This document shows positions 1 to 24,956 of a stretch of 24,956 nucleotides of DNA, in pieces. The DNA lies in assembly GCA_031431095.1 (NCBI GenBank), contig JANPCT010000305.1, positions 1 to 24,956 on the forward strand, in the 5' to 3' direction. Source of the DNA: Acidobacteriota bacterium. Its GTDB lineage: Bacteria; Acidobacteriota; Vicinamibacteria; Vicinamibacterales; 2-12-FULL-66-21. How positions within the stretch are numbered: position 1 is the stretch's first letter; every line of letters begins with the position of its first letter. The position numbers and the translations under genes are program-made. The notes beneath the pieces were generated by a model, which saw nothing but the letters and a program-made list of their open reading frames with translations, ran no database searches and was not told the origin of the DNA.

Positions 1-1
1 C

Positions 2-1126
2 GAAATCGGCGTGTTGGACGTCGCAGGATTCTACGAGTCCCGCCGCGGCAGTTCGCCGATCAACTTCGGGACGGCGGCCAGCCACCCCTGGGCGCGTGTG
101 GCCGCCTTTGGCGAGACGCCCACTCCCGGCATCGTCCCCGCCAGCGGCCGCGCGATGGTCACGGTTGCCGGCGACGCGGAGCGGGTGGCGATGCGGCGGG
201 AGATCGAGCGCGGGCTCGATGCCGGCGCGCTGGGCGTGGGCATGGGCCTGGTCTATACGCCGGGAGCGACACGGTCGGAAGTGATCGAAGTCTTCCGGAT
301 CGCGGCGGCGCGACACGTGCCGGTCTTCGTCCACGTCCGCAGCACGGGGCGGCTCGAGCCCGGATCGAGTGTCGAGTCGGTGGCGGAGTTGATCGCCGCG
401 TCGGCGATCACCGGCGCACCGCTGCACCTGGTGCACATCAACAGCAGTTGCATGGCCGACGCGCCGGAGTGCCTGGAGATGGTCGCCGGCGCCAGGGCCC
501 GATCCCTCGATGTGACGGTCGAGGGTTATCCCTACGGCGCCGGCATGACCGATCTGAAGTCGGCGGTCTTCAACCCGGGATGGCAGCAGAAGCTTGGCAT
601 CACGGAAAAGGATGTCGCCATCCCGGAGACCGACGAACGTCTCACGGCCGAGTCGTTCGCCCGCTACCGGGCGCAGCCCGGTCCGCGCCTGGTTCTCACC
701 TACACCAACCCCGACGCCGTGGTGGATGCGGTCATGACGCATCCGTTGACCATCGTGGCAAGTGACGCGGTGATGCAGAACGGGCGGGGACACCCGCGCG
801 CCGCCGGCACGTTCGCGCGAGTCCTCGCGCGCTACGTGCGCGAGCAGCGGTCGCTCACGCTGCTGGACGCGGTGCGCAAGATGTCGCTGATGCCGGCGCG
901 CCGCCTCGAGGGTGCCGCGCCCGCCGCGCGCCGCAAGGGACGGCTACAGCCCGGCGCCGATGCCGACCTGGCGATTTTCGATCTCGCCGCCGTCGCCGAC
1001 CGCGCCACCTACGCCAGGCCGACCGAACCGTCCGTCGGCTTCCGTCACGTGCTCGTCAACGGCACGCCCGTCGTGCGAGACGGCCGCTTGCTCCCCGCGA
1101 CGCCTGGCCTGGCGCTGCGGCGGTGA
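2..1126 (+). CDS. N-acyl-D-amino-acid deacylase (D-aminoacylase)-like amidohydrolase, 5'-truncated by window edge
   Basis: The frame is open from position 2. Motifs VFVHVR, LHLVHI, SDA..HPRAAGTFARVL and KGRLQPGADADLAIFD are typical of the amidohydrolase/D-aminoacylase family. Confidence 0.85.
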   Translation, partial: EIGVLDVAGFYESRRGSSPINFGTAASHPWARVAAFGETPTPGIVPASGRAMVTVAGDAERVAMRREIERGLDAGALGVGMGLVYTPGATRSEVIEVFRIAAARHVPVFVHVRSTGRLEPGSSVESVAELIAASAITGAPLHLVHINSSCMADAPECLEMVAGARARSLDVTVEGYPYGAGMTDLKSAVFNPGWQQKLGITEKDVAIPETDERLTAESFARYRAQPGPRLVLTYTNPDAVVDAVMTHPLTIVASDAVMQNGRGHPRAAGTFARVLARYVREQRSLTLLDAVRKMSLMPARRLEGAAPAARRKGRLQPGADADLAIFDLAAVADRATYARPTEPSVGFRHVLVNGTPVVRDGRLLPATPGLALRR

Positions 1127-1132
1127 TGTCTC

Positions 1133-1307
1133 TCACTCGAAGGAGTCGGAGCAGTTCGAAGGACGCTACAAAGTAATGGCTCCTCCAGCCTCGTTCGCGT
1201 CCTCCGCGTCCTCCGCGTCTTTCGACTCCTTCGCGTCCTTCGAGTGAACAACTAAGAGTGGCAGTTCCTTCGCCGTCCTTCGACTCCTTCGATGCCTTCG
1301 AGTGAAA
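1133..1307. repeat. Cluster of degenerate 9-bp repeats (TCCTTCG-NN) in inverted arrangement between convergent genes
   Basis: Runs at 1190-1247 (tcctccgcg tcctccgcg tctttcgac tccttcgcg tccttcgagtga) and 1266-1305 (tccttcgac tccttcgat gccttcgagtga). A reverse-complement copy, tcactcgaaggagtcgga, lies at 1133-1150. Confidence 0.75.
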
Positions 1308-1309
1308 AG

Positions 1310-2767
1310 TCACGCAGCGGTGACCAGGAACACATGCGCGTCGCCCGAATGCAGGCGCACGTACAAGCGACTCATGTCGTTGCGGGTGCGGCGGTAGGTC
1401 TGGCCGGTGAGCTGATCCTTCAGATCGAAGGCGTCTCCGTCGGGCAGGTCGGCGACGCGCACGAACGCTTCCGCGTCGCGAGCGGTGATGTTCACCGCGA
1501 TGACGGCCATCTGGCTGCCAAGGCGCCAGCCGTGAGCGATTACCTCCGTGGCGGCACCGTTCGCGCTACTGACGTCGAGGACCGAGTACGTGCCGTCGTG
1601 GAACAGCGGACGATCGATCGTCGTCAGCAGGCGCGCGTAGAGGTCGCGGATGTCGGCGCGGTCGGGATTGTCCGGCCCGCGTCCGAGCTGCACCGGGACG
1701 CGCATGTCCGCCCCTTCGAGCTGACCGTCGAAGAAGAAACGGAGGCCAGGGAGGGTGAAGGTGAGTGCCGCGGCCCCGCGAACGCGGTGACCGAATGCGG
1801 CGACGCTGCGCGGCTCATCATGGTTCTCGATGAACCGTGCGAGCCTGGCGCTGCCGCGCTGGCTGCGTAGATGCGCGAGCAGCTGAGCGGGGTCGCCATG
1901 TTCCAGGCGATCGAGGAACCCCTTGTCGTAGGTGAAGTCGAAACCCTGCTGCTGAAGCTCCAGTTCCCGATCCCAATACACTTCGGCGAGATAGGTCATC
2001 GGTGCGCGGCGGATCGCCTCGGGCCAGAACTCCGCCTGCGGCCGGCTCCATAGCAGATCGACGCGGTCCTGCCACGTCCGGGCGAACACGTCGTTCAGCG
2101 TGAGCATCGCCATGTCACAGCGCACGCCGTCGGCATGCTGCGCGATCGTGGTCAGTACGCCTGTCATCGCCTCGCGCGTCGCGGGGTTGAAACAATTGAG
2201 CTGCGCCACGTCCGTCCATGGAGGGAAGTAGGGATCGCGTCCGCAGGCGATGAACCTCACCGACCCGTCCGGATCCTCGATGGGGCGATAGAGCAGCGGC
2301 TCGGCGCGATAGTTGTCGAGCGTGCCCTGGACGAAAAACTCGGGCGCCGTGCGGATCCATTCGTGGTCGAAGCCGGTGTGGTTCGACACGAAGTCCAGCA
2401 TCAGCCGCAGCCCGCGCGAGGCCAGTTCCTCCCGGCAGCGGTCGAGCGCAGGCCAGCCGCCCATACGCGCGTCAGGTTCATAGGCCTGAATGGAGTACGG
2501 CGAGCCGGCGACGTCGGGCATGCCCCAGCCCGGGAGCGCGCGGTCGTACTCCGTCATCAGCGCTCGATCCGTGCGCGCCAGCAGTCGTCCGACGGCGCTG
2601 CGGCGCCACACCCCCAAGAGGTAGACGCAGTCGACGCCGCGCCCGGCAATCGCGTCCCAGACCGCTGGTGACACGTCGGCCAGCGTGACACGTCTGTCTT
2701 CGGCCCGTGACATCCGATCGAGCCACGGCCACGCGTTGATTTCGTACAGATGAGGATGGCGGCGCAT
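1310..2767 (-). CDS. Alpha-amylase family glycoside hydrolase (GH13)
   Basis: Conserved GH13 regions LMLDFVSNH, DGVRCDMAML (nucleophile Asp), AEVYW (acid/base Glu) and FIENHDE (third Asp). No signal peptide is apparent. Confidence 0.9.
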   Translation of the reverse strand: MRRHPHLYEINAWPWLDRMSRAEDRRVTLADVSPAVWDAIAGRGVDCVYLLGVWRRSAVGRLLARTDRALMTEYDRALPGWGMPDVAGSPYSIQAYEPDARMGGWPALDRCREELASRGLRLMLDFVSNHTGFDHEWIRTAPEFFVQGTLDNYRAEPLLYRPIEDPDGSVRFIACGRDPYFPPWTDVAQLNCFNPATREAMTGVLTTIAQHADGVRCDMAMLTLNDVFARTWQDRVDLLWSRPQAEFWPEAIRRAPMTYLAEVYWDRELELQQQGFDFTYDKGFLDRLEHGDPAQLLAHLRSQRGSARLARFIENHDEPRSVAAFGHRVRGAAALTFTLPGLRFFFDGQLEGADMRVPVQLGRGPDNPDRADIRDLYARLLTTIDRPLFHDGTYSVLDVSSANGAATEVIAHGWRLGSQMAVIAVNITARDAEAFVRVADLPDGDAFDLKDQLTGQTYRRTRNDMSRLYVRLHSGDAHVFLVTAA

Positions 2768-2954
2768 TACGGATTAGCTGTTCTTCTGGTAGCGTTGCGG
2801 ACAACGATCGGCTGCAAGGGTCGCCTCGATCGGTTGAAGGGTCGCAAACGGCCGGTTGGTTATATCAGCTTTCCAGGCGCGGCCCACCAGGCCCGTCTTC
2901 AACGTCCCCACTGGCGTTCGCCAGAGTCGTCGACGGACTGCAGATGAGGAGATC

Positions 2955-4031
2955 ATGAAAGCGATCGTCGTGAAGCCGGGCGAGAGAGACACGATCCACA
3001 TGCGCGACATGCCGGATCCCGGAATGGCGCCGGACCAGGTGGCGGTGAAGGTGCTCCGCGTCGGGCTGTGCGGGACCGATGCCGAGATCAACCACGGCGT
3101 CTACGGCCAGCCGCCCGACGGCGACGAGTTTCTCATTCTCGGCCATGAGAACCTCGGCATCGTCGAGGACGTCGGCAAGAAGGTCAGCGGCTGGAAGGCC
3201 GGCGATCTCGTCGTCGCGACCGTGCGGCGGCCGTGCGGTAGCTGTCCGCAATGCCAGGCCGGCGAGAACGACATGTGCAGCAGCGGCCAGTACTCCGAGC
3301 GGGGCATTCTGCGCCGCCACGGATTCATGGCGCAGTATTACGTCGAGCAGCCGCTCTTCCTGCACAAGATTCCCAGAGGCATCCGCGAGTTCGCCGTGCT
3401 GCTCGAACCGATGTCGGTGGTGCAGAAGGCGATCGATCACAGCTATCTGCTGCAGCGGCGGCTCAAGACGTGGAAGCCCCGGTTCGCGATGGTGCTCGGG
3501 GCGGGGCCGATCGGGCTGCTCGCCGCGGCGGTGTTGCGCGCGCGGGGACTGCGCGTTGCCGTCGTCGGCCGCGAACGTTCGACCGACGTCCGTGTCGCGG
3601 TCGTCAACCAACTCGGCGCCGAGTACGTCTGCGTCGCCGACAAGGCGCTCGTTGACGTCCCCGCGGAAACCGGCTACCCCGACCTCGTCATCGAAGCCAC
3701 CGGCGCGGCGAAGGTGGTTTTCGACGCGATGGAGATTCTCGGCAGGAACGCCGTCCTCTGCCTCTTGTCGGTCACGCCCGGCGACACCGTCAACGCGGAG
3801 CCGATCGATCGCATCAACCAGAAGATCGTGCTCGGTAACCAGGTGGTGTTCGGCAGCGTCAATGCCAGCCCCCGGCATTTCAAGCAGGGAGTGAAGGACT
3901 TCGTCTTCATCGAGAAGACGTGGCCCGGCGCCATGAACAAGCTGCTCACCGACAAGATCCCGTGGGCCGACCATAAGAAATGGTTCGGCGATCGAACTGC
4001 AGGCATCAAGTCGACGCTCGAAATCGCGTAG
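2955..4031 (+). CDS. Zn-dependent MDR-family dehydrogenase, glucose 1-dehydrogenase-like
   Basis: ATG at 2955 with SD GAGGAG at 2946-2951. Catalytic Zn motifs CGTD and GHE, structural Zn cluster RRPCGSCPQC...DMC, Rossmann GAGPIG, and VFGSVNA typical of the archaeal-type glucose dehydrogenase subfamily. Confidence 0.85.
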   Translation: MKAIVVKPGERDTIHMRDMPDPGMAPDQVAVKVLRVGLCGTDAEINHGVYGQPPDGDEFLILGHENLGIVEDVGKKVSGWKAGDLVVATVRRPCGSCPQCQAGENDMCSSGQYSERGILRRHGFMAQYYVEQPLFLHKIPRGIREFAVLLEPMSVVQKAIDHSYLLQRRLKTWKPRFAMVLGAGPIGLLAAAVLRARGLRVAVVGRERSTDVRVAVVNQLGAEYVCVADKALVDVPAETGYPDLVIEATGAAKVVFDAMEILGRNAVLCLLSVTPGDTVNAEPIDRINQKIVLGNQVVFGSVNASPRHFKQGVKDFVFIEKTWPGAMNKLLTDKIPWADHKKWFGDRTAGIKSTLEIA

Positions 4032-4185
4032 ACGCTCGAAAGTGAAATGTGCCACGCGGCTGATGCCCCGGTTGTGTCCCGGCAGCGAACTTGCGCGCTC
4101 AAGACGGAACACTCAACTCTATCACCAGCCATATCAGCACTTTAACAAGCGAAGTTCAGCCCAAATCGCGTCCAAAAGGTTCATA

Positions 4186-4196
4186 ACGGAACACAG
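4186..4196 (+). promoter_or_regulatory. Candidate upstream activator (enhancer) site ACGGAACACAG
   Basis: An identical 11-mer lies at 8331-8341. In both places its GG is 105 bp upstream of the sigma54 -24 GG. A further ACGGAACAC lies at 4104-4112. Confidence 0.5.
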
Positions 4197-4290
4197 GCCA
4201 TGGTGTTGCGGCCTTGGCTCGCTCGACCGTCTGTCGCGCTAACCATCAAGATCGCAGATGGTTACGGTGTGTGCCTGTTCCCCAGCCCGA

Positions 4291-4307
4291 GTGGTCTGCA
4301 GATTGCT
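4291..4307 (+). promoter_or_regulatory. Sigma54 (-24/-12) promoter upstream of the S8 peptidase
   Basis: GTGGTCTGCAGATTGCT has GG at 4293-4294, a 10-nt spacer and GC at 4305-4306, with TTGCT. It lies about 35 bp upstream of ATG 4342. Confidence 0.6.
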
Positions 4308-4341
4308 CTGCCGAGATCGCTTGTTCCTGGACGGTACACAA

Positions 4342-6117
4342 ATGAAGTCTTCGCTCATCGCGCTGCCTGCTGCTCTCGCTGTTTGTCTGGCCTCATGGGT
4401 TGCCACGCCCGCCGGCCAGCCACAGTCGCCAACACTGTCCGACGATCTGGCTCACCACGCGCCGGGGGTGCATACGCACCGCGTCATCGTGCAGTCGTCT
4501 GACGCCGGCCTCCTCGGCGCGGTTCGCCGGGGGGTGCACGGTCTGCTCCGCCGCGAGTTGAACGGGGCGATGGCGATCGAGGTGACGGACGCGCAACTCG
4601 ATGCGCTGCGGCGCAACCCGCTCCTCGCCCACATCTCGGGTGACCTTCCGGTCGTCGGTGACATGGCCCTCACCAACAAGGTGACGGGCGCGACCGCGGT
4701 GTGGCAAGGAACTCCCGGCGGTCTGCTCGGGCTCGGCGGCACACCAGGCTACACCGGCGCCGGCGTCACCGTCGCGGTGCTCGACTCCGGCATCGCAGCG
4801 CACAGCGCGCTCGACTCGCGCGTCATCGCGCGCGTCAACCTGGTGTCGAGCGAGCCGGGCATGACGGGCGATCCCTTTGGACACGGCACACACCTCGCCG
4901 GCATCATCGGTGGCAATCGCACGGCTGCTTCGTCCGTCACGCCTTCGTTCGGCGGCGGCAGCGCGCCATCGGTGCGGCTGGTGGACGTCCGCGTGCTCGG
5001 CGCGTCGGGTTCGGGTCGCACCAGCGACGTCATCGCCGGCATCGACTGGGTCATCGCCAATCGTCAGGCCTACGGCATGCGCGTCATCAACCTGTCGTTG
5101 GGACATCCTGTGGTCGAGCCGTCCGCAACCGATCCTCTCTGCCGCGCGGTGTCGCGCGCCGTTGCGGCGGGCATCACCGTGGTAGTGTCCGCGGGCAATT
5201 ACGGCCTGACCTCGTCCGGCCAGCCCGTGCTCGGCGGCATCACCTCTCCCGGAAATTCACCTGATGCACTGACGGTCGGCGCGATCGACACGAAGGGCAC
5301 GCTGGATACCGGGGACGATGTGGTGGCGCCGTTCAGCTCGCGTGGACCGGCTCGATACGAGATCGTGGTGAAGCCGGACGTCGTGGCTCCGGGAACGCGC
5401 GTCGTCTCTCTCGAGGCGCAGCGCTCGATCATCAGCGATTCCTATCCGCAGTGGCACATCGCGGGAAGTGGAAAGAACTCGTACCTGCGCCTGAGCGGCT
5501 CGAGCATGTCGACCGCCGTCGTCAGCGGCGGCATTGCGCTGCTTCTGAACGGCCAGCCGCAACTGACGCCGGCGCAGGTGAAGATGGCGCTGCAGATGGG
5601 CGCCCGCTTCATGCCGGACGCCGGGCTCGTCGGTGGGGGCACCGGCGCGGTGGACTTCTCGCGGGCGCAGAAGATTGCGGAGGCCGGTCTGCTCGGCTCC
5701 GGCCTGACCAGTGTCAGCACCTTGCTTGGCGGGGCCTCCGGAGCGGCGTTCCGGGACGCCGGCACGCTGATCGATCGCGTCTACGATCGCAGCGGCATCC
5801 GGCTGCTGGGGATCCTCGATCTCTCCCTGGTGTTCCGTAACGCCGATAGCGCGGAGCCCGGCGTGCTCCATCTGCTCGGCACGTCGAACCCGCTCGGATA
5901 TGCGGCGCCGAATTACGTCGTCTGGGGAAACGTCGCGGGCTGGTCCAGCAGCTACTACGTTGTCTGGGGTAACTCGATCCAGGCGCCGTCCGGACAGTAC
6001 GTGGTCTGGGGCAACAACAACGTTTCGGATCCCAACTACGTGGTCTGGGGCAACGCCGATACGGCTGACGGCAGCTACGTGGTGTGGGGCAACAGCCTCC
6101 CCGGCGGCGGCCACTGA
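4342..6117 (+). CDS. Secreted S8 (subtilase) serine peptidase with five C-terminal YVVWGN repeats
   Basis: Signal peptide MKSSLIALPAALAVCLASWVATPAG and a propeptide. Triad VAVLDSG / GHGTHLAG / SGSSMS, oxyanion-hole VSAGN. The C-terminal repeats are encoded at 5914-6093. Confidence 0.9.
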   Translation: MKSSLIALPAALAVCLASWVATPAGQPQSPTLSDDLAHHAPGVHTHRVIVQSSDAGLLGAVRRGVHGLLRRELNGAMAIEVTDAQLDALRRNPLLAHISGDLPVVGDMALTNKVTGATAVWQGTPGGLLGLGGTPGYTGAGVTVAVLDSGIAAHSALDSRVIARVNLVSSEPGMTGDPFGHGTHLAGIIGGNRTAASSVTPSFGGGSAPSVRLVDVRVLGASGSGRTSDVIAGIDWVIANRQAYGMRVINLSLGHPVVEPSATDPLCRAVSRAVAAGITVVVSAGNYGLTSSGQPVLGGITSPGNSPDALTVGAIDTKGTLDTGDDVVAPFSSRGPARYEIVVKPDVVAPGTRVVSLEAQRSIISDSYPQWHIAGSGKNSYLRLSGSSMSTAVVSGGIALLLNGQPQLTPAQVKMALQMGARFMPDAGLVGGGTGAVDFSRAQKIAEAGLLGSGLTSVSTLLGGASGAAFRDAGTLIDRVYDRSGIRLLGILDLSLVFRNADSAEPGVLHLLGTSNPLGYAAPNYVVWGNVAGWSSSYYVVWGNSIQAPSGQYVVWGNNNVSDPNYVVWGNADTADGSYVVWGNSLPGGGH

Positions 6118-6128
6118 ACGAAGGGACC

Positions 6129-8081
6129 GTGAGCGAGCGCCCGAACACATCGCCAGGCCTGCCGTTCGCGGCAAGGCTCCTGGTCACGACGGTCTGCGTG
6201 TGCGGTGGCGCTGCCGCCGCGCAGAGCGTCGCCGTCCTGTTGCGCGGGACGGTGGCGCCGGAATGGGTGCTGTTTGCGGTGCTGACGGTGCTGAGCGGAA
6301 TGCTCAGCATCAAGATCCCCTCGATCCAATCGCGATTCTCCCTTGCCGAAGTATTCGGGCTGGCGTCCGTCCTCCTCTTCGGACCGGCGGTCGGCGCCGT
6401 CACGCTGGCGCTCGACGGCCTGCGCATCTCCATTTCATGGAAGATGACGAGGCAGCAGACCGCGTTCAACATTACCAACCTGGCGCTGTCGATCTGGTTG
6501 TCAGGACAGTTGTTCTTCCTCGTCAGCGGAACCGGGCCTCTCTATCGCCACGACCCGCCGGGTGCGAGCATCGTGTTGTCGCTCGCGGTGCTGGCCACCG
6601 CGTACTTCGGCGTGAACAGCGGTCTGACGGCCGCGGTGATCGCGCTGTCGGGGCGCAAATCGCCGCGCGCCGTGTGGCTCGAGCACTACTGGCCCTTGTT
6701 TCCAAGTTATCTCGCCGGAGCGTCGGTGGCACTCCTCCTGGTGCTCGCGTTCAGAGAGGTCCGCTTCACTGCCATCGCGCTGATTCTTCCGCTGATCCTG
6801 ATCTGCTACCTGACGCTGCGCTCGTCGTTCGGGCGGTTGGAAGATTCGAAGACGCACGTCGATCAGCTCAATCGGCTGCTGCTGTCAACCGTGGAGACGC
6901 TGGCCACGGCGATCGACGCCAAGGACGAAGTCACGCACGATCATGTGCGCCGCGTGCAGCAGGGCACGCTCGGCCTCGCGCGCGAGCTTGGCGTCAGCGA
7001 TCCCGATACGCTGAAGGGGCTCGAAGCCGCGGCGTTGCTGCACGACACCGGGAAGATCGCCGTACCGGAACACATCCTCAACAAGCCCGGACGTCTCACG
7101 CCGGCGGAATTCGAGACGATGAAGCGCCACGCGCCGGCCGGGGCCGATATCCTCTCGTCAATCGAGTTTCCCTATCCGGTTGTGCCGATCGTGCGCCATC
7201 ATCACGAGAACTGGGACGGCAGCGGCTATCCGGACGGACTGTCCGGCGTCGCGATTCCGCTCGGGGCGCGCATCCTGTCCGTGGTGGACTGCTACGACGC
7301 ACTCACGTCCGATCGCCCCTACCGCAAGCGCATGAGCGAGCCTGATGCGCTCAAGATCATCGTCGACCGCCGCGGCACGATGTACGATCCCATGGTCGTC
7401 GATGCGTTTCTGGGCTGCTACGGGCGCATCATGCCCGAGCCGGTGGCGACGCGCCATCCTGCGGCACAGGCGGTTGGCGCAGTCATGTCGCTCGATCGCG
7501 AAGAACACCGGGGACAGGCGATGCCGGCGCTCGACGGCAGCATGACCGACGGCTTGCTGGCAGTGACCAGTCTGTCGCGGGCGGTCTCCGGCGGCGCACG
7601 CATCGCCGATGTCGGCGCGCTGATGTGGATGGTCGTTCGGCAGGTGCTGCCGTGTGACGCCATGGCCATCTTCCTGCCCGACGAGCGGTTCGATCACGTG
7701 ACCGTCCGGTACGCGGCCGGCGCGCACGCAGTCGCCCTGCGCACGCTGACGCGCGCGTCGGGCACCGGCATCGCGGGTTGGGTCGCCGTCAACCGCCAGG
7801 CGGCGCTCAATGCGGATCCGGCACTCGACTTCGGCCTGACCTCGGCGGCGCCGCCGCTGCGGTCGTGTCTGGCCAGCCCTCTGATCGAAGGGGACTCGCT
7901 CGTGGCCGTGCTCGCCCTCTACCGTGACGGCCCGGGCGCCTTCTCCGAAGACGACGTCCGCCTCGTGGAGCTCCTCGCGCCGCGGCTCGCCTCGTCACTG
8001 GTTGACGCCGCCGGGGCCGAGCGGAGCGCAACCAGCACGCCAGCTTTGAAGCTGGTAAGAAGCCACTCGCAGGGTGCCTGA
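6129..8081 (+). CDS. Membrane-bound HD-GYP cyclic-dinucleotide phosphodiesterase with N-terminal multi-TM sensor and C-terminal GAF domain
   Basis: GTG at 6129 is 11 bp after the peptidase stop. There are roughly 6-7 hydrophobic segments. The HD-GYP motifs are intact: AIDAKD..T..H..RV, LLHDTGK, RHHHENWDGSGYPDGL, VVDCYDALTSDRPYR. The GAF signature is GIAGWVA...LNAD...PL...VLALY...F.EDD. Confidence 0.9.
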   Translation: MSERPNTSPGLPFAARLLVTTVCVCGGAAAAQSVAVLLRGTVAPEWVLFAVLTVLSGMLSIKIPSIQSRFSLAEVFGLASVLLFGPAVGAVTLALDGLRISISWKMTRQQTAFNITNLALSIWLSGQLFFLVSGTGPLYRHDPPGASIVLSLAVLATAYFGVNSGLTAAVIALSGRKSPRAVWLEHYWPLFPSYLAGASVALLLVLAFREVRFTAIALILPLILICYLTLRSSFGRLEDSKTHVDQLNRLLLSTVETLATAIDAKDEVTHDHVRRVQQGTLGLARELGVSDPDTLKGLEAAALLHDTGKIAVPEHILNKPGRLTPAEFETMKRHAPAGADILSSIEFPYPVVPIVRHHHENWDGSGYPDGLSGVAIPLGARILSVVDCYDALTSDRPYRKRMSEPDALKIIVDRRGTMYDPMVVDAFLGCYGRIMPEPVATRHPAAQAVGAVMSLDREEHRGQAMPALDGSMTDGLLAVTSLSRAVSGGARIADVGALMWMVVRQVLPCDAMAIFLPDERFDHVTVRYAAGAHAVALRTLTRASGTGIAGWVAVNRQAALNADPALDFGLTSAAPPLRSCLASPLIEGDSLVAVLALYRDGPGAFSEDDVRLVELLAPRLASSLVDAAGAERSATSTPALKLVRSHSQGA

Positions 8082-8174
8082 AAAATTGGCGCTCTCGGAC
8101 CTTCCGCCTGAAGGCGGAAAACTCAGGAACTCCAACTCAGGGCTCTGTAGTTTCCGCCTTTAGGCGGAATTCAC
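8067..8174. repeat. REP-like element copy 1: inverted pair of TTCCGCCT-NN-AGGCGGAA palindromes with left flank
   Basis: Palindromes at 8102-8119 and 8152-8169, the latter preceded by GTAG at 8147-8150. It is near-identical to the elements at 14346-14549 and 24858-24926. Confidence 0.85.
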
Positions 8175-8330
8175 CTCTCGTCCGGCCGCATCAAGGCAAC
8201 TGTCTCCGGTCCCCGCAAAGCGGGTCAAAATAGCGTTTCAAGTTCCAAAATAAGACAACTACAGCTAAGTTTAATGGCTGTAACGTTTAGGTCCATAAAA
8301 AGCTATCGTTTAGTGTTCATTTGTACCTTT

Positions 8331-8341
8331 ACGGAACACAG
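8331..8341 (+). promoter_or_regulatory. Candidate upstream activator site ACGGAACACAG, part of GTGTTC-N15-GAACAC dyad (8313-8339)
   Basis: Identical to 4186-4196, with the same 105-bp spacing to a sigma54 -24 element. A perfect 6-bp inverted partner GTGTTC lies at 8313-8318. Confidence 0.5.
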
Positions 8342-8435
8342 AGTCCGTCCGAGCTGACAAGCCTTGACCAACGCTTGTCGCTCATAAGTCCATATCAGAC
8401 AACATTTTGCAAACGCGTTTCATATATGGAACGGG

Positions 8436-8452
8436 CTGGCTCGTCAATTGCT
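8436..8452 (+). promoter_or_regulatory. Sigma54 (-24/-12) promoter upstream of first stand-alone GAF gene
   Basis: CTGGCTCGTCAATTGCT has GG at 8438-8439, a 10-nt spacer and GC at 8450-8451. It is close to the consensus YTGGCACG-N3-TTGCW. Confidence 0.7.
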
Positions 8453-8557
8453 CTGTTACAGGGAATGAACGAGTGCCCGAGCATTCCTGAGCCGGCCGCG
8501 TCGCGCTGTCACGAGGGGCCGACCACCTTCGAAACCGCAGCCCCCACGGAGGGGCGC

Positions 8558-9121
8558 ATGCCGGGCGCCGAACGGACCGGCGACGCGTTGCTGGCAATCG
8601 CCAGCCTGGCGCGCGCATTGGACGGTAATGCCAGGCTCGCCGACGTCGGGGCGCTGGTGTGGATGCTGTTGCGTCAACTCGTTCCGGCTGACGCCATCGC
8701 CCTCTTTCTCCCCGATGAGCACAACGATCACGTCGTCGTCCGTTACGCCGGCGGCCTGCATGCCGATGGATTGAGCGGTGTGGCGCGTCCGATCGCGATG
8801 GGAATTGCCGGCTGCGTGGCGGTGAACCGGCGGGCCGTTCTCAACGCCGACCCAAGCGTGGACCTTGGCTTGCGGGGTGCCGCGGCGCCCGCATTGCGTG
8901 CCTGCCTGGTGACGCCGCTCGTCGACAGCGATGCGCTCGTCGCGGTGCTGGCGCTGTACTCGAAAACGGTAAATGGATTCACGGACGATCATCTGCGGCT
9001 CCTCGAAGTGCTCGCCCCGCGGCTGGCGTCGGCTCTTGTCGATGCCGCCATCGCGGACGAAGACAGCCTGGCAGCGGTCGGCGACGTGCCGCGCGCGCTG
9101 AGACTCGTGCACACCAACTAG
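8558..9121 (+). CDS. Stand-alone GAF domain protein (paralogue of the HD-GYP C-terminal GAF)
   Basis: ATG 8558 has SD GGAGGGG at 8548-8554; ATG 8465 is an alternative start. It aligns without large gaps to the GAF of 6129-8081 (ADVGAL.W, D..A.FLPDE..DHV.VRYA.G, GIAG.VAVNR, VAVLALY, LAPRLAS.LVDAA). Confidence 0.85.
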   Translation: MPGAERTGDALLAIASLARALDGNARLADVGALVWMLLRQLVPADAIALFLPDEHNDHVVVRYAGGLHADGLSGVARPIAMGIAGCVAVNRRAVLNADPSVDLGLRGAAAPALRACLVTPLVDSDALVAVLALYSKTVNGFTDDHLRLLEVLAPRLASALVDAAIADEDSLAAVGDVPRALRLVHTN

Positions 9122-9137
9122 AGCGGCGCCTCAGCGG

Positions 9138-9212
9138 GGGCGGACACTGTCCTCCGATCGATGCCCACCAGGCGGTGGGCGACGAGTGCAATCGGAGCAC
9201 AGTGTCCCGCCC
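9138..9212. other. Long imperfect inverted repeat / hairpin between the two GAF genes
   Basis: Stacked stems GGGCG/CGCCC, GACACTGT/ACAGTGTC, CTCCGAT/ATCGGAG and GCCCACC/GGTGGGC, with loop AGGC. Confidence 0.6.
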
Positions 9213-9275
9213 TCGGGCCGGAGGACGGACCACGCGGCGATCGTAACTGTGGAACACGGAGACTGACCGGTGAAA

Positions 9276-9827
9276 ATGACGAATTCCGCGGCGCTGGACG
9301 ACGGCATCATGGCGATCGGCGGGTTGTCGCGCGCGCTGGGCGGCCAGGCGGTGCTGGCCGACGTCGGATCGCTGTTGTGGGTGCTGATCCGCCAGGTGGT
9401 GCGGTGCGACACGATGGCGATGTTCACGGCCGATGAGTCCCGCGATCAGGTTGTCATCCGCTACGCCGCCGGCGTGCATGCGAACGTGCTCGACGGCATC
9501 GCGCGTCCGCGCTCCACAGGCATCGCGGGCTGGGTCGCCAGCAACCGGCTGCCCGTCCTGAACGCGGAACCAATCATCGACCTCGGCTTCCGCGCCTCCG
9601 TCGCTCCGGCATTGCGGTCGTCGCTGGTGGTGCCGCTCGTCGAGGAGTGTGCGCTCGTCGCCATCCTCGCGCTCTACTCCACTGAACTGCTCGCCTTCAC
9701 GGACGATCACGTCGAGATGCTCGGTGTGCTCGGTCCGCGGCTGGCGCGAACACTCGGCGACGCGGTCGTCGATCGCCCGCACCGCATCGCGGAGACCCCC
9801 GTGCTGCGCCTGGTCGGGGGGAGTTAG
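9276..9827 (+). CDS. Second stand-alone GAF domain protein (same paralogous family)
   Basis: ATG 9276 (or GTG 9270) with GGAGA at 9258-9262. Same GAF signature: ADVGSLLW, RYAAG.HA, GIAGWVASNR, LVAILALY, FTDDH. Confidence 0.85.
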   Translation: MTNSAALDDGIMAIGGLSRALGGQAVLADVGSLLWVLIRQVVRCDTMAMFTADESRDQVVIRYAAGVHANVLDGIARPRSTGIAGWVASNRLPVLNAEPIIDLGFRASVAPALRSSLVVPLVEECALVAILALYSTELLAFTDDHVEMLGVLGPRLARTLGDAVVDRPHRIAETPVLRLVGGS

Positions 9828-9835
9828 GGAAGCCA

Positions 9836-9878
9836 GGTTTGTAGTTTGTGGTTGGGAGTTCGTAGTTTGTAGTTGTAG
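9836..9878. repeat. Degenerate ~7-bp short tandem repeat (TTGTAGT-like)
   Basis: ggtttgtagtttgtggttgggagttcgtagtttgtagttgtag immediately follows the GAF gene stop. Confidence 0.6.
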
Positions 9879-9941
9879 ACGACCGCTGAGTCTGTGCGAA
9901 CCCTCGTGCGGTAATATCCGCGTGCTGGCGATGAGACGCAC

Positions 9942-10757
9942 TTGCTGATTCGATTACGCGGCGTCAGGGGATCGGTGCCGTGGTCCGTGCCGGACGGAAT
10001 CATTCACGGCTGCAACACCCCCTGCATCGAGGTGTTCGACGAGCGCACGGGCGGCCTGCTCATTCTCGATGCCGGTTCCGGCATTGCCGGCGTCAACCCC
10101 GCGGAGCTGGCCGGGTCCCCGTCCGCGCGTGCTGTGTCACTCGTCCTCACCCACTACCACTGGGATCACCTGCTCGGCCTGCCGTTCTTCACGACGTTGT
10201 ACGAGCCCGGATGGGACCTGACCATCCACACCCCGCGGCTCGAGTCGCACGATCCCACGTGGCTGGCGACGATCTTCAAATCATCGTTCTTCCCGGTGCC
10301 GTACCAGCACCTGCCGAACCGCCCGACGGTGCGGATGGTCGAGGCGGGCCCGGTTAACGTCCCCGGCTTCGAGATGACCGCGCTCGGGCTCAATCATCCC
10401 GGCGGTGCGATGGCGTACCGGATCAAGGGCGTCACCGGTGATTTCGTCTACGCTACCGACCACGAGTTTGGCGATCCGGCTTATGACGAGCCGCTCGCCT
10501 ACTTCGTCCGCGGCGCCGCCGCCATCGTCCTGGATGCGCACTTCACTCCTGCCGAGCGGGTGCACCACCGCGGTTGGGGGCACAGCGACTGGCGGCAGTG
10601 CGCCGAGTTTGCGGCTGCCAACGCAATTGGCCGGCTCTACCTCTTCCATCACAAGCCGGGGCGATCCGACATCGCCCTCGACCACATTCGCGATGAGGCG
10701 CGGATGGTGTTCAACGCCACCGACACCGCGAAGGAAGAGGCAACGATCGTCATCTGA
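9942..10757 (+). CDS. Metallo-beta-lactamase-fold hydrolase (RNase Z/PhnP-like, putative phosphodiesterase)
   Basis: N-terminal GVRGSVP, NTPC and ILDAGSG, HxHxDH motif THYHWDH, NHPGG, YATDHE and WGHS. TTG start. Confidence 0.85.
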   Translation: MLIRLRGVRGSVPWSVPDGIIHGCNTPCIEVFDERTGGLLILDAGSGIAGVNPAELAGSPSARAVSLVLTHYHWDHLLGLPFFTTLYEPGWDLTIHTPRLESHDPTWLATIFKSSFFPVPYQHLPNRPTVRMVEAGPVNVPGFEMTALGLNHPGGAMAYRIKGVTGDFVYATDHEFGDPAYDEPLAYFVRGAAAIVLDAHFTPAERVHHRGWGHSDWRQCAEFAAANAIGRLYLFHHKPGRSDIALDHIRDEARMVFNATDTAKEEATIVI

Positions 10758-10799
10758 GCGCGCGACGTGCTGGCACGGCGCGCCGATGGCGCCGGTCGG

Positions 10800-11765
10800 T
10801 CAGCGCGGTCCGAAACCTTCGCGATAGCCGCGGCGGAATCCGACGCGGTAGCCGGCCTGGTATTCGGTTAGCGATCCGAGCCGGCCTTCATACCCGGAGT
10901 CGGCCCCTTCGAGCTCGCGCTGGCCTTCGAGATCCCAGCCGCGCGGCTTGTCTTCACGCCCCGCCTGCACGCCTTCCTGCTGGCCGCGCTGGTACCCGGC
11001 GCGATACGCCTCTGACTGGCCGGGCAGCACCGTGGCGGCGGAGTTCTCGAACTCCTGGCGCGACAGCCGGCTGTCGTGATTGATGTCGAGGCGATCGAAC
11101 GCCGCCGCATTCCAGTGCCATTCATCGCGCGACACGGCGCGGTCGTTGTTCACGTCCATGCTGGTGAACACGTCCTGGCCGGCGCCTTCGGTGCCGACGG
11201 CCTCGGCCCGGGTCAGCGTACCGTCGCGGTTGGCGTCGAGCGCGTCGAACACCGCCGTGCTGCCGTGCCACTCGGCGCGCGTCAGGCGCCCGTCGCGATT
11301 GTCGTCGAGGTCGCCGAACTGATCTTCGCGGTCGTCGTCTCCCACGAGCGCGAATTCGGTCGCGCTCAGGAAATTGTCGCGGTTGCGATCGGCCCGTGTG
11401 AACAGTTCCGCCGCGGCGTGCCATTCGTTGCGGGCGAGGCGGCCGTCGCCGTTGTGATCGAGTGCGCGGAAGCGCTCGGGACTCCAGTCGTCTTCCCGCT
11501 CGATCGACGCTTCGATGTCGCGATCGTCCCAGCCGTTCGCGCGCTGCGCGCCGACGCGTATCTCGTCACCCGACAGCCGCCCGTCGCCATTCCAGTCGTG
11601 GTTGCGGAACGAGCGATCGTTGCCGCGCCACTCGTCGCGGGTGATGACGCCGTCGGAGTTCTTGTCCATACCCTGGAATCGCGTGTTGCCCCCACGCCCC
11701 TGCGCGCCCGCGCGGGCGGGACTGGTCAGGCATACCGCGGCGGCGATGCAAATCATCAGTTTCAT
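10800..11765 (-). CDS. Exported EF-hand repeat protein (8 Ca2+-binding loops) with Tyr/Gly-rich C-terminal domain
   Basis: Signal peptide and SD AGGAG. Loops DKNSDGVITRDE, DWNGDGRLSGDE, DHNGDGRLARNE, DRNRDNFLSATE, DDNRDGRLTRAE, DANRDGTLTRAE, DVNNDRAVSRDE and DINHDSRLSRQE. Confidence 0.85.
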   Translation of the reverse strand: MKLMICIAAAVCLTSPARAGAQGRGGNTRFQGMDKNSDGVITRDEWRGNDRSFRNHDWNGDGRLSGDEIRVGAQRANGWDDRDIEASIEREDDWSPERFRALDHNGDGRLARNEWHAAAELFTRADRNRDNFLSATEFALVGDDDREDQFGDLDDNRDGRLTRAEWHGSTAVFDALDANRDGTLTRAEAVGTEGAGQDVFTSMDVNNDRAVSRDEWHWNAAAFDRLDINHDSRLSRQEFENSAATVLPGQSEAYRAGYQRGQQEGVQAGREDKPRGWDLEGQRELEGADSGYEGRLGSLTEYQAGYRVGFRRGYREGFGPR

Positions 11766-11836
11766 ACAGTGCTCCTGCGGGGAGCAGGAGCAAGGGGCGT
11801 GCCCTCGATATCGCGACAGCGGCGGATCTCCGTTGA

Positions 11837-12490
11837 CTAGAAGAACGGCAGGGGTGGTTGCGCCAGGATCGGAATGCGCAGGCGGCCGGCGCCATTGGCC
11901 GAGAACAGCGGCTCACGGCCGATGCGTCCAACCGACTCGTCCGCGGCTCGATTGAAGGCATCGAGCAGATCCAGCGTCCGCGTCCCTGGCCGCCGCGGCC
12001 GCCGCAACTGCCGCAACAGCGCGCCGGTGAAGAACCCGTTGACGCTGTTTTCGCGCGCGCGTGAATCGGGAGCACACGACGCCAGCACCACCGGCCGGCG
12101 ATCATCCGGCAACTCGCCGAGTGCCTGCTCGAGGCGCCGCATTCGATCGTCGGCGTGACACGTGTCGAGGACCAGCACGCGAAGGTGCGTGTCCCTGGCC
12201 CGCGCAAGTGCGTCGATCAGGGGATCGATCGAGTAGAGATGCCCGCTCCAGAAGAGAAGCAGAAGATCGAGATCCTCGAGGCTGCTGCAACTCGCGAGAT
12301 GCGCCTCGATCGCGGCGGGTGCGGCCTGAACACCGGTGAGGCAGCGATTGCGTTCGGCCCGCCAGTAGCCCAGCTGGGCGAAGGTCCAGGAAACGCCGAA
12401 GGCATCGCGCTCGGCGGAGCGCACGGTCGCGCCGTTGGCTTCATGGTTCACGCCAACGGAAAGCAGGTGATAGCGAAAATCGCGTGCCAT
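11837..12490 (-). CDS. Caspase-family (peptidase C14) protein, stand-alone and compact
   Basis: ATG 12490 with SD GGAG 8 nt upstream. Ordered C14 motifs HLLSVGVN, AERDA, LLLFWSGH (His), VLVLDTCH (Cys) and VVLASC..DSRARE...GFFTGALL. Confidence 0.7.
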   Translation of the reverse strand: MARDFRYHLLSVGVNHEANGATVRSAERDAFGVSWTFAQLGYWRAERNRCLTGVQAAPAAIEAHLASCSSLEDLDLLLLFWSGHLYSIDPLIDALARARDTHLRVLVLDTCHADDRMRRLEQALGELPDDRRPVVLASCAPDSRARENSVNGFFTGALLRQLRRPRRPGTRTLDLLDAFNRAADESVGRIGREPLFSANGAGRLRIPILAQPPLPFF

Positions 12491-12603
12491 GCCCGGCACT
12501 CCAGATGTCGGCGCAAGACCGGCTGAGCTTTAGGCACGTACCTCATGGTGATTACATCTTGGTGTCTTCTGTCCAGAAGCAGGCCGCAACCCGCCCACCT
12601 GGC

Positions 12604-12615
12604 GCAAACGTTTGC
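12604..12615. promoter_or_regulatory. Perfect palindrome GCAAACGTTTGC, LacI/PurR-type operator-like
   Basis: A perfect 12-bp dyad in the divergent intergenic region between the caspase-like gene and 12656. Confidence 0.35.
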
Positions 12616-12655
12616 AACGACTTAGCGGCGGCATAAATGGTGATATACAGCGAGT

Positions 12656-13684
12656 GTGTCCGTCCGTACTCTCCTGCTCGCCGCCGCTTTGACGACAGCA
12701 ACCGTCGTACTGGTGTCTGCGGCGCTGCCGCCGGTCATCGACGGATCGCTCGGCGGACGCCAGGTGTTCCCGCGCACGAACTGGTGGAACGCCGACATCA
12801 CGCGCGCCCCGCTCGCCTCTGATTCGGCCGCTTACATCAACTTCATCAGCGGGCGCACCGCAGCCAATCCCACGGCGACGCGCCGCCTTCACGACGACTT
12901 CGGCCCGTCACCCTACGGCATTCCCTACGTCGTCGTATCCGGGGACCAGCCGCTCGTGCGTCCCACGTGGACCGCCTACGGCGACGAGAGCGACGAGGGA
13001 GCATCGGGTCGCCCGCTCGGCTATCCCATTCCCGCCGAGGCCAGGACGGTCTCCGGATATATCGAAGGCGCCGTTCCGGGTGGAGGAGTCGACGGCGATC
13101 GCCACCTGCTCGTCGTCGATCGCGACAACGGGCTTCTCTACGAAACTGCCGGCACCCACTGGGACGCCGGCGCAGGCCGCTGGGAAGCTGACTGCGGGGC
13201 CATCTTCAACCTGGCGCGTGACGATCGCCGGCCTGAGGGGTGGACGTCTTCGGATGCCGCGGGTCTCGCCATATTCCCGGGCCTGGTGCGCTACGACGAG
13301 GTCTATGGCGCGGCGGAAATCACGCATGCCTTTCGCGTCACCGTGCGATCCACCAACGGCTATGTCTGGCCGGCGTCGCACCGCGCCGGATCGACCGCCG
13401 GCGCGCTGCCGATGGGCGCGCGCCTGCGATTGAAAGCGTCGAAGAATCTTGCGGGTTACACGCCGGAGATGCAGCGAGTGTTTCGCGCCATGCAGCGTTA
13501 CGGATTGATCGTCGCCGACAACGGCTCCGATATGTACGTAACCGGGACGATGGATGCCCGGTGGAACAACGACGTGCTCAACCCCGCCTTCCAGAGCCTC
13601 ACCGCCGACGACTTCGAAGTCGTGCAGCTCGGCTGGCGCGGCACCGCCCCGAATCCGCCGACCAACCTGCGCATCGTCCGCTAG
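12656..13684 (+). CDS. Secreted conserved hypothetical protein
   Basis: GTG start and signal peptide. It resembles a widespread uncharacterised family (FP..NWWN.DI, LH.DFG...YGIPY, DESD..YPIP, GDRHLLVVD, GWTS.DAAGL.I.PGL.RYDE, YGLI.ADNGS); this is recognition from memory, not a search. It ends PNPPTNLRIVR. Confidence 0.8.
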   Translation: MSVRTLLLAAALTTATVVLVSAALPPVIDGSLGGRQVFPRTNWWNADITRAPLASDSAAYINFISGRTAANPTATRRLHDDFGPSPYGIPYVVVSGDQPLVRPTWTAYGDESDEGASGRPLGYPIPAEARTVSGYIEGAVPGGGVDGDRHLLVVDRDNGLLYETAGTHWDAGAGRWEADCGAIFNLARDDRRPEGWTSSDAAGLAIFPGLVRYDEVYGAAEITHAFRVTVRSTNGYVWPASHRAGSTAGALPMGARLRLKASKNLAGYTPEMQRVFRAMQRYGLIVADNGSDMYVTGTMDARWNNDVLNPAFQSLTADDFEVVQLGWRGTAPNPPTNLRIVR

Positions 13685-13730
13685 CCGCGTCGCACACGCG
13701 ATAGGATCGGTCTCGAGCCCATTCCACCCC

Positions 13731-14348
13731 ATGGACGCACAGGCCCGCATGATCGCGGATCAGATTGAGGCGCGCGGCGTCACCGATGCGCGTGTTCTGA
13801 GCGCGCTCCGGAGAGTCCCGCGTGTGCGCTTCGTCCCAGGCGATCTTCGCGGCACCGCCTGCGGCGATCACCCATTGCCCATCGGTTGCGGCCAGACCAT
13901 CTCCCAGCCCTACATCGTCGCCTACATGACCGAGGCGCTGAAGCTCGAGCCGACGCACCGCGTCCTGGAAATCGGCACCGGGTCCGGCTATCAGACGGCG
14001 CTGCTGGCCGAACTGGCGGCGCAGGTGTATTCCATCGAGGTCGTCGAAGCGCTCGCCGCGCGCGCGCGTCAGACGCTCGACGAGATGGGCTACCGCAACC
14101 TGCACATCCGCGTCGGAGACGGTTATGCCGGCTGGCCCGACGAGGCGCCGTTCGACCGCATCATCGCCGCCGCCGCACCCCCGGAGATGCCGCCAGCGCT
14201 GGTGCAGCAACTGGCGGAGGGAGGCATCCTGGTGATTCCTGTCGGCACGGACCTGCAGGAGCTCCGCGTGCTGCGCAAGGAGCGCAATCGCATGGAGCTG
14301 TTATCCACGCTCGCGGTGCACTTCGTCCCGATGATCCCAAAGCTCTAG
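13731..14348 (+). CDS. pcm: Protein-L-isoaspartate(D-aspartate) O-methyltransferase
   Basis: VPRVRFVP, GQTISQPYIVAYM, VLEIGTGSGYQ (SAM motif), GDGYAGW...PFDRII and GGILVIPVG. Confidence 0.93.
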   Translation: MDAQARMIADQIEARGVTDARVLSALRRVPRVRFVPGDLRGTACGDHPLPIGCGQTISQPYIVAYMTEALKLEPTHRVLEIGTGSGYQTALLAELAAQVYSIEVVEALAARARQTLDEMGYRNLHIRVGDGYAGWPDEAPFDRIIAAAAPPEMPPALVQQLAEGGILVIPVGTDLQELRVLRKERNRMELLSTLAVHFVPMIPKL

Positions 14349-14549
14349 CAGGGTCGCGCTCTCGGACCTTCCGCCTGAAGGCGGAAACTACAGGAACTCA
14401 ACTAAGGGCTCTCAGGAACCCCAGCTAGGGGCTCCCAGGAACCCCAGCTAAGAGCTCTCAGGAACGCCAGCTAAGGGCTCTCAGGAATCCCAGCTAAGGA
14501 CTCTCAGGAACTCCGGGCTCTGTAGTTTCCGCCTTTAGGCGGAATTCAC
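14346..14549. repeat. REP-like element copy 2: inverted GTAG-palindrome pair enclosing five tandem 22-23-bp units
   Basis: Palindromes at 14369-14386 (CTAC 14388-14391) and 14527-14544 (GTAG 14522-14525). Units CAGGAAcyCAgCTAAGGGCTCT start at 14391, 14413, 14436, 14459 and 14482, with a partial unit at 14505. It lies between convergent pcm and truA. Confidence 0.9.
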
Positions 14550-14567
14550 AAGCTCTCTCTTCAGGCT

Positions 14568-15350
14568 TTAGGAGGTCACGTTGACGGCGGCGCGGAGAGG
14601 GCCCGGTCCTTCATCCGCGGCGTAGTAGACGCCTTCCAGGAAGAGCCCCGACGCCGGGGCGGTGAGCGTGGCGGGGAGGTCGGACTGTTCTTCGAGGAAG
14701 CGGCCGGCCTGCGCGGCGCTGAGCTCACCGCGTCCGACCGCAGCGAGGACCCCGACAATCCGCCGGACCATGCGCCACAGGAAATGTGAGCCGACGATGC
14801 GGACCAGGATGAGGTCGCCGTCTTCGACGACATCGAGCCGATCGACGAGGACGCGCGTCGACTTCTCGCCCGGTTCATCCGCGGTGAACGACGCGAAGTT
14901 CTGCATGCCGACGAACGGCCGCGCCGCGTCGCGCATGCGAGCGGGATCGAGCGGCTCCTTGATCCACCAGACGTACGGCTTGAAGAAGGCCGTCTTGCGC
15001 CTGGAGATTTGATACAGGTAGCTGCGCAACAGTGCATCGTGACGGGCGTGAAAGCGATGCGGCGCCTTGTCGATGCGCCGCACGTAGATGTCGGACGGGA
15101 GCCCGTCGTTGATGCGGTGACGCAGCGTCTGCGCCGGCAGGTCCGTGTAGACGTCGAGGTGGGCGACCTGGGCGAGCGCATGCACGCCGGCATCGGTGCG
15201 GCCGGCGCCGTACAGCTCGAACTCGTCGCGGCGCGTAGCCTCGTGGACGGCGCGCTCGATCTCTCCTGCCACCGTTCGTGCGTTCTTCTGGATCTGCCAG
15301 CCGCTGTAACGGGTGCCGGTGTATTCGATGAGAAGCTTGAACCGGGGCAC
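14568..15350 (-). CDS. truA: tRNA pseudouridine(38-40) synthase
   Basis: IEYTGTRYSGWQIQ, GRTDAGVHA (catalytic Asp), FHARHDA..RSY.Y, FLWRMVRRIVG and TAPASGLFL. The GTG start overlaps the upstream TAG by 1 nt. Confidence 0.95.
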   Translation of the reverse strand: MPRFKLLIEYTGTRYSGWQIQKNARTVAGEIERAVHEATRRDEFELYGAGRTDAGVHALAQVAHLDVYTDLPAQTLRHRINDGLPSDIYVRRIDKAPHRFHARHDALLRSYLYQISRRKTAFFKPYVWWIKEPLDPARMRDAARPFVGMQNFASFTADEPGEKSTRVLVDRLDVVEDGDLILVRIVGSHFLWRMVRRIVGVLAAVGRGELSAAQAGRFLEEQSDLPATLTAPASGLFLEGVYYAADEGPGPLRAAVNVTS

Positions 15351-16300
15351 TACATTACCAAGGCGATCGCCCGGCTGGCGATAGCGGTGTCCTGGAAGCC
15401 GACGCCGGTGAGATCCGCGATCGTAATCTGCGACGGGGAGGTGCGGCCGGACTTGAGGCCGGCAACGACTTCGCCAAGTTCAGCGTGCACCGGATGGGCG
15501 TGGAGCAGGCCCGATTCGAGCGCATGACGGAGCTCCCCGAAGGTGGCGCATTGCGTCAGACGATCGACGACCAGCAGGTCGGCGCGCGCGAGACACGCGA
15601 CGTCGAGCTCCTGCTTTCCCGGTGAGTCGGAGCCGAGCGCCGTGATGTGCTGCCCCGGGCGGAGCCACTCCGCCTGCACGAGCGGCGCGCGTGCCGGGGT
15701 GGCGGTGATGAGCACGTCAGCGTCACGGCATACGGCTTCCGGGGTCGGGGCCGCATAAGCATCGAGCCCATCGTCGCGCATTTCGCGCACGTAGGCGTCG
15801 AGCCGCGATCGATCCCGGCTCCAGGCCGCGAGCCGGGTCACCTGCCGCACGCAGCGCAGGCAGCGCACCTGGTGGCGTGCCTGCACCCCAGAGCCGAGCA
15901 CACCAACGGTCACCGCTGCCGGCAGGGCGAGTGCCTCGGCAGCAACCGCGCCGGCCGCGCCGGTGCGAATGTCGGTGAGGAAGCCGTTGTCGAGCAGCAG
16001 CGCCACCGGCAGCCCGGTGCTGGCGTCGAAGACGGCCATCATCCCGGATCCCGTAGGGAGACCCCGGGCCGGATTGTCGTAGAAGCCGCTCGCGATCTTG
16101 ACGGCAACGTGCGGCACGCCGTCGATGAGCGCGGTTTTGACGTGGAATTCGCCGCGCCGTGCCGGCACTTCGAGATTGATAACCGCCGGGACATGGGCGC
16201 GCCCCTCGCCGTCGGCGCGGAACGCCTCGCGGATCGCATCCACCGCAACCGGCGGCGTGATCACCGCGCGCAGCGCGGCTTCTTCGATGATCGGAATCAT
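15350..16300 (-). CDS. Ornithine cyclodeaminase / mu-crystallin family protein
   Basis: HVK, LTDIRTGAAG, GVLGSGVQA (Rossmann), ITATPAR, GQHITALGSD..GKQEL and DLTGVGFQD. Confidence 0.9.
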   Translation of the reverse strand: MIPIIEEAALRAVITPPVAVDAIREAFRADGEGRAHVPAVINLEVPARRGEFHVKTALIDGVPHVAVKIASGFYDNPARGLPTGSGMMAVFDASTGLPVALLLDNGFLTDIRTGAAGAVAAEALALPAAVTVGVLGSGVQARHQVRCLRCVRQVTRLAAWSRDRSRLDAYVREMRDDGLDAYAAPTPEAVCRDADVLITATPARAPLVQAEWLRPGQHITALGSDSPGKQELDVACLARADLLVVDRLTQCATFGELRHALESGLLHAHPVHAELGEVVAGLKSGRTSPSQITIADLTGVGFQDTAIASRAIALVM

Positions 16301-16318
16301 GTCGCGGCCGCAGCCATC

Positions 16319-16708
16319 CTACGGGATGTAGGCGACCGCGTCGATTTCGACGAGCAGCCCCGGGCCCGGCAGCCCCGAAACCTCCACTGTCGTCCGCGCC
16401 GGCCGGTGCGATCCGAATGCGCGGGCGTAGACCTCGTTCATCTTCGGGAACTCGCGCATGTCAACGAGGAAGACGCCGCAGCGGATCACGTGCTGCAGGC
16501 TCGATCCAGCCGCTTCGAGGATCGTCGCGATGTTCCTCATCACCTGCTCGGTCTGCGCCGTCACGTCGGGCCCGAGTCCACCCGTGACGGGATCCCGCCC
16601 GGCCTGGCCGGAGACGAACACCATCTTTCCAAAGATCATTCCTGGCGAATAGGGACCCACCGGCGTGGGGAGGTTGGCGCTGGTGACCGGCTGCAGTGTT
16701 TCTGACAT
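16319..16708 (-). CDS. Rid family (RidA/YjgF/UK114) enamine/imine deaminase
   Basis: PVGPYSPG, VFVSGQ, MN.VY, RPARTTVEV (catalytic Arg) and LVEIDAVA. Confidence 0.92.
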   Translation of the reverse strand: MSETLQPVTSANLPTPVGPYSPGMIFGKMVFVSGQAGRDPVTGGLGPDVTAQTEQVMRNIATILEAAGSSLQHVIRCGVFLVDMREFPKMNEVYARAFGSHRPARTTVEVSGLPGPGLLVEIDAVAYIP

Positions 16709-16714
16709 CCGGTC

Positions 16715-16720
16715 ATCCTA
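16715..16720 (-). promoter_or_regulatory. -10 element TAGGAT 6 nt before Rid start (probable leaderless promoter)
   Basis: Minus strand reads TAGGAT-GACCGG-ATG with no separate SD. Confidence 0.45.
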
Positions 16721-16820
16721 ACTTATGCGGCCGCGAATCTCGTGTCGCGACGACGATCGCGGGCGCGCGCACGAACGGGAGCGTCGCTGCGCGTCGCGTC
16801 AATGGAGACTCGAACTGCGT

Positions 16821-16826
16821 TAGAGT
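16821..16826 (+). promoter_or_regulatory. -10 element TAGAGT 6 nt before M16 peptidase start (probable leaderless promoter)
   Basis: TAGAGT-CTGCTG-ATG with no SD at the normal spacing. Confidence 0.45.
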
Positions 16827-16832
16827 CTGCTG

Positions 16833-19685
16833 ATGAACTCGCCGCTGCGCCGCCTGCTGTTCGTCACCACACTCGTCACGCTCGCATCGCTTCCGCTGGC
16901 GGCCCGGCAGGCGGCAGCACCGGCTCCCGCGGCGCCAGCGCAAGCGGTCAACCTGCAGCAGGCGCTGCCGTTCGATGCGGCCGTCAAGACCGGCACGCTG
17001 GCCAACGGCTTGAAGTATTACGTCCGCCAGAACAGCCGTCCCGCCAACCGGTTGGTGTTGCGGCTCGCGGTCAAGACCGGGTCGCTCGACGAAGCCGACG
17101 ATCAGCAGGGACTCGCGCACGTGCTCGAGCACATGGCGTTCAACGGCAGCGCCCACTTCAAGCCGGGCGAGCTGGTCTCGTACTTCGAGTCGATCGGCGC
17201 GAGGCTCGGGCCGCACCTCAACGCGCAAACCGGCTTCGAAGACACGATCTACATGCTCGACCTGCCGACCGACAAGCCCGCCATCGTCGAAAAGGGACTG
17301 ACGGCGTTCGCGGATTTCGCCGGCGGGTTGACACTCGATCCCAAAGAGATCGACAAGGAGCGTGGCGTCGTCATCGAGGAATGGCGCGGCGGCCTCGGCG
17401 CCGGCTCGCGCATTCGCGACAAGCAGATCCCCGTCCTCTTCTATCAGTCGCGCTACGCGGACCGCCTGCCGATCGGCAAGCCCGAAGTGCTGAAAACATT
17501 CCCGCCGGCCCGGCTGCGCGCTTTCTACGACGCCTACTATCGCCCCTCGAACATGGCGGTGGTGCTCGTCGGCGACATGGACGCGCAAAAGCTCGAGGAC
17601 ATGGCGAAGGCGACGTTCGGCGGCCTGGCGCCACGCGGTGCGGCGCCGGCGCCGCGCAAGGTGACCGTACCGCTGCACAAGGAAACGCTGGTCAGCGTCG
17701 TCACCGATTCGGAGATCACGCAATCGTCGGTGTCGCTGATCAGCAAGCGCGAGCGCGGCTCGTCGGACAAGGTCGGCGACTACCGCCGCAGCCTGGTGCA
17801 GCGCTTCTTCGAGCAGATGCTGAACGATCGGCTCGACGAATTGTCGCGGCGTGCCGACGCCAGGTTCCTCGGCGCCGGCATCGGCGGCGGCGGCTTGAGC
17901 CCCGACGTCGAGACGGTGTCGCTCGGCGCCACCGTTCAGAGCGGGGGCATCACCGAAGGCCTGGCGTCGGTCGCGCTCGAGGCCAAGCGCGCGCGCGAGT
18001 TCGGTTTCAGCGCCGCGGAACTGGATCGCGCCAAGAAGTGGATGGCGGCGTTCTACGAGCGCGCCTACACCGAGCGCGAGAAGACGGAGAGCGGATCGTT
18101 CGCCCAGGAATACCTGAATCACTTCCTCGAAGGGGAGCCCAGCCCCGGGATTGCCTATGAGTACAACCTGGTGCGGCAGATGCTGCCCGGGATCACGATC
18201 GAGGAAGTGACGGCGCTCGGCAAGACCCTCCTCGCCAACGACAGCCGCGTCATCCTGGCGACCTCGCCGCAGAAAGCCGACATCAGGGTTCCGACGGCCG
18301 ACGAGCTCAAGGCGGCGCTCACCACGGTCGAGTCCACGACGGTGACGGCGTGGAAGGAGACGACCTCCACACGGGAGCTGATCGAGCGGAAGCCGGTGGC
18401 GGCCGCCATCACCGCCACCCGCAAGGTCGACGAAGTCGGGCTGACCGTCGTGAAGTTCGCCAACGGCGTCGAAGCCTGGCTGAAGCCGACGGACTTCAAG
18501 AACGATCAGATCGTGTTCGCCCTCCAGGCGAAGGGGGGGACGTCGCTGGCTCCCCCTGCCGAGTACTTCGATGCGTCGCTGGCCAGCGCCTACGTCAATC
18601 TCTCGGGCGCCGCGGGGCTCAAGGCGCTCGACATGCAGAAGCTGCTCGCCGGAAGGATCGCCGCCGCGACGCCGTTTGCGTCACTCTCGACGCACGGCTT
18701 CAACGGGTCCGCGGCCCCGGCGCAGCTCGAGACCGCGCTGCAGCTCCTCTACGCCCGGTTCACCCAGCCGGGCGACGATCCTGAAGCCTTCGACCTGCTC
18801 AAGCGGCAGCTCAATTCGTTCGTGGCGAATCGCCTCGACAATCCTGAAACGGTCTACGGCGACACACTCGAGGCAGTCAACACCTCGAAGCATTACACGT
18901 CGACGCCGCCGACCGTGGAGCGCGTCAACGCGCTCGATCGCGCGAAGATGATGAACTTCTACCGCCAGCGTTTCTCGAGCGCCGCCGATTTCACCTTCTT
19001 CATGGTCGGCGCCTTCAGAATCGAGGACGCGCTGCCGCTGCTGGCGCAATACGTCGGCGGCCTGCCGTCAACCGGCACGGCGTCGTCCGATTTCAAGGAC
19101 CTCGGAATCATGTTTCCCGCGGCGACCGAGCGCGCAAGAGTGGAGAAGGGGCGCGAGCCGAAAAGCGAAACGGTAATCAGCTATTTCGCCGACCCGCCCG
19201 GGAGTGACGCGATGGAGCAGGAGCGCGCGCTCGCCGCCACCGACGTGCTCGAAATCGCCCTGCGCGACATCCTGCGCGAGGAGTTGGGACAGACCTATAC
19301 CGTGTCGGTGGACCTGTCGCAGGGCCTGCCGCAGCGCGGCGGCGGCCACGTCGAGGTGAGCTTCAGCGCTGCGCCCGAGAACATCGAGAAGATGGGCGCG
19401 CGCGTGATGCAGGAAATTCAGCGGCTGCAGAAGGAAGGTCCGACCGAGGATCTGGTGAACCGCGCCAAGGAAACCGCGCGCCGCAACTACGAAACGCAGC
19501 TGCGGCAGAACGACTACTGGCTCCGCCGCTTCCAGGCCGTACAGTTGTGGGGGCAGGAGCCCGGCATCATCGCGCACCGCCTCGACCGCATCAATGCCGT
19601 CACGCCGGCCTCGGTGCAGGAGGCCTTCAAGAAGTACTTCCCTGCCGATCGCATGACCGTCGTCACGCTCGTGCCGGCGAAGTAG
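16833..19685 (+). CDS. M16 family zinc metallopeptidase (PqqL-like, exported)
   Basis: Signal peptide. Inverted zincin HVLEH, GLAHVLEHMAFNG, NAQT.FE.T.Y and ERGVVIEEWR. Two-halved 950-aa architecture (LANGL.. and FANGV..). Confidence 0.92.
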   Translation: MNSPLRRLLFVTTLVTLASLPLAARQAAAPAPAAPAQAVNLQQALPFDAAVKTGTLANGLKYYVRQNSRPANRLVLRLAVKTGSLDEADDQQGLAHVLEHMAFNGSAHFKPGELVSYFESIGARLGPHLNAQTGFEDTIYMLDLPTDKPAIVEKGLTAFADFAGGLTLDPKEIDKERGVVIEEWRGGLGAGSRIRDKQIPVLFYQSRYADRLPIGKPEVLKTFPPARLRAFYDAYYRPSNMAVVLVGDMDAQKLEDMAKATFGGLAPRGAAPAPRKVTVPLHKETLVSVVTDSEITQSSVSLISKRERGSSDKVGDYRRSLVQRFFEQMLNDRLDELSRRADARFLGAGIGGGGLSPDVETVSLGATVQSGGITEGLASVALEAKRAREFGFSAAELDRAKKWMAAFYERAYTEREKTESGSFAQEYLNHFLEGEPSPGIAYEYNLVRQMLPGITIEEVTALGKTLLANDSRVILATSPQKADIRVPTADELKAALTTVESTTVTAWKETTSTRELIERKPVAAAITATRKVDEVGLTVVKFANGVEAWLKPTDFKNDQIVFALQAKGGTSLAPPAEYFDASLASAYVNLSGAAGLKALDMQKLLAGRIAAATPFASLSTHGFNGSAAPAQLETALQLLYARFTQPGDDPEAFDLLKRQLNSFVANRLDNPETVYGDTLEAVNTSKHYTSTPPTVERVNALDRAKMMNFYRQRFSSAADFTFFMVGAFRIEDALPLLAQYVGGLPSTGTASSDFKDLGIMFPAATERARVEKGREPKSETVISYFADPPGSDAMEQERALAATDVLEIALRDILREELGQTYTVSVDLSQGLPQRGGGHVEVSFSAAPENIEKMGARVMQEIQRLQKEGPTEDLVNRAKETARRNYETQLRQNDYWLRRFQAVQLWGQEPGIIAHRLDRINAVTPASVQEAFKKYFPADRMTVVTLVPAK

Positions 19686-19688
19686 GAA

Positions 19689-19799
19689 CTACGGCTCGTA
19701 ATGACGCATCACGAGCTCGACGATCACGACCGCCGCGAGCACCGATGCCACAAACGCGGCGGCGAGCCACAGCATCATCTTCTTGTAATAGGGATCCAC
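19689..19799 (-). CDS. Small single-pass membrane protein, 36 aa (MDPYYKKMMLWLAAAFVASVLAAVVIVELVMRHYEP), absent from the ORF track
   Basis: GTG at 19799 and TAG at 19689-19691. The ORF fills the intergenic gap. A KK precedes a ~22-residue hydrophobic stretch, third codon positions are GC-rich, and TATAAT lies at 19819-19814. Confidence 0.6.
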   Translation of the reverse strand: MDPYYKKMMLWLAAAFVASVLAAVVIVELVMRHYEP

Positions 19800-19836
19800 G
19801 GGGTGCCGCGCGAATTATAGGGGATAATCCCCGCGC

Positions 19837-21279
19837 ATGAATGCGATCGACTACGCCGTCGTCGCCGCCTACCTCGTCGGGATTACGATCTTCGGGTCCT
19901 ATTTCGCCAGGTTCCAGAAGAACACCAGGAACTATTTTCTGACCGACAACTCGATTCCCTGGTGGGCGATTTGCTTCACGATCGTCGCCACGGAAACGAG
20001 CACCCTGACTTTCATCGGCGTGCCGGCCTCGGCCTACGCCGGCAACTGGACGTTTCTGCAACTGGCGGCCGGCTACGTCATCGGCCGCATCATCGTCAGC
20101 ATCGTTTTCCTGCCGAAGTATTTCGGCGGCGCCCTCGTCACGTCGTATCAACTGCTGCGGCAGCGGTTCGGCACGTCAGTGAGCACCGTGGCGGCGGCGC
20201 TGTTCCTCGTCACCCGGTCGCTGGCGGATGGCATCCGGCTGTTCGCGACCGCCCTCGTCATTTCGATCGTCACCGGCGTGCCGGTCCCGTGGACGGTCTG
20301 CGTCCTTGGCGCGGCAATGATTGTCTACACGGTGCGCGGCGGGTCGGCCGCGGTGATCTGGACCGACGTCGTGCAGATGTTCATCTACATCGCCGGCGCG
20401 CTGGTCGTCTTCTTCGCGCTGCTCAACCAGATTCCGGGCGGCTGGAGCGAGGTCGTGCGTGCCGGCATGGCCGCGGGCAAGTTCACGGTGCTGGACTTCT
20501 CGCTCGACCCGGCCAGGATCTATACGTTCTGGGCGGGACTCGCCGGCGGCATCGCGCTGACTCTCGCCACTCATGGGACGGATCAGTTCCTCGTGCAGCG
20601 GCTGCTGTCGGCCGAAACACCCAAAGGCGCCGCCCGCGGCCTGGTGCTGAGCGGATTCATCGTGTTCGCACAGTTCACCCTGTTCCTCCTGATCGGCGCG
20701 ATGCTGTTCGCCTATCACCAGCACTTTCCCTTGACCGTGCCGCTGCCGCGCAACGACGCCATTCTGCCGCGCTTCATCGTCGACCACTTGCCGCATGGAC
20801 TGATCGGCTTCATCATCGCCGCCATCGTCGCGGCGGCGCTCTCGCCGTCGATCAACGCCATGGCCGCGACGACCGTGAACGACTTCTATCTCCGCTATGT
20901 CAAGGTGCGGCCCGACGAGACACGGCTGCTCCAGATCTCCAAGCGGCTGACCATCTTCTGGGGCATCGTCCAGTTGTTCGTGGCGCTCGGGGCGCAGTGG
21001 CTCGACCAGTCCGTCCTCGACGCCGGCTTGTCGGTCCTGTCGCTGACGACGGGACCGGTGCTCGGCGCATTTCTGGTGGGTGTGTTGACGCGGCGGGTGG
21101 GTGCGGCGTCGATGATCGGCGGGATGGCGATAGGCGGCGTCGTGCTCGGCTACACGTGGGGAACCGGCGCAGTCGGATGGACGTGGTTCGCCCTCATCGG
21201 CGCGACGGTCAGCGGCGTCAGCGCGCTGGCGATGAGCTTCGTGTTGCCGGGCGAGGCGGCCCCTGTCGCGGCCCGCTGA
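19837..21279 (+). CDS. Sodium:solute symporter (SSS family)
   Basis: YFL....IPWW, ATETS.LTF.G.P, SYQLL..RFG, GGSAAVIWTDVVQ and GTDQFLVQRLLS, with 12-13 TM segments. Confidence 0.92.
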   Translation: MNAIDYAVVAAYLVGITIFGSYFARFQKNTRNYFLTDNSIPWWAICFTIVATETSTLTFIGVPASAYAGNWTFLQLAAGYVIGRIIVSIVFLPKYFGGALVTSYQLLRQRFGTSVSTVAAALFLVTRSLADGIRLFATALVISIVTGVPVPWTVCVLGAAMIVYTVRGGSAAVIWTDVVQMFIYIAGALVVFFALLNQIPGGWSEVVRAGMAAGKFTVLDFSLDPARIYTFWAGLAGGIALTLATHGTDQFLVQRLLSAETPKGAARGLVLSGFIVFAQFTLFLLIGAMLFAYHQHFPLTVPLPRNDAILPRFIVDHLPHGLIGFIIAAIVAAALSPSINAMAATTVNDFYLRYVKVRPDETRLLQISKRLTIFWGIVQLFVALGAQWLDQSVLDAGLSVLSLTTGPVLGAFLVGVLTRRVGAASMIGGMAIGGVVLGYTWGTGAVGWTWFALIGATVSGVSALAMSFVLPGEAAPVAAR

Positions 21280-21417
21280 TTCGCGCTCAGCGTGGAGGGT
21301 GCTTCAGCGCTTGACGCACGCGTCGATCCACGCGCCGAATGCGTGCAGGAAGGTCCGCAACCGCGTCGATCGGATTCGTGACAGTCGCGGCGGCAATCCC
21401 GTGCAGGGTGAATGATG

Positions 21418-21798
21418 ATGAATGCGCTTCTCGTCGGTGTCGGCGGTGCGGTGGGCTCGGTCGCGCGCCACGGTGTGAGTGTCGCGATAGCGCGGCTGAG
21501 TCCAGCGCGGGTCACGCCGCTGGCGACGATGACGGTGAATCTGGCCGGGTGCCTCGCGGTCGGCATCCTTGCCGGGCTCGTCGCCAGCGAGCGGCTGACA
21601 CTGACGCCAGGCGCGCGCGCCTTTGTGTTCGCGGGCGTGCTGGGCGGATTCACGACGTTCTCGAGTTTCGGGCTCGACACGTTCACGCTGGCGCACGGGG
21701 GACGGCCGGGCGTCGCCGCGCTCAACGCCGCCATACAGGTCGGCGTGGGGTGCGCCCTGGTAGTGGTGGGGTATGCGGTCGCGGCGCGGGTGCGCTAG
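21418..21798 (+). CDS. crcB: Fluoride channel FluC/CrcB
   Basis: GGAVGSVARH, TVNLAGC and GGFTTFSSF signatures with 4 TM segments. The start lies among ATG 21412/21415/21418. Confidence 0.9.
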   Translation: MNALLVGVGGAVGSVARHGVSVAIARLSPARVTPLATMTVNLAGCLAVGILAGLVASERLTLTPGARAFVFAGVLGGFTTFSSFGLDTFTLAHGGRPGVAALNAAIQVGVGCALVVVGYAVAARVR

Positions 21799-22184
21799 CC
21801 GGCGGGGGCCTCGAGCTTCAGCACCTGGCGGATTTCACGCGCCAGTGCGTCGGGGAGAACGGGCTTGGCGAGAAAGCCGTCGGCGCCGGCTTTCCTGGCG
21901 CGCTCGCGGTGCTCGTCGAAGGCGTGCGCGGTCAGCATGATCAGCGGAATGTGGCTGGTCGCGACGTCCTCTTTGAGCAGCCGGAGCGCTTCCCATCCGT
22001 CCATGCGCGGCATCGTCGCGTCCATGAGAATCAGGGCGGGCTTTTCGAGCTTGGTCTGCAGGATGGCGTCGTGGCCATTGACCGCCTCGGCCCAGCGGAA
22101 CCCTTCGTGCTCCAGGTACATGCCGTACATCTCGCGCGCGTCGAGGTTGTCGTCGACTATGAGAATCAGCGGTGGCTGGGTCAT
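21795..22184 (-). CDS. Stand-alone response regulator receiver (CheY-like)
   Basis: ILIVDDN, LILMDATMP (phospho-Asp), MLTA and FLAKP. ATG at 22184, with TACACT 10 nt upstream. Confidence 0.9.
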   Translation of the reverse strand: MTQPPLILIVDDNLDAREMYGMYLEHEGFRWAEAVNGHDAILQTKLEKPALILMDATMPRMDGWEALRLLKEDVATSHIPLIMLTAHAFDEHRERARKAGADGFLAKPVLPDALAREIRQVLKLEAPAG

Positions 22185-22217
22185 GGACGCGGACAGTGTA
22201 CCCACAAAATAGTCCAG

Positions 22218-22637
22218 ATGACAGACCAAGCCTTCGCCCGGGCCGTCGAGTCCGGAAGCGTGACGCCGGCGGAGTTCGGCCACCTTGCCCATGTCCGCGT
22301 CGCCTGGGTCTACCTGCACGAGGCGGCTTCCGTGGAGGACGCGCTGTCGACAATGCGCGCGGCGATCCAGCGGTTCGCCTCAGCCGCAGGCGTGCCGCAG
22401 AAATATCACGAGACGATCACGGTCTTCTGGATGCGCCTGCTTGCCAACGTCAGGGCACTCGGCGCCGCCGGCGAGCTGGCGGAGGTGTTGCGTGAATTTC
22501 CCGCGCTCGCCGACAAGGACCTTCCGCTGCGTTATTACTCCCGCGAACGCCTGTTCAGTGACGAGGCGCGCACCGGCTGGGTGGATCCCGATCGACGGCC
22601 CCACGGCGTGATAGCGTTTCATGACACGGAGGCGTGA
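22218..22637 (+). CDS. Conserved hypothetical protein
   Basis: ATG at 22218. The pattern F.H..H.R.AW.YL...KYHETIT.FW...YYS.E.L.S..AR..WV.PD resembles an uncharacterised family recalled from bacteria and fungi. The stop overlaps the next start (TGATG). Confidence 0.7.
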   Translation: MTDQAFARAVESGSVTPAEFGHLAHVRVAWVYLHEAASVEDALSTMRAAIQRFASAAGVPQKYHETITVFWMRLLANVRALGAAGELAEVLREFPALADKDLPLRYYSRERLFSDEARTGWVDPDRRPHGVIAFHDTEA

Positions 22638-24154
22638 TGACTCGATTGATCCGGATTCGCGTGGCCCTCGGCATCCTGCTCGCGGCGATCGTGCTGATGG
22701 CGCACCCGCCGCGCCTCGCCGGACAACTCGCGGCGACGCCGATGGACGTCATGCCGGCCGCTCGCGCTGCGGCGTTCGTTGACGCCGCCGCCCGCGGTGT
22801 CGATTACCTTCCCGGCGAGGTCATCGTCAGGTTCAAGGACGGCGTCACGCCGGTGCGGCAGCAGCGGGCGCTCGACGCGCTGCGCAGCCGGCCGGCGGTG
22901 GCCGCGCTCGAGTGGGAGGGGGAGGTCGCGATCCTGCGCGACGCTTCGCAGCCCGACGCCACCATCCTCGCGGCGCAGCTTGCTTCGCAGCCGGAAGTTC
23001 TCTACGCCGAGCCCAACTACCTGCGGCATCACGACGCGACGCCGAACGACACGGGCTACGGTCCGCGTCAATGGAACCTCCAGGCGCTCGACATGCCGAA
23101 GGCGTGGGACATCAACCCCGGCGCCGGCAGCGGCATCATCGTCGCCGTCGTCGACTCGGGCGTGACGACGGAGAACACGACGCGGACGGTGGCGACATGG
23201 AACGGGTCGGCGATCCAGACCATCACCGTTGCTTATGCGACCAACCCCGATCTCGCGGCGAGCCGCCTCGTCAGCCCCTTCGATTTCGTCACCAACGGCG
23301 GAACCACGGTGCTCGATTCGGACGGCCACGGAACGCATGTCAGCTCGACGATCGGTGAGGACACGAACAACGCGCTCCTCGACGCCGGTATCGCCTATAA
23401 CGCGCGCATCATGCCGGTGAAGGTGTGCACCAGCTACTGGGATGTGCAGTTCGCGTTTTCCGCAGCCGGCGGGCGGGGCTTCGTGCCGAGAGACGCGGGC
23501 GGCTGTCCGACATCCGCGGTCGGCGCAGGCGTCCGTTACGCCGCCGACAACGGCGCGAAGATCATCAACATCAGTCTCGGCGGCAGCAATCCATCGGTGA
23601 CGGAACAGGAGGCGATCAGCTACGCGGTGGGCAAGGGCGCGTTCGTCGCTGTCGCCGCAGGCAACGAAAAGCTGGAGGGCAATGCGGTGCACTACCCGGC
23701 GTCGTACGCCGCATCGATCGGCGGGGCCATGGCGGTCGGCGCGACCAACCGCTCCGGTAATCGCGCCTTCTACTCCAACACCGGCAGTTACGTGGAGATC
23801 GCGGCGCCCGGAGGTGATTCGCGCGACAGCGACGCCAGCGGCAACGGATTTGTCTGGCAGTCCACGATCCGCCCCTCGCTGAGCGCTCCGTCCGCGGTGA
23901 TCTTCCCGCGATTCGATTCGTATGCGGAGGTCGGCTATTCCGGCACGTCGATGGCGACACCGCACGTCGCCGGCCTGGCGGCGCTCCTTGCCGCGCAGGG
24001 CGTCACGGCCCCCTCGGCGATCGAGGACCTGATCAAACGCACGGCGAAGTTCCTCGGAACCGCGAGCGCCAGCAACGCCAGCCGGAGCGACGACTTCGGC
24101 TTCGGCCTCATCCAACCCCGGCCCGCGCTGTTCGGGTTCGGCATCCGGAAGTAG
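22637..24154 (+). CDS. Secreted S8 (subtilase) serine peptidase with N-terminal prodomain
   Basis: SD GGAGG at 22628-22632 and a signal peptide. Prodomain Y.PGEVIVRF...YAEPNY; triad VAVVDSG / GHGTHV / GTSMATPHVAG, plus AAGN. Confidence 0.92.
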   Translation: MTRLIRIRVALGILLAAIVLMAHPPRLAGQLAATPMDVMPAARAAAFVDAAARGVDYLPGEVIVRFKDGVTPVRQQRALDALRSRPAVAALEWEGEVAILRDASQPDATILAAQLASQPEVLYAEPNYLRHHDATPNDTGYGPRQWNLQALDMPKAWDINPGAGSGIIVAVVDSGVTTENTTRTVATWNGSAIQTITVAYATNPDLAASRLVSPFDFVTNGGTTVLDSDGHGTHVSSTIGEDTNNALLDAGIAYNARIMPVKVCTSYWDVQFAFSAAGGRGFVPRDAGGCPTSAVGAGVRYAADNGAKIINISLGGSNPSVTEQEAISYAVGKGAFVAVAAGNEKLEGNAVHYPASYAASIGGAMAVGATNRSGNRAFYSNTGSYVEIAAPGGDSRDSDASGNGFVWQSTIRPSLSAPSAVIFPRFDSYAEVGYSGTSMATPHVAGLAALLAAQGVTAPSAIEDLIKRTAKFLGTASASNASRSDDFGFGLIQPRPALFGFGIRK

Positions 24155-24159
24155 GGATC

Positions 24160-24822
24160 ATGCGTTCGATTCTCCGCCGCGCGTGTGTCGCGGCCGCGCT
24201 GGGGCTGGCGCTGAGCGGCGCCCCCGCGGCGGCGCAGGGTGCGCCGTCCTCCACTGGCCTTCGCGCCTACGGTATCGTCGATTCCACTGCCCTGGCGGCA
24301 AGGGAAAGCTTCGACGCCGTGCTCGGCACCTCGCACCTCACCAGCTTCGGGGGCGGTGCGGACGTCGTCGACATCTGGAAGCATCTGTTCGTCCGCGTCG
24401 CCGTCACGCACGGGAGCAAGTCCGGCAGCCGCGTGTTCGTGTCGGGCGGGCAGGTGTTTCCGCTCGGCATTCCGTTGACCGTCACGATGACGCCAATCGA
24501 GGCAGGAGGCGGATGGCGGTTTGCCTCCTCACGCGCCAGCCGCATCGTCCCCTACCTGGGCGCCGCGTTCCTGTCGGTGGGGTACCAGGAGACGTCGAAG
24601 TTCGCGGAGGCGGCAGAGAACACGTCGCAGCGATTCGGCGGCCAGGCTGTGTTCGGCGGAGCCGAAGTCGGAATTGCGAAGTGGCTGGTAGCCTCAGGCG
24701 AAGCGCAGTATCGCCGCGTGCCCGACGCGCTCGGCGCCGGCGGCGTCTCGAAGGATTTCGGCGAGTCCGATCTCGGCGGCATCACCGCGCGCATCACGAT
24801 CGGGATCCGGGTCGTGAGGTAG
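24160..24822 (+). CDS. Outer-membrane beta-barrel protein (OmpA-like 8-stranded type, hypothetical)
   Basis: Signal peptide to AAAQ and alternating amphipathic strands (PYLGAAF, GQAVFGGAEV, GEAQYR, GITARITIGIR). It starts 5 bp after the S8 stop. Confidence 0.65.
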   Translation: MRSILRRACVAAALGLALSGAPAAAQGAPSSTGLRAYGIVDSTALAARESFDAVLGTSHLTSFGGGADVVDIWKHLFVRVAVTHGSKSGSRVFVSGGQVFPLGIPLTVTMTPIEAGGGWRFASSRASRIVPYLGAAFLSVGYQETSKFAEAAENTSQRFGGQAVFGGAEVGIAKWLVASGEAQYRRVPDALGAGGVSKDFGESDLGGITARITIGIRVVR

Positions 24823-24825
24823 CAG

Positions 24826-24857
24826 AGCTCAGTGCTCCGGGCACCGTGCTCAGTGCT
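24826..24857. repeat. Short GTGCTCA-type repeats
   Basis: gagctcagtgctccgggcaccgtgctcagtgctt after the barrel gene stop. Confidence 0.45.
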
Positions 24858-24926
24858 TAGCAGGGTGCTGAAAAACTGGCGCGCCAGGACCTTCCGCCTG
24901 AAGGCGGAAACTACAGGAACTCCAAC
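24858..24926. repeat. REP-like element copy 3 (left half only within window)
   Basis: TAGCAGGGTGCTGAAAAACTGGCGC..GGACC-TTCCGCCTGAAGGCGGAA-ACTACAGGAACTCCAACT matches copies 1 and 2. The palindrome is at 24892-24909. Confidence 0.85.
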
Positions 24927-24956
24927 TACCGACTACCCACTCTCATCGCGGGCCCG

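What the first reader, a model, noticed from the sequence alone, without database searches (positions are those of the whole stretch)
4186..8452. Twin sigma54 promoters share an identical 11-mer exactly 105 bp upstream of the -24 GG
Seen: GG-N10-GC elements with TTGCT at 4293-4307 (before the subtilase) and 8438-8452 (before the first free GAF), both continuing TTGCTCTG. ACGGAACACAG lies at 4186-4196 and 8331-8341, and the GG-to-GG distance is 105 bp in both cases (4188 to 4293; 8333 to 8438), about 10 helical turns. At the second site it forms the dyad GTGTTC-N15-GAACAC; the first has the partial GCGTCC-N15-GAACAC. An exact IHF consensus WATCARN4TTR (TATCAGCACTTTA) lies at 4132-4144. Both regions are visibly AT-richer than the genes. 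Established: sigma54 needs an enhancer-bound bEBP, typically 80-150 bp upstream. Inference: one unidentified bEBP co-activates both transcription units, independent evidence that they form one regulon.
Basis: partly seen in the sequence, partly recalled or inferred. Interest (0 to 1): 0.72.

Follow-up and report, generated by a model that had tools for sequence, protein, structure and literature searches.

The report
Shared sigma-54 enhancer sites, two operons
Two neighbouring operons of an uncultured soil/sediment Acidobacterium (a secreted protease with a c-di-GMP phosphodiesterase, and small GAF sensor proteins) carry sigma-54 promoters with the same conserved activator-binding site 105 bp upstream, and comparison with relatives points to one conserved, uncharacterised activator protein as their common switch.

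Summary
ACGGAACACAG lies at 4186-4196 and 8331-8341, each exactly 105 bp before the -24 GG of a GG-N10-GC/TTGCT element (4293, 8438).

On its own the 11-mer is only suggestive. Comparative data make the case.

In 23 related promoters from Vicinamibacterales genomes, such dyads sit at about -207, -187 and -105 from a conserved GG-N8-TTGC promoter. IHF-like cores lie at fixed offsets between them.

- **Same motif elsewhere:** a third subtilase promoter of this genome (contig C942) has it. So does a paralogous cassette (bEBP, dyad, sigma-54 promoter, subtilase, HD-GYP/GAF/GGDEF) found in 15 of 16 genomes examined.
- **Candidate activator:** that bEBP is single-copy and 72-94% identical across all 36 family genomes searched. 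It has an ArsR-like winged-helix N-terminus, an AAA+ core and a Fis-type HTH.
- **Regulon:** in congeners, further perfect dyads precede PAS-GGDEF-EAL and PilZ genes, which suggests a c-di-GMP regulon.

No transcript or binding data exist. This is a new member of a known kind: solid and moderately interesting.

The parts
4075..4091 (+). Weak distal dyad (TGTCCCGGCAGCGAACT), about -207 from the -24 GG
   Evidence: It has 2 mismatches to TGTNCC-N5-GGNACA. The position matches the -205 to -212 site of orthologous promoters.
4095..4111 (+). Distal site at -187: perfect right half ACGGAACA (4104-4111), degenerate left half
   Evidence: Sequence. GGAACA lies at -187 from the GG, the same position as the -185 to -190 site in orthologs.
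4132..4144 (+). IHF-like site TATCAGCACTTTA between the distal and proximal dyads
   Evidence: The core CAR-N4-TTR sits at offset -42 from the proximal dyad in 6 of 21 anchored promoters, and near-matches occur in others.
4177..4193 (+). Proximal dyad AGGTTCATAACGGAACA of the subtilase promoter.
   Evidence: 10.8 bits on the ortholog-trained matrix, with the GG half 105 bp before GG 4293. Orthologs have a site at 103-108.
4255..4264 (+). Second IHF-like core CAGATGGTTA, between the proximal dyad and the promoter
   Evidence: The core lies at offset +76 to +78 in 7 of 21 anchored promoters.
4292..4307 (+). Sigma-54 promoter TGGTCTGCAGATTGCT; predicted TSS about 4318
   Evidence: It shows the GG-N10-GC spacing. 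GG-N8-TTGC is conserved in all 16 orthologous subtilase upstream regions. No sigma-70-like site lies in the intergenic region.
4322..4338 (+). Perfect dyad TGTTCCTGGACGGTACA downstream of the promoter, ending 4 nt before the subtilase ATG
   Evidence: 18.7 bits. The same position (GG +40/41) is occupied in congeners at 18.4 and 14.3 bits. Its role is unresolved.
4342..6117 (+). Secreted S8 subtilase gene (first gene of unit 1)
   Evidence: Pfam Peptidase_S8, E 2.4e-48. The start is ATG 4342 and a signal-peptide-like N-terminus follows.
6084..8081 (+). HD-GYP + GAF protein (second gene of unit 1; overlaps the subtilase stop)
   Evidence: Pfam HD_5 E 2.2e-41 and GAF_2 E 6.3e-13.
8322..8338 (+). 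Proximal dyad TGTACCTTTACGGAACA of the GAF promoter. It holds most of the 11-mer (8331-8341).
   Evidence: Exact match to TGTNCC-N5-GGNACA, 21.8 bits, with the GG half 105 bp before GG 8438.
8400..8409 (+). IHF-like core CAACATTTTG between the dyad and the promoter
   Evidence: It sits at offset +78 from the dyad start, the conserved position.
8437..8452 (+). Sigma-54 promoter TGGCTCGTCAATTGCT; predicted TSS about 8463
   Evidence: It matches 11 of 12 consensus positions. Orthologous GAF promoters in two congeners have the same layout.
8558..9121 (+). Free GAF protein 1 (start ATG 8558 after GGAGG; 5' UTR of about 95 nt)
   Evidence: Pfam GAF_2, E 3.2e-15.
9270..9827 (+). Free GAF protein 2
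   Evidence: Pfam GAF_2, E 5.1e-09.
9942..10757 (+). MBL-fold hydrolase, probably the last gene of unit 2
   Evidence: Pfam Lactamase_B_2, E 9.7e-15. It follows the GAF gene(s) in several orthologous loci.

Best explanation
Both elements are sigma-54 (RpoN) promoters served by the same upstream activating sequence.

**The site.** The shared 11-mer is the right half of a 17-bp dyad with consensus TGTTCC-GNNAC-GGAACA. Its geometry matches NtrC sites (TGCACC-N5-GGTGCA). It most likely binds a dimer of a bEBP through a C-terminal Fis-type HTH.

**The ancestral layout.** Two adjacent dyads lie at about -207 and -187, and one at about -105, counted from the -24 GG. An IHF-like bend site sits midway between the distal pair and the proximal dyad. 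A second sits between the proximal dyad and the promoter. Inferred mechanism: three bound dimers are brought together by bending, form the AAA+ hexamer, and contact the sigma-54 closed complex to open it.

**In this window the layout is partly eroded.**
- Subtilase promoter: half-sites at -207 and -187, a mediocre site at -105, and a perfect dyad at +40 from the GG.
- GAF promoter: one strong site at -105.

**The likely activator (about 0.6).** It is the single-copy bEBP encoded on contig C213, directly upstream of a paralogous dyad, sigma-54 promoter, subtilase and HD-GYP/GAF/GGDEF cassette. Its domains are an ArsR/SmtB-like winged helix, an AAA+ core and HTH_8. The window's locus would be a duplicated cassette that kept the enhancer but not the regulator gene.

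**The regulon.** It appears to be subtilase and c-di-GMP-turnover genes.

**Shown here:** the sequences, their conservation and spacing, motif clustering, and the gene neighbourhoods.
**Inferred:** binding, hexamer assembly, IHF use, RpoN dependence, and the identity of the bEBP.
For: 1. **Sigma-54 machinery.** The genome has rpoN and about 27 bEBP genes.
2. **Spacing specificity.** TGTNCC-N5-GGNACA occurs 7 times in the genome, against 0-3 at any other spacer length from 1 to 11. Two of the seven are in this window, and further copies are C734/C992 with a sigma-54-like element about 100 bp downstream. C942 holds near-matches (15.5 and 17.5 bits, one mismatch each) 105 and 187 bp before its promoter.
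3. **Conserved layout.** In 23 promoters from about 18 genomes, dyads lie at 205-212, 185-190 and 103-108 bp from a conserved GG-N8-TTGC.
4. **Clustering.** In 80 independent loci (599 kb), 22 of 35 matrix hits of 13 bits or more lie within 500 bp upstream of the subtilase gene, and 7 lie just after the HD-GYP gene. The genome background for 13 bits or more is 1 per 127 kb.
5. **Independent validation.** The matrix was trained only on orthologs of the window locus. In 16 paralogous cassettes (144 kb) it finds hits of 11 bits or more only in the bEBP-subtilase intergenic region. These lie mostly 106-117 bp before a (C/G)GGCAG-N5-TTGCA promoter.
6. **The candidate bEBP.**
   - It is single-copy with no close paralog (next best 47-48% identity, AAA+ core only).
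   - It is present in 36 of 36 family genomes.
   - It is the only one of 26 bEBP loci in this genome with a strong adjacent dyad.
7. **Co-occurrence.** The composite pattern ACGGNACA-N96-101-TGG-N8-TTGC gives 15 hits against 3 for the reversed control in 61 genomes. All 15 are in genomes that have this bEBP, and none in the 11 without it.
8. **IHF.** IHF-like cores sit at fixed offsets. An IHF-beta-like gene just reaches the NCBIfam cut-off, 116.3 against 115 bits.
9. **No competing signal.** There is no sigma-70-like promoter or Rfam element in either intergenic region.
Against: - There is no experimental evidence of any kind. No RNA run holds this DNA, so TSS and RpoN dependence are untested, and no binding data exist.
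- The subtilase-promoter site at -105 has a poor left half (10.8 bits), and the distal sites of both window promoters are degenerate.
- The strongest subtilase-associated dyad lies downstream of the promoter (4322-4338), which a pure activator model does not explain.
- Four congeners carry the upstream pair 48 bp closer (138 and 57), out of helical phase with the canonical layout.
- The bEBP assignment rests on gene neighbourhood and co-occurrence only. The core-cassette sites are a slightly different flavour (often ...ACAGCACA).
- The bEBP also has an N-terminal winged helix that could be the DNA-binding module instead.
- Genome-wide exact-dyad counts exceed the reversed control only about 2-fold.
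- Related genomes are not independent samples.
Confidence: 0.75

Rival explanations
1. The dyads are real regulatory sites, but they are bound by some other protein. This could be another of the roughly 27 bEBPs, or a non-bEBP factor such as a repressor or a c-di-GMP-responsive regulator. In that case the neighbouring bEBP gene of the paralogous cassette is only a co-regulated target.
For: No binding data exist. A perfect dyad lies downstream of the subtilase promoter, a position more typical of an operator. Two other bEBP loci (C782, C855) have sites of about 12.5 bits within 2.5 kb.
Against: - The dyads sit at classic UAS distances, with IHF-like sites in between.
- The motif follows the bEBP gene in 15 of 16 cassettes across several families of the order.
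- Composite hits occur only in bEBP-bearing genomes.
- The 17-bp CC-N5-GG geometry is that of NtrC-type Fis-HTH dimers.
Confidence: 0.17
2. The shared 11-mer and the equal spacing are coincidence, or a leftover of a local duplication, with no function.
For: Three unrelated pairs of sigma-54-like sites in the genome share in-register 10-mers, so an 11-mer is not extreme on its own. The last three letters (CAG) are not conserved elsewhere.
Against: - Outside the 11-mer and the -12 box there is little shared sequence: 31.6% in-register identity over the whole 320-bp window.
- The same dyad at the same distance recurs in other genera, while the surrounding sequence has diverged.
- The motif clusters more than 100-fold in these regions.
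Confidence: 0.03
3. The GG-N10-GC elements are not used as promoters. Transcription would start elsewhere, for example by read-through from the ADH gene or from an unrecognised housekeeping promoter of Acidobacteria, and the dyads would regulate that.
For: No TSS data exist. The subtilase element matches only 9 of 12 consensus positions. Promoter rules for Acidobacteriota sigma-70 are poorly known, so the negative scan is weak evidence.
Against: GG and TTGC are invariant at a fixed distance from the dyads in all 16 orthologous subtilase regions and in the GAF, C942 and L155 promoters, while flanking bases vary. The genome is rich in bEBPs and has rpoN.
Confidence: 0.05

Closest known systems
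NtrC (NR-I) enhancer at glnAp2 of enteric bacteria
   Same: Both use 17-bp dyads with CC-N5-GG at the same positions (TGCACC-N5-GGTGCA against TGTNCC-N5-GGNACA). Both have several sites 100-200 bp upstream of a sigma-54 promoter. In both, adjacent sites about two helical turns apart favour oligomerisation, and the activator has an AAA+ core and a C-terminal Fis-type HTH (Pfam HTH_8). The NtrC details are from general knowledge.
   Different: - The half-site sequence differs at positions 3-4.
- The candidate activator has no receiver domain. It has an ArsR/SmtB-like winged helix instead.
- It reaches no NCBIfam equivalog cut-off, with ntrC at 300 against 558.6 bits.
- The target genes are proteases and c-di-GMP enzymes, not nitrogen assimilation genes.
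- The proximal and distal sites are 82 bp apart with an IHF-like site between them.
PexR of Myxococcus xanthus (PMC12754779)
   Same: PexR is a bEBP that binds three tandem interrupted palindromes (CACCG-n6-CGGTG) upstream of a sigma-54 promoter. It also acts as a repressor at another promoter, so it has a dual role. This is a useful precedent for the three-dyad layout here and for the dyad downstream of the subtilase promoter.
   Different: PexR has a metal-binding GAF sensor domain, a different palindrome and peroxide-stress targets. Its repeats are tandem rather than split 2+1 by a bend site.
IHF-assisted sigma-54 promoters (for example nifH, Pu, and orp of Desulfovibrio; PMC8359166 abstract)
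   Same: A WATCAR-N4-TTR-like element lies between the UAS and the promoter. The genome encodes an IHF-beta-like protein.
   Different: Here there are two positionally conserved IHF-like cores, and one of them lies inside the enhancer between the distal and proximal dyads. IHF binding is untested, and IHF specificity in Acidobacteriota is unknown.
FleQ-type c-di-GMP-linked bEBP regulons (for example PMC8125075)
   Same: In both, a bEBP is tied to c-di-GMP signalling genes.
   Different: FleQ senses c-di-GMP and controls flagella and exopolysaccharide genes. Here the bEBP appears to control the c-di-GMP enzymes themselves (HD-GYP, GGDEF, EAL, PilZ) together with subtilases. No homology beyond the AAA+ core was shown.

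Membership tests
Sigma-54 (RpoN) dependent promoter | Conserved GG at -24 and GC at -12, exactly 10 nt apart, matching TGGCAC-N5-TTGCW | tested here: met
   TGGTCT-GCAGA-TTGCT matches 9 of 12 positions and TGGCTC-GTCAA-TTGCT matches 11 of 12. GG-N8-TTGC is conserved in the orthologs.
Sigma-54 (RpoN) dependent promoter | The organism encodes RpoN and bEBPs | tested here: met
   Sigma54_DBD on C496, E 4e-65. About 27 Sigma54_activat genes.
Sigma-54 (RpoN) dependent promoter | Transcription starts about 12 nt after the GC and depends on rpoN | not testable with these tools
   No RNA-holding sequencing run exists for this DNA. The organism is uncultured.
bEBP upstream activating sequence (enhancer) | Dyad-symmetric site(s) 80-200 bp upstream of the promoter, usually more than one | tested here: met
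   17-bp dyads lie at -105 in both window promoters, with further sites or half-sites near -187 and -207 in the window's subtilase promoter and in orthologs. The GAF promoter's distal sites are degenerate.
bEBP upstream activating sequence (enhancer) | Conservation of site and spacing in orthologous promoters above the flanking sequence | tested here: met
   23 promoters compared. 22 of 35 strong hits in 599 kb fall in one 500-bp bin. Background is 1 per 127 kb.
bEBP upstream activating sequence (enhancer) | Bound by a specific bEBP, with activation lost on site mutation or a half-turn insertion | not testable with these tools
   Only indirect evidence exists. The motif follows one conserved bEBP gene in 15 of 16 cassettes, and there is co-occurrence.
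NtrC regulon site | Consensus TGCACC-N5-GGTGCA, bound by a receiver-domain NtrC | tested here: not met
   The geometry is the same, but the half-site is TGTNCC. The candidate bEBP lacks a receiver domain and scores below the ntrC cut-off. It works like an NtrC enhancer but is not a member.
IHF binding site | WATCAR-N4-TTR with an A/T-rich 5' flank, placed so as to bend DNA between the interacting partners | tested here: inconclusive
   There is an exact consensus at 4132-4144. Core matches lie at conserved offsets, -42 (6 of 21) and +76 to +78 (7 of 21). An IHF-beta-like gene is present. Binding and the IHF specificity of this phylum are unknown.

The most novel reading that the evidence does not exclude
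An order-wide, undescribed sigma-54 regulon of Vicinamibacterales (abundant uncultured soil and sediment Acidobacteriota). It would be run by a new bEBP architecture: an ArsR/SmtB-like winged helix with an invariant cysteine, an AAA+ core and a Fis HTH. This protein would bind a split three-dyad enhancer folded by two IHF bends, and would act as both activator (upstream sites) and brake (the dyad just downstream of the promoter). Its targets would be secreted subtilases together with the cell's c-di-GMP makers, breakers and readers (HD-GYP, GGDEF-EAL, PilZ, free GAF proteins).
Probability: 0.4. Interest if true: 0.6.

Novelty: new member of a known kind. Interest (0 to 1): 0.5.

Why it matters
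Vicinamibacterales are among the commonest soil and sediment bacteria, but almost nothing is known about their gene regulation. I found no paper linking them to sigma-54.

This finding gives:
- a concrete binding motif,
- a promoter architecture,
- a candidate regulator whose family has at least 2856 protein clusters in metagenomes, all generically annotated,
- a small regulon that ties secreted proteases to c-di-GMP signalling.

It also independently supports the view that the subtilase/HD-GYP and free-GAF/MBL genes work together. The whole proposal can be tested in vitro with synthetic DNA and heterologously expressed protein, without culturing the organism.

It does not change what is known about how sigma-54 enhancers work.

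Tried and rejected
- **RNA evidence.** No RNA holder is listed for window 4050-4600. All 10 runs are DNA metagenomes from sediment or soil.
- **Rfam.** No match with E up to 1 in 3900-8700.
- **Sigma-70 and terminator scan.** Nothing in either intergenic region. The hairpin at 8151-8169 lacks a T-run and was not scored.
The left arm of GTGTTC-N15-GAACAC is not conserved in any ortholog. Rejected in favour of TGTNCC-N5-GGNACA.
- **Third genomic copy of the 11-mer (C112).** It is in coding sequence with no sigma-54 element at the right distance.
- **Genome-wide exact-dyad counts against the reversed control in 61 genomes.** Only about 2-fold excess (106 against 48 in the family), and bEBP-less genomes also show 22 against 13. 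Too noisy to use as evidence.
- **Named bEBP families.** The candidate reaches no NCBIfam equivalog cut-off. The best hits, PrdR, NifA and the PEP-CTERM regulator, match through the AAA+ core only.
- **C992 end.** It duplicates the C734 enhancer-promoter, but the downstream reading frame stops after about 25 codons. Probably an assembly branch; not pursued.
- **PAS-GGDEF-EAL ortholog in G000 (C263).** The contig ends before the promoter, so its dyad could not be checked.
- **PilZ ortholog.** Not found in G000 with this query. The assembly is 88.8% complete.
- **Literature.** No paper found on Vicinamibacter with sigma-54, or on this bEBP architecture.
- **Earlier scan notes.** None on this motif.
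Full report
**1. What is in the window**

The window is contig C305 of a fragmented MAG: 4.57 Mb, 1068 contigs, 66.6% G+C, 88.8% complete. Related loci carry the names Acidobacteriota and Vicinamibacterales. The DNA is held by sediment and soil metagenome runs.

Genes around the finding:

| Coordinates | Gene |
|---|---|
| 2856-4031 | Zn-alcohol/glucose dehydrogenase |
| 4342-6117 | secreted S8 subtilase |
| 6084-8081 | HD-GYP + GAF protein, overlapping the subtilase stop |
| about 8151-8169 | hairpin |
| 8558-9121 | free GAF protein 1 |
| 9270-9827 | free GAF protein 2 |
| 9942-10757 | MBL-fold hydrolase |

All are on the + strand. This gives two transcription units, each preceded by an A+T-richer intergenic region.

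**2. Checking the observation**

- The 11-mer ACGGAACACAG lies at 4186-4196 and 8331-8341.
- The sigma-54-type elements are TGGTCTGCAGATTGCT (GG 4293) and TGGCTCGTCAATTGCT (GG 8438).
- Both GG-to-GG distances are 105 bp.

The 11-mer occurs three times in the whole assembly. The third copy is in coding sequence on C112 without a promoter.

Among 93 TGG-N8-TTGCW sites in the genome (4278 pairs), this pair has the longest in-register shared run. However, three unrelated pairs share 10-mers. A shuffle of this pair gives P about 3.5e-5. The coincidence is therefore suggestive rather than conclusive.

Apart from the 11-mer and the TTGCTCTG box, the two regions share little: 31.6% identity in register over the whole 320-bp window. 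They are not a recent duplication.

**3. What the 11-mer is**

The genome has rpoN and about 27 bEBP genes.

Orthologous loci (dehydrogenase, subtilase, HD-GYP/GAF, then free GAF and/or MBL) were fetched from 17 relatives. Their subtilase upstream regions all hold a GG-N8-TTGC element. Upstream of it lie repeated copies of a 17-bp dyad, TGTNCC-N5-GGNACA.

The window's second site is a perfect copy, TGTACC-TTTAC-GGAACA at 8322-8338. The first, AGGTTC-ATAAC-GGAACA at 4177-4193, has a good right half only.

In the window's own genome the exact pattern occurs 7 times with a 5-nt spacer, against 0-3 times for every other spacer from 1 to 11.

A matrix built from 24 ortholog sites, excluding the window, gives the consensus TGT(T/G)CC-(G/A)NN(A/C)(C/T)-GG(A/C)ACA. 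The letters "AC" before GGAACA in the 11-mer belong to the motif. The trailing "CAG" does not.

**4. Architecture**

Distances are measured from the GG half of each dyad to the -24 GG, in 23 promoters.
- **Common layout:** three sites at 205-212, 185-190 and 103-108. It occurs in several genera, in the GAF promoters of two congeners, in a third subtilase promoter of this genome (C942: 206/187/105), and in its ortholog L155 (188/105).
- **Window subtilase promoter:** follows the layout with eroded distal sites (4075-4091 weak; 4095-4111 right half only).
- **Window GAF promoter:** keeps one strong site.
- **Compact variant:** four congeners have 136-140 and 57-58.
- **Downstream site:** a dyad at about GG+40, just before the subtilase start codon, is perfect in the window (4322-4338). 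It is present in congeners at 18.4 and 14.3 bits.

The core CAR-N4-TTR of the IHF consensus occurs at two fixed offsets from the proximal dyad.
- At -42 in 6 of 21 promoters.
- At +76 to +78 in 7 of 21 promoters. In the window these are 4255-4264 and 8400-8409.

One HU/IHF-family gene of the genome just reaches the IHF-beta cut-off.

**5. Is the motif more than chance across genomes?**

- In 80 further loci (599 kb) found with the HD-GYP protein, 35 sites score 13 bits or more. Of these, 22 fall in the 500 bp upstream of the subtilase gene and 7 fall just downstream of the HD-GYP gene.
- The background in the window's genome is one such site per 127 kb.
- The composite pattern ACGGNACA-N96-101-TGG-N8-TTGC gives 15 hits in 61 related genomes, against 3 for the reversed control.

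**6. Which activator?**

Contig C213 of the same genome holds, in order:
- a bEBP gene, cut at its 5' end by the contig edge;
- a dyad, TGTGCC-AAAAC-AGCACA, at 1298;
- a CGGCAGC-CGGC-TTGCA element 115 bp further on;
- a subtilase gene;
- a MASE9/HD-GYP/GAF/GGDEF gene.

This cassette is conserved in 15 of 16 genomes examined. In three of those 15, from other families of the order, the subtilase is missing and the bEBP is followed directly by the HD-GYP gene.

In those 144 kb, the only sites of 11 bits or more lie in the intergenic region after the bEBP gene. They are mostly 106-117 bp before the promoter. The matrix was trained on a different, paralogous locus, so this is an independent hit.

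Properties of the bEBP:
- It is single-copy, with no paralog above 48% identity.
- It was found in all 36 genomes of the family at 72-94% identity, and in 13 of 24 genomes from other families of the order.
- All 15 composite-pattern hits are in genomes that have it.
- Of 26 bEBP loci in this genome, it alone has a strong adjacent dyad.
- Its domains are an N-terminal region of about 120 residues with no Pfam match, an AAA+ sigma-54 interaction domain, a lid and HTH_8.
- The N-terminal region folds with confidence (pLDDT 82.6) into a winged helix. Its closest structural matches are ArsR/SmtB and MarR repressors (Foldseek E about 1e-4, TM 0.5-0.6). It has an invariant cysteine.
- It matches no named bEBP equivalog.
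- At least 2856 protein clusters share this N-terminus, all generically annotated.

**7. Regulon hints**

In three congeners, the remaining perfect dyads precede an orthologous PAS-PAS-GGDEF-EAL gene (three genomes) and a PilZ-domain gene with a sigma-54-like element.

In the window's genome, tandem dyads and a sigma-54-like element precede a gene cut by the contig end (C734).

Together with the HD-GYP, GGDEF and GAF genes, this points to c-di-GMP turnover plus secreted proteases.

**8. Mechanism proposed**

Dimers of the bEBP bind the dyads through the Fis-type HTH. The site geometry, TG..CC-N5-GG..CA, is that of NtrC.

Bends at the two IHF-like sites bring the distal pair, the proximal dimer and the promoter together. 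The AAA+ hexamer then remodels the sigma-54 closed complex.

The dyad just downstream of the subtilase promoter may add a repressive or gating role. A dual role is documented for PexR (PMC12754779).

These steps are inference. What is shown is sequence, conservation, spacing and gene neighbourhood.

**9. Comparison and verdict**

This is a textbook kind of element, a sigma-54 promoter with a UAS and an IHF site. It is new only in its motif, its regulator and its lineage. It works like an NtrC enhancer but fails membership: the half-site differs, there is no receiver domain, and the score is below the cut-off.

I found no literature on sigma-54 regulation in Vicinamibacterales or on this bEBP architecture.

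The corrections are the dyad, the number of sites, the role of the IHF site, and a named candidate regulator.

Interest is moderate. It is a clean, testable regulon in an abundant uncultured group, not a new principle.

Noticed in passing
window 4322-4338: A perfect dyad, TGTTCCTGGACGGTACA, lies downstream of the subtilase sigma-54 promoter, 4 nt before the ATG. The same position is occupied in congeners. It could be an operator (dual activator/repressor) or a promoter-flanking third site. Unexplained.
   Followed up: partly
G000 contig C213 (L053:1-5837): A paralogous cassette: bEBP (ArsR-like winged helix, AAA+, HTH_8), dyad, sigma-54 promoter, S8 subtilase and MASE9/HD-GYP/GAF/GGDEF. It is conserved across the family and, without the subtilase, in other families of the order. 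The N-terminal domain has no Pfam model and carries an invariant Cys.
   Followed up: yes
G000 contig C942 (L050:1-1330, minus strand): A third S8 subtilase gene in this genome has the full enhancer (dyads at 206/187/105, an IHF-like element similar to TATCAGCACTT, promoter TGGCCTTTCGCTTGCTCT). The gene is cut by the contig end.
   Followed up: partly
G000 contigs C734:1456-1650 and C992:8050-8268: The two contig ends share about 200 bp holding tandem dyads 21 bp apart and a sigma-54-like element, but the sequence after the start codon differs. This is an assembly branch, a strain variant or a duplicated promoter. The C734 gene is cut after 86 residues and gives only sub-threshold Pfam hits.
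   Followed up: partly
L151:3025-3041, L152:3030-3046, L153:3053-3069, L154:3045-3061 (congeners G006, G001, G003): Perfect dyads precede an orthologous PAS-PAS-GGDEF-EAL gene in three genomes and a PilZ + DUF6982 gene in one. The likely regulon is therefore centred on c-di-GMP signalling.
   Followed up: partly
L031, L033, L034, L035 subtilase upstream regions: Four congeners have the upstream dyad pair 48 bp closer to the promoter (138/57 instead of 187/105). This is not a whole number of helical turns, so strict phasing is not obligatory.
   Followed up: no
window 8151-8169: An inverted repeat, TTCCGCC-TTTAG-GGCGGAA, lies 70 bp after the HD-GYP/GAF stop. It is a likely terminator without a T-run and separates the two units.
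   Followed up: no
G047, G051, G049, G056, G038: In some other families of the order, a bEBP of this type (55-66% identical; a second copy in G047, G051 and G043) sits directly upstream of the 45%-identity HD-GYP paralog. The bEBP/HD-GYP pairing has therefore been kept or duplicated as a unit.
   Followed up: no

Follow-up and report, generated by a model that had tools for sequence, protein, structure and literature searches.

A secreted protease that carries several copies of a short peptide and the membrane-bound enzyme encoded directly behind it look like an undescribed peptide-to-c-di-GMP signalling pair. Both genes lie in a window of 24,956 nucleotides, the whole stretch of DNA analysed here, which belongs to a Vicinamibacterales MAG (Acidobacteriota bacterium, soil/sediment). 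The explanation that fits best, and towards which we lean, is a two-gene operon in which the motif of the protease tail would be the cognate ligand of the enzyme's MASE9 domain and would steer c-di-GMP hydrolysis, most likely after release or else with the tail still attached. It draws on the anatomy of the two proteins, their conserved linkage, the uniformity of the peptide, its co-variation with the sensor, the fold of that sensor and the conservation of the promoters.

An earlier note on this DNA had described five genes in the same orientation and read them as one module. All five are present and co-oriented, but the conserved module comprises the first two only, namely the secreted S8 subtilase with its tail array and the MASE9-HD-GYP-GAF protein. 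The functional pairing of a repeat-tailed subtilase with a membrane HD-GYP enzyme, proposed in that note, is supported by its conservation, as is a MASE9-like membrane domain by the orthologues, and the tail as the signal remains likely; the free GAF proteins and the MBL hydrolase have to be removed from the module.

The protease and its membrane partner

The first gene (4342..6117, on the forward strand like all genes, domains and promoter elements below) encodes a secreted subtilase in which Pfam, an AF2 model and 120 orthologues (68-100% identity) delineate a signal peptide, a propeptide, a catalytic domain, a linker of about 60 residues and a repeat tail. The match to Peptidase_S8 (PF00082) is strong (E=2e-48, 165 bits for a cut-off of 21.8), a signal peptide is present, the translation shows the Asp, His and Ser catalytic motifs, and D148, H181 and S388 are invariant in an alignment of 61 sequences. 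The catalytic core is modelled with confidence. The protein scores 25 bits with TIGR03895, whose cut-off is 421, and so does not belong to the cyanobactin-type PatA/PatG proteases.

The tail (5914..6093) is an array of five identical YVVWGN hexapeptides, starting at 5914, 5956, 5998, 6037 and 6076 and separated by non-identical spacers of 7-8 residues, which gives a period of 13-14 residues. Orthologues carry four to five copies of Y[V/I/L]VWGN, and in 115 of the 120 arrays the copies are perfectly uniform, with V, I and L never mixed. Codons and spacers vary between copies, in the window as in the orthologues, while the hexapeptide stays identical; selection therefore acts on the peptide, and homogenisation of the DNA is ruled out as the source of uniformity by codon differences between the copies of five arrays. 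The region of the tail and of the downstream GAF1 gene is reproduced without indels in independently assembled contigs from four sediment metagenome runs of two studies. None of the RNA runs searched contains the locus, all matches being sediment metagenome DNA. Other lineages possess arrays of their own, built on SIIWGN, TMIWDN, TIMWGD, GLVWSN, QALWGD, GITLSE or GIVVAS, and arrays elsewhere reach 15-17 perfect copies.

AF2 predicts the tail to be unfolded (pLDDT 26-40) and no Pfam repeat family matches it; together with the period of 13-14, this led us to reject a left-handed beta-helix (PF00132) for this protein. On either side of the hexapeptide the residues vary among orthologues, so that the exact product of the tail is uncertain, and the spacers of all 120 orthologues are devoid of dibasic (KR/RR) sites. 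No mini-gene ending in the tail motif was found in any frame of the window, nor any stand-alone repeat-peptide gene at MASE9 loci without S8.

The second gene (6129..8081) starts with GTG 11 nt past the S8 stop at 6117, as the earlier note had placed it. Its product of 650 residues, equal in length to a 98%-identical orthologue, is a putative c-di-GMP phosphodiesterase according to its domains and motifs. The HD-GYP domain (aa 258-423, 6900..7397) matches HD_5 (PF13487) at E=2e-41 and 141.9 bits over positions 3-170 of 170. Its catalytic motifs, previously described as intact, are indeed invariant in the alignment, both HD (H305, D306) and HHENWDGSGYP (H358, H359, E360, G366, Y367, P368). A GAF domain (aa 501-623, 7629..7997; GAF_2, E=6e-13) ends the protein.

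The N-terminal region (about aa 13-245, 6165..6863) is best taken as a MASE9 membrane sensor domain. The window protein itself scores 15.8 bits (E=0.014) with PF20972, below the gathering score of 24.3, which is passed by two orthologues (P0033 and P0068, with 31.4 and 31.0), by a paralogue of the same genome (30.9) and by the neighbour at locus L083 (28.3). The AF2 model (pLDDT 93) presents the architecture expected of MASE9, about eight membrane helices (13-39, 45-57, 72-84, 86-103, 108-133, 148-175, 179-211 and 213-259) and an intramembrane hairpin (61-70), N-terminal to a c-di-GMP enzyme.

This model adopts the six-helix fold of ECF S components. Its best 14 structural matches are all S components, with VIA-align Z values of 10.3-15.0 where the next unrelated chain reaches 8.4, and Foldseek probabilities are 0.97-1.0. 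The superpositions align 150-190 residues and cover the whole S component (Z 10-15). At the level of sequence families the protein stands outside the S components: ECF-ribofla_trS (PF07155) gives weak matches of 18.5-22.9 bits to MASE9 proteins, orthologues included, under the cut-off of 26.7, and the ORFs of the window hold no ECF T or A gene.

The pairing of both genes extends well beyond the window. Among 38 full-length MASE9-HD-GYP loci with enough flanking sequence, 16 have an S8 gene directly upstream on the same strand, and such loci span Vicinamibacteria, Terriglobia and Blastocatellia. In a sample of 300 Acidobacteriota genomes, 14 of the 25 best S8 homologues stand directly upstream of a MASE9-type gene, and about 35 of some 100 MASE9-type matches have an S8 match adjoining or a few kb away; the sample included one unpublished genome, on which none of our claims depends. 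WG-repeat subtilases are thus indeed linked to c-di-GMP enzymes, the point that the earlier note had put forward as a check. The same genome carries a second S8/sensor pair, 34-42% identical to the first and located behind a sigma-54 activator gene, and at one actinomycete locus a gene for S8-(ASW)n adjoins a GGDEF-MASE9-HD-GYP gene. About half of the MASE9-HD-GYP-GAF loci are without a nearby S8 gene, and MASE9 is therefore not restricted to the S8 tail as a source of ligand.

Peptide types and sensor types

The peptide types differ in V, I or L at the second position, a subtle distinction for a receptor to make. On a tree of the 120 S8 sequences the type changes 36 times (shuffled mean 43); copy number changes four times (shuffled mean 27). 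We compared 35 S8/sensor pairs, 24 of which were joined through contigs of equal size in two match tables. In these pairs the peptide type requires 13 changes on the tree of the S8 catalytic domain and 12 on that of HD-GYP-GAF, both resembling shuffled data. On the MASE9 tree it requires three, a value of seven or fewer being reached in none of 1000 shuffles. How many co-switches are truly independent hinges on whether the flanking-domain trees are right, the MASE9 tree itself counting these three changes.

A sliding window confines the association with type to sensor residues of about 22-258 (z 8-17), with a z of about 3 in the tail spacers and below 2.3 in all other regions. Residues tracking the peptide type include aa 58, 61, 67, 75, 90 and 103, and positions 67, 75 and 90 change together with the peptide in 7/7 and 6/6 independent contrasts. 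In the AF2 model, many of the type-specific residues fall in a loop of MASE9 that matches the L1 lid of S components. The window and a relative of different peptide type (L100) share 84% identity in the catalytic part of S8 and 93% in HD-GYP, for 59.5% in MASE9. Another locus (L102) holds two tandem S8/sensor pairs, one of L type and one of I type. Tail and MASE9 are contiguous and the spacers carry some type signal, and part of the co-variation could therefore be inheritance of a single recombination block. However, the S8 linker, 0-180 nt upstream of the tail, shows no association, whereas the far end of MASE9, 700-900 nt downstream, shows a strong one, which does not amount to a simple decay with distance. 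When MASE9 (residues 1-260) and S8 residues 505-591, which make up the tail, were modelled as a complex, the tail stayed unfolded and the score was 0.02, which counts neither for nor against binding.

From these observations we infer cleavage, binding, a direction of regulation and, possibly, a role between cells. The subtilase would be exported with an unstructured C-terminal tail bearing several identical, hydrophobic Trp peptides, here YVVWGN, and the MASE9 domain encoded by the next gene would have this motif as its cognate ligand. That the tail is a signal read by the membrane domain had been suggested before and now appears likely, because the hexapeptide type co-varies with MASE9 only. 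The motif would most likely be freed by the protease itself, although the tail might instead act while attached. Subtilisins usually prefer hydrophobic residues at P4 and P1, a preference that Y-V-V-W followed by G would fit. MASE9 would act as a membrane module folded like the ECF S components that bind vitamins, and its occupancy by ligand would make the cytoplasmic HD-GYP phosphodiesterase more or less active and thereby alter the cellular level of c-di-GMP. Tail motif and MASE9 would together form a specificity cassette that exists in at least three matched types, with V, I and L at the second peptide position, and that reassorts against the conserved catalytic parts flanking it. More tentatively, the tail may be a built-in, multi-copy pheromone precursor whose freed Trp hexapeptides diffuse as 'pherotypes' (V, I and L here, other motifs elsewhere) and are read by matching MASE9 domains that set c-di-GMP.

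The same co-variation and linkage would be expected if the uncut tail docked the mature protease on MASE9, with the repeats providing multivalent binding and the sensor reporting whether the protease is present, occupied or degraded, or else positioning it at the membrane. An unfolded tail suits a docking peptide, and the variable residues around the motif make a defined cleavage uncertain. We nevertheless consider such tethering unlikely: arrays of up to 15-17 perfect copies are hard to square with one sensor pocket, pockets of the S-component type, which the structural matches indicate here, take small ligands, and the motif resembles a good subtilisin site.

Still less likely, in our opinion, is that the tail forms a conventional repeat domain, for instance a beta-solenoid or a module binding the cell envelope, and that its type matches that of MASE9 through hitch-hiking in one recombination block. 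The hexapeptide periodicity of other lineages loosely recalls a left-handed beta-helix, and the share of type signal in the spacers would be in keeping with hitch-hiking. The period in the window is, however, neither 6 nor 18, and neither AF2 nor Pfam recognises a repeat fold. Moreover, hydrophobic packing would allow mixtures of V, I and L where the copies are identical despite their different codons, and the type association skips the S8 linker to reappear far downstream of the tail. A cognate ligand, released or attached, remains our preferred reading of the tail motif.

Promoters and downstream genes

The S8/HD-GYP pair appears to be a sigma-54-dependent two-gene operon, as judged from its upstream region. 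A -24/-12 promoter element of the sigma-54 type (4292..4307) reads TGG-N8-TTGC, with TGG and TTGC invariant in 11/11 related upstream regions; counting both strands, the window contains this pattern just seven times. An imperfect palindrome of the GGTTCA-N5-GGAACA type (4176..4196) precedes the -24 GG by about 107 nt and is a candidate site for an enhancer-binding protein, and a TGTTCC...GGAACA block is conserved across the 11 aligned upstream regions of S8 genes.

Between the HD-GYP stop (8081) and GAF1 stretches a gap of 476 nt. It holds an element (8078..8174) with two copies of a hairpin (TTCCGCCT-NN-AGGCGGAA, at 8102-8119 and 8151-8168), a high-copy repeat with a read depth of 140-550 against 5-15 in the flanks, at which many contigs break; this repeat is outside the module. 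Further on come a second candidate enhancer site, TGTACC-N5-GGAACA (8322..8341), with the same 11-mer as at 4186 and the same spacing to the promoter, and a second sigma-54-type promoter (8437..8452), assigned to GAF1 and probably GAF2 as well. The TGG-N8-TTGC sequence of the latter recurs upstream of gene 3 in 8/8 relatives and is the sole DNA-level conservation with relatives within 8082-8600. GG and GC elements with canonical spacing are accordingly conserved in 11/11 S8 and 9/9 gene-3 upstream regions. As the gap contains both the hairpin repeat and a separate sigma-54-type promoter, the block consists of at least two transcription units.

The stand-alone GAF proteins GAF1 (8558..9121) and GAF2 (9270..9827) are paralogues of the GAF domain of the HD-GYP protein, in accordance with the earlier note (57% and 49% identity). 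For GAF1 we prefer the ATG at 8558, preceded by GGAGG, over a start at 8321. In close relatives gene 3 encodes a soluble HD-GYP-GAF protein and gene 4 a GAF protein. GAF1 aligns by tblastn with residues of about 229-418 of gene 3 (68-72% identity) and no remnant of residues 1-228, the HD-GYP half, was found in 8082-8557; on these alignments GAF1 is gene 3 with its HD-GYP half deleted. GAF2, a Pfam GAF protein, is the orthologue of gene 4 (58% identity to that of locus L097). By this comparison the free GAF genes arose by tandem duplication and truncation, are confined to close relatives and count as lineage-specific extras. In this sublineage the enzyme would have been duplicated in tandem, progressively losing MASE9 and then HD-GYP, and the copies now follow a second sigma-54-type promoter that shares the upstream site of the first. 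A modulating effect of the free GAFs on the enzyme, by way of GAF-GAF contacts or of a shared ligand, is probable but speculative.

The MBL-fold ORF (9942-10757) follows in the same orientation and, by the comparison of loci, is unlinked and outside the system: it is absent at the equivalent position in relatives, and neither a free GAF nor an MBL gene was found at any of 80 related loci. A switch uniting the subtilase, the HD-GYP enzyme, both free GAFs and the MBL hydrolase in one cyclic-nucleotide module is very improbable, since the co-orientation, the promoter type and upstream site common to GAF1 and the operon, and a faint MBL match to the cyclic-nucleotide phosphodiesterase family NF041851 (27.5 bits, for a cut-off of 400, which leaves the protein outside that family) have to be set against the missing MBL gene, the degraded state and narrow distribution of the GAF duplicates, and a scan of the window for TGG-N8-TTGC that found no promoter element before GAF2 or the MBL gene.

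Known systems and significance

In the agr system of peptide quorum sensing, the AgrD peptide and the membrane sensor AgrC fall into specificity groups. The present pair recalls agr by its hypervariable cassette of peptide and membrane sensor half, flanked by conserved catalytic parts, and by matched peptide and receptor types that spread regardless of phylogeny. It differs from agr by the lack of AgrB, thiolactone and histidine kinase, by a multi-copy peptide fused to its own S8 protease, by a sensor of S-component fold, by c-di-GMP hydrolysis as the putative output and by its diderm acidobacterial host. Multi-copy peptide precursors cut by subtilases are known from yeast alpha-factor with Kex2 and from fungal Kex2-processed repeat peptides. 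They resemble the tail in their identical short peptides with spacers, their S8-family protease and a uniformity within species that gives way to differences between species. Unlike these, precursor and protease are here one bacterial polypeptide, periplasmic or extracellular, the spacers are without dibasic sites and the receptor is not a GPCR.

The ECF S components (RibU, ThiT, BioY, FolT, CbiM/NikM) have their fold in common with the MASE9 membrane domain, which differs from them in its fusion to signalling domains, its sub-threshold Pfam scores and its presumed role in sensing instead of transport. FleQ and VpsR exemplify c-di-GMP-linked sigma-54 regulation. The sigma-54-type promoters with upstream palindromes before the module, and the sigma-54 activator gene beside the paralogous pair, are reminiscent of them, whereas the window itself is without an activator gene.

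MASE9-HD-GYP and MASE9-HD-GYP-GAF-GGDEF proteins such as T. maritima TM1467 and S. venezuelae HdgA were described by Galperin and Chou, who reported eight helical segments, among them a short intramembrane hairpin, and proposed ligand binding within the membrane (bioRxiv 10.1101/2021.11.05.467447). Those proteins have the architecture of the window protein and most probably its domain family, and our AF2 model agrees with them; the paper names no ligand, protease partner or relation to ECF S components. To that description the present analysis adds a candidate source of ligand, type-specific residues and the S-component fold. Our literature searches found no paper describing a pairing of S8 tail and MASE9.

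MASE9 occurs widely as a sensor domain of c-di-GMP enzymes, and we know of no ligand for it. A short Trp peptide from a neighbouring protease offers a concrete candidate, together with an S-component frame for the pocket and named specificity residues. To our knowledge, very little is known of peptide signalling in soil phyla beyond systems of the Bacillota type, and the Acidobacteriota are among the most abundant and least studied of these phyla. If true, a protease that carries its own multi-copy signal, comes in matched types with agr-like reassortment and is tied directly to c-di-GMP would represent a new signalling design. Should the pheromone reading prove right as well, it would mean peptide quorum sensing in Acidobacteriota wired straight to c-di-GMP, and would provide the first class of ligands for MASE9.

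The S8–MASE9 pair and its neighbourhood

The five co-oriented genes described in the earlier note exist according to gene calls, domain searches and translation of the window, a contig of 66% GC from a Vicinamibacterales (Acidobacteriota) MAG (1068 contigs, 89% complete). All on the forward strand, they encode a secreted S8 subtilase with a tail of five hexapeptides at its C-terminal end (4342-6117), a membrane HD-GYP-GAF protein of 650 aa starting 11 nt past the S8 stop (6129-8081), the stand-alone GAF1 (8558-9121) and GAF2 (9270-9827), and an MBL-fold protein (9942-10757). The free GAFs do resemble the GAF of the enzyme, with 57% and 49% identity, respectively. The guess that the membrane N-terminus is MASE9-like was right: the window's own domain falls below the Pfam MASE9 threshold, but this is exceeded by the paralogue in the same genome and by orthologues with 66-70% identity. 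Four sediment-metagenome runs, belonging to two studies, yielded Logan contigs that match the tail and the GAF1 region without indels.

Scanning species-representative genomes gave 80 loci, with MASE9-HD-GYP loci in Vicinamibacteria, Terriglobia and Blastocatellia. The proposed linkage of repeat-tailed S8 proteins to a membrane c-di-GMP enzyme was recovered: of 38 loci where MASE9-HD-GYP is full-length and the upstream sequence is long enough, an S8 gene lies directly upstream on the same strand at 16, and within 10 kb at 3 more. When coordinate tables from 300 sampled Acidobacteriota genomes were matched by hand, about 35 of about 100 MASE9-type matches shared a contig neighbourhood with an S8 match; among the best 25 S8 homologues, 14 were directly upstream of a MASE9-type gene and 5 at contig ends. 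Another such pair, of ancient divergence (42% and 34% identity), occurs in the genome from which the window comes, on contig C213 (locus L016, 43-5837), in the order sigma-54 activator, S8, MASE9-HD-GYP-GAF-GGDEF, and in an actinomycete MAG an S8 whose tail is (ASW)n precedes a GGDEF-MASE9-HD-GYP protein. No free GAF or MBL homologue was found at any of the 80 scanned loci. The conserved unit is therefore the tailed S8 plus the MASE9 protein, a pairing for which our literature search found no describing paper. The activator of the C213 locus is an AAA+ protein with HTH_8, its N-terminus cut by the contig end; the S8 has degenerate VIWG-type repeats and a Cys-rich end, and its stop is overlapped by the start of the next gene.

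The five-gene module thus was not supported. The MBL gene and the adjoining EF-hand gene are also absent from the corresponding site in relatives, for example at locus L104, where a C14 peptidase gene directly follows the GAF. In close relatives (S8 72-81% identical), S8 and MASE9-HD-GYP-GAF are followed by a soluble HD-GYP-GAF of ~420 aa and then by a GAF of ~190-220 aa; some have a single GAF only. The GAF half of the relatives' third gene is orthologous to GAF1 (68-72% identity), and their fourth gene corresponds to GAF2; the free GAFs are therefore successive tandem duplicates in which MASE9 was lost first and HD-GYP next. Ahead of the window's GAF1, no remnant of the HD-GYP half is left, and DNA-level conservation with relatives is limited to the promoter stretch.

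Several other features were observed nearby. A hairpin element in two copies (TTCCGCCT-NN-AGGCGGAA, 8078-8174) resembles a dispersed repeat of the REP or MITE kind; its copy number is very high in the source metagenomes (depth 140-550 versus ~5-15 on either side), and contigs break there. Downstream of the GAF genes lie a secreted protein of many EF-hand calcium-binding repeats (10800-11765, minus strand) and a small stand-alone caspase-like (C14) gene (11837-12499, minus strand), the latter retained in the same synteny block in L098 and L104. Possible peptide-processing enzymes are an M16 (insulinase-type) peptidase of 950 aa (16833-19685, plus strand) and another S8 peptidase, which has a prodomain of the fervidolysin type and lacks a repeat tail (22634-24154, plus strand). 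In some relatives, the sensor and GAF genes are separated by an ABC permease gene of the MacB/FtsX type, encoded on the opposite strand (L099:13718-16150, L101:9693-12125).

Promoters and tail arrays

The sigma-54-type element TGG-N8-TTGC upstream of the S8 gene (4292-4307) is invariant in 11/11 relatives, and a second copy upstream of the third gene (8437-8452) occurs in the window and 8/8 relatives. Both window promoters share an 11-mer that lies within a palindrome-like site, 107 nt 5' of the GG. A pattern search of the window found no such element ahead of GAF2 or the MBL gene.

At its C-terminal end, the window S8 carries the hexapeptide YVVWGN five times, with unrelated spacers of 7-8 residues in between. 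More generally, S8 tails adjoining MASE9 genes are built as arrays of short units specific to the lineage, many in perfect tandem copies (SIIWGN, TMIWDN, TIMWGD, GLVWSN, QALWGD, SAMWGS, NIVWGN, GITLSE and GIVVAS). The window's orthologous group numbers 120 S8 proteins at 68-100% identity. All of them carry Y[V/I/L]VWGN in 4 or 5 copies, with perfect uniformity in 115 of the 120 arrays; the spacers, orthologous from one protein to the next, are dissimilar to one another within a tail. Codons vary among the copies in all five arrays with DNA available, so it is the peptide whose uniformity is maintained. In the AF2 model, the S8 catalytic core is well folded, and tail residues 514-591 have a pLDDT of 26-40. 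In some long-read MAGs, the tails are out of frame with the S8 body (SIVWTD at L019:9528-9890, EILWGD/TIVWGN at L077:9113-9664, ADSLVWGN at L080:9307-9894), probably from indel errors in the repeats, so automatic gene calls would miss them.

Co-variation of peptide type with MASE9

On an S8-body tree of the 120 sequences, peptide type (V, I or L at residue 2 of the hexapeptide) requires 36 changes against a shuffled mean of 43, and copy number 4 against 27, so the tree is informative and peptide type is not tied to it. We then compared 35 S8/sensor pairs: 24 from same-size contigs in both match tables, the window, and ten from nine fetched loci (L097 and L099-L106, with two from L102). Peptide type changes 13 times on the S8 catalytic tree and 12 times on the HD-GYP-GAF tree, with shuffles in the same range, and 3 times on the MASE9 tree (minimum possible 2), where 0/1000 shuffles gave 7 or fewer. 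When both proteins were scanned with a sliding window, the association was limited to residues ~22-258 of the sensor (z 8-17); z was ~3 in tail spacers and stayed below 2.3 in all other regions, including the S8 linker just 5' of the tail and HD-GYP just 3' of MASE9. Sensor residue 61 is I, V or L in V, I and L types, respectively, and residues 67 (Q versus D/E), 75 (V versus A), 90 (A versus V/I), 58, 103, 149, 169, 195 and 214 also track the type. Residues 67, 75 and 90 co-switch with the peptide in 7/7 and 6/6 independent contrasts on the flanking-domain trees (sign test, p=0.016 and p=0.031).

The window (V type) and L100 (L type) form a mosaic, with 84% identity in the S8 catalytic domain, 93% in HD-GYP and 59.5% in MASE9. 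At L102:1953-9602 the whole pair is tandemly duplicated (S8, sensor, S8, sensor), with YLVWGN and YIVWGN types; the HD-GYP domains are 88% identical and the MASE9 domains 61.5%, suggesting gene conversion of the catalytic halves. The pattern is that of a specificity cassette, made up of the peptide and the sensor half, that is reshuffled while the flanks on both sides stay conserved.

Sensor fold and the proposed ligand

S components of ECF transporters bind small ligands at their outer face, beneath the L1 loop. The confident AF2 model of sensor residues 1-260 (pLDDT 93) has only such S components as its best 14 matches among 48,161 PDB representatives (NikM/CbiM, RibU, FolT, ThiT, BioY and PanT; Z 10.3-15.0), with the whole S component covered. 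Foldseek concurs, and sensor orthologues give sub-threshold Pfam matches to the riboflavin S component. Residues 58, 61, 63, 67 and 68, among the strongest type-specific sensor positions, would fall, judging from secondary-structure positions, in the loop/hairpin corresponding to L1. The relation of MASE9 to S components is not mentioned in the MASE9 paper (bioRxiv 10.1101/2021.11.05.467447).

Since tail and MASE9 directly adjoin in the DNA, their physical linkage is the main caveat for a ligand reading. The sharp, asymmetric boundaries of the associated block and the uniformity of the tail at the peptide level argue for their co-adaptation. In the best-supported reading, the tail motif is a putative ligand that would bind MASE9, its occupancy setting the activity of the HD-GYP enzyme.

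Follow-up and report, generated by a model that had tools for sequence, protein, structure and literature searches.

A tryptophan-repeat tail on a subtilase and its possible pairing with the membrane domain of a neighbouring HD-GYP protein in Acidobacteriota

Staphylococcus (agrBDCA) and Bacillus (comQXP) are known for divergent allelic blocks, exchanged by recombination, in which a signal is encoded together with the membrane sensor domain of the receptor it acts on. Multi-copy peptide precursors processed by subtilases are represented by yeast alpha-factor with its protease Kex2 and by fungal ustiloxin UstA. In the LapG/LapD pair, a periplasmic protease is coupled with a c-di-GMP signalling protein of the inner membrane, which could retain or release it; the cysteine protease LapG lacks a repeat tail, while LapD combines a folded periplasmic domain with a degenerate GGDEF-EAL part. 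In HD-GYP proteins with a MASE9 membrane sensor domain, Galperin and Chou (bioRxiv 10.1101/2021.11.05.467447) argued, the ligand of that domain is bound within the membrane; they reported no ligand and mentioned no protease.

The subtilase and its repeat tail

The window analyzed here is a stretch of 24,956 nt from an Acidobacteriota bacterium (contig JANPCT010000305.1) and contains a subtilase gene followed by a gene for a membrane HD-GYP/GAF protein (Table 1). An upstream in-frame ATG at 4258 would extend the subtilase to 619 aa; homologue P0002, which is 100% identical to the window protein, has 591 aa and begins with MKSSLIAL. By its match to PF00082 (E 2.4e-48, 165 bits with a cut-off of 21.8) and its Asp-His-Ser triad with oxyanion Asn the predicted protein belongs to Peptidase_S8. 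The DSG, HGTH, SAGN and GSSMS motifs are invariant across 86 homologues, and among solved structures 9ues and 3afg come closest (E about 1e-39). Reading of the sequence suggests that the enzyme is exported. By the same kind of reading, a sorting signal was discarded, the C-terminus having no hydrophobic anchor, as was a lipoprotein, Val preceding the N-terminal Cys, unlike in a lipobox.

Table 1. Positions of the features discussed, counted from the first letter of the window
Feature	Position	Strand	Basis
Subtilase gene, 591 aa from ATG 4342	4342..6117	+	ORF, homologue P0002, Peptidase_S8 match
Hydrophobic, signal-peptide-like N-terminal stretch MKSSLIALPAALAVCLASWVATPAGQ	4342..4419	+	Read from sequence; AlphaFold helix at residues 7-20
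Peptidase_S8 catalytic domain	4756..5604	+	Pfam match to aa 167-449 (619-aa frame)
Catalytic residues Asp (VLDSGI), His (GHGTH), oxyanion Asn (SAGN), Ser (GSSMS)	4783-4785, 4882-4884, 5197-5199, 5503-5505	+	
Conserved post-catalytic segment, ending in IRLLGI (5797-5814) and LHLLGT (5866-5883)	5605..5907	+	Many invariant residues, comparison with P0164
Canonical repeat array: five YVVWGN, four position-specific spacers, SLPGGGH	5908..6114	+	Sequence, tail alignment
Single YVVWGN units	5914-5931, 5956-5973, 5998-6015, 6037-6054, 6076-6093	+	Frame of ORF 4258/4342..6117
Intergenic spacer, 11 nt, purine-rich GAAGGGA ahead of the downstream GTG start codon	6118..6128	+	Sequence
Membrane HD-GYP/GAF protein; motifs HDTGK (aa 305) and HHHENWDGSGYP (aa 357), GAF C-terminal	6129..8081	+	Pfam, motifs
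Multi-pass membrane (MASE9-like) domain of the HD-GYP protein	6129..6878	+	Sequence comparison
Residues tracking unit type in the membrane domain: Q67, T167, A172	6327-6329, 6627-6629, 6642-6644	+	
Approximate equivalent of the exchanged cassette	5760..7100	+	L076/L020 and L059/L051

The original prediction had noticed five YVVWGN repeats at the subtilase C-terminus, with an invariant hexapeptide and varying codons, and both observations hold at the same coordinates and with the same periods (14, 14, 13 and 13 aa). Val2 of the unit is encoded by gtc, gtt, gtg, gtg and gtg, the Gly by gga, ggt, ggc, ggc and ggc. Tandem Repeats Finder reports only a weak 18-nt array in this DNA (58% matches, score 46), and the array is thus a repeat at the level of the protein and not of the DNA. 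No further YVVWGN occurs in any frame of the window, the array is single in the source genome, and a search there returned no paralogues. The spacers VAGWSSSY, SIQAPSGQ, NNVSDPN and ADTADGS had been taken for variable polar linkers, which does not agree with their position-by-position conservation among orthologues: nine spacer positions (A10, W12, S13, S15, Y16, I24, P27, G29, Q30) are at least 90% conserved, each of them specific for its spacer. The preceding Leu/Gly-rich stretch with its (G/R/H)LLG motifs does exist as predicted, though not as a plain linker. Two of its parts, IRLLGI and LHLLGT, read RILWGD and RIIWGD at the same positions in P0164 and are degenerate copies of the unit, giving a total of five canonical and two degenerate units. 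AlphaFold models the post-catalytic stretch with moderate confidence (pLDDT 66-83).

Mapping of family variants with a repeat profile, as had been proposed, proved feasible. A profile of the window tail matched 108 proteins, and all full-length ones that were checked are Peptidase_S8. The family unit can be written as x-hydrophobic-hydrophobic-W-G-x and is present in 3-17 copies with a period of 10-14, with units in some relatives only 6 or 10 residues apart. Several unit types occur across the family (YVVWGN, YLVWGN, YIVWGN, HLVWGD, QIIWGE, AIIWGH and others), one type within each protein, and the first unit is often divergent and cap-like (RLVWGQ, QLVWGE). Relatives also feature paired Cys in each spacer. 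There is no Pfam family for these Trp-repeat tails, an NCBIfam scan of the tail gave no match, and a literature search on the repeat motifs and on HD-GYP with subtilisin returned nothing relevant. Apparent fusions of tail and HD-GYP in P0150 and P0140 contain frameshifted stretches and are likely artefacts of assembly or gene calling.

Units are far more alike within a protein than between proteins. Identity at unit position 2 amounts to 0.957 within a gene and to 0.364 between orthologous units (63 genes), and in a deep four-unit family the values for positions 1/2/3/6 are 1.0/0.98/0.99/0.95 within and 0.50/0.36/0.56/0.44 between proteins. Third-base identity between units of the same gene (0.42/0.52/0.63) equals that of the shuffled null (0.47/0.53/0.64). 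As third codon positions thus show no homogenisation, unit identity is maintained at the level of the peptide, and the proposed selection on the peptide instead of DNA slippage is corroborated (amino-acid identity 0.96 versus 0.36). Gene conversion or slippage as a source of identical units was rejected since there is no surplus of third-base identity within genes and the DNA repeat is weak. Even the 13 AIIWGH units of L081 exhibit synonymous differences among each other. Coupling between units is confined to equivalent positions, and mixed unit types within one protein are rare (4/86).

The HD-GYP neighbour and joint exchange with the tail

An HD-GYP orthologue resides directly downstream of the repeat-tailed subtilase in 62 of 64 related loci, with gaps of 3-19 nt and sometimes with an overlap, and an operon or translational coupling of the two genes is likely. 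Orthologues are also found in this position in three distant lineages, namely L080, L081 (sensor 40% identical to that of the window over 610 aa) and L082 (32% over 647 aa, with a precomputed MASE9 match); in the distant locus L085, the 5 kb downstream contain no HD-GYP gene. The window protein matches HD_5 (E 2e-41) and GAF (1e-12). Its MASE9 match (PF20972, E 0.33, 11.3 bits) stays below the cut-off of 24.3, and we use the term MASE9-like because the protein is homologous over its full length, with 32% identity, to a MASE9-annotated orthologue.

Two independent pairs of near-identical operons, the only clean mosaic pairs available, point at joint inheritance of tail and sensor. In L076 and L020 the nucleotide identities of subtilase body, sensor membrane region and C-terminal part of HD-GYP are 0.981/0.664/0.973, in L059 and L051 they are 0.963/0.684/0.954. 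In both cases repeat array and sensor membrane domain form a single divergent block (66-68%) within flanks of 95-98%, its edges coinciding with the array start on one side and with the membrane domain's end on the other. The block begins 180-360 nt ahead of the subtilase stop codon and ends 770-1000 nt past it; distances from this codon were used to place it on the window, where its bounds are therefore approximate. Three close pairs of the same unit type show no block (membrane region identity 0.94-0.997), and in pairs of different types this identity never exceeds 0.76. Judged by sequence, the arrangement has the layout of a pherotype cassette, with a divergent block of putative signal and receptor domain between conserved flanks. 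On the catalytic-domain tree at least 27 en-bloc changes of unit type would be required; reading them as series of parallel mutations was rejected, as the recombination blocks and the differences in the spacers speak against it, the latter being 0.30 in close pairs differing in unit type versus 0.09.

Unit type also covaries, to a modest extent, with residues of the membrane domain. T167 is altered on 6 of 12 branches with a change of unit type as compared to 2 of 92 other branches (p 1.5e-5), and the six best HD-GYP columns all lie within the membrane domain, whereas the best column of the subtilase body attains only p 0.015. When 98 subtilase columns chosen arbitrarily served as an empirical null, 3% attained an equally good best p (empirical P about 0.03). 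Phylogenetically independent pairs were concordant in four cases, unchanged in one and opposite in none (p 0.125), and the L-type operons L027, L086 and L087 retain T167. The tree of the membrane region requires 7 unit-type changes and trees of other regions 15-18, and the membrane domains of different-type pairs are 11% more distant than expected (permutation P <0.0005), both tests being positive yet not independent of the recombination signal. No such excess distance is present in the subtilase body or in the HD or GAF parts. T167 and A172 are probably situated near the cytoplasmic end of a helix according to the positive-inside rule, a placement that would be awkward for a periplasmic ligand. 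The functional tie to the HD-GYP membrane domain that had been envisaged stands as a lead, based on the conserved operon, the joint exchange and the covarying residues.

Possible functions of the tail

We consider it about an even chance that the MASE9-like membrane domain of the downstream protein has its cognate recognition element in this tail. The exported subtilase would bear an array of short beta-strand units that is recognized by the membrane domain of the c-di-GMP phosphodiesterase encoded 11 nt downstream, and units would be kept identical within a protein because all of them must fit one partner. Tail and sensor domain would diversify together as matched allelic types, moved by recombination as one cassette; since they are swapped together between strains, they probably recognize each other. 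Physical contact of tail and sensor and an effect on c-di-GMP hydrolysis may be assumed on this basis. We lean slightly towards an array that acts while attached, and an in-register, beta-roll-like stack docking the protease on the sensor is plausible; alternatively, the protease may cut the array into peptides. It is also conceivable that the tail rides along passively, as it is flanked by the conserved body of its gene on one side and the variable membrane domain on the other.

Such hitch-hiking by adjacency is what would account for the co-transfer if the tail were an ordinary structural appendage, a small beta-roll or beta-solenoid of about 13-14 residues per turn that stabilizes the protease, binds substrate or a surface, or helps secretion, and whose units are alike as equivalent residues stack in ladders. 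We regard this as rather unlikely, although several observations agree with it. Position-wise conserved spacers, a first unit resembling a cap, coupling strictly between equivalent positions and paired Cys, as in disulfide-braced solenoid rungs, would all be expected of such a structure, and three weak leads concur. LbR_Ice_bind (PF21300, the grass antifreeze beta-roll) matches 4 of 33 tails; the window tail stays below the cut-off of 30 (14 bits, E 0.055), and the tail of P0144, a 13-unit relative, scanned alone just exceeds it (31.8 bits). The latter also resembles the trimeric-adhesin head 7o23 (E 7e-10) and YadA (1p9h, 0.01), with strong composition bias, and the nearest Atlas clusters contain Hexapep in 15-28% of their members. 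While these matches point to a beta-roll, they constitute weak evidence because the same biased repeats of P0144 also yield an obviously spurious CHZ match. A PDB search with a profile of window-type tails gave chance matches only, and the sequence does not allow assignment to the YadA-like heads (Hep_Hag), which only the P0144 tail matches. A confident match to a known Pfam domain or fold was looked for without success. Modelling of the tail alone with AlphaFold2, suggested with the original prediction, was carried out with a diverse alignment and gave no confident fold, nor did modelling of the full protein with an 86-sequence alignment (tail pLDDT <50 in both). V/I/L mixtures, which known solenoids tolerate in their ladders, are rare here, and the appendage leaves unexplained an operon conserved down to 32-40% sensor identity, block edges at array and membrane domain, and the covariation of the latter. 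A beta-solenoid tail is in any case compatible with a docking role.

The absence of a confident fold is likewise compatible with a flexible substrate, and the tail might be a multi-copy precursor that the subtilase cuts in cis or between molecules, for example after Trp, releasing peptides with a shared hydrophobic end as a diffusible signal for MASE9, the allelic types then being pherotypes. Identical cores under peptide-level selection, a variable and up to high copy number, the fusion of protease and array and, by analogy with agr and comQXP, a cassette of signal and sensor domain would fit this scheme, as would Y-V-V-W followed by Gly, since subtilisin prefers hydrophobic P1 and P4. We nevertheless judge it unlikely. 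Spacers should be dispensable and, outside the cleavage sites, poorly conserved but are conserved as much as the cores, the short distances between units in some relatives speak against excision, and the operon contains neither modification enzymes nor an exporter. Separate mini-genes bearing the motif are missing from the window and from 24 related loci searched. The idea that the unit coevolves with the body of the subtilase, as expected for a cleavage site and its pocket, was rejected, no column tracking unit type (best p 0.002 of 259 columns). Very improbable in our view is self-association, with the hexapeptides of several protease molecules stacking in register into a cross-beta (amyloid-like) or oligomeric assembly, for which templating would demand identical units. 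Strict same-position coupling and the abundance of V, I, Y, W and N in the hexapeptides would suit it. A three-copy complex prediction of the tail (score 0.00), in which its own fold is uncertain, has no bearing on oligomerisation either way. Amyloid signalling provides known examples of matched motif pairs (bioRxiv 10.1101/2020.01.06.895854). Unlike in these, the motif is absent from neighbouring proteins; the spacers are conserved and polar, and a connection to the sensor covariation is not apparent.

Comparison with known systems

Two features merit attention in their own right: repeat units whose peptide sequence is held constant by selection as the underlying DNA drifts, and, in uncultured soil bacteria, a protein tail that appears to be exchanged together with the membrane domain of a neighbouring gene as a single cassette of specificity. 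Almost no input signals are known for HD-GYP phosphodiesterases and MASE9, and the matched protease tail offers a testable hypothesis. If the pairing holds, c-di-GMP signalling in Acidobacteriota would join the quorum sensing of Gram-positive bacteria as a case of pherotype-like diversification. It appears doubtful, though worth stating, that Trp-repeat subtilases provide soil Acidobacteriota, and other bacteria that have them, with a new peptide signalling system, in which a multi-copy C-terminal signal is released or presented, MASE9 reads it and c-di-GMP is set, with recombining pherotypes in natural populations. Should this signalling reading be true, the tail would be the first ligand for MASE9 and a peptide input for HD-GYP enzymes.

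The neighbour encoded in the window resembles the described MASE9 sensors of HD-GYP proteins in that a multi-pass membrane domain is followed by HD-GYP and, here, GAF. Left-handed beta-rolls (LbR_Ice_bind, YadA-like heads) share with the tail a period of about 14 and a hydrophobic strand followed by Gly, but the tail has a Trp in every unit, strictly identical units and a protease attached, and that of the window remains below threshold. LapG/LapD is similar in the pairing of a protease with a membrane c-di-GMP protein, a putative pairing in our case, and shows no homology. With alpha-factor and UstA the locus has in common tandem identical cores, a subtilisin-family protease and a variable copy number, and it differs in that protease and repeats are one polypeptide and that spacers are position-conserved and devoid of dibasic sites. 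The divergent block over candidate signal and sensor membrane domain, inserted between near-identical flanks, is reminiscent of agr and comQXP. There, the signal stems from a small precursor gene and the receptor is a histidine kinase, whereas here the candidate signal is the repeated C-terminal tail of a subtilase and the candidate receptor an HD-GYP c-di-GMP phosphodiesterase.

The subtilase, its repeat array and the adjoining sensor gene

The subtilase of the window ends in five YVVWGN units that lie within its last 68 residues and recur at intervals of 14, 14, 13 and 13 residues; re-reading of the window sequence returned number, positions, periods and spacers exactly as originally predicted. 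The database copy of the protein comprises 591 aa and starts with the ATG at 4342; its N-terminus looks like a putative signal peptide. The active-site Asp, His, Asn and Ser are intact in the window protein and invariant across 86 homologues. Of the solved structures, 9ues and 3afg come closest to the catalytic domain, and none covers the tail. YVVWGN occurs neither in other frames of the window nor in the rest of the 4.57-Mb assembly.

Features of the window in the surroundings of the repeat array
Feature	Position	Strand	Characteristics
Zinc-type alcohol/glucose dehydrogenase	2856-4031	+	ADH_N, Glu_dehyd_C
Subtilase	4258/4342..6117	+	Peptidase_S8 (Pfam), E 2.4e-48, aa 167-449 of 619-aa frame
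Repeat array (tail)	5908..6114	+	C-terminal YVVWGN units
Sensor gene	6129..8081	+	starts 11 nt after subtilase stop; multi-pass membrane domain, HD-GYP (HDTGK, HHHENWDGSGYP), GAF
Sensor membrane domain	6129..6878	+	MASE9-like
Free-standing GAF protein	8321-9121	+	closely resembles sensor GAF

An orthologue of the sensor follows the subtilase in 62 of the 64 related loci with at least 600 nt downstream, separated by 3-19 nt or overlapping. A sensor 40% identical over 610 aa lies downstream of a distant subtilase with 13 AIIWGH units (locus L081), two NIVWG-type subtilases in L082 precede a MASE9-HD_5-GAF-GGDEF protein with 32% identity to the sensor over 647 aa, and a partial ORF downstream of the QILWGT-type subtilase in L080 matches the sensor membrane region. 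No such gene is present within 5 kb downstream in the distant locus L085. In database proteins P0150, P0140 and P0127 the subtilase tail is joined to the HD-GYP N-terminus via frameshifted stretches; these are probably assembly or gene-calling artefacts that independently show the adjacency. The paper defining MASE9 names neither ligand nor protease (bioRxiv 10.1101/2021.11.05.467447).

The dehydrogenase also precedes the subtilase in L001, L002, L086 and L087; synteny reaches upstream of the module. The free-standing GAF protein shares ADVGAL.W...RQ..P.DA.A.FLPDE stretches with the sensor GAF, and similar genes occur in L001 and L002. A second HD-GYP/GAF paralogue is found in L002 and L086.

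A repeat family with units kept uniform within each protein at the peptide level

Searching with the tail yielded 325 proteins with four or five units each; the matches listed all carry Peptidase_S8, and their named sources are Vicinamibacterales or Acidobacteriota. A repeat profile, proposed originally as a means of mapping family variants, did so when run against 1.84 billion representative proteins: it retrieved 108 proteins that share a broadly defined repeat, x-hydrophobic-hydrophobic-W-G-x, present in 3 to 17 copies and recurring every 10-14, occasionally every 6, residues (AIIWGH x13, NIVWGN/T x12-16, QIIWGD x8, FVVWGD x8, TIIWGN x9 and HLVWGD x4, for example). All full-length carriers checked are subtilases with C-terminal repeats. 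Among 401 Acidobacteriota genomes, the exact Y-type profile is confined to 5, all of the window's order. The repeat lies outside all Pfam and NCBIfam models, a literature search for the motifs found no paper containing them, and mini-genes ending in the motif, looked for in the window and 24 related loci, were not found.

Several relatives feature additional elements. P0220 (805 aa) carries an Ice_binding domain (DUF3494, PF11999, E 3e-63) between catalytic domain and QIIWGT tail. The two paralogous subtilases of L082 (5001-7205 and 7946-10015), both NIVWG with 16 units each, sit upstream of a single MASE9-HD-GYP-GAF-GGDEF gene. A GNAT acetyltransferase (Acetyltransf_3) adjoins NIVWG-type subtilases on three unrelated metagenome contigs (L082:7217-7873, L084:151-816, L085:3003-3665) and is possibly a further module member in this branch.

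Units are far more alike within than between genes. Identity at unit position 2 is 0.957 within a gene vs 0.364 between orthologous units of different genes (63 non-identical genes), and in a deep four-unit family, whose position 1 varies among Y, Q, H, S, V, F, R and M, positions 1, 2, 3 and 6 are 0.95-1.0 identical within proteins vs 0.36-0.56 between them. Third-base identity within genes for codons 2, 3 and 5 (0.42, 0.52 and 0.63) is as expected after shuffling (0.47, 0.53 and 0.64), which rules out homogenisation at the DNA level and thus upholds the original proposal that selection acts on the peptide and not DNA slippage. The unit codons indeed vary, the DNA repeat is merely weak (18-nt array with 58% matches in Tandem Repeats Finder), and the 13 AIIWGH units of the distant gene differ among themselves at synonymous sites. 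On the catalytic-domain tree at least 27 position-2 changes per unit are required, always joint, with mixed proteins accounting for 4 of 86. Repeated parallel substitution as the sole source of these joint changes was rejected, as recombination explains at least part of them. Position 6 alternates N, S, N, S in P0105, L066 and L068, a regular exception to homogeneity that might stem from a two-unit structural period.

The spacers had been taken for variable linkers; instead, each is conserved across orthologues (VAGWSxSY, TIQSPSGQ and NExSDxN for spacers 1 to 3). The predicted (G/R/H)LLG linker exists as a segment, but a conserved one, and two degenerate units, IRLLGI and LHLLGT, make up its end; the relative P0164 has RILWGD and RIIWGD in their place.

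Joint exchange of array and sensor membrane domain

The strongest result on a link between tail and sensor came from sliding-window nucleotide comparison of close operons. Between L076 (YVVWGS) and L020 (YIVWGS), identity is 97-100% over the subtilase body and also beyond about 780 nt past its stop. In the intervening stretch, which begins with the first canonical unit (about 180 nt ahead of the stop) and closes with the membrane domain, it drops to 49-73%; the S8 body is 0.981, the membrane region 0.664 and the C-terminal part 0.973 identical. The pattern recurs between L059 (YIVWGN) and L051 (YLVWGN), where the divergent stretch spans roughly -360 to +1000 nt relative to the stop (0.963, 0.684 and 0.954). 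In three close same-type pairs the membrane region is 0.94-0.997 identical, whereas it never exceeds 0.76 in pairs with different unit types. Since array and membrane domain diverge together inside near-identical flanks, they are exchanged jointly as a deeply divergent allelic block.

Covariation between repeat and sensor, also proposed originally, was followed in a wider set of 53 operons. Unit type, i.e. V, L or I at position 2, does track the membrane domain. Of 12 branches with a unit-type change, 6 also change its residue T167, vs 2 of the 92 others (p 1.5e-5), and the six best HD-GYP columns all fall within residues 55-167; the best subtilase-body column reaches p 0.015. T167 is present in all 26 loci with V-type tails, joined in the non-redundant operons by A172 except in L063 (G172). 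Where the tail is L-type, residue 167 is I, L or V, or residue 172 is G or S. Three L-type operons, as counterexamples, retain T167; P0150 (YLVWGT) has Ile at that position. Q67 is found solely with V-type and E67 solely with I- or L-type tails. On trees of the membrane region 7 unit-type changes suffice, vs 15-18 on those of other regions, and different-type pairs exceed the expected distance by 11% in the membrane domain and 5% in the tail spacers, with no excess in the S8 body or in the HD and GAF parts. Against this stand an empirical null, in which 3% of arbitrary subtilase columns equal the T167 association, and an independent-pairs test with too few pairs (p 0.125). The T167, tree and distance tests share the recombination signal and are not independent of the block evidence.

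Possible roles of the tail and comparison with known systems

The best-supported reading of these sequence comparisons is that the tail and the MASE9-like sensor of the HD-GYP enzyme are cognate partners, the tail being the recognition element. If so, units would be identical because all must fit one partner sensor, and matched types and the joint cassette would arise because tail and sensor are co-adapted. In the literature search neither the repeat nor a subtilase-sensor pairing turned up.

The chief alternative is a beta-roll with a purely structural role, carried along with the variable membrane domain because the two are adjacent. Strict same-position coupling, a first unit that is often divergent and paired spacer cysteines in some relatives are compatible with beta-roll rungs. 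AlphaFold2 with an 86-sequence alignment modelled the catalytic domain and post-catalytic segment, with strands on the units at pLDDT <50 for residues 522-591; a more diverse alignment of the tail gave a mean pLDDT of 45.9, and no fold can be claimed from these models. LbR_Ice_bind scores 14 bits for the window, 24 for P0208 and 31.8 for the P0144 tail (cut-off 30), the latter also matches trimeric-adhesin heads, and a minority of members in the nearest Atlas clusters (15-28%) carries Hexapep. As the same biased repeat sequences also give a spurious CHZ match, these three are leads only, pointing weakly to solenoid-type repeats. NIVWGT-type tails (P0176, P0182, P0195, P0199) contain many 14-residue units with C-G-G-x-D-C, whose cysteines, five residues apart, suggest one disulfide per unit.

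Returning to the tail as recognition element, it may act attached, as a stacked, beta-roll-like docking device, or as peptides that the subtilase cuts from its own array. The latter, as originally proposed, is still alive, given high and variable copy numbers, the fusion of protease and array and models that yield no confident fold; nevertheless, we lean towards attachment because spacers are conserved, periods in relatives are short and no protease residue covaries with unit type.

An attached array would functionally resemble LapG held by LapD, and the predicted disulfide per unit in NIVWGT-type tails recalls the disulfide-braced insect antifreeze solenoids. Pherotype loci such as agr and comQXP are characterised by a divergent allelic block of signal and sensor, which the jointly exchanged block of repeat array and sensor membrane domain resembles.
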